DNA from: Candidatus Omnitrophota bacterium
Lineage (GTDB): Bacteria > Omnitrophota > Gorgyraeia > Zapsychrales > JBAZNR01
Assembly: GCA_041649175.1 (NCBI GenBank)
Contig: JBAZNR010000003.1
Location: 207,449 to 271,448 of the forward strand
Reading direction: 5' to 3'
DNA length: 64,000 nucleotides
Part shown: piece after piece, positions 1-64,000 of the stretch
How the letters are laid out: each line of letters starts with the position of its first letter
Position numbering within the stretch: position 1 is the stretch's first letter
The notes under the pieces: generated by a model
What the model was told of the DNA's origin: nothing
What the model saw: the letters and a program-made list of their open reading frames with translations, nothing else
Databases searched by the model: none
Position numbers and translations under genes: made by a program

Positions 1-284
1 TTGTTGGGATGTTGACGATCAGTGATCTGTTGCGTGTTATTGATGAATCGTCCAAAAAAGAAGAAACAGATTTTTATGAACAGGTTTTTCAATTTCGCGA
101 ACGAAAAGTAAAAGAGATCATGTCAACGAAAGTGATCACTGTTTCTCCGCATACAACTTTAGATGTTATTCTCCATATTATGCTTAAAAAAAAGATCCAC
201 GGATTTCCGGTCGTAAAATCAGGGAAATTGATCGGCATTATCGGCCGGCATGATATTTTAAACGCGGTATTTACGTTTTATTAA
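1..284 (+). CDS. CBS domain protein, 5' end outside the window; the reading frame is open upstream of the first ATG
   Basis: CBS-domain-like segment 'STKVITVSPHTTLDVI...HGFPVV...GKLIGIIGRHDIL'; in-frame codons continue to position 1. Confidence 0.5.
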   Translation, partial: VGMLTISDLLRVIDESSKKEETDFYEQVFQFRERKVKEIMSTKVITVSPHTTLDVILHIMLKKKIHGFPVVKSGKLIGIIGRHDILNAVFTFY

Positions 285-311
285 TCGGTGATTTTTTAAA
301 AGGGGAGAAGG

Positions 312-713
312 ATGCTAAAGGAAACCGGATTTGCCATTACGATATCAAGCGGGGTTGTTGTTGCCGAAGAAACAGATACGGCGTTAAGCGTCGCGAATCT
401 TATGCGCGACCACAATATCGGAGCCGTTGTCATTTTAAAGAATGAAAAGATCGTCGGCATTGTCAGCGAAAGAGATATTGTGCGTAAGGTTGTTTGTAAG
501 CAATTATCGGCAAAGACGATCAAGATCAAGCAGATCATGACATCGGAAGTTGTGACGGCCGACATCAAAGACGGCCTTAACAAGATCCATGAGATCATGT
601 GCCAATCTCCTTTTCGGCATCTCCCGATCGTTAAAAGCGGAAAACTGATCGGCATTGTTTCAAGCCGTAATCTCATTTCTTCACTAGCGCCAAAAAATTT
701 TTCAAAAAAGTAA
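312..713 (+). CDS. CBS-pair domain protein
   Basis: Two CBS-like repeats (...GAVVILKNEKIVGIVSERDIV... and ...RHLPIVKSGKLIGIVSSRNLI); SD 'aaggggag' lies upstream of the ATG. Confidence 0.6.
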   Translation: MLKETGFAITISSGVVVAEETDTALSVANLMRDHNIGAVVILKNEKIVGIVSERDIVRKVVCKQLSAKTIKIKQIMTSEVVTADIKDGLNKIHEIMCQSPFRHLPIVKSGKLIGIVSSRNLISSLAPKNFSKK

Positions 714-748
714 CTAAGATATTTAGGAAAATTTAGGATTAGATCTTT

Positions 749-1186
749 ATGTTCGCCTTAAAAAATAGACACAGCGAGCACTTTTGTTTTCCGAGTGATT
801 TAAGGAAGATCAAGGACGCTAGTCAAAAGGTCTTAAGCACGCTTGATGACCTTAAGCTAAACAAATCGGACCTATTTGACATTAAGCTTTGTTTTGAAGA
901 AGCGTTGATCAATGGCATTAAACACGGTAATAAGGGCGATATTCAGTTGAATATTGAGGCGGAAGTTATTAAAGCCGAGAAATATCTTGAGATCATTGTC
1001 CGGGATCAGGGCAGTGGTTTTGATTTCTCGCATTGCGTTGATCCTACAAAGGAAGAAAATTTAATAAAAACATGCGGACGCGGTGTTTTTTTGATCCATA
1101 AATTAATGGACAAAGTTCGGTACGAAAAAAAGGGAAGCTGTGTCCACATGATCAAATACCTTTCTAAAAAAGAAAAAAGTCATTAA
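749..1186 (+). CDS. Anti-sigma regulatory factor / Ser-Thr kinase (RsbW/SpoIIAB-like, GHKL ATPase)
   Basis: GHKL N-box 'EEALINGIKHGN' and G1-box 'DQGSGF'; about 145 aa, typical of RsbW; an STAS antagonist gene follows immediately. Confidence 0.6.
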   Translation: MFALKNRHSEHFCFPSDLRKIKDASQKVLSTLDDLKLNKSDLFDIKLCFEEALINGIKHGNKGDIQLNIEAEVIKAEKYLEIIVRDQGSGFDFSHCVDPTKEENLIKTCGRGVFLIHKLMDKVRYEKKGSCVHMIKYLSKKEKSH

Positions 1187-1196
1187 GGAGGCTTTT

Positions 1197-1529
1197 ATGA
1201 AAATTACTCAAACAGAAAATAATGATTTCGTCGTTGTTGCTATCGACGGAGAAATTGATCTGGATTCCTCTCCGCAGATGCGCAAGATCTTTCAGGAACT
1301 TATGGATAAAGGCAAATCCAGGATCGTTATTGATTTTGAGAAAGTTTCTTATATCGATAGTTCCGGTTTGGCAACCCTTATTGAGATGATGCAAAGGCTC
1401 AAGAAGATCCAGGGGCAGTTAAGCTTGGTGCAAATGTCTGATAAGATTCGCAGTCTTTTCGAAATTACAAAATTAGATAAACTATTCTCTATCCACCGAA
1501 CACAGGCAGAGGCTTTTAAAGCCATATAG
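1197..1529 (+). CDS. Anti-sigma factor antagonist (STAS domain, RsbV/SpoIIAA-like)
   Basis: 110 aa with the STAS motif 'SYIDSSGLATLIE' containing the phosphorylatable Ser; SD 'aaggagg' upstream. Confidence 0.7.
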   Translation: MKITQTENNDFVVVAIDGEIDLDSSPQMRKIFQELMDKGKSRIVIDFEKVSYIDSSGLATLIEMMQRLKKIQGQLSLVQMSDKIRSLFEITKLDKLFSIHRTQAEAFKAI

Positions 1530-1533
1530 GATT

Positions 1534-2331
1534 ATGTTGAAATTCTTCGAGAAGATTGGAAGTGTTGTAAAGTACTGGGTCTTTGTTGTGACAGATTTCA
1601 GTAAGCTTGCCTCAGATACTTTTTTCTGGATCTGCGTGGCGCCTTTTAGAGAAAAGCCCATCAATCGTCTGCGCGTTTTTGAGCAAATGGTTTTTATGGG
1701 AACGCGCTCCATCATCATTGTTTTCTTCGTGACATTTTTTACCGGCGTTGTTCTCGCCATGCAGGCGGCCTATCAATTGGCGCAGGTTGGGGCGACGGTC
1801 TATGTATCAAGCTTGGTCAGCGTTTCTTTGTGTCGTGAGCTGGGCCCTGTTTTAACCGCGCTTGTGATTGCCGGGCGTATCGGTGCCGCGATCACGGCAG
1901 AGATCGGCTCTATGAAGGTTTCCGAGCAAATTGAAGCCTTAGAAGTAATGGCGATCAATCCAGTGCGCTTTTTAGTTGTTCCAAAATTTTTGGCTTTATT
2001 CTTAATGTTGCCGTGTTTAACGATCATTGGGGATTTTTCGGGGATGTTTGGCGGATATCTGATGGGTGTTTTTAATCTGAAGATCAATTCAGCGCTGTAT
2101 ATTCAAACGACATTGAAGTTTTTATCGCTCAAAGATATTTACACGGGGCTTTCAAAATCTTTCGTTTTTGCGGCCATTATCGCTTTGGTAGGCTGTTACC
2201 AAGGATTGAAAACAAAAGAAGGCGCGGTGGGCGTAGGGCAGGCGACAACATTAAGCGTGGTGGTCAGTTTTATTTTGATCATTTTAGCGGATTGTATTTT
2301 AACCGGTATTTATTATTTCTCAAATTTATAA
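1534..2331 (+). CDS. mlaE: Phospholipid ABC transporter permease MlaE
   Basis: Polytopic membrane protein with MlaE-like hydrophobic segments, followed directly by ABC ATPase and MCE genes in the order mlaE-F-D. Confidence 0.7.
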   Translation: MLKFFEKIGSVVKYWVFVVTDFSKLASDTFFWICVAPFREKPINRLRVFEQMVFMGTRSIIIVFFVTFFTGVVLAMQAAYQLAQVGATVYVSSLVSVSLCRELGPVLTALVIAGRIGAAITAEIGSMKVSEQIEALEVMAINPVRFLVVPKFLALFLMLPCLTIIGDFSGMFGGYLMGVFNLKINSALYIQTTLKFLSLKDIYTGLSKSFVFAAIIALVGCYQGLKTKEGAVGVGQATTLSVVVSFILIILADCILTGIYYFSNL

Positions 2332-2332
2332 A

Positions 2333-3136
2333 ATGGAACAGAAAAAGATCGCTATTTCCGTTAGGGATTTGCACCGATCGTTTAATAACCGCAAGGTTTT
2401 AAACGGAGTGAATCTTGATATCTACGAAGGCGAGATCTTTGTCATCATGGGCGGTTCGGGATGTGGGAAAAGCACTCTGTTGCGCCATATGATCGGAGCG
2501 TTAACGCCCGACATGGGAAAAGTTTTCTTTGGGGGTCGGGACCTGACAACGCTGACATCCGCCGAGAAAGAAAAGATCCAGAGAAAATTCGGGATGTCTT
2601 TTCAATCGTCGGCATTACTTGATTCTCTTAGCGTTGAAGATAATGTCAGCTTGCCTTTAAAAGAACATACAAAGCTTGATCCGCATATCATTAGCATTGT
2701 TGTGCGGATGAAATTAGGATTGGTGGGCTTGCGCGGCTTTGAACATTTGATGCCCAGCATGCTTTCGGGCGGGATGAGAAAACGTGTTGGTTTGGCCCGG
2801 GCGATCTCTATGGATCCGGAGATCGTTTTTTACGATGAGCCTACCGCCGGCCTTGACCCGATCGTCTCGGCGGTGATCGACAAGCTTATCGTTGATCTCA
2901 GTAAAAAACTTTTGATCACTTCGGTGGTCGTTACTCATGATATGAACAGTGTTTTTCGCATCGCGGACCGCATTGCCATGCTTCATGCCGGACAGGTTTT
3001 GGAGATCGGCACGCCCGATGAAATAAGAAATTCAAAAAATAAAATGGTTCAGCAATTTATCAAAGGCGAAACCGAGGGCCCGGTCAATTTTATCGACAAA
3101 GGCGATGGGCTTCTCGAGGATTTGATCAAGGAATAA
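2333..3136 (+). CDS. mlaF: Phospholipid ABC transporter ATP-binding protein MlaF
   Basis: Walker A 'GGSGCGKST', ABC signature 'LSGGMRKRVGLARA', Walker B 'IVFYDEPTAGLD'. Confidence 0.8.
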   Translation: MEQKKIAISVRDLHRSFNNRKVLNGVNLDIYEGEIFVIMGGSGCGKSTLLRHMIGALTPDMGKVFFGGRDLTTLTSAEKEKIQRKFGMSFQSSALLDSLSVEDNVSLPLKEHTKLDPHIISIVVRMKLGLVGLRGFEHLMPSMLSGGMRKRVGLARAISMDPEIVFYDEPTAGLDPIVSAVIDKLIVDLSKKLLITSVVVTHDMNSVFRIADRIAMLHAGQVLEIGTPDEIRNSKNKMVQQFIKGETEGPVNFIDKGDGLLEDLIKE

Positions 3137-3167
3137 TTTTCTGGAATCATAAACTTAAGGAGATTTT

Positions 3168-3779
3168 ATGAAGATAACAAATGAAATGAAAATCGGGATC
3201 ATGGTGACCATCGTGGCGGGGATGCTGCTCGTTTTAACATTTCAAGTGGGCAGTTTTAGTTTTACAAAAAAAGGCTATGAGGGAAAGATCTACTTTAATA
3301 ACATCGATGGGGTGGAATTAAACGCTCCGGTGCGTCTTAACGGCCTGGAGATCGGCCTTATCAAAGACATCAAATTAGTTTATGACAGCGAAACAAAAAT
3401 GGAACTTACCGTTTGGTTGGATGAAAAAGCCAAGCTAAGGGAAGGGGCGCAAGCCTATATCAAGATCATGGGCATGTTAGGCGAAAAGTATGTTGAGTTA
3501 ACGGCCGGTGAAAAAGAAACTTCGTTTTTGCAGCCCGGTTTTGTTATCGTTGGGGTTGAGCCGGTTAATTTTGAACGCCTGTTGGCTAAAGGGGATTCGA
3601 TCGCGACATCTCTCGATGGGATCGCGAAAAACTTAAACGAACGGCTAACCGTTAACCGTCAGGCCCTAGATGATATTGTGGCCAATCTCAATCTGGCAAG
3701 TAAAAACCTCGAAGAATTAAGCGGCGATCTAAAAGTAAATCCTTGGAAGCTTTTATACAAGCCAAAGGAAAAGAAATAA
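3168..3779 (+). CDS. mlaD: MCE-domain periplasmic substrate-binding protein MlaD
   Basis: N-terminal TM anchor followed by an MCE-like domain; position after mlaEF; SD 'aaggag' upstream. Confidence 0.6.
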   Translation: MKITNEMKIGIMVTIVAGMLLVLTFQVGSFSFTKKGYEGKIYFNNIDGVELNAPVRLNGLEIGLIKDIKLVYDSETKMELTVWLDEKAKLREGAQAYIKIMGMLGEKYVELTAGEKETSFLQPGFVIVGVEPVNFERLLAKGDSIATSLDGIAKNLNERLTVNRQALDDIVANLNLASKNLEELSGDLKVNPWKLLYKPKEKK

Positions 3780-3804
3780 CGCCGCTGTCTTAATTCCTTA
3801 AAAG

Positions 3805-5760
3805 ATGTTCTCAAAACCTCCACTGCTACCTCTGCATTTACGAAATCAAATTTGGCGCCCCGTTATTTTATTTTTCTTTTTTGTCCTCGTTGTGCTGATT
3901 TCTAATAGCCGGATACTTGACCCTTATGAAAACATTTTTTTAGACCTACGTTTTAAATCTCGCCCGATCCAACCGTTCTCCGATAAAATTGTCCTCATTG
4001 AATTATCCGACGACAGCATTCAGCAGTTAGGCTTTTGGCCTATTCCGAGGGATTTTCATGCTAGCCTTATCGATGTTTTAAAGCAAAGCGGTGTTAGGCA
4101 GGTGATGTTTGATCTTATTTTTACCGACGCGAGCCAAGAGGATGATAAATTCTATACGTCGATAAAAAATGCGGGAAATGTTTATCTTCCGTTTGTTCTT
4201 CAGCCTGACGAAGAGAAAAAATCAAATGCTTTTGTAAGTGCTCAAAATATTGTTGCGCCGCTTTTGCCCAGATTTACTTCCGTTATTGCCGGCTCAGGAC
4301 ACATCAATTCTTTTAAAGATAGCGATGGGAAAACCCGCTGGTCGCCTTTATTTATCCAATTTCAAGGTAAGAATTATCCCCAGATCACCTTGCGCATGGC
4401 TTGTGATTATCTCGGGATCCCTTTTGAGCCGATCAGCTATTCTGGCGGTTTTATTTCGATTGGTAACAAGCTGAAGATTCCAACGCTTCCCAATGGCTCC
4501 ATGCTGGTCAATTACGCGGGGCGTTGGCAGGATACATTTCGTCATTATTCTTATGTGGATATTTTGGCCGCCTGGCAAGAAGCACAAAACGGAGAAAAAC
4601 CGCGCATTGATTTAAACAGCTTGAAAGATTCGGTGTGTTTTGTTGGGTTAACAGCGACGGGAACGCCCGACTTGCAGGCTATTCCTTTTCAGAATAATTA
4701 TCCGCTGGTCGGTTTGCACGCGAATGTTCTTAATAGTATTTTGCTTGATCGATATATTCATCGCGCCGGGCGAACCATAAACTGTATCATTCTTTTTGTA
4801 TTTTTACTGATCGTTTTGGCAACACATTTTCTTAAAAAGAATCAGCCGATCATTGCTTTGGCGGCAACTGTATTTTATTCCGCCGTATTTGCGGCGGTTG
4901 CGTTCGGTGTTTTTATTTTCTTTGGGATCTGGATCGATCTTTTTTATCCCTTGATGGTCACCGGCCTTGCTTACATCGGCGTAACGATCTATGACTTGTT
5001 CCAGGAAGGGAAAAAGCGTGAACTTTTAGAAAAAGAATTATCGATCGCCAAAACGATCCAGGAAAGCTTTTTACCTCTTCCTATTGAGAAATTTCATAGC
5101 GCACAGATCGCGGCACATATGACGCCCGCAAAACATGTTGGGGGTGATTTTTATGATATGCGTGTTTTGGAAAATGAGAGGATCGGAGTTTTGATCGGTG
5201 ATGTGTCCGGTAAAGGCGTCGGTGCGGCCTTGGTCATGGCGGAGGCGATCTCGCTTTTTCGTATGCTTGTCCATCAGATTGAGGAGCCGAGTAGCTTGTT
5301 GACTCGGCTAAATGAGGAGATCGTTAAAGATAGCAAATCCAATGTATTTATAACGGCGGTCTATCTGGTTTTTGACCCAAGATCAAAAAAAATCTCTATG
5401 TCGAGCGCTGGCCATGTGGCGCCGATCTTGTTTCAGGGGGCGGAGAATAAAATCCATAAAGTTGAATTCTCCGGTGGAATGCCGCTTGGGCTAATGTCCG
5501 GGGCGGAATTTTCACAGGAAGAGGTTATTTTGGGTAAAGGGGATGAAATTGTTTTGTGTACGGATGGTGTTTTAGAGGCGCGGAATCCTAAGAAAGAAGA
5601 GTTTGGTGAAGAGCGGCTTTTTTCTATTTTGAAGAAAACACGTTTGCAAGCGGCGAAAGATGTTCTGCGGGCAATTGAAGGGGAAATCAAGATTTTTGCC
5701 GGCAAGGCGCGTTATCATGATGATTTTACTCTTGTTGTTTTAAAAGAGGGCGATGGATGA
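3805..5760 (+). CDS. CHASE2 sensor domain fused to a PP2C/SpoIIE-family Ser phosphatase (RsbU-like)
   Basis: N-terminal TM, then an extracytoplasmic domain of about 300 aa, then 3-4 TM segments (CHASE2 topology). C-terminal PP2C block 'GGDFYD...GDVSGKGVGAALVMA...CTDGVLEA...HDDFTLVV'. Confidence 0.6.
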   Translation: MFSKPPLLPLHLRNQIWRPVILFFFFVLVVLISNSRILDPYENIFLDLRFKSRPIQPFSDKIVLIELSDDSIQQLGFWPIPRDFHASLIDVLKQSGVRQVMFDLIFTDASQEDDKFYTSIKNAGNVYLPFVLQPDEEKKSNAFVSAQNIVAPLLPRFTSVIAGSGHINSFKDSDGKTRWSPLFIQFQGKNYPQITLRMACDYLGIPFEPISYSGGFISIGNKLKIPTLPNGSMLVNYAGRWQDTFRHYSYVDILAAWQEAQNGEKPRIDLNSLKDSVCFVGLTATGTPDLQAIPFQNNYPLVGLHANVLNSILLDRYIHRAGRTINCIILFVFLLIVLATHFLKKNQPIIALAATVFYSAVFAAVAFGVFIFFGIWIDLFYPLMVTGLAYIGVTIYDLFQEGKKRELLEKELSIAKTIQESFLPLPIEKFHSAQIAAHMTPAKHVGGDFYDMRVLENERIGVLIGDVSGKGVGAALVMAEAISLFRMLVHQIEEPSSLLTRLNEEIVKDSKSNVFITAVYLVFDPRSKKISMSSAGHVAPILFQGAENKIHKVEFSGGMPLGLMSGAEFSQEEVILGKGDEIVLCTDGVLEARNPKKEEFGEERLFSILKKTRLQAAKDVLRAIEGEIKIFAGKARYHDDFTLVVLKEGDG

Positions 5761-5772
5761 TAGGGGTGAGGC

Positions 5773-6195
5773 GTGTCCGAAGAGTTAGTTTCTGGCTTTA
5801 GGGTGAGCCATCAGGCTATTGTAGATATTTTTGACAGGACTCAGCTGGTTGCTCGTTCCTATCTTCAAGCAAAACCGTTTATTCGTGAAATGGAGGCTAT
5901 TCTTTTAGTCCATTTTAACCATCAGGATAAGGAGTTATTTGATCGATTGCGCGAGCTGTTTCGCTCAGACCGAGAATCTGAGAAAATGATCGAATTTTTA
6001 ACCCACGATCTCAAGGATATTAAAATAAAGTTCCTTATCTTTTTTGAAAAACATTCCGGAGAAGTCCTGGATACCAATTGGCGTAGTTTTCCCGTAGATT
6101 TCCTGCAATTTCATCGCGAAGTGCTTGCCAGGATTAAAGTTGAAGAAAGTTACCTTTTCCCACTCATTGTAAAATTACCCTCCAAAGCGCCTTAG
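5773..6195 (+). CDS. Hypothetical protein, possibly a hemerythrin-like HHE cation-binding domain
   Basis: GTG start; helical protein with spaced His/Glu pairs (HFNHQDKE..., HREVLARIKVEE); weak. Confidence 0.3.
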   Translation: MSEELVSGFRVSHQAIVDIFDRTQLVARSYLQAKPFIREMEAILLVHFNHQDKELFDRLRELFRSDRESEKMIEFLTHDLKDIKIKFLIFFEKHSGEVLDTNWRSFPVDFLQFHREVLARIKVEESYLFPLIVKLPSKAP

Positions 6196-6312
6196 CACGG
6201 AAACCGATTTCCCAGGAACACAGGCTTTTACCTCAAAAAAAATCCCTGCCAACTTGCCATTTGGCATTTCATCGGCTATACTTAAGTTGACAATTAGGTA
6301 CAGTCGAATAAC

Positions 6313-6410
6313 ACTCGATTGATAAGGGCAAACCATCCGAAAGGATGGGACGCAAAACTATAGAGTCCACACCTTTGGCGCAAGTCAAAGACGGATAGTC
6401 AGTTGCCGGT
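6313..6410 (+). promoter_or_regulatory. c-di-GMP-I (GEMM) riboswitch aptamer
   Basis: Near-identical to the conserved GEMM-I core 'GGCAAACC-AUCC-GAAA-GGAUGG-GACGCAAAAC'. P2 is a perfect 6-bp stem with a GAAA tetraloop. A P3 hairpin (ACUAU..CC..CUUUG-loop-CAAAG..GG..AUAGU) and a P1 closing stem (CGAUUG/CAGUUG) follow; TTGACA lies at 6287. Confidence 0.7.
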
Positions 6411-6426
6411 TGGGTTTTTTTATGGC

Positions 6427-6459
6427 GCCTACTCCTTATTCATGAGTAGGCATTTTTTT
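6427..6459 (+). terminator. Intrinsic terminator (riboswitch expression platform)
   Basis: 8-bp stem gcctactc/gagtaggc with a 9-nt loop, followed by a run of 7 T. Confidence 0.6.
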
Positions 6460-6479
6460 GGCGTTGGAGATCGTTTGAA

Positions 6480-6526
6480 GGCGCCTGCCCTTATCATAGC
6501 CACGGAAAGGGCAGGCGCCTTTTGTT
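6480..6526 (+). terminator. Second terminator-like hairpin immediately upstream of the RBS
   Basis: Perfect 13-bp stem ggcgcctgccctt/aagggcaggcgcc with a 14-nt loop, followed by ttttgtttt. Confidence 0.5.
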
Positions 6527-6538
6527 TTGGAGAGAAAA

Positions 6539-7279
6539 ATGGAAAAAAAGCTTAAAAAATTAGGAATAACGGTTATCGCGCTGATGGTGTTTTGCGCGCT
6601 ATTTTTGCCAAGCCTTTACGCGCAGGACGCTATTAAGGTAGCGATCATCGATTCCGGCGCGCTAGCTTACGTGGATGGATCTATAAGCTTTACGGATTAT
6701 CCTGCCAATATTGACCCCTTGGATCATGGAACGCAAATCGCAAAGTTGATCCGAAAAGACAATCCTAGCGCTAAACTTTTTATGCTTCAGGTTTGTAGTA
6801 AACAACAGGGAAAGTTCGTTCCTTCCAGGGAAGCTGTTTTTGCGGCGATCAAATGGGCGGTTGATAATCGTGTTGATATCGTCAATATGTCTTTAGTGAT
6901 GCGGTTTGATGAAGTTCTTGAAAAGGCTATCACGAATGCGGCGGTTAAACATGGAATTATTTTTGTTGCGGCGAGCGGCAATCATACGATGGCAAGTCAT
7001 TTTGCGAGTGATGCGAGTGGATATGTTTATAAAGCGAAAAAAGATATAAAGCCCGCTTTTCCTTCTTCCTGTCCTTTTGTTATTTCAGTCGGAGCCATCG
7101 ATCGCCACGGTAAGGTGGCTCCGTATTCCAGTAAAGATAGCGATGTTTATGCGGACGGTCATCATCAGCAACAAGAAGGAACATCTTTTTCCTGCGCCAG
7201 AATTACAGCAAAAGTTGTTCAGATCCTTTCCTCTTATCCGGATGCGCAGAAAAGCGCCATCCTGCAATTACTCTCCTAA
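6539..7279 (+). CDS. Secreted subtilisin-like serine peptidase (S8 family, small)
   Basis: Signal peptide; catalytic-triad motifs 'VAIIDSG' (Asp), 'DHGTQIA' (His), 'GTSFS' (Ser). The ATG at 6539 is preferred over the TTG at 6527 because SD 'ggagag' precedes it. Confidence 0.65.
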   Translation: MEKKLKKLGITVIALMVFCALFLPSLYAQDAIKVAIIDSGALAYVDGSISFTDYPANIDPLDHGTQIAKLIRKDNPSAKLFMLQVCSKQQGKFVPSREAVFAAIKWAVDNRVDIVNMSLVMRFDEVLEKAITNAAVKHGIIFVAASGNHTMASHFASDASGYVYKAKKDIKPAFPSSCPFVISVGAIDRHGKVAPYSSKDSDVYADGHHQQQEGTSFSCARITAKVVQILSSYPDAQKSAILQLLS

Positions 7280-7342
7280 AAAAGCTTAAAATTCTTAAAA
7301 TCTCCGTTTATCCCTTTTTACCAGTCAAATAGTTCTCTCGTC

Positions 7343-7371
7343 TTGACAATGGGGTTTTTAAAGGTTATAGT
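7343..7371 (+). promoter_or_regulatory. Sigma70-like promoter
   Basis: TTGACA, 17-nt spacer, TATAGT, about 60 nt upstream of the 7433 start. Confidence 0.5.
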
Positions 7372-7432
7372 TATCCTACCTTTGCAGTCTTTCTGTTTTT
7401 AAAAAACAAATCAAAAAGGAGTAAACTGGTCA

Positions 7433-8611
7433 ATGATAAGAAAATATGTTTTTCTGCAGGTTTTTCTTCTTGCTTTCTTTCTTTGTGTGGGAATTGCTTT
7501 TTCTGTTAATGCTGCCGATGAGCCTTCCGGAGTAAACACGCCTCAAATCGTCTATGTCCAAGGAGATGTTTCCATCAATCTTTCAGGGGAAGAATGGATT
7601 TCAGCTTCAAAAGGATTAAGCCTTAACGCAAATGCGGCCGTCAAGACTTCTGATGATTCGTACTGCGATATTGCCTTTGATGCTGATCAAAAAAATATTG
7701 TCAGCGTTGGTCCGAATTCCGAGATCAAGATCGGAAGTGATTTTCAGCAGGTGAATATATCAGCGGGGCGCGTGTTTTCGAGGATCCGCGGGCTAAAGGA
7801 AGGTTCTCGCTTTGAAATTGTCACGCCTCAAGCTGTTGCCGGCGTACGAGGGACAGCATGGGAATCTATTGTTACCAGCAAAAGTGAATTTAAGGTTAAA
7901 GAAAATACTGTGTACGTTAACGGGCTTAGCCTAGGCCAAGTGACAACGACAGCCGATGTTTTAGAAGGAAAAGGGATCGAAGTTGGCGATGACGGTAGCT
8001 TGGGTGATCTTTCCGATCTATCTCAGGATGATTTAGATCACATGAATCAATGGTCGGGCCGCATTGATCAAACTCTCGGAAATTCTTCAACTGAAGGGAA
8101 AGATTGGAAAAAGATCGTTGAGAATTATGACGGCGATTCGTCAAATCTTTTTGAAGAAGTTATGCAAGAAGAAGAGGGAGGGTTTGAAGGCGCTTTTGCA
8201 TCCGGCGGAAACGGCAATGAAGGATTTATTCTGGCTCGGACGACAGGAGGAGCCGGAGATGGTGGCGGAATTCCCGGTGGCGATATTGTTCCGGGGTCGT
8301 TTATCGAGCCTCAGGGAGGGTCTGGTGGCAACGGTGGCGGTGGTGGCGGCGGAGTGCATCCGGGGCATGGATGCTATATTGGCCAGCCCAATTGTACCGG
8401 CAACTATTTAATTCCGAAACCATGGCCGGGCCTTAAGCCCAAACCGGTTAAACCGGATAATGCGCATGTTATTCCGGGCAACAATGTCGTGATTGTTAAT
8501 CCGAATATTCCTCAGCCGCCAGCGGATCTAAATTTAGATGCGTGCGTTGATTGCGGCGCAGTGAATGATGTCGCGCAATTAAACAACGAATCAAAGGGTA
8601 AAGGGAAGTAG
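7433..8611 (+). CDS. Secreted FecR-domain-like protein with a Gly-rich low-complexity region and a Pro/Lys-rich C-terminus
   Basis: Signal peptide; N-terminal region resembles a FecR/anti-sigma sensor fold (VYVQGDVSIN...); long GGxGGGGG tract; C-terminal 'PKPWPGLKPKPVKP'. Confidence 0.4.
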   Translation: MIRKYVFLQVFLLAFFLCVGIAFSVNAADEPSGVNTPQIVYVQGDVSINLSGEEWISASKGLSLNANAAVKTSDDSYCDIAFDADQKNIVSVGPNSEIKIGSDFQQVNISAGRVFSRIRGLKEGSRFEIVTPQAVAGVRGTAWESIVTSKSEFKVKENTVYVNGLSLGQVTTTADVLEGKGIEVGDDGSLGDLSDLSQDDLDHMNQWSGRIDQTLGNSSTEGKDWKKIVENYDGDSSNLFEEVMQEEEGGFEGAFASGGNGNEGFILARTTGGAGDGGGIPGGDIVPGSFIEPQGGSGGNGGGGGGGVHPGHGCYIGQPNCTGNYLIPKPWPGLKPKPVKPDNAHVIPGNNVVIVNPNIPQPPADLNLDACVDCGAVNDVAQLNNESKGKGK

Positions 8612-8635
8612 TAGAAATTTTAAAGAGAAGTGTAA

Positions 8636-8675
8636 AGAGCGGCTCCGGCAAAACGCCGGAGCCGCTCTTTTTTTA
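8636..8675 (+). terminator. Rho-independent terminator
   Basis: Perfect 13-bp stem agagcggctccgg/ccggagccgctct with a 7-nt loop, followed by 7 T. Confidence 0.8.
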
Positions 8676-8770
8676 AATCGAAAACTTAATAGTATTTGAC
8701 ACTGATTTATATTTTCCGCTATACTAACTACTAATATTTATTCTCTGGTCAATAGTTTTAAGTTTTACTT

Positions 8771-9982
8771 ATGAAATCAAAACGTTTCCTGATGCTTTCT
8801 ACGGCTTTTCTTTTTTGTTGTTTTGTTCGCCCTGCCTTTTCTGGTCCGGCTACAAAGCCTCTTCTGCCTATTTTTGATTTTCTCAATGATATTGAATATA
8901 CGAGCCGTTTTAAGATTGAATATGACGACAATATTTTCTCTGTCGAGGACAGGCAAGATTCTGATTTCCGCCAGGTTTTTACTCAGGGGCTTAGCTATCG
9001 TCTTCCAAAAGAAAACTACTATTTCGAGTGGGGATACACGGGAAATTATGCTTATTATGATCAAGAAGCCACAGGGCTTTTGGGGCATTCTGCCAATGTC
9101 CTTTATTCCTACCGTCCGTTCAGCAATGTCTCGATAGGTTTGCGCGATGATTATAATTGGCTTGGCGACAGCAAGATCTCCACAACTTTAGGAGACCGTG
9201 TTTTTGCTTTAGGTTATATTCAAAATACTCCGGCCGTCGAAGTCAAATATGAGCTCAGCCCGTCATATACACTAAAGGCGGATACGTATTATCAATTTCT
9301 CGATGTTGTGGATAGCTCCAATGATGACTTTATTGATAATAAACGCGTGGGTATTTCTTCGCAGTTGGAATATAATTTTACACCCCAGAAAAGTTTAGTT
9401 GGATTCTTAGGGCTTGGATATAGCCGCATTGATTTTTCTCAAACTGTTGAGAAGGCTTCGACAACGCAGCGGCTATTCGTTGGGGTGACGGAGAAAATTC
9501 CGGGATTGATCAAACTAACACAAGAAATTGGTTTTGCGGATATCGATATGGAAGAAAACTCCAATATGGATGACGCGAACATCGACTACAAGTTTTCCGC
9601 GGAAACAATTTTTTCCGTTTATACAAAACTTAACCTTGCGATAAATCTTAGCACCAGAAATCCGTCTTTAAGAAGTGATTATACGCAATACACCAGCAAT
9701 GCCGCTGTTTTAGGGGTCAGTCATGTGATCAGCCCAAAAACGTCGGCGGGACTTAGCTATTCTTACGAAGATCAAGATTTTTTGGCTTCGGATGTTTTGA
9801 TCGGTCAGCCCAAAGTGCATAAAAATACGCGTGTTCAAGGCTTGGAATTTGACATCGTTCGTAAAATTAAATCATGGTTGACGCTTGATTTGAAATACGA
9901 ATATACCAAGCGCGATACCGATTTTGAACAAGAAGGGTATATCGACAACAGATACAGCGCTACGTTTACGGTAAAATATTAA
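8771..9982 (+). CDS. Putative outer-membrane beta-barrel protein
   Basis: Signal peptide; alternating amphipathic strands rich in Y/T/S; C-terminal aromatic residue (…TFTVKY). A TTGACA-n18-TATACT promoter lies at 8696-8725. Confidence 0.45.
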   Translation: MKSKRFLMLSTAFLFCCFVRPAFSGPATKPLLPIFDFLNDIEYTSRFKIEYDDNIFSVEDRQDSDFRQVFTQGLSYRLPKENYYFEWGYTGNYAYYDQEATGLLGHSANVLYSYRPFSNVSIGLRDDYNWLGDSKISTTLGDRVFALGYIQNTPAVEVKYELSPSYTLKADTYYQFLDVVDSSNDDFIDNKRVGISSQLEYNFTPQKSLVGFLGLGYSRIDFSQTVEKASTTQRLFVGVTEKIPGLIKLTQEIGFADIDMEENSNMDDANIDYKFSAETIFSVYTKLNLAINLSTRNPSLRSDYTQYTSNAAVLGVSHVISPKTSAGLSYSYEDQDFLASDVLIGQPKVHKNTRVQGLEFDIVRKIKSWLTLDLKYEYTKRDTDFEQEGYIDNRYSATFTVKY

Positions 9983-9986
9983 TCTC

Positions 9987-10550
9987 ATGAAAAAAAATAT
10001 TTTTAGTTTCGGATTGTTGTTTGCAGCGGTGGCAACGCTTATATTCTTAGGGAGTGCCTTGGCACAGGACCAGGAGGAGCCGCAACGCTTGACACAAGAG
10101 GAATTTGCGGTTGAGTTGGTGCGTCAAATGCGCATGGATCAATTGTTGCCAACGGCGGCGTTGCCGAGCGACTGCGTGGAATTGTTAGATCGCATCGGGA
10201 TCGCGCCGCTAAAAGGATGGAACCATAAAGCCTTTTTAACGCGAGAAGAATATTTAGTGATCATGGCCAAGGCTCATGGAAGAGAAGGCATTGTCCATGA
10301 AAAGGCTGTAAGCGTCGAAGAGAAAAACAGGGAAGTTATTAATGTTAAGTGGCAAGAGGCGCAACAGAAGTCCGGACAGTGGTTGTCTTTGGATGAACTG
10401 CTAAATAATCGCGAATATTTTCCTCAAGGCGCGCCGAAAAGTCCCTATGGCGTAAAATATAAAGACGCCAATGGTGACCATAAAGTTGACCCCTTGTTTT
10501 TACCGATCGCTGACTTAATAAAAATGACAGAGATTTTCTCGTCACGTTGA
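9987..10550 (+). CDS. Secreted hypothetical protein
   Basis: Signal peptide ending 'ALAQD'; no recognisable domain. Confidence 0.4.
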   Translation: MKKNIFSFGLLFAAVATLIFLGSALAQDQEEPQRLTQEEFAVELVRQMRMDQLLPTAALPSDCVELLDRIGIAPLKGWNHKAFLTREEYLVIMAKAHGREGIVHEKAVSVEEKNREVINVKWQEAQQKSGQWLSLDELLNNREYFPQGAPKSPYGVKYKDANGDHKVDPLFLPIADLIKMTEIFSSR

Positions 10551-10566
10551 TAAAATTGAGCTAACT

Positions 10567-11049
10567 ATGAAGAAATTATCCGTTTTAATTGCTTTAGTGT
10601 TTATCTTGACCGGCTGTGCCCGCGTAACCGAAGTAACTAAAGCGCTTTGGGGCTCTTCGACGAGGGCTCTTGAAGATTCCCGCGTTGATGCTATTTCAAA
10701 AACCTTTCCGTGCTCTTTCGATGATTCCTTTAATGAGGTTTTAAAGATTGCGGCCGCCGGTGTTCCCGCTCCCGTTTTAACCGATGCGGATGACGATGCC
10801 AACGCCAACGCTAGCGTGAGCGCTGAAGAAGTGAAGCTGACAGTTTTTATTAAAGACCGGAAGCGAAGCCGTATTGTCCTGATGAATATTCCTAATAGTA
10901 TTCCAACGACCGAAGTTGGGGTTTTTTTCTTGAGCCTTGGCCCGAGCGAAACAAAAATTGAAATTGCTTCGCTGAGCCCATCAGCTAAAACGACCGCTGC
11001 AGAAATATTATTCTCAAGGCTAAGCCAGGCATTTCCCGCTATCAAATAG
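10567..11049 (+). CDS. Lipoprotein, hypothetical
   Basis: Lipobox 'ILTGC' after an N-terminal hydrophobic segment. The + strand is preferred over the overlapping antisense ORF 10542-11045. Confidence 0.5.
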   Translation: MKKLSVLIALVFILTGCARVTEVTKALWGSSTRALEDSRVDAISKTFPCSFDDSFNEVLKIAAAGVPAPVLTDADDDANANASVSAEEVKLTVFIKDRKRSRIVLMNIPNSIPTTEVGVFFLSLGPSETKIEIASLSPSAKTTAAEILFSRLSQAFPAIK

Positions 11050-11056
11050 AAAACTT

Positions 11057-11326
11057 ATGGTTAGAGTTGATATTTTGATCCAACCAAGCCAAGATTGCTC
11101 GCAGACAGAAAAAGCGATACGGGTTGCCTCGAAAATCGCCAATGTTCCGGTCCAGGTCAATAAAACAAGTAAATTTGCAGAGTATGCTCATTGCGCTATT
11201 AATCCGTCTCAAACGCCGATCATTATTATAAGCGGGCATGTTGAATTTGCCGGCCGAACGCCTGAAGTTGATATTGTAGCGAAGAAATTAGTCGAATATA
11301 ACCGTCAGTCAAATCCAAACTTTTAG
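11057..11326 (+). CDS. Small thioredoxin-fold-like hypothetical protein (ArsD-like architecture?)
   Basis: 89 aa with a beta-alpha-beta pattern 'VRVDILIQPSQDCS...PIIIISGHVEFAGRTP'; single Cys, no CxxC. Confidence 0.25.
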   Translation: MVRVDILIQPSQDCSQTEKAIRVASKIANVPVQVNKTSKFAEYAHCAINPSQTPIIIISGHVEFAGRTPEVDIVAKKLVEYNRQSNPNF

Positions 11327-11334
11327 CTATTCCC

Positions 11335-11850
11335 ATGATCGAACACGAACTTCTTTTTTTAGGTTTACTGATGCGCGGTCCAAAACATGGCTACGAAATT
11401 AAACGCCAGATCGAAGACGAATTATTTCCATTTATCGGCTTAAAGATCAAATCTATCTATTATCCTCTAAAGAAAATGGAAGAATTAGGTTTGGTGAATA
11501 AAGATGTCGGGCGGGAAGGGAAATGGCCGGAAAAATTTGTTTACAGCATCACGCCAAAAGGCGAAAAGATCTTTAATCACCTGATCAATGAAAGCTTTTT
11601 ATCTATCGAAAGGCCGTATTTTAACGTTGATTTGGCGCTATATTTCTTGCAATACGTTGACCGGAAAATTGCCTGGCGCAGATTGAAAGCCAGGGTTATT
11701 CTTTTGAGGAGAATTCGCCGCGACTTAGAGGGAATGAAATCAACCATCAAATCAGCCGATGTTCATCTCCAGATCATCTTGGAACACGAGTTAGATCTAG
11801 TGACCGCAGAAATAAAATCCATCGACCGCCTTATTGATACTCTCGAATAG
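11335..11850 (+). CDS. PadR-family transcriptional regulator
   Basis: N-terminal winged helix 'GPKHGYEIKRQIEDE...YYPLKKMEELGLV' typical of PadR; C-terminal coiled-coil extension. Confidence 0.7.
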   Translation: MIEHELLFLGLLMRGPKHGYEIKRQIEDELFPFIGLKIKSIYYPLKKMEELGLVNKDVGREGKWPEKFVYSITPKGEKIFNHLINESFLSIERPYFNVDLALYFLQYVDRKIAWRRLKARVILLRRIRRDLEGMKSTIKSADVHLQIILEHELDLVTAEIKSIDRLIDTLE

Positions 11851-11974
11851 TTCATCCAAACCCTACCTTTTCAGCTCCTTTATATATAAGTATTTATCTG
11901 TAATATTTTCTTGACAAAGGGGAATTGCGTATTAAAATCAGACTAGTAAAATTTAACTATTTAGGGGGTTTTCT

Positions 11975-13498
11975 ATGAAAGTTAAGCAATTGCTAGAGGA
12001 TAGAGCGCTGGTTTTTGCTCAAAAACCGGCGGTTATCTTCAAAAATAACATAATTACCTTCAGCCAGCTGCGCGATAATGTCTTTAAGCTAGTCGACGCG
12101 CTTAAAGCCTGCGGTGTTTCCAAAGGTGATAAAGTTGCTATTTTTTTGCCAAATTGCCCGGAATATGTGTACAGCTATTTAGCTCTTTTTTCGTTAGGCG
12201 CGGTCGTTGTTCCTCTTGATTTTATGTTAAAGATTGATGAGTTAACGGCGTGTTTAGATCATTCTGAAACCAAGTTTTTGATCGCCAAGCAAAATAATGA
12301 TGTTCTTCTTCGCGATGTCCAAAATAATGTTTCCAGCTTGAGCAAAATTATTGTTCTGGGCGAAGAAATTCCCGGAACGATCTCATTCGAGAGAATTGTT
12401 TCATCGGCAAAAGCTCAGGCGCCGGCCGTTGATGTTAATGACCAAGACCCGTCGCTGATTATGTATACGTCCGGAACAACCGGAAAGCCAAAGGGAATTT
12501 TGCTTAACTATCGTCATCTCAACGGTTCTCCGAAGGCGATGGAACATTTTGTAGATTTGTCCGACAAAGATGTGAAATTATCGGCGCTTCCGCTTAGCCA
12601 TATCGCCGGGCTTATTTATATTCAAAATTGCCTGATGTTCGGGATCACGTTAATTTTAATGGAACGGTTTCATCCCGTGGAATTCTTGAAAAATGTGGAA
12701 CAATACAAGGTTACATGTTTTCATGTTGTACCGGCGATGTATACGGCATTTTTGATGTTAAAAGAAATTGAGAAATTTAACTTATCTTCTTTGCGCTGGA
12801 TCGTTGTTTTTGGCGCACCTAGTTCTCCGGAGTTGTTGCGCCGTTTTCACCAGTATTGCCCTAACGCGCGTTTTCTAAACGGCTGGGGTATGACCGAAAC
12901 CTGTCCGCCTAATACCGTAACGCCTTTAGGAAGCGATAAAATTGAAAGCGTGGGCAAGCCTTCGCCGCATTGTGAGATTAAAATTGTTAATGAAAATGAT
13001 ATTGAAGTTAAATCCACAGAAATTGGCGAAGTTGTTATTCGCGGCTGGGTGGTGATGGACGGATATTATAAAGATCCGGAAACGAACAAAGAACTCATCC
13101 GTAACGGTTGGTTTCATACGGGTGATCTGGGGCGGTTTGACCAAGAAGGATACTTGTATATCGTCGGACGCAAGAAAGAGATGATCAAAGTCGGCGGACA
13201 AATTGTTTACGCGCCGGAAGTGGAAGCGGCTTTGCATAAACACGCGGCCGTTTTTGAAGTGGCGGTTGTCGGAATTCCTGATCAGCTGCGTGGAGAAGCG
13301 GTGAAGGCATTTGTTTCTTTGAAAGAAAAGGGAAGCGTTTCGGCGGAAGACTTACGTTATTTCGCGCGTGAGCATTTGGCGCATTTTAAAGTTCCGCATG
13401 AGATTGAAATTTTAGATGTTTTGCCAAAGAATAGAACGGGGAAGATCGATAAAGAACTATTAAAGAGAGGATTAGACAATGTCAGAAATGAAGCGTGA
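11975..13498 (+). CDS. AMP-dependent synthetase/ligase (acyl-CoA or aryl-CoA ligase)
   Basis: AMP-binding motif 'YTSGTTGKPKG'; A8-like 'GWFHTGDLGRFDQEGYLYIVGRKKEMIK'; C-terminal 'PKNRTGKI'. Confidence 0.8.
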   Translation: MKVKQLLEDRALVFAQKPAVIFKNNIITFSQLRDNVFKLVDALKACGVSKGDKVAIFLPNCPEYVYSYLALFSLGAVVVPLDFMLKIDELTACLDHSETKFLIAKQNNDVLLRDVQNNVSSLSKIIVLGEEIPGTISFERIVSSAKAQAPAVDVNDQDPSLIMYTSGTTGKPKGILLNYRHLNGSPKAMEHFVDLSDKDVKLSALPLSHIAGLIYIQNCLMFGITLILMERFHPVEFLKNVEQYKVTCFHVVPAMYTAFLMLKEIEKFNLSSLRWIVVFGAPSSPELLRRFHQYCPNARFLNGWGMTETCPPNTVTPLGSDKIESVGKPSPHCEIKIVNENDIEVKSTEIGEVVIRGWVVMDGYYKDPETNKELIRNGWFHTGDLGRFDQEGYLYIVGRKKEMIKVGGQIVYAPEVEAALHKHAAVFEVAVVGIPDQLRGEAVKAFVSLKEKGSVSAEDLRYFAREHLAHFKVPHEIEILDVLPKNRTGKIDKELLKRGLDNVRNEA

Positions 13499-14231
13499 TA
13501 TTCATTTAACCGGAAAAGACTTAATGGGCATGGTTCAGCTTCGTCCAAGCGATATTGGAAAATATGCCATCGTTCCCGGGCCCAAAGAGCGGCTGGATAG
13601 CTTGCTTAAAAAGATCGAAAATCCGGTTAAGAATTTTTCTTTTATGGAATATACGATGTATACCGGAATGCATGCCGGAACAAAAATTACCGCGATCAAT
13701 GGCGGACGTTTTTCGGCAGATACGGCGATTACGACGGAAATTCTGTGTAACGCCGAAGCGCAATATATGATCCGCATCGGAAGCTGTGGTGTTTTACGCG
13801 AAGATATTAAGGTCGGAGATTTGATCGTTGCGGACAGTGCTTTGCGTGGTGACGGCGTAACGCCGTATTATGTGGATAGCAATTTTCAGCCCCAGGCGGA
13901 TAGCGCGGCAACAAAAACACTGATCGATGTTGCCAAGCAGTCGGGCTTAAATGTCCATACGGGTAAAGTTTGGTCGACGGATGCGATTTTGCGCGAGACA
14001 AAAGACGTGGTCAACGGCGCTATTAAGAAAGATGCGATCGCGGTAGATATGGTCACGTCGGTTTTCTTAACGCTGGCTCAACTTTATAAAGTGCGGGCTG
14101 TCGCGATTTTAGCAGTAAGTGACAACATTATTACCGGCGAAATGGGATTCTTAAATCCCGGTTATTATATGGCGGAAGGGGCGATGATCTCCATCGCCTT
14201 AAATTGGGTTAAGAAACTCGAGAATAAATAA
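13479..14231 (+). CDS. Nucleoside phosphorylase, PNP/UDP family 1 (purine/uridine/MTA-type)
   Basis: 'IRIGSCGVL...GDLIVADSALRGDG' phosphorylase core; 250 aa; lies upstream of MtnA/MtnB-like genes. Confidence 0.6.
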   Translation: MSEMKRDIHLTGKDLMGMVQLRPSDIGKYAIVPGPKERLDSLLKKIENPVKNFSFMEYTMYTGMHAGTKITAINGGRFSADTAITTEILCNAEAQYMIRIGSCGVLREDIKVGDLIVADSALRGDGVTPYYVDSNFQPQADSAATKTLIDVAKQSGLNVHTGKVWSTDAILRETKDVVNGAIKKDAIAVDMVTSVFLTLAQLYKVRAVAILAVSDNIITGEMGFLNPGYYMAEGAMISIALNWVKKLENK

Positions 14232-14234
14232 TTC

Positions 14235-15203
14235 ATGAAAGAATCTCCACTATTTTGGCCGGTGCAGTTTAAAGGAAGTTATTTTCTCGTTTTAGACGAG
14301 ACATTGATTCCCAAAAAACTTCACTATGTAAAAGTGGATAGCGTCAAAGCGGCGGTGGACGTTATCCGTCAGATGAAGACGCGCGCCTTTGGACAGTTTT
14401 TGGTTGTATTAAGCACATTTTTGGTTGTTCTTAAAAAAAGCGAGAAAAAAGACTCTGGGCAGCTTTTTGAAGCTCTTCAAAAAGCTGCCCAAGCCCTAAA
14501 CGCCAGCCGTCCGACTTTTCCGTTTTCTGAAGTGACGGGAATGGTTTTGCATTGGGCCAATCAAGCTCTTCAAGAAAAAAAAGATTTGGTATCGTTTTTG
14601 GAAAAGAATATTAACGGATTTTTATCCGGAATTCGCGCACGTCGTTTGGAACGAGTAAATCGTATTGCCGAATTAATGAAAGAGGGAAGTCGTGTTTTAA
14701 CACATTGTAATGTGAGCGGTGAGCTCGCCATGGCAGCATCCATTTGTCAGGAGCAGAAAAAACAAATTAGCTTTTTTGCTACAGAAACGCGTCCTTTTTT
14801 ACAAGGTGCTAAATTAACGTGTTGGGAACTGCAAAGAATAGGCGCTGACGTGACGTTGATCGCTGATAATGCCATCGGAACTTTGTTCGGCAATCACCTG
14901 ATCGATATGGTGATCGTCGGCTCTGATCGTTCCTGCGCTAACGGAGATTTTGCCAATAAGATCGGAACATATCAAATCGCTGTTTTGGCCAAAGAATTCA
15001 ATGTTCCGTTTTATGCCTTAACTCAGCCGTCGAATAAAATTCCCAAAGGCGACGATATTCCTATTGAAATTCGCGATGAGAAAGAATTATTAGAATTTAA
15101 CCGTAAGCGCATTGCCCCAAAAGCAGTGAAAGGTTTTTATCCGGGATTTGATGTCGTTACGCGCGATTTTATTAAAGAGGCCATTGCCATCAATGTTAAT
15201 TAA
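14235..15203 (+). CDS. mtnA: 5-methylthioribose-1-phosphate isomerase-like (MtnA/eIF-2B family)
   Basis: 'VLTHCNVSGELA', 'TETRPFLQGAKLTCWEL', 'VIVGSDRSCANGDFANKIGTY', C-terminal 'YPGFDVVT' are hallmarks of the eIF2B/MtnA fold. Confidence 0.65.
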   Translation: MKESPLFWPVQFKGSYFLVLDETLIPKKLHYVKVDSVKAAVDVIRQMKTRAFGQFLVVLSTFLVVLKKSEKKDSGQLFEALQKAAQALNASRPTFPFSEVTGMVLHWANQALQEKKDLVSFLEKNINGFLSGIRARRLERVNRIAELMKEGSRVLTHCNVSGELAMAASICQEQKKQISFFATETRPFLQGAKLTCWELQRIGADVTLIADNAIGTLFGNHLIDMVIVGSDRSCANGDFANKIGTYQIAVLAKEFNVPFYALTQPSNKIPKGDDIPIEIRDEKELLEFNRKRIAPKAVKGFYPGFDVVTRDFIKEAIAINVN

Positions 15204-15675
15204 TAGTAAGCGTTCTTGCATTTTGTTGCATGGATTAATTCGCGATGAATTCTTGAAAGGTCTTCTCCAAGAAAAAGCGGAAAGTATTGTGGTTTTGGAA
15301 GGGCGGCCACATTTGTCCGGAGCGAAAATATTATGCGCGAAACTTCTTAAAAATAAAATCACACCAACGCTAATCAGTGACAATATGAGTGGTTTTCTTT
15401 TCTTTAAAGATTGCGTAAAGGAAGTTTGGCTGGCGTATCAGGAGAAAAATGAACAAGGCGCGCTGTGTGATTGTGGGGGGCTTATCTTAGGTGTTCTGGC
15501 AAAACGTCATGGCGTTTCGCTGCGCCTGTTTCCATCTGGGCGCCGCCAGGATCTTATGGCTAAGGAAAGGGATATCTTTTATTTTAACAAAATGCGTGTC
15601 GCGCCCAAAGGCGTCAAGGGGTATGTACCGCTTTTAGAATGGGTTCCTAATGAATATATTACGAAAGCTAATTAA
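15148..15675 (+). CDS. Truncated MtnA/eIF-2B-like paralog (C-terminal half only)
   Basis: Aligns with the C-terminal half of the preceding gene ('EGRPHLSGAKILCAKLL...TLISDN', 'RVAPKGVKGYVPLLEWV'); overlaps the previous gene by about 55 nt. Confidence 0.4.
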   Translation: MMSLRAILLKRPLPSMLINSKRSCILLHGLIRDEFLKGLLQEKAESIVVLEGRPHLSGAKILCAKLLKNKITPTLISDNMSGFLFFKDCVKEVWLAYQEKNEQGALCDCGGLILGVLAKRHGVSLRLFPSGRRQDLMAKERDIFYFNKMRVAPKGVKGYVPLLEWVPNEYITKAN

Positions 15676-16684
15676 TCCTATGAATAAAATCAAACAATTA
15701 AAGCAAGAGATCATCGAGATTGGAAAACTCATGTGGGATAAAAATCTCGCGACGGGTTTAAACGGAAATATCAGCGCGCGCGTTGAAACGGACAAGATCC
15801 TTTTAACGGCGCGCGGAACTTGCCTTGGAAAACTTAAAGAAAATGAACTTCTTTTAATGAACTTAAAAGGAGAGGTCTTAGAGCCGGGAACAGCGTCCAG
15901 CGAAAAATTATTACACATCGAGATCTATAAGAATTTTCCGGAAGTCACGGCCATTGTTCATACACATACATCGTATACAAACGGATTTTTTGCGGTGAAT
16001 AAAACCCTAACGCCTTCCACCTTTGAAACCAAATTTTATTTAGGGGAAGTGAAAGGCATTGACCAAACAACGCCGTCTGTCACGGATGCCGCGCCGGTGA
16101 TCGATGGGCTAAAAAGCAACAATATCGTTGTTTTACGCAATCACGGAACGGTGGCGATGGGAAAAAGTCTCTTTGATTGCTTTCTGCTCATTCAAGCTTT
16201 AGAAGAAGCGATCATTGTCGATAGCGTCAGCCGTTTATATCAGTTGAATTCGGTTTCTTCTCAGGGTTCAAGTGCAAAGGCGCCAGCGCAATCGTTAGCC
16301 CAAGAAAAGAAATATAAATTATTTTCCCAGGAACAAGTTGATGAAATTGTGCGGCTCATCAATGGCGATCAGGTTTTAAAAGACCTAGGGAAGAAAACCC
16401 AGATGAATATGGATTTGGCGGTTAAATTGAATGAAACCGGCGAGGTATTTAGTTTTTCATTTCAAAATGGACAAATCGCCAAAGTGGGCAGTGATGAAAA
16501 CGCGGAATTCTTGATCTCGGCTTCCAAAGATATTTGGCGGGCTGTTTTTAACCGCGAAATAGATCCCTTTGTGGCGACGACGCAAAAGAAAATGAATTTG
16601 CGCGGGGATTTCGCCAAGATCTCGCGTTGGTATGCGCCTTGCAGCCGCATTTTTGAACTTTGGCAAAGAGCACCTGTGGAATAA
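15650..16684 (+). CDS. Class II aldolase/adducin-domain protein (MtnB/Ald2-like) fused to a C-terminal SCP2-like domain
   Basis: 'LNGNISARV', 'AIVHTHTSY', 'VVLRNHGTVAMG' aldolase-II motifs; SCP2-like tail of about 110 aa; start may be the ATG at 15680. Confidence 0.6.
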   Translation: MNILRKLINPMNKIKQLKQEIIEIGKLMWDKNLATGLNGNISARVETDKILLTARGTCLGKLKENELLLMNLKGEVLEPGTASSEKLLHIEIYKNFPEVTAIVHTHTSYTNGFFAVNKTLTPSTFETKFYLGEVKGIDQTTPSVTDAAPVIDGLKSNNIVVLRNHGTVAMGKSLFDCFLLIQALEEAIIVDSVSRLYQLNSVSSQGSSAKAPAQSLAQEKKYKLFSQEQVDEIVRLINGDQVLKDLGKKTQMNMDLAVKLNETGEVFSFSFQNGQIAKVGSDENAEFLISASKDIWRAVFNREIDPFVATTQKKMNLRGDFAKISRWYAPCSRIFELWQRAPVE

Positions 16685-16691
16685 AAGAATT

Positions 16692-18191
16692 ATGAAAACA
16701 GTAAGCGACATCAGCCAATTCGAATTATTTATAGACGGAAAGAAACAAAAACCGTTATCAGGGCGGTATTTTGACAGCATTAGTCCGTCGACAGGCGAGA
16801 TCGTCGCCAGATTGGCCGATGGTAATGTGGATGACGCGAAAGCGGCTATTGCCGCGGCCAGGCGAGCTTTTGACGCGGGAATTTGGACAAAATGTTCCGT
16901 TCCTGAGCGAGGAAAGTATTTGATTCGCATTGCCGAACTTATTCGGGAGAACGCAAAAGAGCTAGCGCAATTAGAATGCATTGATACCGGAAAGACAATT
17001 AAACAAACAACATTTATTGACGTTCCGACTTGCGCGGATACGTTTGAATATTTTGGAAAAATTGAACAGCCGTTACAGGAGAGCTATTTGGCTGTTGCCG
17101 CGCCGGTCAAAAGCTTGATCCGACGTGAACCCGTTGGTGTTGCGGGTTGTGTTATTCCATGGAATTATCCCTTGATCATGGCGGCTTGGAAAATTGCTCC
17201 GGCATTGGTTTCCGGGAATGCGATCGTTTTTAAGCCGGCACAATTAGCCAGTGTTTCTATTATGCGATTAGCCGAGATCATTGAACATGCCGGATTGCCT
17301 AAGGGTGTTATTAATTTTGTTTCCGGAAGCGGACAAAGTGTGGGAAGCGAGCTAGCACGAAACGCGGATGTGGATATGATAAATTTTACCGGAAGTACGG
17401 CAACGGGTCAGGAAATTATGCGACTCGCCGCCTCCAATACAAAAAAAATCTGTCTGGAGCTCGGCGGCAAGTCGCCGAACATCATTTTCGCCGATTGCGA
17501 CTTAGAAGCAGCCGTGGGTGGGGCTATGTCAGCGATCTTTATGAATCAAGGGCAAATGTGCACGGCAGGTTCGCGGCTTTTATTAGAAGATAAAATTTAT
17601 GATGAATTCATGGCCGCGCTTATCAAAAAAACCAAAGCCTTGAAGATCGGCAACAGTATTAATTACGATACGGATTTTGGTCCACTCATTAGCGCGCAAC
17701 AAAGAGAGCAGGTTTTAAATTTCATTAAGATCGGCATTAAAGAAGGCGCAAAATTATCGTGTGGCGGGAAAATCCCGGAATCAGCTGATTTAAAAAACGG
17801 ATTTTTCTTAGAGCCGGCCATTTTTGAAAATGTGAAGAATTCCATGACGATCGCGCAAGAAGAGATTTTCGGGCCGGTTTTGGCAGTCATAAAATTTTCC
17901 GGCGAAGAGGAAGCCGTAAAAATCGCCAATGATACAAAATACGGCTTAGCCGCATGTGTATGGACAAAAGATCCCCAAAAAGCAAATACGGTCGCGCGCC
18001 AACTTCGTTGCGGGACAGTGTGGATCAATACGTATGGCGGATTTTATAATGAAGCGCCGTTTGGCGGATACAAACAAAGCGGTTTTGGCAGAGAATTAGG
18101 TACCGACGGGCTTTTAGAATACAGCCAAGTCAAACATATTTGCGCTGATCAAACGCCCGGCGGAAGGCCTTTAGTGTCGGGGTGGTTTTGA
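16692..18191 (+). CDS. NAD(P)-dependent aldehyde dehydrogenase
   Basis: ALDH motifs 'VIPWNYPL', 'ELGGKSP', catalytic Cys context 'QGQMCTAGSR', 'EEIFGPV'. The ATG at 16692 is chosen rather than the overlapping upstream start. Confidence 0.8.
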   Translation: MKTVSDISQFELFIDGKKQKPLSGRYFDSISPSTGEIVARLADGNVDDAKAAIAAARRAFDAGIWTKCSVPERGKYLIRIAELIRENAKELAQLECIDTGKTIKQTTFIDVPTCADTFEYFGKIEQPLQESYLAVAAPVKSLIRREPVGVAGCVIPWNYPLIMAAWKIAPALVSGNAIVFKPAQLASVSIMRLAEIIEHAGLPKGVINFVSGSGQSVGSELARNADVDMINFTGSTATGQEIMRLAASNTKKICLELGGKSPNIIFADCDLEAAVGGAMSAIFMNQGQMCTAGSRLLLEDKIYDEFMAALIKKTKALKIGNSINYDTDFGPLISAQQREQVLNFIKIGIKEGAKLSCGGKIPESADLKNGFFLEPAIFENVKNSMTIAQEEIFGPVLAVIKFSGEEEAVKIANDTKYGLAACVWTKDPQKANTVARQLRCGTVWINTYGGFYNEAPFGGYKQSGFGRELGTDGLLEYSQVKHICADQTPGGRPLVSGWF

Positions 18192-18294
18192 CTGAACAGC
18201 CCGAGAGTAGTTGGCATATTTTTATTAACAAACATTGTTCGATTGATAAAGAAGCTTCGAAAAACTTAACACAAACAAAAAGGGGGAAGTCAGC

Positions 18295-19776
18295 ATGAAA
18301 GCTTTATTCTTAACACCACCGTTAAAAGCGTGGGATTCCCACGGATTTCATAGAGCGGCCAATCAAATGCACGCGCAATTGGCGGCGTATCTGCGTGAAA
18401 AGAAAATTTGCGATGTGGCGGTTTTAGATTGCCGCGCTTTTGATATGGATTGGGACGGCATGATGAAAAAAGTTGCCGAAATAAAACCTGATTTTGTTTT
18501 TGTCGGCGAACTGCTTCATTCGACTTGCGGTGCTGCCGTTATTTGGTACTTTAATGAGGGCTTACGCCTCATCAAGGAAAAATATCCCAATGTGAAAACA
18601 ATTGCCGGCGGGCTTTGGTATTCCGGAGATTATGAGCGGCAAATGCGCCTTAACCCCACCATTGATTACATTATGCTCGGGGAAGCCGAATTGACTTTAG
18701 AAGAGCTTATCGTCAATATTAAATCCGGAAATAAAAAGAAAGAGCGCGATATTGACGGTTTAGTTTCTCGCGCAGCAGACGGAACGATTGCTCTAGGTCC
18801 GCATCGCGATCTTATTCCCGACTTAAATGTTCTTCCAATGCCGGCTTATGACCTATTCCCGATGGATAAATACGTTGGGCACACATATTGGAAACCGTTC
18901 GCGGAACTGATGACTTCGCGTGGCTGTCCGGGGAAATGCCATTTTTGTTATGAGTGGGCGCTGTATGATTCGCGCACAGCGACGAAAGATTTTACGTCAT
19001 GGCGTGGATTAAAAGGAAAACGTATCGTGGATGAATTAGATATCTTAGAAAAGCAGTACGGAATTACCACGATCGTTTTTCAGGATGATGCTTTTAATAC
19101 CGATACGCAAGCCATGATCGAGTTTTGTGAAGAAAAACTTAAGCGCGGCAATAAAATTGATTGGGTTTGCCTTGGTCGCGCCGACCAGTGGATCGCTCAA
19201 CACGATATTTTGCCTTTGATGAAGAAGGCCGGTTTATTCTTGGCGCTCACAGGTGTTGAGGTTGAAGACGACCTAAGTTTGCACAAAACAGGCAAGGGTG
19301 TGACGATTGATCAAATCAAGAAAACGATCAAGATCTTGCGCGATCAGGATATAGGATCGGTCGGAACAGTTCTGGTCGGCCTTAAAGAAGATACGGAAGC
19401 CAAGATCAAGGAACGCCTTCGCGTGGCGGATGAAATTGATGCGGATATTTTCGCGCTGGATTATCTAACGCCTGTTCCTAATTCGCCCGACTGGCGCTAT
19501 GCCATCAAGAAGGGCTGGTTTGATCCGGACAAGATCGACTTAAGGGTTTGGGATTTTCAGCACCCCGTCATTCCGACGGATTTTCTTTCCATCGAAGAGG
19601 TGGGGCGTTTAGGCGCTTGGTGTATGCGGGAATATTATTCCAAACCGGAACGCATTCATCGCATCATGGACAGCAATTACGATATGAAGGTTAAATTGTG
19701 CGTGAAAGACTTTATGGATAATATTGCCAAATGGGAGAAGAATTCCCGTGTTGGCGCACAAGCGGCTGCTGTTTAA
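18295..19776 (+). CDS. B12-binding-domain radical SAM enzyme (class B)
   Basis: N-terminal cobalamin-binding-like domain and the radical SAM cysteine motif 'CPGKCHFC'; 493 aa. Confidence 0.65.
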   Translation: MKALFLTPPLKAWDSHGFHRAANQMHAQLAAYLREKKICDVAVLDCRAFDMDWDGMMKKVAEIKPDFVFVGELLHSTCGAAVIWYFNEGLRLIKEKYPNVKTIAGGLWYSGDYERQMRLNPTIDYIMLGEAELTLEELIVNIKSGNKKKERDIDGLVSRAADGTIALGPHRDLIPDLNVLPMPAYDLFPMDKYVGHTYWKPFAELMTSRGCPGKCHFCYEWALYDSRTATKDFTSWRGLKGKRIVDELDILEKQYGITTIVFQDDAFNTDTQAMIEFCEEKLKRGNKIDWVCLGRADQWIAQHDILPLMKKAGLFLALTGVEVEDDLSLHKTGKGVTIDQIKKTIKILRDQDIGSVGTVLVGLKEDTEAKIKERLRVADEIDADIFALDYLTPVPNSPDWRYAIKKGWFDPDKIDLRVWDFQHPVIPTDFLSIEEVGRLGAWCMREYYSKPERIHRIMDSNYDMKVKLCVKDFMDNIAKWEKNSRVGAQAAAV

Positions 19777-19799
19777 AAAAGAATCAAAACGGAAAGAAT

Positions 19800-20075
19800 A
19801 TGATGAATAGCCAAGAGCAAGTTATCTGGGAAGATGAGTCGTTAAAGAAGTTCAATAAAATGATCGCGCGCATTCCACTTTTTCATCGGGAGATCGCGCG
19901 TAAAGTTGCTTTTAAAAAAGCAGAGTTAAACGCGAAAGAACGCGGCTCAAAAAAGGTTGAAGAGCCCGACATTATCAAGGCGTTTTTCTCGGAAGTTCCA
20001 ATGACATTTTATAGCTTGATGATCAAACTTTTAGAAGACGCGGGTTTTGATTATAAGCGTTATGTGGCGAAGTAA
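19800..20075 (+). CDS. Small protein with a PCP_red-like domain (often paired with B12-rSAM/BchE-type enzymes)
   Basis: About 90 aa helical protein beginning MMNSQEQ with SD 'ggaaag'; similarity to PCP_red recalled from memory only. Confidence 0.3.
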   Translation: MMNSQEQVIWEDESLKKFNKMIARIPLFHREIARKVAFKKAELNAKERGSKKVEEPDIIKAFFSEVPMTFYSLMIKLLEDAGFDYKRYVAK

Positions 20076-20526
20076 GTTGGAACTTAATCATCACTCTATT
20101 TTTATTTCGGCGCCGATCGATGCGGTTGGCGCACAAATTGTTCTTTGGGGCGAGGCGTCGTGGTGGCCCAAAAGATGTTCGATGAAATTTATTCCCGAAG
20201 ACGGTGGGGAAATTAAAGTCGGAAAAAAATTTAAGCAAAAAGTTTTATTTCCCTCAGCGCCAAGCTGGACGGTTTGCGTGACCAGGCTTATTTTAAATCG
20301 GGAGATCGAACGCACATTTTTAGACGGGATCTTTAGCGGAAAAGAAACCGTGACGACAAAAAATGTTGCGCAAGGAACACAAGTTGATTATGTAATGGAT
20401 TTCAAGATCAACGGAAGTTTCAATCAAGTTTTGTGGCGAATTATTTTTCGGCGGCTTCATGACCGTAATATTAAGCTGATCTTGAGAAGTTTAAAAGATT
20501 TTATGGAAAAAAAGAGTTTGAAATGA
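20047..20526 (+). CDS. Hypothetical protein, possibly SRPBCC (Bet v1-like) fold
   Basis: About 155 aa with a beta-rich pattern; weak; overlaps the preceding ORF. Confidence 0.3.
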   Translation: MIISVMWRSKLELNHHSIFISAPIDAVGAQIVLWGEASWWPKRCSMKFIPEDGGEIKVGKKFKQKVLFPSAPSWTVCVTRLILNREIERTFLDGIFSGKETVTTKNVAQGTQVDYVMDFKINGSFNQVLWRIIFRRLHDRNIKLILRSLKDFMEKKSLK

Positions 20527-21524
20527 TAATTGCGGTTATTGGAGCGGGGGCGATCGGTTCGGTGGTAGCGGCTTATTTGCATAAAACGGGAGTTGATGTT
20601 GTTCTCGTCGGCCGCGAAAACCAAGTGAATGCCATCAAACGGTCGGGTTTGAAGATAAACGGTGTGCGCGGCGAAGAAATATTTCGCGTTCCGGCATTAA
20701 CACGTTTAGATAAAAAATATGATCTAACGATCTTTACGGTTAAAACCCAAGACCTAGAAGATGCTTACGCGCAAAATAGTGAGTTTCTTTTAGAAAATTC
20801 TTTAATTCTTTCTACTCAAAACGGTGTTCAGGCGGACAATATTTTAAGCGGCCATTTTGAGAAAGAGAATATGCTCAGCAGTATTGTGATGTTTGGCGCG
20901 ACGTATATTGAGCCGGGTGTTGTTACTTTTAATTTTGAAGGCGATTGGATCTTAGGAAAGCCGTTTATTTCGGTGGACAAAGAAGTTCGCGATATTGCCG
21001 AGATCCTAAAGAAAGCATTTACGGTCGCGGTCTCGACGAATATCGTCGGGATGAAATGGCTTAAACTTTTTGTCAATTTCAATAATTGTCTTCCGGCTTT
21101 GATCGGAAAATCTATGCAAGAAACTTTTACCGATATGGATTTTTGTAAATTAAGCGTCATGCTTCTTAAAGAAGGTATCGCGGTCACAGAAAAAGTCGGC
21201 ATAGAACTTGTATCTTTACCGTCTTTTCCGGCGGAAAGAATTTTTGGATTGACCAAAATGCCCTTAGACCAAGCGGCGGGCATCATGAATAAAACCTTAA
21301 CCGGTTTAAGCAAAGAGCCTTTATACGGCTCCATCTTGCAGAGCATCTTGCGTCAAAAGGCAAGCGAGATCGATTTTATTAATGGGGAAGTTGTTTTATT
21401 AGGAAAACAAGTCCAATCAATGGCGCCATTAAACTTGAAAGTTGTTGATCTTGTCCATAGGGTTGAGCGTGAGCGGCGTTTTTTTACACCGGAAGAAATA
21501 AAGAAAGAATTTAGTCTAAATTAA
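20523..21524 (+). CDS. 2-dehydropantoate 2-reductase family (ApbA/PanE) NAD(P)H oxidoreductase
   Basis: Rossmann motif 'IAVIGAGAIGSVVAAYL'; ApbA-like length and C-terminal helical domain. Confidence 0.6.
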   Translation: MIIAVIGAGAIGSVVAAYLHKTGVDVVLVGRENQVNAIKRSGLKINGVRGEEIFRVPALTRLDKKYDLTIFTVKTQDLEDAYAQNSEFLLENSLILSTQNGVQADNILSGHFEKENMLSSIVMFGATYIEPGVVTFNFEGDWILGKPFISVDKEVRDIAEILKKAFTVAVSTNIVGMKWLKLFVNFNNCLPALIGKSMQETFTDMDFCKLSVMLLKEGIAVTEKVGIELVSLPSFPAERIFGLTKMPLDQAAGIMNKTLTGLSKEPLYGSILQSILRQKASEIDFINGEVVLLGKQVQSMAPLNLKVVDLVHRVERERRFFTPEEIKKEFSLN

Positions 21525-21554
21525 AAAACATCATCGATCGGAGAATTGTCCTTA

Positions 21555-22817
21555 ATGGAAAAACGAAGAGTTGTGATAACGGGAGTTGGGATCGTTTCGC
21601 CTAATGGCGTCGGAAAAGAAGCGTGTTGGAAGGGGATGATCAACGGCGTTTCAGCGATAAAACGCGTGACAGAATTTGATGTCTCCATGTTCAATACCAA
21701 GATCGCCGCGCAAGCTAGGGATTTTGATCCGCTAAAATTAGGGCTCACATCAGATGAGGCAATTCGCATGGACCGGTATGTGCAATTTGCTATGGTCGGC
21801 GCGCGGATGGCCTTAGAAGACGCCAAATTAGACTTAAGCAAAGTTAATCGTGAGCGTATGGGCGTTTCTTTAGCGAACGCGATCTGCGGAACAAAATATA
21901 TGGAAGAAGAATTCGCGCTGGTGACCGATAACGGAAAAAATCCTATTAATCCGGCGATGGTTCGCCCGCATCTTTATGACGCTTCCATGTTCAATACGCC
22001 TTCTAGCGAAATTTCTACCAAATATAATTTAATGGGAATTTGTAATACGATCTCAACCGGGTGTACCGCCGGAACCGATTCGGTGGGATTTTCTTTTGAA
22101 GCCATTCAAGACGGAGAAGTTGATGTCATGATCGCGGGTGCCAGCGAAGCGCCGATCACGCCCATCACTTTTGGCGCTTTTGACGTGGTCAATGTCCTGT
22201 CGGTCCATAATGATGAACCGGAAAAAGCATCGCGCCCTTTTGACTCGAAACGAAACGGCTTTGTCATTTCCGAGGGTTGCGGGCTTGTTATCTTGGAAGA
22301 ATTAAATCACGCGTTAAAACGTGGAGCAAAAATTTATTGCGAAGTGGTTGGTTTTGGTACGACCTGTAACGCCTATCATATGACCGACTTGCCTGCGGAA
22401 GGCGAGGCCATGACGGATTCCATTAATTTAGCCATGGAAGATGCGGGCATTAAACCTAGAGATATTGACTATATTAACGCGCACGGTTCATCGACAAAAC
22501 AAAATGATGTTTTTGAAACCAATGCCTACAAAGCATCGCTGGGCGAATATGCTTACAAAATTCCTATCAGTTCTTTAAAGTCCATGATCGGCCACCCCCT
22601 CGCCGGCGCTAATGGCGTTGAGATCGCGGTTTGCGCGCTTATTTTTGAGCGTAATATTTTACCGCCGACGATCAATCAAGAATCTCCTGACCCGCAGTGT
22701 GATCTGGATTATGTTCCCAATGTGGCACGCGAAAAGAAAATAAACTGTATGCTAAAAACAAGTTCCGGATTTTCCGGCGTTCATTCTTCGATGGTTTTTA
22801 GGAGGTATAATGAATAA
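21555..22817 (+). CDS. Beta-ketoacyl synthase, active KS (KS-alpha-like)
   Basis: Active-site Cys 'ISTGCTAGTDSVG'; His motifs 'INAHGSSTKQND' and 'SMIGHPLAGANG'; SD 'ggagaa' upstream. Confidence 0.8.
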   Translation: MEKRRVVITGVGIVSPNGVGKEACWKGMINGVSAIKRVTEFDVSMFNTKIAAQARDFDPLKLGLTSDEAIRMDRYVQFAMVGARMALEDAKLDLSKVNRERMGVSLANAICGTKYMEEEFALVTDNGKNPINPAMVRPHLYDASMFNTPSSEISTKYNLMGICNTISTGCTAGTDSVGFSFEAIQDGEVDVMIAGASEAPITPITFGAFDVVNVLSVHNDEPEKASRPFDSKRNGFVISEGCGLVILEELNHALKRGAKIYCEVVGFGTTCNAYHMTDLPAEGEAMTDSINLAMEDAGIKPRDIDYINAHGSSTKQNDVFETNAYKASLGEYAYKIPISSLKSMIGHPLAGANGVEIAVCALIFERNILPPTINQESPDPQCDLDYVPNVAREKKINCMLKTSSGFSGVHSSMVFRRYNE

Positions 22818-24057
22818 GATAGCCATTACAGGCCTGGGGATCGTATCTCCCAGTGGAATTGATAAGCGAATTTTCTGGTCTAATTTAAAGGCCGGTAAAT
22901 CAACGGTAGGACGCATTGAACGCTTTGACGCGTCGCTTTATCCGTCGCATGTGGCGGGGCAAGTTCATGAATTAGACGCCTATAGCCACGTGTCTTCGCG
23001 CCTTTTAAAGAAGATCGATCTTTTTTCGCATATGGCGCTGGTAGCTTCCGAAATGGCTATCAAAGACGCGCATTTGGATCTTACGAAAGAAAATTTAAAA
23101 CGTGCCGGAATTTTTATGGGAAATGCCATCGGCGGCTGGTTGTATGCCGAAACAGAATTGCGGGATCTATATATTGAAGGCCGTGAAGGGGTGAGTCCTT
23201 TTATGGCTTCCGCGTGGTTTCCGGCGGCGCCGCAAGGGCAAATTTCCATTAACTACGGAATTAAAGGTTACAGCAAAACGGTTGTTGCGGATCGGGCAAG
23301 TTCTTCTATGGCTATTGCTTATGCCGCGAAGAATCTCGTTCACGATAGGAATGATTTTATTTTAGCCGGCGGCATGGAAGCTCCGGTAACGCCTTACGGA
23401 CTTTTATGCTGTAATACGTCGGGTGTTTTAACGAGGCGTAATGATTTGCCACATAGTGCTTATCGTCCGTTTGATAAAACGCGTGACGGGTTGGCGATCG
23501 GTGAGGGGGCTGGCGTTGTTATTTTAGAACGCCCCGAGCGCGCGCAAAAAAGAAATGCCAGAACGTATGCCTACATTACCGGCTACGGAACGACAACAGA
23601 TGGCGTCAATAGAATTGAACCTGCCGCCGATGGTGTTCAGCTAGCGCGGGCTATTTCTATGGCGCTGGATGATGCCGGTTTAGAGCCGAAACAAATTGAT
23701 TATATTTGCGCCGACGGATCAGCAACACAGATCGGCGATATTAGTGAAACAAGGGCTATCAAAAAAGTGTTTAACGGTTACGCGAAGAAAATTCCTGTTT
23801 CCGCGCCGAAGTCTATGTTCGGAAATCTTTTAGGCGCTTCAGGCGCGGCGGATGTGATCGCGACGATCTTAGCCATGCGCTATGGAACTGTTCCTCCGAC
23901 GATCAACTATGAAACACCGGACCCAGAGTGCGATTTAGATTATTGTCCTAATAAAGCGCAAGCTAAAGAAATTAAAAACGCGCTGGTGATCTCTCGCGGG
24001 CGGGGCGGAATTAATACGGCGTTGGTTTTAGAAAAGAACAAGGAGCAGAAGCCATGA
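22810..24057 (+). CDS. Beta-ketoacyl synthase homolog lacking the active-site Cys and His (CLF/KS-beta-like partner)
   Basis: KS fold throughout, but the Cys position reads 'VADRASSSMAIA' and the His motif is replaced by 'ICADGSATQIGD'; translationally coupled to the upstream KS by an ATGA overlap. Confidence 0.7.
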   Translation: MNKIAITGLGIVSPSGIDKRIFWSNLKAGKSTVGRIERFDASLYPSHVAGQVHELDAYSHVSSRLLKKIDLFSHMALVASEMAIKDAHLDLTKENLKRAGIFMGNAIGGWLYAETELRDLYIEGREGVSPFMASAWFPAAPQGQISINYGIKGYSKTVVADRASSSMAIAYAAKNLVHDRNDFILAGGMEAPVTPYGLLCCNTSGVLTRRNDLPHSAYRPFDKTRDGLAIGEGAGVVILERPERAQKRNARTYAYITGYGTTTDGVNRIEPAADGVQLARAISMALDDAGLEPKQIDYICADGSATQIGDISETRAIKKVFNGYAKKIPVSAPKSMFGNLLGASGAADVIATILAMRYGTVPPTINYETPDPECDLDYCPNKAQAKEIKNALVISRGRGGINTALVLEKNKEQKP

Positions 24058-24248
24058 AAAAATTATATCGTTCAGAAACAGATAAGAAAATAGCCGGTGT
24101 TTGCGGCGGCCTTAGCGAATACTTTGACATTGACCCGGTGATCTTTCGCATTCTTTTTGCGGCATTGTTTTTTGTGGGTGGGTTTGGGCTTTTGCTTTAT
24201 ATCATCATGTGGTTTGCGGTTCATTCAAAATCAAATATAAAAAATTAA
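24054..24248 (+). CDS. PspC-domain small membrane protein
   Basis: 'IAGVCGGLSEYFDIDPVIFRILF' is a canonical PspC motif, followed by one TM segment. Confidence 0.6.
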   Translation: MKKLYRSETDKKIAGVCGGLSEYFDIDPVIFRILFAALFFVGGFGLLLYIIMWFAVHSKSNIKN

Positions 24249-24278
24249 AACACAAATTGCTTAAAAGAGGAGAGAAAG

Positions 24279-24536
24279 ATGTCAATAGAAGCAAGTGCCT
24301 TAACGGCAGAGCAAAGAGTTAAGAATATTCTCAAAAAAGTTTTGGATATTGACCCCAGCGAAGTTAAGTCGGATGCGAAACTTGACCAATCGTTGGGAAT
24401 TGATTCAACCGAGATGGTGGAGATTTCCGTCGGAGTCAAGAAGGAATTTAATGTTCCCATTGCCGATAACGAGATCAAAAAGACTTTTTCGGTGAATGAT
24501 ATTCTTAATGTCCTAAAAACAAAAGGCATAAAATAG
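24279..24536 (+). CDS. Acyl carrier protein
   Basis: 85 aa with 'LGIDSTEMVEI' around the phosphopantetheine-Ser; SD 'agaggagag'. Confidence 0.75.
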   Translation: MSIEASALTAEQRVKNILKKVLDIDPSEVKSDAKLDQSLGIDSTEMVEISVGVKKEFNVPIADNEIKKTFSVNDILNVLKTKGIK

Positions 24537-24540
24537 CTAT

Positions 24541-24600
24541 CAGCCTTCAGTCTTCAGCTTTCAGCAGCTGATGACTGATGACTGATGACTGAAAGCTGGA
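24541..24600. repeat. Composite palindrome: 10-bp stem cagctttcag/ctgaaagctg enclosing a (atgactg)x3 tandem, with ttcag heptad repeats on the left
   Basis: Read directly from the sequence; a related core agctttcag...ctgaaagct is at 50549-50580. Confidence 0.7.
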
Positions 24601-24602
24601 AA

Positions 24603-25406
24603 ATGAAAATCATCGACCTTAGCCTTCCCATTGATGACAGTTTGAAAGAAACGCATGCGGCCACCATTGAGCGTATTGCGCACAAAGCGGGCGTTGAGCA
24701 TTTTAACTGGGTGGTGATGAAAAACCAACCCGGCGGCGAAGAACGTTTTAATAAAGGCGAACGCGTCGCAACACCTCAGGAAATTCCTGACGGCGAAATG
24801 CTTTCCTTAGAGATCGTTAATTCTTCCGTGCATATGGGCTCGCACGTGGATGCGCCGTTTCATTATGGCTCAACCTGCGAAGGGAAGCCTTCCAAGCAAA
24901 TTATGGATATTCCGCTGGAATGGTGCATAGGCCCCGGCGTTGTTTTGGACTTCTCTCATTTGAAATTTCCTGATTTTATTGACAAAGAAAAAATTGTGGC
25001 AGCGCTTAAAAAAATCAGTTATACACTTAAAAAAGGCGACATCGTTCTTTTGCGCACCGACGGAGATAAGCTTTTGGGCACAGATGATTACGTTAATAAA
25101 TACGTCGGATGCGTTCCTAGCGCTATTGAATATCTTTTAGATAACGGCATCAAGATGATGGGCATTGATACGATCGGTTTAGATCGTCCATGCTTTTTAA
25201 TGTTCAAAGAATTTTTAACAACGAAAGACAAAAGCAAGATTTGGCCGTGCCACTTTTTAGGCCGCAAGAGGGAATATTGCCATATGGAACGTCTGGGGAA
25301 TTTAAAAGCAATTCCCAAGCCTTTTGGATTTACTGTTTCTTGTTTGCCGGTAAAAGTTAAGAACGCAGGCGCAGGTTGGTGCCGCGCTATTGCGTTATTA
25401 GAATAG
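24603..25406 (+). CDS. Cyclase-family protein (PF04199-like; kynurenine formamidase / polyketide cyclase family)
   Basis: 'HMGSHVDAPFHY' metal-binding motif, 'LLRTDGD', 'GIDTIGLD'; the ATG at 24603 is preferred. Confidence 0.65.
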   Translation: MKIIDLSLPIDDSLKETHAATIERIAHKAGVEHFNWVVMKNQPGGEERFNKGERVATPQEIPDGEMLSLEIVNSSVHMGSHVDAPFHYGSTCEGKPSKQIMDIPLEWCIGPGVVLDFSHLKFPDFIDKEKIVAALKKISYTLKKGDIVLLRTDGDKLLGTDDYVNKYVGCVPSAIEYLLDNGIKMMGIDTIGLDRPCFLMFKEFLTTKDKSKIWPCHFLGRKREYCHMERLGNLKAIPKPFGFTVSCLPVKVKNAGAGWCRAIALLE

Positions 25407-25432
25407 TAAGCAGCGCGGCACCAACCCCCGCG
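25375..25432. terminator. Hairpin with 15-bp perfect stem ggttggtgccgcgct/agcgcggcaccaacc, followed by a second small hairpin tgatttac-gaa-gtaaatca
   Basis: Read directly from the sequence; the left arm overlaps the last codons of the cyclase gene. Confidence 0.5.
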
Positions 25433-25532
25433 CTTTGATTTACGAAGTAAATCAGCAGGGGGATGAAGTAGAGTAGTTGTGATCATTGATTAAAGATAAA
25501 GCCGTTTAAACGAAACACGTGGGGGTACGAAA

Positions 25533-26453
25533 ATGCTAAAACAATATAAGATCATCGAGCATAAACTTGTTGAAAGTGAAGAGGGTGGCTGTCCGGTTTT
25601 AGTTTATGTCTGTCCGGATGAGAAAGAAAGAAAGCATCTGGTGGAAGAACTAAAAATTGACGAGCATAACGTCCATTCCGCCTTAGACCCTAATGAGTTG
25701 TCCCGTGTGGAGTTTGACGAAAATCATGCCGTTGTTATCATTAAGCGCCCAAAACGATATTCGTCCGAAGATAATTTTATTTTCAAGATCTCATCCATTG
25801 GTTTATTCATTTTTCCGGATAAATTAGTCGTCATTCGAGCCGAAGATGCCGCTATCTTTGACGCGCGTGAATTTCAAAAGATACAGACCATTCAAGATGT
25901 TGTTTTGCGCATTATTCGACGCTGTATCTTACATTTTGAAGAGCATTTACACGTTTTGCAGGCGATCTCCGATGAGTTGGAAGAGAAGATCAACCAATCC
26001 ATGGAAAATAAACAACTGCATAATATGTTCGGGCTAGAAAAAAGCCTGGTGTATTACTTAAAAGCCATTAGCTCCAATTCCAGGGCGATTGAGAAGCTGA
26101 AAGTTAATACGGCAAAATTAAATTTCAATACCGACAATGTGGAATACTTAGACGATCTCGCTATCGAAAACAGCCAATGTTACGAACAGGCGAATACCTA
26201 TTCTCAGGTTCTTTCCAGTCTTATGGATGCCCGGGTTTCTATCGTCAGCAATAACTTGAATATTTTGATTAAAAAGTTAACTTTTGTCATGATCAGCATT
26301 ATGGTTCCGACGCTTATCATTAGCGCGTTTTCCATGAATGTTAAGCTTCCTATGGATCAAGAGCATTCCATGATCCCGTTTTGGATCATTATGAGCTTGT
26401 CTATTGTTGCCGGTGCGGCGGTTTATTTGATCTGGAGATTTAAAAAACTTTAA
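25533..26453 (+). CDS. CorA-like divalent cation channel (variant SMN motif)
   Basis: Cytoplasmic domain plus two C-terminal TM segments, with 'FSMNVKLP' at the CorA GMN position. Confidence 0.6.
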   Translation: MLKQYKIIEHKLVESEEGGCPVLVYVCPDEKERKHLVEELKIDEHNVHSALDPNELSRVEFDENHAVVIIKRPKRYSSEDNFIFKISSIGLFIFPDKLVVIRAEDAAIFDAREFQKIQTIQDVVLRIIRRCILHFEEHLHVLQAISDELEEKINQSMENKQLHNMFGLEKSLVYYLKAISSNSRAIEKLKVNTAKLNFNTDNVEYLDDLAIENSQCYEQANTYSQVLSSLMDARVSIVSNNLNILIKKLTFVMISIMVPTLIISAFSMNVKLPMDQEHSMIPFWIIMSLSIVAGAAVYLIWRFKKL

Positions 26454-26480
26454 ATTTGTTACAAGCGAAAGGACGAATAC

Positions 26481-26981
26481 ATGGCAACGACAAGAAATTC
26501 AATTGTGATCAATGCGCCTTACAGTTTGGTTTTTGACATCTCCAATAAGATCGAACGCTGGACGGAACTTTTTGGCAAAGAATATGTCAAAGCCGAAGTG
26601 TTGGAGCGCAAGGGAAATGAGATCACCTTTCGGCTTACCGACGATGAGAATAAAAGCTGGGTTTCCAAGCGCTGGCTGGATAAGGAACATAAATTCGCGG
26701 TCGCTTCGCGCCATGAGCCGATGTTTCCGTTTAAATATATGAAGATCGTCTGGTTTTATATTGAAACGCCGGAAGGAATAGAAATGATCTGGGTTCAGGA
26801 TTTTGAAATGGATCCTAAATTCACTAAATTTACTTCAGAGCAGATCGCAGGATTTATTAATCAGCACTCGCAGCATAATTTGAAAATCTTTAAGAAAGTG
26901 ATTGAAGATGAAGCGAAGTTGTCCCGACGCGACGACGTTTCATCGTCGGTCGGGATGCCGACTTCAACTAAAAAGCATTAA
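26481..26981 (+). CDS. SRPBCC-superfamily polyketide cyclase/dehydrase-like protein
   Basis: About 165 aa; N-terminal 'IVINAPYSLVFDISNKIERWTELF' matches the start of Polyketide_cyc2/TcmN-type aromatase-cyclases. Confidence 0.55.
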   Translation: MATTRNSIVINAPYSLVFDISNKIERWTELFGKEYVKAEVLERKGNEITFRLTDDENKSWVSKRWLDKEHKFAVASRHEPMFPFKYMKIVWFYIETPEGIEMIWVQDFEMDPKFTKFTSEQIAGFINQHSQHNLKIFKKVIEDEAKLSRRDDVSSSVGMPTSTKKH

Positions 26982-27115
26982 AAAAACGTCGGCAAAAAAG
27001 AGGCCTCTCAATTAGCGACAAAAAAATAATCTTCATTTCTTTATGTCTGGGTAATATTGCCGTTTCTTTCAATAACGGCGCTGTTGCCGCCGCCATTCCC
27101 ACCATCGCGCAAAGT

Positions 27116-28189
27116 TTGAACCTTTCCGATATTACGGTTGCAAGGGTCGTTCCGTTTTACATGATCCCTTATGGCTTAGGAGCTCTGCTTTACGCGCCGC
27201 TCACGCGTTTTTTTTCCTATCGGCTAACTTTACTGATGGCGATGATCGTTTATGCGATCGCGAGTTTGGCAGCGGGATTGAGCCAATCGCTTAATTTCAT
27301 GCTTTTTTCGCTTGTGGCAGCCGGGGCAGCCGGGGCCAGCTCAACACCGTTAAGCTTAATGTTGATCGGCGATCTTTTTGAGAAAAATATCCGCGGACGG
27401 ATGATCGGAGGATTTTTTGGATTAAGTTTTCTTTCGTCATTGGCCGGAATGATCGTGATGGGTATTTTTGATTGGCGCTGGCTTTTTTTTGTTCCGGCGG
27501 TCGTTGCGGCCATCAACGCTTTATCCTGGGCGGCCTTAAACCAAAAACTTTTAAACTCCTGCCATCAGAAAAATATCAATTATATTACCGCGTTTTTAAA
27601 GCCTGATATCCGCAACATTTTTATTTTTATTTTCATTACCAGCTTTTTATATCATGGCGTGCAAAAATGGTACGGTGTTTATCTTTCGCAGGAATACGGC
27701 TTTGGCAAAGAGCTGGTGAGCTTTGTCCTTATTGCCGCCGCGCTTTGCGGGCTTTTGGGCCAGCAGATCGGCGGATTTTTATCGGATAAACGGGGAAGGT
27801 TATTCGCCTGCTACACAGGGCTAGCTATTTTGGCGGTTGGTATTATGCTTTTATCCGGGCATTATCCGTTCGCGCTTTTGACGTTTGTTTTAGGCCTGAT
27901 CACGATCGGCTGGACGGTGTGCCATAATTCGGTTTCCACTATTCTTACCGATTTTCCCGATGAAGACCGTCCGATCATGGCCAGCCTTAATTCCGGCGTG
28001 CGCTTTGTCAGCGGCGGTTTAGGATTTTCTTTGAGTAAATATTTTGTGGAGAAAAGTTTTAGCTTAACATTTTTAGCATTTGGTGCTTTAATATTCTTAT
28101 TAATATTCTACGTAAAATTGATATTAGAGCGAAGCGTTATCAAAAATGAAACAACACATGACATCATTGGAGGGGAATTGAATGGATAA
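27116..28189 (+). CDS. MFS transporter (true N-terminus probably about 35 codons upstream at a non-canonical start)
   Basis: Hydrophobic helices throughout. The in-frame upstream sequence encodes a typical MFS TM1 (...IIFISLCLGNIAVSFNNGAVAAAIPTIAQSL...) but contains no ATG/GTG/TTG. Confidence 0.55.
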   Translation: MNLSDITVARVVPFYMIPYGLGALLYAPLTRFFSYRLTLLMAMIVYAIASLAAGLSQSLNFMLFSLVAAGAAGASSTPLSLMLIGDLFEKNIRGRMIGGFFGLSFLSSLAGMIVMGIFDWRWLFFVPAVVAAINALSWAALNQKLLNSCHQKNINYITAFLKPDIRNIFIFIFITSFLYHGVQKWYGVYLSQEYGFGKELVSFVLIAAALCGLLGQQIGGFLSDKRGRLFACYTGLAILAVGIMLLSGHYPFALLTFVLGLITIGWTVCHNSVSTILTDFPDEDRPIMASLNSGVRFVSGGLGFSLSKYFVEKSFSLTFLAFGALIFLLIFYVKLILERSVIKNETTHDIIGGELNG

Positions 28190-28955
28190 TTTGAAAGGAA
28201 AAACGGCGGTGATCACCGGGGCTAGTCGCGGCATAGGAAAGGCGATCGCGCTGCGATTGGCGGAAAAAGGAATTAATCTCGTGTTGGCCGCGCGCACCAA
28301 AGACACTTTGGATGAGGCGGTTAAGGATATTAAAGCCAAAACCGGCGTTAAAGTGATCGGAGTTCCGACGGATGTGGCCAAGCTCGAGGATCTAAAAAAT
28401 TTAACCGAAGCCGCTTATAAAGAGTTTAAAGTTGTGGATATTTTGGTCAATTGCGCCGGAGTTTCCAGTCAATTTCCGTTTGAAAAACAACCCATAGAAG
28501 ACATGGAAAAACTCGCGCATACCAATTATTTGGGCTATGTGCGGCTTATCCGTTTACTTATTCCGCAAATGATCGAGCGCAAAAAAGGTTCCATTATCAG
28601 CGTCGTGTCGGGTTCAACACTGGTAGATCCGATCCCGCGCACGTTTTTAACGTATAGTTCTTTAAAAGTGGGCTTACGCGCTTTTTTAAAAGGATTGTTT
28701 TGGGAAATGCGCGATCACGGAATCAAGGTCACATCCATTTTGCCCGGTGTGGTGGATAGCGACTTAACGGGGCATTTGCAAGATATTGCCAAAGAGCAAA
28801 AAGATCGTTTGATGTCGCCCTCTGCTGTGGCTGATATGGTGGAATACGCGCTGTCCGTTCCGGAAAATGCCTGCCCGCTGGAATTAGCGGTCATCAATCA
28901 GCAAACGCCGTGGACGAAGCCAGTCATAGACTACAAACAACAACAGGCGAAATAA
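28182..28955 (+). CDS. Short-chain dehydrogenase/reductase (ketoreductase-like)
   Basis: 'TGASRGIGKAIA' Rossmann motif; the YxxxK context has Y replaced ('SSLKVGLRA'); 'NCAG'; 257 aa. Confidence 0.7.
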   Translation: MDNLKGKTAVITGASRGIGKAIALRLAEKGINLVLAARTKDTLDEAVKDIKAKTGVKVIGVPTDVAKLEDLKNLTEAAYKEFKVVDILVNCAGVSSQFPFEKQPIEDMEKLAHTNYLGYVRLIRLLIPQMIERKKGSIISVVSGSTLVDPIPRTFLTYSSLKVGLRAFLKGLFWEMRDHGIKVTSILPGVVDSDLTGHLQDIAKEQKDRLMSPSAVADMVEYALSVPENACPLELAVINQQTPWTKPVIDYKQQQAK

Positions 28956-28956
28956 A

Positions 28957-29328
28957 ATGATGATGCGAAATATTTTCTTAAGTATTTTCCTTATTGTAAA
29001 TAGCGGTTGTGCGGCGGCCATTGTTGGCGGCGCGGCCGTGGGCGCTGTTGCGGTTTCCCAGGATTTTGCCACCACCTCGGTGGATGTCAATTACAAAAGA
29101 GCCTGGAGCATTGCTAATGAACAATTAAAAAAGATCGGGGAAGCGAAGCGCACATTCCAAAAGATCGGCGAGATCAATGCCATCGTGGAAGGCTCAACCG
29201 TGCGCGTGAAGATCTCAAAGCTGACCGAGCGCACCGTAGATATAAAGGTGTCCGCTCGAAAAAATATGCTGCCGAATACAGAACTGGCGCAGACGATTCT
29301 TGCGGCAATTCTACGTAAACTTCAATGA
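28957..29328 (+). CDS. Lipoprotein, hypothetical
   Basis: Lipobox 'VNSGC'. Confidence 0.45.
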   Translation: MMMRNIFLSIFLIVNSGCAAAIVGGAAVGAVAVSQDFATTSVDVNYKRAWSIANEQLKKIGEAKRTFQKIGEINAIVEGSTVRVKISKLTERTVDIKVSARKNMLPNTELAQTILAAILRKLQ

Positions 29329-29332
29329 GCAA

Positions 29333-29600
29333 GCCCAGCACTAATTTTGCCATGTATTATGTATACGTATTAAGAAGCAAAGCTGACAACCAATTGTACT
29401 ACGGCTATACCAATAATATCGAAAGGCGATTTGCGGAACACAATATAGATTTTGAATGGGATTTGATTTATTATGAAGCTTTCTTCTCTGAAAAAGATGC
29501 GCGGTTACGAGAGCGAAAGCTAAAAGATTATGGGCAATCAAGAACTCATCTTAAAAATAGAATTCAACATTCTTTGAAAAGACAAAATTAGTGCTGGGCA
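29333..29600. repeat. Pair of perfect 16-bp inverted repeats (gcccagcactaatttt / aaaattagtgctgggc) bracketing the GIY-YIG ORF; identical to the rrn terminator stem arms
   Basis: Left arm 29333-29348, right arm 29584-29599; the same arms form the hairpin at 37731-37770. Confidence 0.85.
29352..29591 (+). CDS. Small GIY-YIG nuclease-family protein (COG2827/UPF0213-like)
   Basis: 'YYVYVLRS...QLYYGYTNNIERRFAEHN' GIY-YIG motif; about 80 aa; the ATG at 29352 is preferred. Confidence 0.75.
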   Translation: MYYVYVLRSKADNQLYYGYTNNIERRFAEHNIDFEWDLIYYEAFFSEKDARLRERKLKDYGQSRTHLKNRIQHSLKRQN

Positions 29601-29630
29601 TTTCCGGAAATAAAAAAACGGAGAAATGAA

Positions 29631-29864
29631 ATGGACAAAACAGTTAAGGTTTTTAAGAAAAACAAGTTTCAGGAAATTCGCGTTGGGATCAGGGAATTTA
29701 AGGGCAATGATTTGATCGACATCCGCACCTGGACGCAAACGCAAGGAACCGAAGAAATGGTTCCCACCGCCAAAGGTGTGTCGCTTAACATCAGCCTTTT
29801 AAACGAACTCAAAGACGCGCTGGTGCAGGTTGAGAAGGAATTAAAAGAAAGCAGAATGATTTAA
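29631..29864 (+). CDS. PC4-like transcriptional coactivator / ssDNA-binding protein (YdbC-like)
   Basis: 'EIRVGIREFKGNDLIDIRTWTQTQGTEEMVPTAKGVSLNISLLNEL' matches the bacterial PC4 pattern. Confidence 0.55.
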   Translation: MDKTVKVFKKNKFQEIRVGIREFKGNDLIDIRTWTQTQGTEEMVPTAKGVSLNISLLNELKDALVQVEKELKESRMI

Positions 29865-29915
29865 TTTGCCCATACAACTTTTATATTAGAAAAGGCAAAT
29901 CAAGAAGGGAATTAA

Positions 29916-31169
29916 ATGTTGAAAAAAATCGTTTTGTTTAGAGGGATTATTATTTCTGGAGCTATCTTGTTTCTTGGTGGCTTGACTGCCTTTAGTCAAG
30001 ATGCACCTAAGATGGATAAAGTGGATTTTGTTAAGAAAATTAAGGAAGTGAATGCGATCTACACGAGGTTACAAGAAAGCCAGCCGAATCTTTATTTTGA
30101 GAAGAATTTCAACCATTCGACCGTTGGAACTACTTATCGTAAAGGGAAGTATCTTGTTAAAAAAATGTGCTCTCAGTCGACATCTGGACAGACTGCTTGC
30201 TTTCCTTTAATAATTAATATTATCGATCCAGATAAAAGTTTACGCGACATCTATCCCTCTAAGGTGTTTTGCTCATCAACAAGTTCCTCTGTGCCAGGTG
30301 AAAAACTGGCTCCATTTTCTACTTGTCTCGATGGAGGACAGCTGTTTATTTTTCCTGGCGCAACGGATGATTTCAAGCTACTTCGTTTTCATGAAGATGA
30401 CTTATATGACAATCGTAATGTTTGGATTACAGAATTTATTTCTGAAGGCAGTATAAATAAATATGTGTTCGATCAAGAAACAGGTTTGTGTCTCTTGGAA
30501 CAAGAAGCAAGTAAGGATGGAATGATTTTAAATGTAATATCTAGAGAAAATATAACAACAAATTCATCTAAAGATCCAGTAAATCTCGATGGGATTATTG
30601 GGGAGAAATTGACAGAGTATCAGCGCCAAAAGATAGCACAAGACAAGAGTGTAAAAAGATCCCAGAAAGAATCCACAAACACATTTTGGTTTTCTTTAGC
30701 TCTGATAATTCTTTTTACCACAATATATCTTCTGCAAATGAGAACTTTCTATAAAAGCTGGCTTTTTATTCTATTGTTTTGGGTTGTGGGGGGCGTTGAT
30801 ATTCTTTTGGGTGGGTTTTGCGCATTGGTAGTTATTTTCTCACTATTAGCTAACTCATCTCTGAGCGGTATTGGAGGCGCGATACTGCCGATTTATGTTG
30901 GAATTGCGTTTTTTTTGTTAGCAGGCATAGGACTCTTTGCAAAGAATAGCTTTTTAAGGAAAATCAGTTGGTGGCTTCATATCGCTTCCTCTTTAATTGT
31001 AGTTTTTTTGACTTTCATTGCATGGATATCTTTAGGTCAAGACGCAGATATCTTTGCAATTCTTATTTGGCCTTTTGGCTGGGCAATCTTTACTGCTATT
31101 CTTTTCTTAACACCGACTATTACAAAGTATTTCTTTGAAGACTCTTCTGAGAAATCACCTAAAGCTTAA
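29916..31169 (+). CDS. Membrane protein: secreted N-terminal domain plus C-terminal multi-TM region, hypothetical
   Basis: Signal peptide, soluble domain of about 240 aa, then 5-6 TM helices. Confidence 0.4.
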   Translation: MLKKIVLFRGIIISGAILFLGGLTAFSQDAPKMDKVDFVKKIKEVNAIYTRLQESQPNLYFEKNFNHSTVGTTYRKGKYLVKKMCSQSTSGQTACFPLIINIIDPDKSLRDIYPSKVFCSSTSSSVPGEKLAPFSTCLDGGQLFIFPGATDDFKLLRFHEDDLYDNRNVWITEFISEGSINKYVFDQETGLCLLEQEASKDGMILNVISRENITTNSSKDPVNLDGIIGEKLTEYQRQKIAQDKSVKRSQKESTNTFWFSLALIILFTTIYLLQMRTFYKSWLFILLFWVVGGVDILLGGFCALVVIFSLLANSSLSGIGGAILPIYVGIAFFLLAGIGLFAKNSFLRKISWWLHIASSLIVVFLTFIAWISLGQDADIFAILIWPFGWAIFTAILFLTPTITKYFFEDSSEKSPKA

Positions 31170-31178
31170 AACTGAAAT

Positions 31179-32096
31179 ATGCTAAAAATCATCGACTCAC
31201 ATTCCCATTGTATTCCCCTCGAAGTTGCGCAGAAGACTGCTTTTTTTAAAGTTGGTTGGTCGGATGCGGATAAGCAATTGGCGGCGATGGATGAACAGGG
31301 CATCGCGAGGTCGCTTCTTTTGTATCCAACGAGCGATGCCCATATTCAAATGGGCGGATGGAAAAACCTGGCGGAAGCTTATAATGCCGGTATCGCCAAA
31401 ATCGTTAAGCAACATTCCGATCGGTTTATCGGTGCCGGAATATTAGCGATCGATAATGAAAAAAATCTTTCCGAAAGCTTAAAGCAATTTTCCGATTACG
31501 GCTTTCCGGTTATTTCACTTGCGTCGAGCTATGAAGGGAAGTATTTGGATGAAGGGATTTTTTTCGCTGTGTATGAATATGCCGCGGCGAAAAAAATCCC
31601 TATTCATATTCATCCGCAAATTATGAATCCTATCGGCGAAGACCGCGTGCGCGACCCGCTTCTTTCTCCGGTTCTTGAATATGTTTTTGATGTTTCCATG
31701 TGTATCGGAAAACTGATGATGAGTGGGACATTTTTGAAATTTCCTTCCGTGAAATTTATCTTCGCGCATTACGGCGGCGTCCTTCCTTTAGTTAAAGAAC
31801 GTTTTGATAATACTTATTTAATGCTTCGCAAAAGAGAATTTGTTAAAGATTTGGGAAAAGTTCCCAGCGAATATTTAAAAAATATTTATTTTGATACCAG
31901 CGGCTCCAAATCGCTTGCGTCACTTTTATGCGCGCTGGAAGTAACTGATGCTTCGCATATTTTATGGGGAAGTGATCATCCGGCCAATCAAAATACAAAA
32001 GCTTCCATTGATGCGATTTTGGCTTCACAAATCTCATCTTCGGATAAAGAAAAAATTCTTTCTCAGAATATTTTAAGCTTACTTTCGCGCTCTTAA
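31179..32096 (+). CDS. Amidohydrolase-2 family metal-dependent hydrolase (TIM barrel)
   Basis: N-terminal 'IIDSHSHCIP', internal 'IHIHP', 'FAHYGG', C-terminal 'WGSDHP' metal ligand pattern. Confidence 0.6.
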   Translation: MLKIIDSHSHCIPLEVAQKTAFFKVGWSDADKQLAAMDEQGIARSLLLYPTSDAHIQMGGWKNLAEAYNAGIAKIVKQHSDRFIGAGILAIDNEKNLSESLKQFSDYGFPVISLASSYEGKYLDEGIFFAVYEYAAAKKIPIHIHPQIMNPIGEDRVRDPLLSPVLEYVFDVSMCIGKLMMSGTFLKFPSVKFIFAHYGGVLPLVKERFDNTYLMLRKREFVKDLGKVPSEYLKNIYFDTSGSKSLASLLCALEVTDASHILWGSDHPANQNTKASIDAILASQISSSDKEKILSQNILSLLSRS

Positions 32097-32182
32097 AAAC
32101 CGCTTATTTTCTCCTCGAGAAATTTTCTTTTAAGTCCCTAAGTCATTGATTTGCCTATCATTTAAATTTCGGTAAATATTTC

Positions 32183-32211
32183 TTGACAAAATTAGGATGT
32201 TCTGTTATTTT
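32183..32211 (+). promoter_or_regulatory. Putative rrn promoter with an AT-rich UP-like element
   Basis: TTGACA, 17 nt, TATTTT, preceded by tttaaatttcggtaaatattt. Confidence 0.4.
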
Positions 32212-32371
32212 TGTTGAACCTCGTAAGACATCTTATCTTTTGGGGCGTTCTTCAAGTTCTTAAAAAAATATTTAGAATCTTTTGGAATGAAATTTAAAAA
32301 AGACATTCCTTTTTTTGCGAGTGTCTTATTTTTTCGTTCTTTCTCATCTTGTTGTCATTTTAAAGCCAAGT

Positions 32372-33941
<1,570 letters not shown>

Positions 33942-34110
33942 TTTTTTTAATTCTGCGCTTGCGCAAAATTAAGAACAAGAAAGACATTAACCCGAAGTAC
34001 AGTAAGCAAATGAAGAGCAATCAATACTCTTCAATGACTTGGTTTTATTTCTTATCAAAGGCTAGCTACGGGCCCGATTTTGGGCCGATGACTAATCGGC
34101 CGAACAATTA

Positions 34111-34183
34111 GGGCCCATAGCTCATCTGGTAGAGCACCGTGCTGATAACGCGGGGGTGAGTGGTTCGAGTCCACTTGGGCCCA
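34111..34183 (+). tRNA. tRNA-Ile (anticodon GAU)
   Basis: Cloverleaf with acceptor GGGCCCA/UGGGCCC, anticodon loop cuGAUaa, T-loop GGTTCGAGTCC; CCA not encoded. Confidence 0.85.
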
Positions 34184-34291
34184 TGATTTTTGTTTGCAGT
34201 GCAAACAAAAATCACTCCGAGAGAGCGATAGCGACCGAGGAGCAACCATTAAAGATATTCGTGATAGAATATTTAATCTTATGGAATTCAC

Positions 34292-34367
34292 GGGGCTGTA
34301 GCTCAGCTGGGAGAGCACCTGCTTTGCAAGCAGGGGGTCAGGAGTTCGATCCTCCTCAGCTCCACCA
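34292..34367 (+). tRNA. tRNA-Ala (anticodon UGC)
   Basis: GGGGCUGUAGCUCAG...UUGCAA...GGUUCGAUCC...CUCCACCA; G3:U70 present; CCA encoded. Confidence 0.9.
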
Positions 34368-34560
34368 ATTTTTACTTTGATAAGATATTTAAAATAAACA
34401 GCTTTAAAAATGACAGCAGGATAAAAAGCTTTTCTTTGCATGTTATGAACACGTGCAAAATCGCTCTTTGACAATTACGCAACAAAGGTAAAGGCACACA
34501 AATAAAGCCGTATATTCATGTTTGTTTTGTCGCAAGATGAAACAAATATAATTAATTATT

Positions 34561-37536
<2,976 letters not shown>

Positions 37537-37606
37537 TGGTATTATTCTTATCATATGTGAACACAATACGGCTTTCGCTTTTGTTGCGTAATTGTCAGGA
37601 ATATTT

Positions 37607-37723
37607 CTCGGTAACATTACTAGAGGGGCAACACCCGTTCCCATACCGAATACGGAAGTTAAGCCCTCTAAGGTCGATGGTACTCTAGTCGTAAGGCTAT
37701 GGGAGAGTAGAAAGTTACCGGGT
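37607..37723 (+). rRNA. rrf: 5S ribosomal RNA
   Basis: Helix I CUCGGUAAC/GUUACCGGG; 'CCGAAUACGGAAGUUAAGC' loop C/helix III region; length about 117. Confidence 0.8.
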
Positions 37724-37730
37724 TAATTTA

Positions 37731-37776
37731 GCCCAGCACTAATTTTGACTTTGTCAAAATTAGTGCTGGGTTTTTT
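37731..37776 (+). terminator. rrn operon intrinsic terminator
   Basis: Perfect stem gcccagcactaatttt / aaaattagtgctggg with a 9-nt loop, followed by 6 T. Confidence 0.85.
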
Positions 37777-37910
37777 ATTTGCCTTCGCTGTAAAGCGAGA
37801 AGGCGAATCCCGACGAGTGTGGTGAAATTATCAAAGAGAATTTCGCCGCAGATTACGAGTCGGGGTAGTTTTGCTTAATTTCACCTTCCCAAAATTCCCA
37901 AAAAACTTCC

Positions 37911-37938
37911 TTGACAAATTACTTAGCTATGCTAATAT
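37911..37938 (+). promoter_or_regulatory. Sigma70-like promoter for the marR-tolC-RND operon
   Basis: TTGACA, 16 nt, TAATAT, about 30 nt upstream of the MarR start. Confidence 0.55.
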
Positions 37939-37966
37939 TTAGCGAAGCTAAGTACTGGAGGTTCAA

Positions 37967-38404
37967 ATGTCCCAAGCCGAAAATATCGCGAAACAAATGT
38001 CACAGCTTTTACCGACGCTTATCCGTCATATGTACCCGTATGTTTTTCAGCCTCTAAAACTTCCTCCATCCCAGGTTCTAGCCATCACGACATTGTTTGA
38101 AAAAGGGAATTGCCACTTGTGCGATCTAAGTCATGAAATGCATATCTCGGCTCCGACCGTAACCGGGATAATTAATCGCCTAGAGAAATCCGGGTATGTT
38201 AAGCGCACGGCTGATTCTAGCGACAGGCGAGCGTTTACCATTAGCCTGACAGCCAAAGGGGAAAAGATATTATTGGAATTTCGCGAGAATATCCGTAAGC
38301 GTTGGCAAGTTATTCTTAGCCAGCTTCCTCAAGATGAGCAGGAAAATATTTTAAGAACGGTGACAAAAATTACACGAGGGCTTACCCATGAAGCGGCATC
38401 ATAA
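37967..38404 (+). CDS. MarR-family transcriptional regulator
   Basis: wHTH 'LCDLSHEMHISAPTVTGIINRLEKSGYVKRTADSSDRRAFTISLTAKGE'. Confidence 0.8.
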   Translation: MSQAENIAKQMSQLLPTLIRHMYPYVFQPLKLPPSQVLAITTLFEKGNCHLCDLSHEMHISAPTVTGIINRLEKSGYVKRTADSSDRRAFTISLTAKGEKILLEFRENIRKRWQVILSQLPQDEQENILRTVTKITRGLTHEAAS

Positions 38405-39884
38405 AGTATTCATTTATTGCTTGGCCGGATTTGTTTACGGTGTTTTGCCGTGCGCCTTAGCCCAAGAGGCTTCTACCCAAGAAGTCCTTATTAGGGAAAG
38501 CTATCCCTTATCCCTGGAAGAGGCAACACAGCTGGCTTTGCGCAATAACTTTGACGTTCAGCTGGCAAAATATGACGCAAAAATTTCCCGGACCAATAAA
38601 CAATCGTCCAAATCTATTTATGATACCGTGATTGATGCCGAAATCCGTTATCAAAATGATCAAAGCAAGCGAACGTCAACTTTGATGGGAACTAAGGTCA
38701 TTGACAACGACTACAATATTGGCCTTAGCAAAAAGCTTCCGACGGGGACGACCGTCGGTGTTGATATGAACAATAACCGTAATTGGTCGAATTCTTCCTT
38801 TGTCACGTCGAGTCTAAGCCACGATTCTTCTTTGGCTGTTTCGGTCAAGCAAGCTTTGGGAAAGAATTTTTTTGGAATAGAGGACCGAAGCAATATCAAA
38901 ATGACGCTTAAGGATGTGGAAAGCGCCGAGTATGTTTCCATGGAAAAAATTGAAAATGCGGTCATTGAAGTTCAAAAAGCTTACTGGGACCTGGTTTTAG
39001 AAGCTGAGCGCTTGGGAATCGCGCAGGGAATTGCCGAAGAAGCGAAAAAACTTTATGATCTCCACGAAGAGAAGATAAAAAACGGCTTAGTAGAATATCC
39101 GGAATTGTATGCCTCTCAAGCGAATTATAAAAGACGTTTGAATGAATTAAAGATCATCCAAAATAATTTTGAAACAAAGGGAAATGTCCTTAAACTTTTA
39201 CTGAATATCCCTGATGACGCTCCGGTCATTGTTCCGCAAGACATTCTTTCTTTATCATCGGAGAAGCAATCCAATGACCAATCTTTACAGAAGGCTTTCG
39301 CAAGTCGCTATGATTATAAAAAAGCTCGTAGTGTTTTGAGCAAACAAGAAATAAAAATAACTCTCAAAGAAAATAGCCTTTGGCCGGAGATCAACTTAAC
39401 AGCTTCTTTGGCGCGAAATGGATTAGGCGATCATTTTAAACAAGCCGTCGAAGAAATATCCGAGCAAGATAATCCTAATTTAACCGCCGGCCTTACCGTC
39501 AGCTTTCCTTTAGAAAATAATAAGGCACTTGGTGAGCTTAAGGCTTCGCAGCTGGAGAAAGTTAAATCATTGCTTGAGCTTAAAAAGCTGGAACGCCATA
39601 TTATGATCGACGTGATCGACAGGGTAAGGGATTGCAATGTTTTTAATGAAGTTGCCGCGAGTCAAGTTGAAATTGCTGACATTGAACGAAGAAAATTAGA
39701 AGAAGAGCAAAAGCGTTTTAATTACGGCCGTTCTAATACGGATACCATTATTCGTTTTCAACAAGACTATCTTCAATCTCAGTTCGATGCCGCTCAATCA
39801 AAATTTAATTATTACATCTCCTTGATCAATTTAAAGCATCAAGAGGGGTTTTTGTTAATCGATCATTTAGACAAAGAGATTTAA
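38388..39884 (+). CDS. TolC-like outer membrane efflux protein (OEP family)
   Basis: Signal peptide; two OEP-type repeats with long helical heptads; 498 aa. Confidence 0.7.
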   Translation: MKRHHKVFIYCLAGFVYGVLPCALAQEASTQEVLIRESYPLSLEEATQLALRNNFDVQLAKYDAKISRTNKQSSKSIYDTVIDAEIRYQNDQSKRTSTLMGTKVIDNDYNIGLSKKLPTGTTVGVDMNNNRNWSNSSFVTSSLSHDSSLAVSVKQALGKNFFGIEDRSNIKMTLKDVESAEYVSMEKIENAVIEVQKAYWDLVLEAERLGIAQGIAEEAKKLYDLHEEKIKNGLVEYPELYASQANYKRRLNELKIIQNNFETKGNVLKLLLNIPDDAPVIVPQDILSLSSEKQSNDQSLQKAFASRYDYKKARSVLSKQEIKITLKENSLWPEINLTASLARNGLGDHFKQAVEEISEQDNPNLTAGLTVSFPLENNKALGELKASQLEKVKSLLELKKLERHIMIDVIDRVRDCNVFNEVAASQVEIADIERRKLEEEQKRFNYGRSNTDTIIRFQQDYLQSQFDAAQSKFNYYISLINLKHQEGFLLIDHLDKEI

Positions 39885-39888
39885 GGCA

Positions 39889-42800
39889 ATGAAGCTCACA
39901 GAGTTTTCCATAAGAAATTCGCTTTTAGTTAACTTAATTTCTGTTTTTATCTGGACGATGGGAATTATCGCGATGTTCAATGTCAATCGCGACGCCTTTC
40001 CTAATGTCAGCATGGATGTCCTTACGGTTACAACCGTGTATTCCGGAGCTCCGGCCGAAGATGTTGAGAAATTAGTGACGATTCCTTTGGAAAATGAAAT
40101 TAAGGGAGTCAGCGGAATTAAAGAAATGACTTCGACGTCCGAGGAAGGAATTTCTTCTATTGGGATTACCATTGAACCGAAAATAAAAGATAAAAAACAG
40201 GTCATTGACGATATAGAACGGGCGGTTGACCGCGTTACGGATTTGCCGGCGGGCGTAAAGGATAAGCCGCTGGTGTCGGAATTAAGGACCAAAGACCGTC
40301 CTGTGATCGAGGTATCTTTATCGGGAGATCTATCCGAGAAAGAAATCCGCCGTTATGCAGAAAGCTTAGAAGATCAGCTTTTAGATATTCGGGGCGTTTC
40401 CACAATTCAGCGTATTGGTTGGCGTGATCCGGAAGTTTGGGTTGAAGTTTCGCCGGACAAGCTTTTGGAATATCACGTTTCTATTGAAGAGTTGATGGCA
40501 GCGTTAGGAAAACGGAATGTTACGCTTCCGGCGGGACAGCTAAGGACGCCGACGACTGAATTTACGGTTCGGGTGAGTGATGAATTTGAAAACACACAGG
40601 AAATTGAAGAAACGGTCATTCGCGGCAATGATGCCGGAGTTAATTTAAAGGTCAAAGACATTGCGCGTGTTGTGGAAAGCTTTGAAGATGAAACTCGCAT
40701 TGCCAAGGTGGACGGGAAAAAAGCTCTTGGCATGGTGGTGGTTAAAAGTGAATATGCCGATGTTGTCAAAGTGGTCAAGGAAGTTAAAGAAGTTTTAGGA
40801 CAATTTAAATCAAATGTTCCCGGAGAGGTAAAACTAAAGACAGCCAATGACTTTTCCTATTATGTTGAGCGAAGACTAGGTGTGCTTATTAGTAACGGCA
40901 TTATGGGTTTTTGTTTGGTGGTTATTGTCCTGTTCATTTTTATGGACCCTATTCCGGCTGTCATGACAGCCATCGGTATTCCGTTCGCCCTATTTTTTAC
41001 TTTTATGGTGATGTCGTTTACCGGCATGACCATTAATTTGGTATCTATGCTGGGGCTTATTATCGTTTTGGGGATGTTAGTGGATGATGGCATTGTTGTT
41101 TCAGAGAATATTTATCGGCATTTGGAAAAAGGAATTTCAGTTAAGGAAGCTGTTGTTAAAGGTTCACATGAAGTTATGTGGCCGGTGGTAGCAAGCATTT
41201 CTACAACTTGGTCAGCTTTTTTACCGCTTATGTTCATGACGGATATGATCGGGAAATTTATCAAGGAAGTTCCCATGGTTGTCATTATCGCATTGGCGGC
41301 TTCACTGATTGAGGCGTTTATTTTTCTTCCCGCGCATTTATCCGATTTTATTAAGATCAAGGCGAGCTTCTTTGAAAATGGCAATGGAAAACATCATAAA
41401 GAAAAGAAATGGATAAAGGATCTTTTGCAGTTTTATCGTAACACCTTAAGCAAGCTCATTGATCATCGGTATAAAATTATTTTTACTTCTTTTGTCCTTT
41501 TTGTCGCGCTTCTTGCGGTTGCGGCGACAAAAATGAGAGTTGTTCTTTTTGGCGGAGAAGGGTTGGAATATTTCTATGTTCGTTGCGAAGCGCCCAAAGG
41601 AACTTCTTTGGAACGAATGAATGAGATGATCGTGCCCATAGAAAATATGGTTGCGGGAATTCCAAAGGTAGAGTTAAATTCATTTCGCAGTTACATCGGC
41701 TCCATCGAAGAAGAAGGCGGCTGGGATCCGAATTCTAAGCGCGGAACGCACTTGGCGCAAATCACGGTTTTCTTAACACCGTTTCAAAAGCGAGAACGTG
41801 GTCCTCAGGAGATCATCGAATCAATTCGTCCGCAGCTTGAGAAGATTGAAGGATTTGACCGGCTCTATTTCTTTACTTCAAAAGAAGGACCGCCAACGGG
41901 CCGTTCTATTGAAGCGGGAATAAAAGGCGAAGATTTTGGTATTCTGCAGCAGATTGCCGGGGAGTTTAAGGATTATCTAAAAACAGTTCCCGGTGTTTCC
42001 GATGTTGATACAAGTTATCAATTTGGAAAAAAACAATTTCGTGTTGTGATCGATGAGTCAAAAGCGAATCAATTTGGATTGACCATTGGTGATGTTGCCG
42101 CAGCCGTCAGAAATGCTATTAAAGGCGGAGTGGCTACGACTATTAAGCCCTTGAAAGCAGATAAGGAAATTGAGGTTCTCGTGCGCTTTCCGGAAGATAA
42201 AAGGCGAGACAGGGATGTTTTTAATAAAGTTTTAGTTCCGAATAATACCGGAAAGTTAATTCTCTTAACGGCTGTTGCCAGGGTGGAAGAAATTGAGGGT
42301 GTTTATATCATCGGGCATATGGATGGAAAAAGAGTTATTACAGTGACCGGGGAAGTTGACGGGAAAAATGCGACTTCACTTAAGGTTAACCAGCTGTTAC
42401 AGAAGAAATTTGAAGATATCAGCCAAAGGTATCCAGGATACGGCGTTAAATACAGCGGTGAATTTGAAGATCAGCTAGAATCTATGGGGAATCTGCTAAG
42501 GTCTTTCTTATTTGCTTTGTTTTTGATCTTTATTATTCTAACGGCTATGTTCAAATCGTTAATTCAGCCGATGATCGTTATGTTGGCCATTCCTTTTGGT
42601 ATCGTGGGAGTTATTTTAGCTTTTCTTATTCACGGAAAACCTTTAGGATTTTTTGCTTTTATGGGTTTGGTGGGATTAGCCGGCGTTGTGGTCAACAATT
42701 CTATCGTCATGGTGGATTTTATCAATAATCTTCGCCGAGAAGGCCATGACAGGCGCTCTTCAATTCTCGAAGCTTGCCAGGTACGTTTGCGGCCTATTTT

Positions 42801-43032
42801 AATGACAACGATCACAACGATCGTCGGGCTGATTACGGTCGCCTATGGAATTGGCGGAAGTGATCCGTTCTTAAAACCGATGGGGCTTGCCCTTGTTTGG
42901 GGATTGTTCTTCTCGACACTTTTAACGCTTTTCTTGCTTCCTTGCGTTTACGCGATGGTGGACGATATCGCGTTAAAGATCCTTCATAAGTCGACCGTTA
43001 AAGTTGTCCCGGTCGACAGCCAGCAGATTTAA
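39889..43032 (+). CDS. RND superfamily efflux transporter (AcrB/HAE1-like, 12 TM)
   Basis: 1047 aa, two large periplasmic loops, conserved TM4 'GLIIVLGMLVDDGIVVSENI'. Confidence 0.8.
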   Translation: MKLTEFSIRNSLLVNLISVFIWTMGIIAMFNVNRDAFPNVSMDVLTVTTVYSGAPAEDVEKLVTIPLENEIKGVSGIKEMTSTSEEGISSIGITIEPKIKDKKQVIDDIERAVDRVTDLPAGVKDKPLVSELRTKDRPVIEVSLSGDLSEKEIRRYAESLEDQLLDIRGVSTIQRIGWRDPEVWVEVSPDKLLEYHVSIEELMAALGKRNVTLPAGQLRTPTTEFTVRVSDEFENTQEIEETVIRGNDAGVNLKVKDIARVVESFEDETRIAKVDGKKALGMVVVKSEYADVVKVVKEVKEVLGQFKSNVPGEVKLKTANDFSYYVERRLGVLISNGIMGFCLVVIVLFIFMDPIPAVMTAIGIPFALFFTFMVMSFTGMTINLVSMLGLIIVLGMLVDDGIVVSENIYRHLEKGISVKEAVVKGSHEVMWPVVASISTTWSAFLPLMFMTDMIGKFIKEVPMVVIIALAASLIEAFIFLPAHLSDFIKIKASFFENGNGKHHKEKKWIKDLLQFYRNTLSKLIDHRYKIIFTSFVLFVALLAVAATKMRVVLFGGEGLEYFYVRCEAPKGTSLERMNEMIVPIENMVAGIPKVELNSFRSYIGSIEEEGGWDPNSKRGTHLAQITVFLTPFQKRERGPQEIIESIRPQLEKIEGFDRLYFFTSKEGPPTGRSIEAGIKGEDFGILQQIAGEFKDYLKTVPGVSDVDTSYQFGKKQFRVVIDESKANQFGLTIGDVAAAVRNAIKGGVATTIKPLKADKEIEVLVRFPEDKRRDRDVFNKVLVPNNTGKLILLTAVARVEEIEGVYIIGHMDGKRVITVTGEVDGKNATSLKVNQLLQKKFEDISQRYPGYGVKYSGEFEDQLESMGNLLRSFLFALFLIFIILTAMFKSLIQPMIVMLAIPFGIVGVILAFLIHGKPLGFFAFMGLVGLAGVVVNNSIVMVDFINNLRREGHDRRSSILEACQVRLRPILMTTITTIVGLITVAYGIGGSDPFLKPMGLALVWGLFFSTLLTLFLLPCVYAMVDDIALKILHKSTVKVVPVDSQQI

Positions 43033-43493
43033 TTCTTCAGCATTTTTTCTTGCCGGAAGGCGTAATAAAAACAGGCCAAATACGAAGGGAAAATAACCGC
43101 CAGAAGAATGGCGGCTGTTGAAAGGGCGATCCAGGGTTGCGTGTAAAAAATCGACCGTAAAAATTGCGTTTCGTAAGAGTGTCCGATCAAGTCAAGGCCA
43201 AATCGCGAAAAAAAGAAAATTTGCCAAACTATAGGATGCAAAAAGGGCTTACGATAGGCGTATAGAAAAATCGGAATAAGCGCGAAAAGGCTAATGGCCG
43301 CGCTAGCGATGTTAAGATGATAGGAAAGTTGATATTCCGGGTGGAACGCCGTTAAAACATGATAATACGCGTAGACGACGGACTCGGAATGCAGGATCCC
43401 GATGAAATTCCCCAGAGTTACGGGCACAAAAAAGAAAAGGTAGATCTTCCAGCGTAATTTCATTCCTGAAGCCATGGCGATATTATGCCACAA
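43029..43493 (-). CDS. Small polytopic membrane protein, hypothetical
   Basis: 4-5 hydrophobic helices; convergent with the RND gene. Confidence 0.4.
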   Translation of the reverse strand: MWHNIAMASGMKLRWKIYLFFFVPVTLGNFIGILHSESVVYAYYHVLTAFHPEYQLSYHLNIASAAISLFALIPIFLYAYRKPFLHPIVWQIFFFSRFGLDLIGHSYETQFLRSIFYTQPWIALSTAAILLAVIFPSYLACFYYAFRQEKMLKN

Positions 43494-43614
43494 GCCTTAA
43501 AAATCTCAACGGCTAATTCTTTTAAGACAATTTCTTTGATTTTACATTTTATTTGCGATAAGATGAAATTCAGTTTTCTTATCTTCGAGGATAACTTCAA
43601 AAGAGGTTTTTAGA

Positions 43615-44013
43615 ATGGACCAAGAAGCTAATCAAATTATGGAGCAACTTTGCGCGTCCGATACTCGTTATCGGCGCGATGCGTATGATTTTATTCTGGA
43701 GGCCCTTTCATTTACTCAAAAGAAGTTCCGGCGCGTAAAACATGTTTCCGGAAAAGAACTCTTAGAGGGAGCTAAAGAGCTTTTGATCTCACGATTTGGC
43801 CCGATGACCCTGTCTGTTTTAGAATATTGGGGCATTAAAACGACCGAAGATTTTGGGTATATCGTTTTTAATTTGGTCGAGCACAAGATCCTTAGCCGCA
43901 CAGATGAAGATTCCATGGAAGATTTTAAAAACGGCTATGATTTTCAAAAAGTTTTTAACGCGGAGTATCAGGAAAAGTTAGCGAAGCAGATCCGCAAATT
44001 ACGAGGCACTTAA
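43615..44013 (+). CDS. Hypothetical cytoplasmic protein
   Basis: 132 aa; SD 'aaagaggt'; no motif recognised. Confidence 0.35.
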   Translation: MDQEANQIMEQLCASDTRYRRDAYDFILEALSFTQKKFRRVKHVSGKELLEGAKELLISRFGPMTLSVLEYWGIKTTEDFGYIVFNLVEHKILSRTDEDSMEDFKNGYDFQKVFNAEYQEKLAKQIRKLRGT

Positions 44014-44035
44014 CCTTTTAAAAGGAGAGAAACTA

Positions 44036-44590
44036 ATGATGTCATTTTGGATCTTTATTGCTCTCGTTGTGCTGGCTGTTCTTTGGTACGTGGGAATTTA
44101 CAATAACATCATTCGATCAAAATTAAACACAGAAAATGGCTGGTCGCAGATCGATGTTCAGCTCAAGCGCCGACATGATCTTATCCCCAATTTGGTAGAA
44201 ACAGCCAAGGGTTATATTTCGCACGAACGGGGAACGCTGGAAGCCGTGACCAAAGCCCGTCAGCAGGCGGTGGATGCCAGTGGCCTTAAAAATAAACAGG
44301 AAGCGGAAAACTTTCTTTCGCAAACCTTGCGCAGCCTCTTTGCGATTGTGGAAAATTACCCGAATTTAAAAGCGGATCAACATATGTTACGCCTTCAGGA
44401 AGAATTGACATCAACGGAAAACAAAATTGCCTTCGCCCGTCAATATTATAATGATGAGGTAGCGCGTTTTAATACGTTGATCCAATCTATTCCGACGAAT
44501 TTTGTCGCGGCGATAGCGCAGTTCAAGCCTTTTGAATTTTTCCAAGTGCAAGACGCGACCGAACGGCAAGCCCCAAGCGTTAAATTCTAA
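44036..44590 (+). CDS. LemA family protein
   Basis: N-terminal TM then 'YNNIIRSKLNTENGWSQIDVQLKRRHDLIPNLVETAKGY' LemA signature. Confidence 0.75.
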   Translation: MMSFWIFIALVVLAVLWYVGIYNNIIRSKLNTENGWSQIDVQLKRRHDLIPNLVETAKGYISHERGTLEAVTKARQQAVDASGLKNKQEAENFLSQTLRSLFAIVENYPNLKADQHMLRLQEELTSTENKIAFARQYYNDEVARFNTLIQSIPTNFVAAIAQFKPFEFFQVQDATERQAPSVKF

Positions 44591-44621
44591 ACCCACTTTT
44601 TAGCTAAACGGTTGGCTTTTC

Positions 44622-46298
44622 ATGCCGTATTCTTTCACAAAAATCGAAGAAGACAAAACCCGAACCATCGGTTTTGTCTTCCTTTTTTTGATCCTCTTTT
44701 ATTTTGTTTCGGCGTGGATTTTGTCCGTAGTGATCAAAAATCTCTTGGCGATGGAATCCGTTGAGCGCATGGCGTATGTGGTGGCGGGGCCGGAGCTTCG
44801 GTTTTATTTTCTTAGCTTACCGGAAACTTTTCTGATCTTGTTATTGGCGTGCGCGGTTGGGGCGATCCACTGGTTTATAACTGCTCAAAATTTGATCCCA
44901 CGCATCTTAAAAGTTTTATCCGCTGGTCCGGTTAATCTCAAAGACAGTTACCATCATGTTTTCCAGAACATCATTGATGAAGTTTCTGTCGCAACCGGCG
45001 GAAAGAAAATGGAAGGCGTTGTTGTTCCGGTAACCGCGATGAATGCGTTCGCGCTTACGGATTTTAGCGGGCGATCGATCATTGGAGTCACCGAAGGGCT
45101 TTTGGCGAAATTATCGCGCGCTCAGCTTGAAGCCGTGGTGGGCCACGAAGCGGCGCATCTTGTGACCGGCGATTGCTTGGCAACGACCATGACCAGTTCT
45201 TTGTTCAAGATCTATGGCTCAGCGATGACCTATATGAATAAAGCCATGGGAGGCGGAGAGAATCGAATGTTTCGCTCAAGGGCAAGCGGTTCGGCTATTA
45301 TCATTTATCTAGTCTTGGCTGTTATCAATTTCTTTGGAATGTTACTGAATATGTTTATTTCTCGGCAGCGTGAATTTCGGGCTGATTCGGTGGCGGTACG
45401 ATTAACACGCGATCCGTTAAGCCTGGCGGAGGCATTATATTTAATTTCTCATCGCTGGCGAGGAGCGTCGCTTCCCGGAGAAGAGCTAGATGCCATTTTT
45501 ATCATTAATCCGCGTTTTAGCCGCCTTGATGAGAAAGAAAGCATTTTTGCCGATCTATTCTCAACGCATCCGCCGGTTCAAAAGAGACTAGACATCCTTC
45601 TTGATATGGCGCATGCGGACGCGCAGGCTTTAGAGCAGAAATTAAAGGATAGTCTAAGGCCGCGGCAAATTCCGGCGGAGTCCGCCGTGCCAACTGCTGT
45701 GACAAATTCTCAAACACAATGGCTTGTCCACAATAACGGACAATGGCTTGGGCCATTTTTCTTAAGAGAAATGACAGAGTTCTCTTGGCTTACGCCGGAA
45801 ACGTGGATTAAAAAAATGGGCGCAGAACATATTGCGCGCGCCTATGAAGATAATGAAATTAATCAGTTGCTTCGCAAGGCAGAGGCTTTGTCGGCATTTC
45901 AATGTCCGCGTTGCCGTGTCGCGCTGATGGAGGTTTTGTACGAAGGCGCGCCGGTTTATAAGTGCGTGACATGTTACGGAATTCTTTTAGAAGAAAATGA
46001 TGTGAGTAAAGTTTTAGCCAGGGAAGAAATGGGATTTTCGAAAGATGTTATCCGCGAATCGGAGATCTTAAAAAATCAGCAGAAGTTCTGGGGACCTAGA
46101 AAAATATCAGCTCAGTCGCAAGATAATCTGACATGTCCGGGGTGCAAACACGTAGCAACAAAAATGGTGCGGATGTTTTATAGCGCGGTCTATCCTATTG
46201 AAATTGATAAGTGTATTTTTTGCGGCAAATTGTGGTTTGACCGTCACGAATTGGAAATTCTGCAATATCGCATTGAAGAAAATAGAAAGTTAGAATAA
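44622..46298 (+). CDS. M48-family zinc metallopeptidase (HtpX-like) with C-terminal paired zinc-ribbon modules
   Basis: HExxH 'VGHEAAHLVTGD'; TM segments; C-terminal CPRC...CVTC and CPGC...CIFC pairs. Confidence 0.65.
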   Translation: MPYSFTKIEEDKTRTIGFVFLFLILFYFVSAWILSVVIKNLLAMESVERMAYVVAGPELRFYFLSLPETFLILLLACAVGAIHWFITAQNLIPRILKVLSAGPVNLKDSYHHVFQNIIDEVSVATGGKKMEGVVVPVTAMNAFALTDFSGRSIIGVTEGLLAKLSRAQLEAVVGHEAAHLVTGDCLATTMTSSLFKIYGSAMTYMNKAMGGGENRMFRSRASGSAIIIYLVLAVINFFGMLLNMFISRQREFRADSVAVRLTRDPLSLAEALYLISHRWRGASLPGEELDAIFIINPRFSRLDEKESIFADLFSTHPPVQKRLDILLDMAHADAQALEQKLKDSLRPRQIPAESAVPTAVTNSQTQWLVHNNGQWLGPFFLREMTEFSWLTPETWIKKMGAEHIARAYEDNEINQLLRKAEALSAFQCPRCRVALMEVLYEGAPVYKCVTCYGILLEENDVSKVLAREEMGFSKDVIRESEILKNQQKFWGPRKISAQSQDNLTCPGCKHVATKMVRMFYSAVYPIEIDKCIFCGKLWFDRHELEILQYRIEENRKLE

Positions 46299-46328
46299 AG
46301 AGCTAGTATTTTAATAAAAGGAGAATAA

Positions 46329-46748
46329 ATGAAGCCGTATATCTGGGCGCTTATGACAGCGCTGGTGTGGGGATGTGTTCCTGTTTTAGAAAAATTGGGT
46401 TTAGCCAAAATGCCTGTTTTGGTAGGGATTTTTTACCGCAGTTTCGGAGTTATCATAGGGATGATGCTCATCGTATTTTTTAAATTTAATTTACTGAAAG
46501 AATCTTTGGCCAATATCCCGTTTGGGGTTTTTTATCTTGTCGTCGGAGGATTTCTCGCCAGCGTCGTCGGACAGATCATGTTCTATCACGCGCTTCAGGG
46601 CGGGGAAGCTTCCAAGGTTGTTCCTCTGGCGGCGTCTTATCCTCTTATTAGTTTTCTGATCGGAGCAATCTTTCTGGGAGAGTCGGTCACGGCGGCAAAA
46701 TTAGGTGGATTATTTTTTATTATCTTGGGAGTTATTCTACTCAAATAA
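46329..46748 (+). CDS. Small EamA/DMT-family membrane protein (4 TM)
   Basis: 139 aa, four helices, EamA-like 'MTALVWGCVPVLEK'. Confidence 0.5.
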   Translation: MKPYIWALMTALVWGCVPVLEKLGLAKMPVLVGIFYRSFGVIIGMMLIVFFKFNLLKESLANIPFGVFYLVVGGFLASVVGQIMFYHALQGGEASKVVPLAASYPLISFLIGAIFLGESVTAAKLGGLFFIILGVILLK

Positions 46749-46754
46749 TTATTT

Positions 46755-48848
46755 ATGCGAACATTTGATCCCAGCGAAACGTCGGTCCAATTCTTAAAAG
46801 GCGTTGGCCCTTCCAAGAAAAAACTTTTCTTCCAGCTCGGTGTCGAGACGGTCGAGGATTTGCTGTATTTTTTTCCTCGTCGTTACGAAGACCGCACGAA
46901 TTTAACATCCATTGATAAAGTAAATATTGGAGAAGAGCATACGATCTCGGGAGAGGTCATGGATTTTCACGGGAAGAAAAGCTGGTTCCAGCGTAAACAC
47001 GTTACAGAGATCTTGGTGAACGACGGAACGGCAAAAATTTCCTGCATTTGGTTCAACCAGCCTTATCTCGAACGTTATTTTCAAACCGGAACAAAAGCGG
47101 TTTTTCACGGCAAGGTTGGCATGTATAAAGACACATTGCAGATGGTTGCTCCGGAATACGAAATCATCGATGATGAAGATGACGGAGAAAATCTTAACTT
47201 AGGGCGCATTGTTCCAATTTATCCTTTGACGCGGGGAATCACACAGCGCTATTTGCGCCGAACGATCAAGCGGGCGCTTGATCAATACGCCAATCATGCA
47301 AAAGATATTTTATCGTATGAATTGCGCCAGAAATATCATTTGGAGAATTTAGTTAAAAGCCTGATCAATCTTCATTTCCCGGAAACACTACAGATGCAAG
47401 AGCAGGCTTACAAAAGAATTTCTTTTGAAGAGTTCTTTCTTTTTCAGGTTTCGGTTTTACTGCGCCGGATGAACATTGTTCGCCAGCAGGGTGTGGCGCA
47501 TAAAATTGATGATTCGCTTCTATCGGAGTTTTCCGGTTCATTTGATTTTAAACTTACGCAAGCGCAGGAAAAAGTGATCAAGGAAATCGCGTCTGACATG
47601 AAAAATCAAGCGCCGATGCATAGGCTCTTACAGGGCGATGTCGGTTCGGGAAAAACCGTGGTGGCGCTTTTTGGATGCGTGGCGGCGAAACGTAACGGTT
47701 TTCAAAGTGTCTTTATGGCTCCGACGGAAATTTTAGCCCAACAGCATTATGAAGTCTTGAAAGGCTTTATCAAGAAATCTTCGTTTAAAAATATTCGTTT
47801 AGAGCTTTTGATCGGCAGTACGCCGGAAGACGAAAAAGAAAAGATCTGCAAAAAAGCGCAATCCGGAGGCGTTGACCTTATTGTCGGAACGCATGCGCTT
47901 ATCCAAGAAAATTTAAGTTTTAAGAATTTAAGTTTCGCGGTCGTCGATGAGCAGCATAAATTCGGTGTGCGCCAACGCGCGCTTCTTTCGGCCAAGGGAA
48001 TGAATCCTGATATTTTGGTCATGACGGCAACACCCATTCCGCGCACGCTTTGTTTGACGCTTTACGGAGATCTGGATATTTCTATTCTCAATGAAATGCC
48101 GCCGGGGCGAGGCATTACGAAAACAGTTTTATTCTCGGAAGAAGAAGCGCTTAAGGCGTATGAATTTGCGCGAGGTATTATGCGCGGCGGCCATCAGGCT
48201 TATATTATTTATCCGATCGTGGAAGAATCTCAAAAACTTGATATGAAAGCCGCCAAAATAATGTTCGAAGAATTTAAGAAAAAAGAATTCAAAGATTTTA
48301 GGGTCGGGCTTGTCCATGGGCAGATGAAAAAAGCTCAAGCCCAAAGTACGATGGAACAATTCAAAAAGAAAGAAATCGATATTTTAGTTGCCACAACAAT
48401 TTTAGAAGTCGGTGTTGACGTTCCCAATGCGGCTGTTATGATTATCGAACATGCCCAGCGCTTTGGGCTTTCTCAGCTTCATCAATTGCGCGGACGGGTA
48501 GGGCGCGGCAAAGATAATGCGACTTGTATTTTGATCGCTAACCCGACAACGGCTGACGCCAAGGCGCGCTTAGAAGCTATTTTATCTACATCCGATGGTT
48601 TTAAGATAGCGGAAAAGGACTTATTGATCCGCGGGCCCGGGGAATTTTTTGGCCGCCATCAACACGGGCTTAACGAATTAAAGATAGCCAATCCCTTGAC
48701 ACAGTTGGATATTCTGGAATTAGCCAGGGCGGAGGCCATTGAGCTGACAAAAACGGATCCTAAGTTGCAACATCCGTCCCATATGGTGATCAAAGCATTA
48801 ATTGAAAAACGCTATCCGTCCTATTTGGCGATGGCGATGGCAGGCTAA
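46755..48848 (+). CDS. recG: ATP-dependent DNA helicase RecG
   Basis: Wedge domain, Walker A 'GDVGSGKT', DEAH-like 'VVDEQHKFG', helicase motif VI 'QLHQLRGRVGRG'. Confidence 0.85.
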   Translation: MRTFDPSETSVQFLKGVGPSKKKLFFQLGVETVEDLLYFFPRRYEDRTNLTSIDKVNIGEEHTISGEVMDFHGKKSWFQRKHVTEILVNDGTAKISCIWFNQPYLERYFQTGTKAVFHGKVGMYKDTLQMVAPEYEIIDDEDDGENLNLGRIVPIYPLTRGITQRYLRRTIKRALDQYANHAKDILSYELRQKYHLENLVKSLINLHFPETLQMQEQAYKRISFEEFFLFQVSVLLRRMNIVRQQGVAHKIDDSLLSEFSGSFDFKLTQAQEKVIKEIASDMKNQAPMHRLLQGDVGSGKTVVALFGCVAAKRNGFQSVFMAPTEILAQQHYEVLKGFIKKSSFKNIRLELLIGSTPEDEKEKICKKAQSGGVDLIVGTHALIQENLSFKNLSFAVVDEQHKFGVRQRALLSAKGMNPDILVMTATPIPRTLCLTLYGDLDISILNEMPPGRGITKTVLFSEEEALKAYEFARGIMRGGHQAYIIYPIVEESQKLDMKAAKIMFEEFKKKEFKDFRVGLVHGQMKKAQAQSTMEQFKKKEIDILVATTILEVGVDVPNAAVMIIEHAQRFGLSQLHQLRGRVGRGKDNATCILIANPTTADAKARLEAILSTSDGFKIAEKDLLIRGPGEFFGRHQHGLNELKIANPLTQLDILELARAEAIELTKTDPKLQHPSHMVIKALIEKRYPSYLAMAMAG

Positions 48849-48850
48849 TT

Positions 48851-49414
48851 ATGAAAATCCTAAGCGGAACATTAAAAGGGCGCAACTTCTTCATGCCCAA
48901 TGAAATTCGCCCAACACCCGACAAAGTGCGTAAGGCGGTCTTTGATATTTTAGGCCATGACCTTTCGGGTTTAACTTTCCTGGAGCTTTTTGCCGGTAGC
49001 GGGTCGGTTGGTTTTGAGGCGATCTCCAATGGCGTTAAGCAGGCTGTTTTAGTAGAGGGAAGTATTCGCTGCTGCGCGATCATCAGCGATAATATAACTG
49101 CCTTAAAGATAAAGACTTATGACGAGAAGGGTTTTTTTTGCCAGGTGATGAACGCGGATTGCTTTGCGGCGATCGAGCAACTGCAGGCGCAGAAAAAACT
49201 TTTCGATATTGTCTTCGCCGATCCGCCGTATAACGTGGAGCTGGCAAAAAAAACCTTGAAAACCCTAAGTGCCTGTGATATATTACAGCGCAATTGTTTC
49301 GTAATAATCCAACATGACAAAAAGGAATCTCTACCTGAATCAGAAGGTAGATTTCTTATTATAAAGCAAAAAAAATACGGCACATCTTGCCTATCCGTTT
49401 ATCAAGGACAATAA
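48851..49414 (+). CDS. rsmD: 16S rRNA (guanine966-N2)-methyltransferase RsmD
   Basis: 'LELFAGSGSVGFEAISNG', 'FADPPY' N6/N2-MTase motif; 187 aa. Confidence 0.75.
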   Translation: MKILSGTLKGRNFFMPNEIRPTPDKVRKAVFDILGHDLSGLTFLELFAGSGSVGFEAISNGVKQAVLVEGSIRCCAIISDNITALKIKTYDEKGFFCQVMNADCFAAIEQLQAQKKLFDIVFADPPYNVELAKKTLKTLSACDILQRNCFVIIQHDKKESLPESEGRFLIIKQKKYGTSCLSVYQGQ

Positions 49415-49897
49415 ATGAGTCGAAGAGCGATCTATCCGGGCAGTTTTGACCCTGTTACCTATGGCCATATTGATCTTATCAAGCGCGCAACTCAGATCTT
49501 TGACGAAGTTATTGTGGGCGTTGCGCACAATCTTCACAAAAAGCCGCTTTTTTCCCTCGAGGAACGCCTGGAGCTTTTAAAGGCCGCTACCCGCGGTATT
49601 AAGCGCATTCATGTTGAAGTTTTTGACGGCTTGGTGGTGGATTACGCGCATTCCAAGAAAATTAATGTGATCATTCGGGGTTTACGGATGATCTCAGATT
49701 TTGAGTATGAATTTCAGATGGCGTTGACCAATCGAAGATTAGCCGATGATGTTGAAACTGTTTTCTTGATGCCCTCAGAAGGGTATTCGTATCTTTCCTC
49801 AACGCTTTTAAAAGAGGCCGCGGCTTTAGGCGCGGATGTGACCAGCTTTGTCCCGTCATTTGTGGCCAAAAAGCTTAAAGAACGTCTACGAAAATGA
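49415..49897 (+). CDS. coaD: Phosphopantetheine adenylyltransferase
   Basis: 'AIYPGSFDPVTYGHIDLI' HxGH motif; 160 aa; 'ISSTLLKE'. Confidence 0.85.
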   Translation: MSRRAIYPGSFDPVTYGHIDLIKRATQIFDEVIVGVAHNLHKKPLFSLEERLELLKAATRGIKRIHVEVFDGLVVDYAHSKKINVIIRGLRMISDFEYEFQMALTNRRLADDVETVFLMPSEGYSYLSSTLLKEAAALGADVTSFVPSFVAKKLKERLRK

Positions 49898-50304
49898 AAA
49901 TTAAAGTCCGGGACATTTCAGCGTCCGGCATTGAGATCGTAAAAGATATTTGGCCGAAAGACTTAGGATTAGATGAGAATGATTTTCGGTCGACGGCGCC
50001 TTTAAAAATTCTGCTGGACGCCTCTCGTGTGGGCGATACGGTTTTAGCAAAAACGATCGTTCAGGGAACATTTTCGCATACGTGCGTTCGTTGTCTTGAG
50101 CCGGTGGAATTTACAAGAGACGAAGAGTATTCGTTCGATTATCCGGTTTCAACGAATATGGACACTTTGGATATCGGGGAAGATATCCGGCAGGAATTGA
50201 TCTTAGGATTGCCGGTGCAAATTTTATGCCAAGATGATTGTCGTGGGCTTTGCACAAAGTGCGGAGTGAATTTAAATAAAGAGCAGTGTAAGTGCTCAAA
50301 ATAG
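49894..50304 (+). CDS. yceD: YceD/DUF177 family protein (large ribosomal subunit accumulation)
   Basis: Position upstream of rpmF; C-terminal CxxC...CxxC 'CQDDCRGLCTKCG'. Confidence 0.6.
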   Translation: MKIKVRDISASGIEIVKDIWPKDLGLDENDFRSTAPLKILLDASRVGDTVLAKTIVQGTFSHTCVRCLEPVEFTRDEEYSFDYPVSTNMDTLDIGEDIRQELILGLPVQILCQDDCRGLCTKCGVNLNKEQCKCSK

Positions 50305-50343
50305 TTAGAAGTTGCATCGTAACCTTCAGAAGGAGTATTGAAT

Positions 50344-50550
50344 ATGCCATTACCAAAGAGACAGCATTCCAAACAGCGCGGGCGTAAACGCCGTACACAT
50401 TGGAAGATCCGGGTTCCGGGTTTTAGCGTTTGCTCGCAGTGCAAGAAACCCATTTTGCCTCATCGCGTTTGCCCGTTTTGCGGCGCGTACAAAGGCCAGC
50501 AGATCGTCGAAGTTGCGGTAAAAGCGGACAAGAAAAAGAAAAAAGGCTAG
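50344..50550 (+). CDS. rpmF: 50S ribosomal protein L32
   Basis: 'PKRQHSKQRGRKRRTHWKI...C-x2-C...C-x2-C'; SD 'aggag' 8 nt upstream of the ATG at 50344. Confidence 0.85.
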   Translation: MPLPKRQHSKQRGRKRRTHWKIRVPGFSVCSQCKKPILPHRVCPFCGAYKGQQIVEVAVKADKKKKKG

Positions 50551-50580
50551 CTTTCAGCTGTCAGCTGAAGACTGAAAGCT
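50549..50580. repeat. Palindromic hairpin agctttcag-ctgtcagctgaagact-gaaagct (same core as 24555-24597)
   Basis: Read directly from the sequence; likely a weak terminator/attenuator between rpmF and plsX. Confidence 0.6.
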
Positions 50581-50595
50581 TTAAAGGAGTTTCTC

Positions 50596-51579
50596 TTGAA
50601 AATCGTCGTTGATGCGATGGGCGGTGATTACGCGCCGACAGCTGTTATTGCCGGGGCTATCAGCGCCATTAAAGAATTAAATGTCAAAATTGTTTTTGTC
50701 GGACAAGAAGATGTTATTAAAAAAGAATTAAGCCGCTATCAATATTCTCCGGAAGATGTCGAGATCGTCCATGCGCCGGAAGCCATTGATATGCATGAGC
50801 CGGCCACATCCAGTATCCGCACGAAAAAAAATTCTTCCATTTCTATCGGAGTTAATCTTTTAAAACAACCATCTTATGATGCTTTTGTCAGCGCCGGAAA
50901 TACCGGCGCGGTCGTTTGTGCGGCTACTATTTATTTAGGGATGATCAAAGGCATTGACCGGCCCGGCATCGGTTTAGTTATTCCAACCTTAAATCGTTTT
51001 GCTTTTCTTATTGATGTTGGCGCCAATCCTGACCCAAAACCGGAACACCTTTTGCAATATTCGCTGATGAGCCGTGTTTACGCGCAGGAAGTTTTAAGAA
51101 TTGAAAATCCGTCGGTAGGACTTTTAAACATCGGCGAAGAAGAAGGCAAGGGAACTGATTTTGCCAAAGAAACACACAAGCTTCTTTCTGAACGTGTTAA
51201 AAATTTTATCGGTAATGTTGAGCCGAATGAACTTTTTTCCGGAAAATGCAGTTGTATCGTTAGTGACGGATTTACCGGAAATATCATGATCAAAGTCTCT
51301 GAAGGATTAATGGAATCCATCGCCACACTTCTAAAACGCGAGATCAAAAAAAGCCCCATGGCCTTAGCCGGAGCCGCACTTTTAAAACCTTGCCTTAATG
51401 ATATTAAAAAATATGCCGATTATTCCGAATATGGCGGAGCGCCTTTGCTTGGCGTTAACGGCATTGTCATGATCAGCCACGGCCGCTCTAGCCCAAAAGC
51501 TATAAAAAATGCCATTCGCGCGGCCAAGCGAGAAGTTGAACACAACATTCTTGCGGCGATCATCAAAGAGGTTGGTTGA
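50596..51579 (+). CDS. plsX: Phosphate acyltransferase PlsX
   Basis: 'KIVVDAMGGDYAP' N-terminus, 'SAGNTGA', 'DGFTGN'. Confidence 0.85.
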   Translation: MKIVVDAMGGDYAPTAVIAGAISAIKELNVKIVFVGQEDVIKKELSRYQYSPEDVEIVHAPEAIDMHEPATSSIRTKKNSSISIGVNLLKQPSYDAFVSAGNTGAVVCAATIYLGMIKGIDRPGIGLVIPTLNRFAFLIDVGANPDPKPEHLLQYSLMSRVYAQEVLRIENPSVGLLNIGEEEGKGTDFAKETHKLLSERVKNFIGNVEPNELFSGKCSCIVSDGFTGNIMIKVSEGLMESIATLLKREIKKSPMALAGAALLKPCLNDIKKYADYSEYGGAPLLGVNGIVMISHGRSSPKAIKNAIRAAKREVEHNILAAIIKEVG

Positions 51580-52565
51580 TGCGTCACGTCGGTATTCTCG
51601 GTTTAGGATCTTATCTTCCCGAACAAAAACTTACCAATTCAGATCTAGCAAAAATTGTCGAAACATCCGATGAGTGGATCATGTCACGCACCGGCATTAA
51701 AGAACGCCGTGTGGTCGCCAAAGGCGAAAAAACAAGTGATCTGGCTATCGGCGCCGCCAAAGATGCTTTAAAAAATTCTCATCTTGATGCTTCCAAGATC
51801 GATTTGATCGTGGTGGCAACCGTCACTCCTGATAGCAATTTTCCCTCGGTGTCTTGTTTGGTTCAAAAAGCCATTGGCGCCAAACATGCCGCCGGATTTG
51901 ATATCAGCGCGGCTTGCGCGGGTTATCTTTACGCGCTTACAACCGCCAAACAATTTATCCAAACCGGGCTTTATAACTGCGCGCTGGTCATTGCCGCCGA
52001 AAATATGACTTCCATTATTGATTGGACCGATAGAGGCACGTGCGTTTTGTTTGGCGACGGAGCAGGGGCTTGCGTTTTAGGCGTTGAAGAAAAGAAAAAT
52101 CACGGCATTCTTGCCGATCATCTGGAGAATTTTGGAAATCTCTCTGATTTGATGTCGGTGGTCGTCGAAGGAAGGCGTCATCCGTCTCAAAAGGCGGCTG
52201 AAAAATCCAAATTGCCTTATGTGGTGATGGACGGAAAAGAGATCTTTAAAGTCGCGGTCAATTCCATGGCCGAGGCGGTTGAAAAAGTCGCTAAAAAAGC
52301 AGGCTTAAAACTATCTGATATCGATTGCATCGTTCCGCATCAGGCCAATGACCGTATTATTTCGGCGGTGGCAAAAAAGCTGGATGTCCCGAAAGAAAAA
52401 ATCTTTATCAATATTGATAAATATGGAAATATGTCCGCCGCCTCCATTGCGGTGGCTTTTCATGAAGCGGTACAGCAAGGCCGAATTAAAAAAGGTGATT
52501 ATGTGGCGCTGGTGGCATTCGGTGCTGGCTTGGTTGCGGCGGCGAATATCGTGAGGTGGGCATGA
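51576..52565 (+). CDS. fabH: 3-oxoacyl-ACP synthase III
   Basis: Active-site Cys 'AACAGYLYAL', 'VPHQANDRI', 'GNMSAAS'; 329 aa. Confidence 0.85.
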   Translation: MMRHVGILGLGSYLPEQKLTNSDLAKIVETSDEWIMSRTGIKERRVVAKGEKTSDLAIGAAKDALKNSHLDASKIDLIVVATVTPDSNFPSVSCLVQKAIGAKHAAGFDISAACAGYLYALTTAKQFIQTGLYNCALVIAAENMTSIIDWTDRGTCVLFGDGAGACVLGVEEKKNHGILADHLENFGNLSDLMSVVVEGRRHPSQKAAEKSKLPYVVMDGKEIFKVAVNSMAEAVEKVAKKAGLKLSDIDCIVPHQANDRIISAVAKKLDVPKEKIFINIDKYGNMSAASIAVAFHEAVQQGRIKKGDYVALVAFGAGLVAAANIVRWA

Positions 52566-53485
52566 AAAATATTGCATTAATATTTCCCGGTCAAGGCGCG
52601 CAAAAGGTTGGCATGGGCAAAGAATTCTTTGAAAGCTCAGCCGCGGCCAAAGAGATCTTTCAAAAAGCTGATGATATTTTAAAGGTCAATTTATCCGACG
52701 TTATTTTTAACGGCCCCGCCGAAAAACTCACCTCAACGGCTTTTTGTCAGCCGGCGATCTTTACTTTTAGTGTTGCCGCTTTAAAGGCGTTTGAGGCTCA
52801 TCCAAAATTTAAAGATATTTCGCCAACATTTTGCGCCGGATTAAGTTTAGGCGAATACTCGGCGCTGGTTTCTTGCAATGCGCTTTCCTTTGAAGAAGGA
52901 TTGAAGCTCGTAGAGCGGCGTTCTTTTTTCATGGATGAAGCAACGCGTAAAGAAAAAGGCGCCATGGCGGCGGTGATCGGCTTTCCAAAAGATCTTTTAA
53001 GCGAAATATGCAAAGAAACAGGCGCTCAAGTGGCTAATTTTAATTCACCGGAGCAGATCGTGATCACCGGTGAAGCACAAAAGGTTGCGGCGGCTTGCGA
53101 GAAAATTCGCGCTCAAGGTGCCAAGACAGTTATTCCTTTGGATGTAGCGGGAGCGTTTCACTCCAGCCTTATGCAGTCTGCCGTCGGCCCATTTGAACAG
53201 GAATTAGCAAAAGCAAAATTCTTAACGCCAAAATTTCCTATCCTTAGTAATGTTGACGCTGTTGCAACAACGGATGCGCGGCTTATTCGTGAAAACTTAG
53301 CTAAGCAAATTACATCATCGGTGCGCTGGGACGATTCTGTTCGTTTTATGGCTCAGCAGGGCATTACGGAGTTTATTGAGATTGGTCCGGGTAAGGTCCT
53401 CAAAGGACTTATGCGCAAGATCAATCCCGCTTTAAAAGTTTACAACATCGAAACCCTAGCTGATTTAGAAGCGCTTCCATTTTAG
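52556..53485 (+). CDS. fabD: Malonyl-CoA:ACP transacylase
   Basis: 'IFPGQGAQKVGMG', active-site 'GLSLGEYSA', 'AFHS'. Confidence 0.85.
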   Translation: MGMKNIALIFPGQGAQKVGMGKEFFESSAAAKEIFQKADDILKVNLSDVIFNGPAEKLTSTAFCQPAIFTFSVAALKAFEAHPKFKDISPTFCAGLSLGEYSALVSCNALSFEEGLKLVERRSFFMDEATRKEKGAMAAVIGFPKDLLSEICKETGAQVANFNSPEQIVITGEAQKVAAACEKIRAQGAKTVIPLDVAGAFHSSLMQSAVGPFEQELAKAKFLTPKFPILSNVDAVATTDARLIRENLAKQITSSVRWDDSVRFMAQQGITEFIEIGPGKVLKGLMRKINPALKVYNIETLADLEALPF

Positions 53486-53541
53486 TTTGCGCGTATCATC
53501 AACCTTCCTAAGCAGTTAAAGCTAATTCCTCGTATTCTTTC

Positions 53542-53570
53542 TTGACGGTTGCCTTCCGTTCGCCTAATAT
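53542..53570 (+). promoter_or_regulatory. Sigma70-like promoter
   Basis: TTGACG, 17 nt, TAATAT, upstream of the hotdog gene. Confidence 0.5.
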
Positions 53571-53585
53571 AAATACATATACATT

Positions 53586-54017
53586 ATGCCGGAACTGACT
53601 TTTGACGAATTGCGAAAAATTCTACCTCAAGCGTATCCTTTCTTGATGATCGACAGAGTTGTTGATTACAAAGAAGGCGAAAGTCTCGTCGCTGTTAAAA
53701 ATATCACGGCTAATGAATGGTGTTTTGAAGGCGATCCGGAAAACGGGGTTTTCCCCGAAACGCTTCTCATGGAAACCGCCGCGCAAGCCGGCATCATCTT
53801 GCATCATTTAAGTAAAATTAAGGAGGGTGAAAATCCCATTTTTTTCTTAGGAAAAACCACCGCGAATTTTTTAGGTCAAGCAAAGATCGGCGATCAGTTG
53901 CAGATCAAGGTTTCAAACGGAAAAATGCTCGATACAAGCGGATATTGCACAATTAATATCTTATCCAAAGAAGAAAAGATCGCGGATGTTGAGATCTTTT
54001 ATAAGGTGAAAAAATAA
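53586..54017 (+). CDS. FabZ/FabA-like hotdog-fold protein lacking the canonical catalytic His
   Basis: 'YPFLMIDRVVDY...VAVKNITANEWCFEGDPENGVFPETLLMETAAQ' aligns with the FabZ 'FxGHFP' region, but His is replaced (PENGVFP). Confidence 0.55.
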   Translation: MPELTFDELRKILPQAYPFLMIDRVVDYKEGESLVAVKNITANEWCFEGDPENGVFPETLLMETAAQAGIILHHLSKIKEGENPIFFLGKTTANFLGQAKIGDQLQIKVSNGKMLDTSGYCTINILSKEEKIADVEIFYKVKK

Positions 54018-55246
54018 TGGCCGCAGGAAAGAATTATAAACGTGTTGTTATTACCGGGCTTGGCGTGGTTTCTTCTTTAGGGATTGGCTGGGAAGATTTT
54101 TGGCCGAACATCATGGCCGGTAAAAGCGGCATTAGTAAAATTGAATCCTTCGATACAGCTCCCTACGACCGTCACTTTGGCGGGGAAGTTAAGAATTTCA
54201 ATCCTGAGCATTTTATCGATAAGCGAAAAATCCCCCAATTAGGCCGCGCGTCGCAAATGGCTATCGCGGCAAGTAAACTCGCCCTTAAGGATGCAAAAAT
54301 TAAACTGGATGAGTTGGCAAAGCGAAAATGCGGCGTTTGCATCGGAACGACGATGGGGGAATCTCAGGCCATCGAAAGCATGGTCAAGCAGATTACGGAT
54401 TCAGGGCGGTTTAACGCAAAGAAAATCCTTATTTTAGAATATCCGGCTGATTCAATTGCGGCAAATGTTTCCCGTTATTTTGGTTTTAAAGAAAGAAGCT
54501 TTTTATTTGCTAATGCTTGTGCGGCGGGTAATTATTCTATTGGCTATGCTCACGATCTGATCTCATCCGGAAAAGCGGAGTATATGCTTGCCGGTGGCGC
54601 TGACGCTTTGTCGCGCATTGCTTTTACCGGTTTTGGCCGGCTTTACGCGATGGCGCCGGAGAAATGCCAACCTTTTGATAAAAATCGCAAAGGAATGATG
54701 TTGGGAGAAGGTTCCGGGATCCTTTTTCTAGAAAGCTTGGATAGCGCAAAGAAACGAAAAGCCCATATTTATGCCGAAATTTTAGGATACGGTTTGTCCT
54801 GCGATGCTTTTGAAATGACGGCGCCAAAGATTGAAGGTGTTGTCAAGGCTATGGAAAGATCAATTAAGCAATCTGGAATTCAAAAAGAGGAGATCAGTTA
54901 TGTGAGCGCTCACGGAACGGGAACTCCTGAAAATGATACAGCCGAATGTCAGGCGATCAATAAGGCCCTCGGCTCAAACACTCCTAAGGTTCCGGTCAGT
55001 TCTATTAAATCGATGTTGGGCCATACCATGGGAGCAGCCGCGGCTCTTGAAGCCATTGCGTGCTGTTTATCCATTGAAAAGCAAGAAGTCCCGCCGACCA
55101 TAAATTTAGAAGCGCAGGACCCTGAGTGTAAAATTGATTGCGTTCCCGGTAAAGGGCGCAAACACAAAGTTGGGACAGTGTTGAATAATTCCCAGGCGTT
55201 TGGCGGAAATAACGCGTGTGTAGCCATGCGACGCTATGCTCAATAA
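54017..55246 (+). CDS. Beta-ketoacyl-ACP synthase I/II (FabF/FabB-like)
   Basis: Active-site Cys 'ANACAAGNYSIGYA', 'SAHGTGTPENDTAE', 'SMLGHTMGAAAALE'. Confidence 0.8.
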   Translation: MAAGKNYKRVVITGLGVVSSLGIGWEDFWPNIMAGKSGISKIESFDTAPYDRHFGGEVKNFNPEHFIDKRKIPQLGRASQMAIAASKLALKDAKIKLDELAKRKCGVCIGTTMGESQAIESMVKQITDSGRFNAKKILILEYPADSIAANVSRYFGFKERSFLFANACAAGNYSIGYAHDLISSGKAEYMLAGGADALSRIAFTGFGRLYAMAPEKCQPFDKNRKGMMLGEGSGILFLESLDSAKKRKAHIYAEILGYGLSCDAFEMTAPKIEGVVKAMERSIKQSGIQKEEISYVSAHGTGTPENDTAECQAINKALGSNTPKVPVSSIKSMLGHTMGAAAALEAIACCLSIEKQEVPPTINLEAQDPECKIDCVPGKGRKHKVGTVLNNSQAFGGNNACVAMRRYAQ

Positions 55247-56891
55247 TGAACTTCATCTCAATCCGTTTGCGATTTCAAATTTGCTGACGGCGTTTACTTG
55301 CATTATCCTCTCAGCCATTCTCTTTCTTTGCGGTAAAACAAAATTAAGTTTTGTTTATGGTTTGCACACATGTTGTGTCGCTCTCTGGGGTTTTGGGGGC
55401 TTTCTCTCGACGTCCAGTGTTTCCAGTGTAAGCGCATTTTTCTGGTGGAAGATTGCTTTTTCTGCAGTTATATTTATTCCAATCTTGTTTTTGCATGCCA
55501 TTTTCATTTTAGTTTCTCAGCGTAATATTCTTATTTTATTAGCATGTTATAGTGCGGGAGTATTCTTTCTAGTCTTAAATTTCAATGGAGTACTTTTTAC
55601 CGATGTTATGTTTATGTTTGATTCTTTTTATTACCTAAGGGGTAAATGGCCTTATTTAGCACTCTTCATCTGTTGGATTCTCGCGGTAGTTTACGGACAC
55701 TATCTTCTTATACGATTTATTGGTGAACAAAAAGACAAACATTACTTACTCTTCGTTACGTCAACTATTGTGGGCTTCTTAGGTGGTGCGTCAAATTTTC
55801 TGCCAGGATTCGGCATTAACTTATATCCTATTGCAAGCTTTCTGATTCCTGTATATTTTGTGGTAATTTCATATGCAGTATTAAAACATCAGATACTTGA
55901 CATAAATCTTATTATCCAAAAAAGCGTTGTTTATTCAATCTCAGTTGCAATTATTACAGCTATATATTTTATGTTTATTCTGGGAATTGGGCAGCTATTC
56001 CAGGGGCTAATTGGGTCGCAGTCTTTTTTGATGAATTTATTTGCTGTTTTGATGATTGCGATTTTATTCAATCCCTTGAGGGAGCAGGTTCAGCGGTTTA
56101 TTGACCGATATTTCTTTCAAGGAACCTTGGAATCTTTGGCTCAGGAAAAGCAGCGTTTGCAACAGGAGCTTTATCACAAAGAAAAACTTGCCTATATCGG
56201 CCAGCTTGCGAGTTCTGTTGTTCATGAAATAAAAAACCCGCTAACAGCCATAAAAACTTTTGTTGATTATTTACCGCAGAAATATAATGATGTGGATTTC
56301 AGAGAAAAGTTTTCTCGCCTTATTCCCGGAGAAGTTGAGCGTATTGATAGAGTGGTGGGGCAATTATTAAACCTCGCGAAGCCTCGGCAAGTTAACTTAA
56401 AGCCCCTTAATGTTTTAACCGTGATCGATACAACGCTTGCGCTTTTGCAAGACAATCTTACCTTAAAGAAAATCAGTGTTCAGAGAGATTTTTCCGTAAA
56501 TGAAGCTATAATAAATGGTGATGAAGAACAGCTTCGCCAGGTGTTCTTAAATTTGTTTCTAAATGCTATTCAGGCGATGGATAAAGGGGGAACGCTTACT
56601 GTTGAGGCTAAAGACTACAGACCAAAGACCAAAGCCCAGAAATCAGATGATCCTTTAGTCTTGAGTCTTGAGTCTGGAGTCTATCAAATTACGATAACCG
56701 ACACCGGTTGTGGAATTTCCGAAGAGAGCTTGAAGAAGCTTTTCACGCCTTTTGTAACAACAAAAAAGGATGGGATTGGTTTAGGTCTTAGTATTTCGCA
56801 AGAAATTATTCTGTCGCATGGTGGGATGATTATGGCTGAAAGTAAATTAGGCAAGGGAACAAAATTTACGATTGAATTACCGAGGGATTGA
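55236..56891 (+). CDS. Sensor histidine kinase with an N-terminal 7TM receptor module (7TMR-DISM-like)
   Basis: Seven hydrophobic helices, then HisKA 'VHEIKNPLTAI', then HATPase N-box 'FLNAIQAM' and G-boxes 'DTGCGIS...GIGLGLSIS'. Confidence 0.75.
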   Translation: MLNNELHLNPFAISNLLTAFTCIILSAILFLCGKTKLSFVYGLHTCCVALWGFGGFLSTSSVSSVSAFFWWKIAFSAVIFIPILFLHAIFILVSQRNILILLACYSAGVFFLVLNFNGVLFTDVMFMFDSFYYLRGKWPYLALFICWILAVVYGHYLLIRFIGEQKDKHYLLFVTSTIVGFLGGASNFLPGFGINLYPIASFLIPVYFVVISYAVLKHQILDINLIIQKSVVYSISVAIITAIYFMFILGIGQLFQGLIGSQSFLMNLFAVLMIAILFNPLREQVQRFIDRYFFQGTLESLAQEKQRLQQELYHKEKLAYIGQLASSVVHEIKNPLTAIKTFVDYLPQKYNDVDFREKFSRLIPGEVERIDRVVGQLLNLAKPRQVNLKPLNVLTVIDTTLALLQDNLTLKKISVQRDFSVNEAIINGDEEQLRQVFLNLFLNAIQAMDKGGTLTVEAKDYRPKTKAQKSDDPLVLSLESGVYQITITDTGCGISEESLKKLFTPFVTTKKDGIGLGLSISQEIILSHGGMIMAESKLGKGTKFTIELPRD

Positions 56892-58293
56892 GTTGAAAAA
56901 GGAAGAATACGACGTAATCATTGTTGGCGCCGGGATAGGCGGATTGGTTTCTGCTTCTTATATAAGTAAGGCAGGAAAGAAAGTCTTAGTTTTGGAATGT
57001 TCAAGGCATAGTGGGGGATGTTGCGCATCGTTTGAGGCGAATGGTTTTCAGTTTGATCCTTTTGTTCATTCTCTTGGTAGCTGTAGAAAGGGTGGACGTG
57101 TTTCTAGCTTTCTTTCTGAATTTAAACTGAACGGTAAATTATCTATTCAGAGATATAATCCTTCTGATATTGTGATTAGCGGAGAAAAGCAAATTAGATT
57201 TTGGAATACTAGAAAAGCTTTGCTTGAGGAGCTTTCCGCAAACTTTCCAGAGGAAGGTATCGCTATCCATAATTTCTTATCATTTGTTTCTAGTTCAAGC
57301 GAGAAAGTTCTCCTGATTCGCTTGCAGGGTCTTAGTCTTGCGGAGTTATTGGACAGTTATTTCAAGAATAGTCTCTTAAAATCAGTCTTGGGGGTATTGA
57401 TACTGGGAAATGCAGGGCTTCCCCCGTCTCTTGTGTCTGCTTATTTTTCTGTTTTTGTTTTTAGGGACTTTATTTTTGATGGGGGCTACTATGTAAAGGG
57501 TGGGATACAAGAGTTTGCGAATGTAATTGCTGAGAATCTAAATAGAATGGGAGCTGACATTCTATTTGCCTCAGAAGTAAGTTCAGTACAAAACTCTGAT
57601 CAAATCTTTGATGTCACTACTGTAGACGGACGAAGTTATCGCAGCCAAAAAGTAATTTTAAATTGTTCCATTTATGAGTCGAATCGGATTCTTAATACTG
57701 AGAGAGAAAAAATTCCTTGTGACATTAAGCCTTCTTTATCAGCATTTACATTGTATTTGGGCATGGATGACAAGCTTGCTATTGACGATAATCTGCTCGC
57801 CAATGTTTGGTACTTACCACAGCCAAACTTGGAAAAAATGTATGCAGATATTTCTTCCGGAAATTTTACCAGTAAGAATGTTTATCTCTTGATGTATTTC
57901 TCAGAGTTTTTCCGGAAGAAGAAAAATAAGACCATCTCTATTTTTGTTAATGCGCCATATTCTGAAGATTTGTTTGGAAAAAATAAAGATGGCCAGTTTA
58001 TAAATGACATTCTCTCTAAAGCAGAGGTGGTTGTTCCTCAGCTTAGAAAGCATATAGTATTCCTAAAGAATTTTTCTCCAGTTGGAATTAATAAATATAT
58101 TCGAAGCTATATGGGCGCAACCTATGGTGCTTCTCCGACAGTTGCCCAATGTTACAACCGAAAAGTTTTACAGCGTCTAAATTCAGTTCCAAAATTATAT
58201 TTTGTTGGGCATTGGACAACACAAGGTTTCGGCGTTCCAGCTGTTGTGGATTTAGCAAGGCGAAAAGCAGGGCAAATTCTAAACGAGAATTGA
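56872..58293 (+). CDS. FAD-dependent oxidoreductase (CrtI/amine-oxidase-like)
   Basis: 'YDVIIVGAGIGGLVSA...VLVLE' dinucleotide-binding motif; about 470 aa. Confidence 0.65.
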   Translation: MNYRGIELKKEEYDVIIVGAGIGGLVSASYISKAGKKVLVLECSRHSGGCCASFEANGFQFDPFVHSLGSCRKGGRVSSFLSEFKLNGKLSIQRYNPSDIVISGEKQIRFWNTRKALLEELSANFPEEGIAIHNFLSFVSSSSEKVLLIRLQGLSLAELLDSYFKNSLLKSVLGVLILGNAGLPPSLVSAYFSVFVFRDFIFDGGYYVKGGIQEFANVIAENLNRMGADILFASEVSSVQNSDQIFDVTTVDGRSYRSQKVILNCSIYESNRILNTEREKIPCDIKPSLSAFTLYLGMDDKLAIDDNLLANVWYLPQPNLEKMYADISSGNFTSKNVYLLMYFSEFFRKKKNKTISIFVNAPYSEDLFGKNKDGQFINDILSKAEVVVPQLRKHIVFLKNFSPVGINKYIRSYMGATYGASPTVAQCYNRKVLQRLNSVPKLYFVGHWTTQGFGVPAVVDLARRKAGQILNEN

Positions 58294-58300
58294 GCATTAA

Positions 58301-59386
58301 ATGATAAAAAGAGACACAATATTGTTAACCGGCGGAACTGGCATGGTTGGATCTTTTATGCTCTATTTATTATTGCTCAAAGGCCATAAGGTTTTCTGTT
58401 TAGTCAGGAAAAATCCAGGAGTGTCTTCAAGAAAACGAGTAGTTGATGTTTTAAAATTCTGGGGAGGAAAAAATTTTCTTGCTAAGAAACATCTAAGATT
58501 TTTAAACGTAATTGATGGCGATATCACTAAGGTTAAATTGGGAGTATCTTCAATAGTTCAAGAAAAGCTTTGTCGCGAAATTAATGCAATATTTCACTTT
58601 GCGGCGTTGACTAATTTTAAGTGTTCGTCAGAAATCTTAACTGATGTAAATATTCGCGGGACGCGAAATATCTTAGATTTTGGAGTAAATTGCTTACACC
58701 ATGGAAATCGCGTGAAAGTCTATCACATGAGCACGGCTTATGTTTGCGGTAGTTATAAAGGGCGTTTTTCAGAGGCCGATTTTGATTTAGGTCAGTCGTT
58801 TACTATCCCGTATGAGTGGAGCAAATTTGAAGCAGAGAAAATTGTTAGACAGTATCGGGGGAAGGGGCTGGAAGTTGATATCTTGAGAGCACCCGCGATA
58901 ATCGGAGAGGCTGCTACTGGGAAAGCATTAACTTTTAGTCAATCGTTTTATCAAGCGCTCAGAATATTAAGCAAGAGAATATTTTCAGAGTTACCATGCA
59001 AAAATACAAGTTTTAATATCGTTTTTATTGATGATCTTTGCAAAAGCATCTATCGTATTTTCTCAAAGTCGACCTTAAAAAATTCCTGCTACCACTTGTT
59101 TAATTCTACGCCACTACCCGTTGATAATTTCTTATTGCTTGCAAGTAAGTTTTTAAGGATCAAAGCTCCTAAGTTTATATACCCGAATCGGAAATGGCAG
59201 AAAAAACTTACAGCTACAGAAAGAGCTATACTGAAATTTAATTTTTCATTCTTGTCTAGAAAGCTAAAATTGGATTCTAGAAAAACTAATCGTTATTTGC
59301 AGGAGATTGGATTCCAATTTTTGGAATATAAAAATAATCATCTTAAAAAAATATTGTTTTACATGAAAAACTCGAAAGCAATTTAA
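58301..59386 (+). CDS. NAD-dependent epimerase/dehydratase-fold protein (thioester reductase / fatty acyl-CoA reductase-like NAD_binding_4)
   Basis: 'LLTGGTGMVGSFML', 'YHMSTAYVCG', 'YEWSKFEAEKIV' (YxxxK). Confidence 0.55.
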   Translation: MIKRDTILLTGGTGMVGSFMLYLLLLKGHKVFCLVRKNPGVSSRKRVVDVLKFWGGKNFLAKKHLRFLNVIDGDITKVKLGVSSIVQEKLCREINAIFHFAALTNFKCSSEILTDVNIRGTRNILDFGVNCLHHGNRVKVYHMSTAYVCGSYKGRFSEADFDLGQSFTIPYEWSKFEAEKIVRQYRGKGLEVDILRAPAIIGEAATGKALTFSQSFYQALRILSKRIFSELPCKNTSFNIVFIDDLCKSIYRIFSKSTLKNSCYHLFNSTPLPVDNFLLLASKFLRIKAPKFIYPNRKWQKKLTATERAILKFNFSFLSRKLKLDSRKTNRYLQEIGFQFLEYKNNHLKKILFYMKNSKAI

Positions 59387-59389
59387 GAA

Positions 59390-61567
59390 ATGAACATTTT
59401 TTCAATACCACCTTTTATAATTTCATTATTCCAAATTGCTCTTGGAGTAATAGTTTATACTCGAAATCAAAAGAATATTCTTAATCGCTTATTTGCGCTC
59501 CTATGTTTTGTAAGCAGCATGTGGCTACTTTTTTATTCTTTTGGATATGGAAGAGGGAATAGTGAGCAAAATGCAGATTTATTCTTTAGAATCGGTTACA
59601 CCGGTGTTATTTTTATTGCAGTCATTGCATTTCACTATACATTAAAATTTCTACGAGTCCAGAATATTCAGCTGCTTATAATTTCTGCATATTTCTTAGG
59701 CATGATTTGGGTTTCTTTGTTATGGGCATCTCATTTGTTAATAGACAAAGTAAGGCTTTACTCTTGGGGATATTATCCACAGGCAGGTATTTTACATCCC
59801 CTGTTCCTAGTTTTCTTTATTGGGATTGCTAGCACAATTTCGACAATGTTATTTTATTTTTTCTGGAAAAAAAGAGATCAGCTATCAACTCGGCAAATTT
59901 CTCAAATTAAATACCTCTTTCTTGCTTTATTTGTCTATAACTTTGCTTCGGTTGACTTTTTACCAAACTACGGACTTGAAATATATCCACTTGGCTACTT
60001 GCCTGCATTCATCTTTCTAATTGTTATTGGATATACAATAATTCGATATCGTTTAATGGATATTTCATTGGCAATCACTCGAACAAGTATTTTCATAGCA
60101 ACGTATTCACTCATTCTTGGCATTCCCTTTGCTCTCGCCTTTGGATATCAGGAGAGATTGATTTCTGCTCTTGGAAAAAATTGGTGGATGGTGCCTTTGA
60201 TCAGTTCGACCGTGCTTGCTACCGCTGGGCCGTTTATTTATCTTTTTATCCAAAAAAGGGCGGAGGATAGATTACTACAGGAACAGCGCCGTTATCAGAT
60301 GACGCTTCGTCAAGCTTCCAGCGGGATGAGTAAGATCAAGGATCTAAAGAAACTTTTAAGGATGATCGTCCACATTGTGACCCGAACTGTTCATTTGGAG
60401 CACAGCCAGGTTTATCTGTACGACAGCACTGATAAGAAATTCTTCCTGGAAGCGACCCGCAATAAAGGCGCGACTAAGCCTAGCGCTGTTATCAGCATTG
60501 ATTCGCCCCTCATCAGATATTTGTTTGGCATGCGCGAACCCATTGTCTACGAAGAAATAAAGCAGCGTACGCAAGATTATAGCGATGCTGAATTAAGTCA
60601 AGTTGAAGAAAACCTTCGTCAGCTGGATGCCGCTGTTGTTATTCCCAGTTTTGTGGAAAATAAATTATTGGCGATCATTGTTTTAGGAAAAAAACTTTCC
60701 GGAAAACTCTATAGCGAAGACGATTTGGCGGTGTTTTCTATTCTGGCCAACCAGGCGGCGCTTGCCATTGAGAATGCTCAATTTTACGAAGATATTAAGC
60801 GCACTCAAGAACAGCTTTTTCAAGCTGAAAAAATGGCCACCATCGGGACCATGGCCGACGGGCTTTCCCACCAGATCAATAATCGTTTGCACGCGCTTGG
60901 ATTTATTGCCGGCGACGCCTTAGACACCATCCGCCTAAAAAAAGAGATCAAAACACCCGAGGAGGCGCAAAGCATTTTAGCCGATCTGGAGCGCTCGCTT
61001 ACTCGCATTCAAGATAATGTCAAGCAAGGCGGAGAAGTTGTTCAGGGGCTTTTGAAATACACCCGTAAAGGCGAAGCCGGATTTTCTCCGGTGGATTTTA
61101 GCCAGCTATTAACGGCTTCTATTGAAATGGCCGGATATAAAGTTAAACTTGATCAGATCTCGATTGTTAAAGATTTCTCCGAAGATATCCCGAAGATCCT
61201 GGGGAATTTTACCCAGCTTCAGGAAGTGTTTTTTAATTTGATCGATAATGCGTATGACGCTATGATGCAAAGGAAAGTTGAGCAGAAAGAGCCCGACTAT
61301 AAAGGGAAAATAAATATTTCCGCGAGACGGCTGGAGGGTAAAATAGAGATCGGTGTTTTGGATAATGGCATTGGCGTTAAGGATGAAGATTCCCGAAAAC
61401 TGTTTACGCCGTTTTTTACTACAAAGTTGTCCAGCAAAAAAGGAACAGGGTTAGGGCTTTACGTTATCCAAAAGATCATTGAAGATAATCATGGCGGAAA
61501 AGTTTCCATGTCGTCGGAATATATGACGGGAACGCTTGTTACGATATTATTGCCAACAGTTAATTAG
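59390..61567 (+). CDS. Sensor histidine kinase: 7TM receptor module, GAF domain, HisKA, HATPase
   Basis: Seven N-terminal helices; GAF-like central region; 'LSHQINNRLHAL' H-box; 'LIDNAYDAM' N-box; 'DNGIGV...GTGLGLYV' G-boxes. Confidence 0.75.
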   Translation: MNIFSIPPFIISLFQIALGVIVYTRNQKNILNRLFALLCFVSSMWLLFYSFGYGRGNSEQNADLFFRIGYTGVIFIAVIAFHYTLKFLRVQNIQLLIISAYFLGMIWVSLLWASHLLIDKVRLYSWGYYPQAGILHPLFLVFFIGIASTISTMLFYFFWKKRDQLSTRQISQIKYLFLALFVYNFASVDFLPNYGLEIYPLGYLPAFIFLIVIGYTIIRYRLMDISLAITRTSIFIATYSLILGIPFALAFGYQERLISALGKNWWMVPLISSTVLATAGPFIYLFIQKRAEDRLLQEQRRYQMTLRQASSGMSKIKDLKKLLRMIVHIVTRTVHLEHSQVYLYDSTDKKFFLEATRNKGATKPSAVISIDSPLIRYLFGMREPIVYEEIKQRTQDYSDAELSQVEENLRQLDAAVVIPSFVENKLLAIIVLGKKLSGKLYSEDDLAVFSILANQAALAIENAQFYEDIKRTQEQLFQAEKMATIGTMADGLSHQINNRLHALGFIAGDALDTIRLKKEIKTPEEAQSILADLERSLTRIQDNVKQGGEVVQGLLKYTRKGEAGFSPVDFSQLLTASIEMAGYKVKLDQISIVKDFSEDIPKILGNFTQLQEVFFNLIDNAYDAMMQRKVEQKEPDYKGKINISARRLEGKIEIGVLDNGIGVKDEDSRKLFTPFFTTKLSSKKGTGLGLYVIQKIIEDNHGGKVSMSSEYMTGTLVTILLPTVN

Positions 61568-61654
61568 GGGATAGCGGTTAGCGAATAGCGTATAGCACTT
61601 AGGGTTTTGAGGTTATCCGCTAAACGCTGTACGCTACACGCTAAAAAGGAAACT
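61565..61654. repeat. Heptad repeat array: (tagcgNN)x4 followed by the inverse (cgctaNN)x4
   Basis: gatagcggttagcgaatagcgtatagca ... ccgctaaacgctgtacgctacacgctaaaa, between the HK stop and the RR start. Confidence 0.7.
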
Positions 61655-62011
61655 ATGCTAAAACTGCTTATTGTAGATGATGAAGTTGATATTCGAGAAT
61701 TTGCCGGGAATTTTTTCCGCAAACGCCAAATTGATGTTTTTACAGCCTCCGGCGGTAATGAAGCTTTGCGTTTGATCGACCAGGAAAACCCCAATTTAGT
61801 TTTGTTGGACGTGCGCATGGAGGAGATGAACGGCATTGATGTTTTAAAAACTTTGCGAAACCGCAACAATCCTGTTAAAGTTATTATGGTGACCGGAGTA
61901 GAGAACACCGAAACCATCCGCGAAGCCAATTCACTCGGTGTGGCTGGATATATTCACAAGCCGTTGGTTCTGGAAGAATTGGAAAAAGTTGTTTTAAAAG
62001 AACTTCAATAA
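61655..62011 (+). CDS. Single-domain response regulator (CheY-like receiver)
   Basis: 'LLIVDDE', phospho-acceptor 'LVLLDVRM', 'KVIMVTG', 'YIHKP'; SD 'aaagga'. Confidence 0.8.
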   Translation: MLKLLIVDDEVDIREFAGNFFRKRQIDVFTASGGNEALRLIDQENPNLVLLDVRMEEMNGIDVLKTLRNRNNPVKVIMVTGVENTETIREANSLGVAGYIHKPLVLEELEKVVLKELQ

Positions 62012-62044
62012 AAAGGGGATAGGGGTAAGCCCTAAACGCTACGA

Positions 62045-63223
62045 ATGCCCGTCAATTATAAGAAAGAACTCGAATCCGCCAGCAGGTCAATGATCCTCAT
62101 CCATGAGCCGAAAACGCTCATCAAGCTCATTGTGCGTATGATCGTGCGCAAAGTGCAAATAAAGCACGCGGCCATGATCCTATTCGATCCGCAAAAAGAC
62201 GCTTACGTTTTGACCATCTCCAAAGGCGAAACCGGAATAAAGATCCCAGCCGGTTTCGCGCGCTTCGACCGCAATAATCCTCTCATTAAACTTTTTACGC
62301 AAAGAAATGTCAAGCTTCCTGGTAACCGTGACGCGCTTTTAGTTCACGATTTAAACACGCTGCTTTGGCAAGACAGTGTTATAAAAAACGGCAATGGCGA
62401 TGCAAAAGAATTCTTGCACACGGTCGGCCAGCAATTGCAGATGTTTAACGCGGTGGCGTGTGTTCCGGCGTATTTTCAAGATTCGCTTTTAGCTCTTCTT
62501 CTTTTAGGCGAGAAAACGGACGCGACGGGCTTTGACCAAGAAGAATTGGGATTTTTCTCAGCGCTGGCGTCTGATGTCGCCATGGCTATTAAAAACGCCC
62601 AGCTTTTCGATGATCTTAAAAAAGAAGCCGAGCGTAACCGAAGCCTTTTTATCCGCACCACCATTGCCTTGGCGTCCGCCATTGAAGCCAAAGATAAATA
62701 CACGCGCGGCCATACCGAGCGGGTTACCAAATATTCTTTGGCGATAGCTCGTCAAATGGCCGAAAATAAAAGCGTTAATTTTGAAGCGTCTTTTTTTGAA
62801 AATCTTTATATTGCCGGACTTTTGCATGATATCGGTAAAATAGCTATTCCTGAAGCCATTCTTTGCAAGACCGATAAATTAACGGCGGAAGAATTTGAAA
62901 TTATGAAACAGCATCCCGTGCGCGGAGTTGAAATTTTGCGCCCTATTACCGAGTTTGAAGATTGTATTCACGGAGTGAAATATCATCACGAACGCTATGA
63001 CGGGAAAGGTTACCCCGAAGGATTGAAAGGGGAAGATATTCCGATGACGGCGGCTGTTATTGCCGTTGCCGACACCTTTGATGCCATGACGACCAACCGC
63101 ACTTATCGTAAAGCCCTCACCAAAGACGAAGCCATCACTGAGATCAAGAAAAACTCCGGTATTCAATTTAACCCCAAGCCCGCCCGGGCTATTGTGGAGT
63201 TGTTTGAGAAGGGGAAGATTTAG
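62045..63223 (+). CDS. GAF domain fused to HD-GYP phosphohydrolase (putative c-di-GMP phosphodiesterase)
   Basis: 'GLLHDIGKIAIP' HD motif and 'HHERYDGKGYPEGL' GYP motif; N-terminal GAF-like region. Confidence 0.75.
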   Translation: MPVNYKKELESASRSMILIHEPKTLIKLIVRMIVRKVQIKHAAMILFDPQKDAYVLTISKGETGIKIPAGFARFDRNNPLIKLFTQRNVKLPGNRDALLVHDLNTLLWQDSVIKNGNGDAKEFLHTVGQQLQMFNAVACVPAYFQDSLLALLLLGEKTDATGFDQEELGFFSALASDVAMAIKNAQLFDDLKKEAERNRSLFIRTTIALASAIEAKDKYTRGHTERVTKYSLAIARQMAENKSVNFEASFFENLYIAGLLHDIGKIAIPEAILCKTDKLTAEEFEIMKQHPVRGVEILRPITEFEDCIHGVKYHHERYDGKGYPEGLKGEDIPMTAAVIAVADTFDAMTTNRTYRKALTKDEAITEIKKNSGIQFNPKPARAIVELFEKGKI

Positions 63224-63244
63224 GCAAGATCCGGAAAGGCTGCC

Positions 63245-63604
63245 TTAAGACTGCTTTCGAATTGTTTCTAAGATTTCTTCCGACTTAAACGGCTTGACGA
63301 TGTATCCATCAGCTCCTAAACGAATAGCTTCTTGAGCGGTTTCCACACTCTTGTATCCCGTAACCATGACGACCTTAACGTCCGGCCTTGCCTCTTTGAT
63401 CTGCCTTAAAGTTTCCAGGCCATTGACTTTGGGCATTTTAATGTCGATCAAAACAATTCCGATGTCCTTGGAATTCTTTAAGCATTCCAAGCATTGCTCT
63501 CCGCTTTCTGTGGCGATCAGGTCGTAGTGGTCGCTTAAGATAAGCTTTAAGGATTCTCTAATGCTTTCTTCGTCGTCGCAAATTAGTACTTTCAGCTTAG
63601 ACAT
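63245..63604 (-). CDS. Single-domain response regulator (CheY-like receiver)
   Basis: 'KVLICDDE', 'VLIDIKMP', 'VVMVTGY', 'GYIVKP'. Confidence 0.8.
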   Translation of the reverse strand: MSKLKVLICDDEESIRESLKLILSDHYDLIATESGEQCLECLKNSKDIGIVLIDIKMPKVNGLETLRQIKEARPDVKVVMVTGYKSVETAQEAIRLGADGYIVKPFKSEEILETIRKQS

Positions 63605-63647
63605 ATTTTCCTCCGATTGTGTCTGTTGCAGTCATTTTACTTAGTTC

Positions 63648-64000
63648 CTACAGCGATACAGGGCTCGCCATGCACAACGCGCGTGTTGAAGCCTTTCCCT
63701 TATTAGAGAAGCTGTGCGGCAGGGAAGCGTCAAAGTAAAGGGAGTTATTTTTGCTTAAAGAGTAGGTCTCGCCACCGATCTTGGCTTCCAAAGATCCATC
63801 TAAAACATAGAGAAACTTTTCTGTTCCGAACGAACTTTGCTCGACATTTGTCTTTCCGCCCGGCTCCAGCTTAAGTAGAACAGGCATCATTTTCTTATTT
63901 AAGACTTGCGCGGTAAGGATCTCGTAAGAAGACCTATCGCTATGAACAAAGATGCCGGGATCTTTACTTTCTTTTTGAAGGTCAACCTTGCGGTCTTCGG
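63648..64000 (-). CDS. Cupin-domain protein; N-terminus lies beyond the window (reading frame open to position 64000)
   Basis: Cupin_2-like 'KFLYVLDGSLEAKIGGETYSLSKNNSLYFDASLPHSFSN'. The in-frame sequence upstream of the first Met carries no stop up to the window edge. Confidence 0.45.
   Translation of the reverse strand, partial: EDRKVDLQKESKDPGIFVHSDRSSYEILTAQVLNKKMMPVLLKLEPGGKTNVEQSSFGTEKFLYVLDGSLEAKIGGETYSLSKNNSLYFDASLPHSFSNKGKASTRALCMASPVSL

Follow-up and report, generated by a model that had tools for sequence, protein, structure and literature searches.

A GIY-YIG nuclease gene enclosed by the two arms of a palindrome in Candidatus Omnitrophota: a probable self-contained nuclease-plus-hairpin cassette

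The window examined here (the whole stretch of DNA that was analysed, 64,000 nt in length) belongs to a Candidatus Omnitrophota MAG. Between its DUF3568 and PC4 genes lies a small GIY-YIG open reading frame (ORF) bracketed by the two arms of a palindrome (Table 1). Reading of the sequence and pattern search place GCCCAGCACTAATTTT at positions 29333–29348 of the forward strand and its exact reverse complement at 29584–29599, as an earlier sequence-only reading of this DNA had described; the true length of the inverted repeat is 17 nt (29333–29349 and 29583–29599), with the arms 233 nt apart. GCCCAGCACTAATTTT is found again at 37731–37746 (+) and 37756–37771 (−), the latter with one mismatch at its outermost base. 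The four matches in the window compare with an expectation of 0.06, and none of 100 shuffled sequences reached four. A relaxed scan of the 64-kb window recovered two copies of the palindrome only, namely, the cassette and an arms-only copy after the 5S rRNA gene, and none in shuffled sequences.

Table 1. Features of the palindrome-enclosed gene and of the second palindrome copy in the window.
Feature	Position	Strand	Remarks
AATGAG	29324..29329	+	Matches the terminal motif of the larger composite of relatives; includes the TGA that ends the upstream DUF3568 gene
Left arm GCCCAGCACTAATTTTG	29333..29349	+	Holds the family outer motif CCCnnCAC; stops 2 nt short of the ATG
GIY-YIG ORF, 79 aa, MYYVYVL...KRQN*	29352..29591	+	Start is the conserved MYYVY
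Right arm CAAAATTAGTGCTGGGC	29583..29599	+	Exact reverse complement of the left arm; TAG stop (29589–29591) inside
5S rRNA	37607..37723		Directly before the arms-only hairpin
Arms-only palindrome copy	37730..37772	+	20-bp stem, 3-nt loop; begins 7 nt past the 5S rRNA
T-run (TTTTTATTTG region)	37773..37782	+	Turns the post-5S copy into a canonical intrinsic terminator

The same reading had proposed a GIY-YIG protein of about 80 aa with its stop codon in the right arm, and both points are borne out. The 79-aa protein matches the Pfam GIY-YIG family (PF01541, E = 1.2e-11, residues 1–63), has no second domain, and contains the conserved residues Y5, Y16/Y17-G18, R26, H30, and E54. Gene callers report an 88-aa version of the ORF, which begins at an in-frame ATG at 29325 that overlaps the DUF3568 stop codon. 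In an AlphaFold2 model (pLDDT 89), the 79-aa protein adopts the GIY-YIG fold, with a three-stranded sheet and helices, and its nearest solved folds are UPF0213 BH0048, Slx1, and the catalytic domain of I-TevI. A Foldseek comparison of this model with the PDB returned generic GIY-YIG neighbours only, and the best solved relatives by profile are UPF0213 proteins (E = 6.6e-6). A homolog search with the 417-aa downstream neighbour returned only itself. The further assemblies available for this organism are identical and so offer no empty site.

The post-5S copy forms a stem of −31 kcal/mol (z = −8.4) that is followed by TTTTTTATTT, and it is the top terminator-like site of the region. It combines a stem-loop, a U-run directly after it, and a position at the end of a transcription unit, as expected of an intrinsic terminator. 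Because the U-run follows the stem, we interpret this arms-only hairpin as the intrinsic terminator of the rrn operon. The sequence-only reading had derived this terminator from the very same two arms; the terminator is borne out, but its right arm is not identical to that of the cassette, as it ends in T instead of C (16/17 identity).

A protein search returned more than 140 close relatives, from Omnitrophota, Patescibacteria (CPR), and Fidelibacterota, and at E ≤ 1e-10 the family comprises 630 clusters (50 per cent identity). Its members are single-domain proteins of 77–94 aa, and the cassette ORFs are intact and have the conserved GIY-YIG residues. A metagenome scan confirmed 489 encoding loci, 80 of which were fetched for analysis. 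When the best inverted repeat near each ORF was sought blindly, about 74 of these 80 loci proved to have one of at least 13 nt, perfect or nearly so, that closely encloses the ORF. After duplicates had been removed, 65 distinct loci were left, and with the arms then anchored on their outer motif, the gene is bracketed in 62 of the 65 distinct metagenome loci. Typically, the left arm ends a few nucleotides before the start codon, and the right arm starts a few nucleotides from the stop codon or overlaps it; in two loci (L192 and L195), each arm is a hairpin in itself. Two other loci (L016 and L226) have arms identical to those in the window, though their proteins are only 64 and 68 per cent identical, respectively, to the window protein. 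The frame relation to the right arm is equal in all three (TAA AAT TAG in L016 and L226 versus CAA AAT TAG in the window). These observations uphold the earlier suggestion of a hairpin-associated selfish or mobile GIY-YIG cassette, with its mobility judged from sequence comparison. A tblastn search of 72,556 plasmids with the GIY-YIG protein gave no match, no relatives were found in viral contigs, and the 16-mers in viral contigs are unpaired chance matches only, leaving a viral vector for the cassette without support.

About 22 arm types occur among the 62 bracketed loci (e.g. ACCCAGCACTAATTTT, ACCCAGCACTTATTTA, ACCCCACACCCAGC, ACCCCGCACCTTT, and CCCCTCACTTGGAAAG), and CCCCTCACTTGG is another arm type of the cassette family. 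Arm positions C2–C4, C7, A8, and C9 (CCCnnCAC / GTGnnGGG) are invariant or nearly so, and the remaining positions vary on both arms together through paired substitutions. Specifically, 97.4 per cent of cells are paired, both sides have changed in 11 of 14 pairs, and 144 compensated cells are present versus 35 expected (a value that none of 500 shuffles reached), with positions 10–14 only serving as the unbiased covariation test, as the anchoring itself demanded pairing of the outer 9-mer. Paired changes of this kind are also expected if a dimer recognizes the arms as double-stranded DNA or if selection acts on an RNA stem.

The palindrome is also widespread without the gene. A scan of one genome per species (596 Gb) for the 16-mer identified at least 120 loci, with about 280 chance matches expected. 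Among the matches listed, the 16-mer is single and unpaired in SAR116, Nostoc, Flavobacterium, and similar taxa, and 46 loci have a reverse-complement partner 3–158 nt downstream. The paired loci belong to Omnitrophota, with the complete Velamenicoccus archaeovorus genome among them, to Planctomycetes-labelled bins, and to CPR, and the full 15–16-mer is identical between Omnitrophota and CPR. In the negative control, all 18 matches in viral contigs are unpaired. Several related genomes each contain at least seven exact 16-mer loci, and 46 of 49 palindromes are in intergenic DNA, both among the matches listed. The search for further copies called for by the sequence-only reading was therefore productive, and the ORF-less copies, being multi-copy in Omnitrophota and CPR and largely intergenic, agree with its suggestion of a REP-like palindrome linked to the gene. 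A different outcome had also been envisaged, in which the 16-mer is a generic terminator stem and orthologous loci always contain the ORF. Instead, orthologous loci are at times ORF-less, and among the matches listed a T-run follows only 5 of 49 copies, because of which we regard the terminator role as an exception for this palindrome.

Arms-only hairpins near a cassette share its arm type: hairpins of the cassette's own type number 10 in 62 loci, in comparison to 8 in 804 tests with other types. The centres of arms-only hairpins are not recognizable as decayed ORFs, since neither a DNA profile nor a six-frame protein HMM scored them above shuffled sequences, with limited power for centres of 18–160 nt. 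Therefore, the arms are the conserved module, and the cargo varies. The centres of the CPR hairpins had no Rfam match at E ≤ 1. Many Omnitrophota have the core palindrome embedded in a larger mosaic that consists of AATGAGG, an ACTTAYGG-type hairpin, CGAATTnA, the core, TnAATTCG, a second hairpin, and CCTCATT, and the termini of this mosaic are sharp with or without the GIY-YIG gene. No direct repeats that would indicate a target-site duplication were found around 19 distinct composites or around the rRNA insertions. The outer ACTTAYGG hairpin modules of relatives were not found in the window. The AATGAG upstream of the window cassette may be what is left of that outer module, but a 6-mer may also match by chance.

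To compare filled and empty states of the window locus, we used syntenic loci that were reached via homologs of the upstream DUF3568 protein and that have the gene order SDR, DUF3568, X, PC4, ..., Amidohydro_2, where X is the variable segment. The comparison was made on raw junction sequences, and a MAFFT alignment was set aside, as it force-aligned the spacers to the ORF. The DUF3568–PC4 site is filled in the window and in L226/L227; in the latter two, X is the full composite with the GIY-YIG gene, which begins precisely at the DUF3568 stop codon and ends at the Shine-Dalgarno sequence of PC4. A plain spacer (122 or 51 nt) that lacks arms, hairpin, ORF, and any shared motif makes up X in L224/L225 and L228, and in L222 X is an unrelated insert. 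Since the empty sites are devoid of any arms, the arms and the ORF have been gained or lost there as one unit. Among orthologs of this locus, the unit is thus either complete or missing altogether. The distribution of the cassette is patchy relative to DUF3568 identity, and this pattern could result from either repeated gain or repeated clean loss. We infer the mobility of the cassette from this presence/absence polymorphism and not from a mechanism.

Both palindrome copies of the window are outside of 23S rRNA helices (one is intergenic and one is past the 5S rRNA), but relatives of the cassette are found inside 23S rRNA genes. An all-against-all comparison yielded alignments of the window's 23S rRNA gene with six GIY-YIG loci and with one locus that has arms only. 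Rfam places cassettes within 23S rRNA genes, on the rRNA strand, in five loci (L189, L190, L193, L199, and L200), and L198, whose entire length is identical to L199, is counted as the sixth rRNA-borne locus. In Escherichia coli numbering, the cassettes replace helix tips at positions ~542–549 (L193, L199, and L189), ~1169–1182 (L200), and ~1705–1751 (L189 and L190), so that the 23S rRNA gene of L189 has two intact cassettes. Positions ~540 and ~1170 correspond to helices 25 and 45 (H25 and H45), the classical sites of intervening sequences (IVSs) processed by RNase III, and ~1705–1751 to H63. At ~1169–1182, three states coexist: an arms-only hairpin in L193 and L102, arms with the ORF in L200, and unrelated native helices in the window, L199, L189, and L190. 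L193 and L199 are ~95 per cent identical, yet they differ in their state at this position. The sequence-only reading had raised the possibility that a resident hairpin was split by insertion of the ORF, with an intact hairpin as the empty site. Such arms-only sites do exist at H45 (L193 and L102), but the empty DUF3568–PC4 sites have no hairpin, and a split of a resident hairpin is unsupported at the window locus.

The cassette sits co-directionally in host transcription units, 23S rRNA helix tips included. Of the upstream neighbours, 43 of 46 are read in the direction of the cassette, as are 42 of 43 downstream neighbours, and each of the six rRNA-borne loci is co-directional with the 23S rRNA. 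In predicted RNA folds of the cassette, the arms form a 17-bp stem that shuts in the whole ORF, in the minimum free energy (MFE) and centroid structures alike. The gap between the left arm and the ATG is too short for a promoter or a Shine-Dalgarno sequence, and therefore the cassette most likely rides on read-through transcripts of the host.

Among characterized systems, the window cassette looks most like a variant of the Ssn nuclease-plus-hairpin systems, to which we liken it by architecture. Ssn proteins are single-domain GIY-YIG proteins, such as the 94-aa SsnA of Neisseria meningitidis (Chenal et al., Nat Commun 2025, PMC11893778). They bind the NTS/SRM hairpin repeat only as single-stranded DNA (ssDNA) and cut a few nucleotides upstream of it, and four tested homologs cut ssDNA beside their own hairpin (PMC11893778). 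The family is defined by the cd10448 clade or by a BLASTP match to SsnA (CAX49033.1) with E < 1e-10 and 75 per cent coverage, and its cleavage is site-specific, double-stranded DNA and RNA being left uncut; SsnA has no entry in the PDB. The repeat numbers hundreds of copies and also flanks the ssn genes, and the authors point out the insertion sequence (IS)-like 'NTS-ssnA-NTS' architecture and its analogy to REP/RAYT (PMC11893778). Similarly, the protein described here is a single GIY-YIG domain of less than 150 aa (79 aa in the window), 62 of 65 loci have a hairpin-forming repeat on either side of the gene, and nuclease and repeat types co-vary. Two copies of the repeat are present in the 64-kb window, and in related genomes it is multi-copy and mostly intergenic among the matches listed. 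However, the published SRM motif, HGTCWYN(0-2)YYVSBRHN(0-5)WNVSBRGN(0-2)RNCYNB, matches none of the 65 loci within 500 bp on either side of the gene (the NTS control does match), which rules out that the cassette repeat is a canonical SRM. The architecture differs as well: the gene is placed between the half-arms of one palindrome, which abut its start and overlap its stop, whereas ssn genes are flanked by complete short hairpins. Furthermore, the cassette protein is shorter and lacks the stretch that separates the YIG motif from the catalytic Glu, and Omnitrophota and CPR hosts and a 23S rRNA helix location are absent from PMC11893778. Because of the mismatch to the SRM motif in all 65 loci and the outcome of the tblastn search of 72,556 plasmids, we consider that the protein may have branched off independently from the UPF0213/Slx1-like group.

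By analogy, the cassette may also act like REPIN/RAYT. Inverted copies of its own palindrome enclose a single-copy nuclease gene here, as they do in REP/REPIN-RAYT systems (Nunvar 2010; Bertels & Rainey 2011; Ton-Hoang 2012). The arms-only hairpins resemble REPINs, which are non-autonomous inverted doublets with a spacer that are amplified across the genome, and the arrangement of AATGAGG, ACTTAYGG hairpin, CGAATTnA, and core palindrome resembles the mosaics of BIMEs. The cassette is not a member of this group, however, as it has no HUH (Y1) transposase. RAYTs are HUH/Y1 transposases that form a covalent DNA intermediate, whereas the cassette protein is predicted to be a hydrolytic GIY-YIG nuclease and therefore could not use the strand-transfer chemistry of RAYTs. 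With the 'peel-and-paste' elements IS200/IS605, the cassette shares hairpin boundaries, no target-site duplication, and, likely, an ssDNA logic; those elements, in contrast, have subterminal, non-identical hairpins and an HUH transposase in place of perfectly inverted terminal arms and a GIY-YIG nuclease. Insertion sequences with terminal inverted repeats differ from the cassette in that the latter has no target-site duplication.

The rRNA-borne relatives invite comparison with 23S rRNA IVSs, since cassettes or arms-only forms replace peripheral helix tips in L189, L190, L193, L199, L200, and L102. The window cassette, unlike an IVS, is intergenic and outside of rRNA, and the ORFs of classical IVSs encode members of another family, the 23S rRNA-intervening sequence protein, not GIY-YIG. 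GIY-YIG ORFs have been reported in insertions in CPR rRNA genes, where all of them are in non-intron insertions and never in introns and seem to be outside of a homing context (Tsurumaki et al., J Bacteriol 2024, PMC11270868). Inverted-repeat arms, arms-only copies, and a link to Ssn-type hairpins are not reported in that study, and our literature search found no description of a GIY-YIG gene enclosed by the arms of a split palindrome.

How should the association of the gene with its arms be explained? Classical homing, in which the GIY-YIG protein would cut both strands of an intact arms-only palindrome and repair would copy the ORF into the loop, would make the arms-only copies vacant homing sites instead of non-autonomous elements. 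This scenario has some appeal. At H45, arms-only hairpins (L193 and L102) and a filled site (L200) are of the same arm type; cassettes and nearby arms-only hairpins share their arm type locally; and GIY-YIG is a known homing-endonuclease fold, with the I-TevI catalytic domain among the structural neighbours of the protein. The cassette shares with homing endonucleases such as I-TevI and the Seg proteins not only the catalytic fold but also a selfish lifestyle with presence/absence polymorphism. We nevertheless consider homing unlikely. At the window locus, the empty orthologous sites have no arms and no recognizable target, which means that arms and ORF come and go together, and the centres of arms-only hairpins vary from 2 to over 100 nt and show no ORF remnants. 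The cassette has neither an intron nor an intein, and its protein, a single domain of 77–94 aa across the family, does not have the DNA-binding extension that characterized GIY-YIG homing enzymes need (PMC11893778). Finally, the GIY-YIG insertions in CPR rRNA genes have been placed outside of a homing context by Tsurumaki et al. (PMC11270868).

Alternatively, selection could act on the arms as a stem in RNA (a site of RNase III processing, a terminator, or a stabilizer) that allows any insert to be excised or tolerated in host transcripts, with the GIY-YIG gene as a passenger that does not recognize them. Several observations fit: replacement of the 23S rRNA helix tips at ~542–549, ~1169–1182, and ~1705–1751 is always on the rRNA strand, ~95 per cent of cassettes are co-directional with their neighbours, the ORF is closed off by the arms in MFE and centroid RNA folds, the rrn copy is predicted to work as a terminator, and short non-intron insertions at known RNase III IVS sites have been reported in CPR (PMC11270868). 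As a full account, however, we find this explanation improbable. RNase III and terminators need structure and not sequence, yet the outer motif CCCnnCAC hardly varies between arm types or phyla, and Omnitrophota and CPR have the full 15–16-mer in identical form; these features therefore point to a sequence-specific reader. Moreover, the arm type follows the local GIY-YIG gene, and a T-run is found in only 5 of the 49 copies among the matches listed. Selection on RNA is compatible with the nuclease-plus-arms explanation and can coexist with it as a second layer. A further possibility is coincidence, with the gene flanked by the 5' and 3' halves of a common terminator-like stem that serves mRNA stability and has no meaning for mobility or as a nuclease target. 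The identity of the stem-loop to a working terminator 8 kb away in the same window is in agreement with this idea, but the four occurrences of the 16-mer versus 0.06 expected are not. Recurrent bracketing in 62 of 65 loci from many organisms, covariation of the arms, and insertion polymorphism at orthologous sites rule it out, and we give it almost no credence.

We therefore favour the explanation in which 29333–29599 is a complete copy of a compact, self-contained cassette of nuclease and arms that is widespread in Omnitrophota and CPR, and we consider it likely to be correct, with the action of the nuclease on the hairpin proposed by analogy. Points that weigh against it are the small number of palindromes in the window (two in 64 kb), the mismatch to the SRM motif, the patchy occupancy of the DUF3568–PC4 site, which clean loss could explain as well as gain, and the absence of a target-site duplication or any other transposition footprint from the loci compared. 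If the protein behaves as the characterized Ssn nucleases do, it would recognize the hairpin that the arms form in ssDNA and nick the DNA beside it. The gene would be permanently linked to its own recognition site, as RAYT genes are to REP/REPIN, and the arms-only hairpins would correspond to non-autonomous copies that are acted on in trans. For its expression, the cassette would depend on read-through transcription by the host.

The nuclease-plus-arms explanation joins two observations that have been separate so far, namely, Ssn nucleases with their genome-wide hairpin repeats, described in 2025, and the unexplained GIY-YIG ORFs in CPR rRNA genes. It would extend the idea of a nuclease with a cognate hairpin to Omnitrophota and CPR and to a class of repeats missed by the published motif. 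The architecture is clean, with a nuclease gene of ~240 bp inside its presumed recognition site, and natural empty, arms-only, and filled alleles make the spread of REP-like repeats directly testable. The ~22 co-varying arm types, each with its own cassette protein, are a ready panel of candidate sequence-specific ssDNA nucleases. More tentatively, ultra-small bacteria could harbour, in this cassette, a previously undescribed class of autonomous mobile elements, in which a minimal GIY-YIG nuclease mobilizes its own hairpin and the arms double as an RNA processing stem. Were this possibility to prove true, the element would be a hydrolytic-nuclease counterpart of REPIN/RAYT or IS200/IS605, its RNA-processing arms would let it settle harmlessly in operon spacers and rRNA helix tips, and it would account for the puzzling non-intron GIY-YIG insertions in the rRNA genes of CPR bacteria.

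The composite elements, larger mosaics known from many Omnitrophota in which the core palindrome lies between two further hairpins, have sharp ends of the form A(A/G)TGAGG...CCTCA(T/C)T. A stop codon adjoins the left end or is supplied by it. A Shine-Dalgarno (SD) sequence (xAAGGAGG) stands directly at the right end in 9 of the 19 distinct cases, and in 4 more the right end lies no more than about 5 nt from an ATG. The composites seem to fill stop-to-SD spacers exactly; no target-site duplication was seen at their ends in the 19 distinct cases, and the terminal CCTCATT is similar to the anti-SD sequence.

Positions of the features discussed, in window or locus coordinates
Feature	Locus	Positions	Remark
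12-nt palindrome	window	29600-29611	
Perfect hairpins	window	14456-14491, 8634-8670, 6478-6521	15-17 bp, short loops
c-di-GMP-I-GGC aptamer	window	6318-6411	
Two GIY-YIG cassettes in 23S gene	L189	599-853 and 1998-2228	one at E. coli ~542-549, other at ~1705-1751
23S gene (Omnitrophota)	L102	1-3017	minus strand
Spacer insert	L222	3376-3591	
Spacer insert	L223	907-1448	
PC4-to-Amidohydro_2	L224	3856-5449	
PC4-to-Amidohydro_2	L228	3823-5136	
PC4-to-Amidohydro_2	window	29916-31169	
CPR palindrome	L028	5059-5208	
CPR palindrome	L045	5786-5936	
CPR palindromes	L051	5829-5973 and 3347-3534	
CPR palindrome	L056	5026-5170	
CPR palindrome	L076	3233-3385	
Aptamer-element-metK	L056	5391-3965	minus strand
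Aptamer-element-metK	L051	5621-7490	
HNH-motif ORF	L051	6067-6579	
Sharp-ended composites	L012, L016, L062, L066, L073, L095, L101, L121, L124, L147, L154, L157, L160, L161, L166, L174, L177, L226		

In the window, a 12-nt perfect palindrome, ATTTCCGGAAAT, followed by an A-run, lies directly 3' of the right arm of the GIY-YIG cassette (the nuclease ORF with its inverted-repeat arms) and bears a loose resemblance to the composites' TnAATTCGG linker. Further perfect hairpins of the window have no sequence kinship to the cassette arms and are probably ordinary terminators. The window also carries a c-di-GMP-I-GGC riboswitch aptamer (62.3 bits, just over the gathering score of 59).

Two intact cassettes with different arm types occupy a single 23S rRNA gene in L189. 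The 23S gene of L102 has two arms-only hairpins (the palindrome without the ORF; E. coli ~616 and ~1170) and, in addition, large inserts of about 120 nt (E. coli ~156-170), 180 nt (~542) and 123 nt (~1498).

The spacer downstream of DUF3568, which holds the cassette in the window, contains an unrelated insert in another relative (L222/L223), bounded by a direct repeat, AAGGTACGTGTCCCCGGAAnTTT, whose two copies lie about 150 nt apart; the PC4 gene was not called there. The spacer appears to be an insertion hot spot that receives different inserts. The stretch from PC4 to Amidohydro_2 differs among relatives: L224 and L228 carry ORF6N/Phage_pRha-like and AbiEii/NTP_transf_5 genes there, the window an orphan membrane protein (417 aa).

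Two loci from Sungiibacteriota and Saccharibacteria genomes (L056 and L051) share the order SAM riboswitch aptamer, palindrome-bounded element, metK; in L051, an ORF with an HNH motif is squeezed between element and metK. In Patescibacteria (CPR) genomes, the same arms, CCCAGCACTAATTTT and AAAATTAGTGCTGGG, surround centres of 115-158 nt, which have in common a small module folding as a three-way junction: a closing stem rich in GC, one GGCC-GAATA-GGCC-type and one CCC-TATAT-GGG-type hairpin, and CGAAG. From copy to copy, changes in the hairpins are compensatory, the centres have z-scores of -2.6 to -6.2 (DNA folds), and no Rfam family matched them at E<=1. Such centres may represent a third type of cargo, one that is non-coding.
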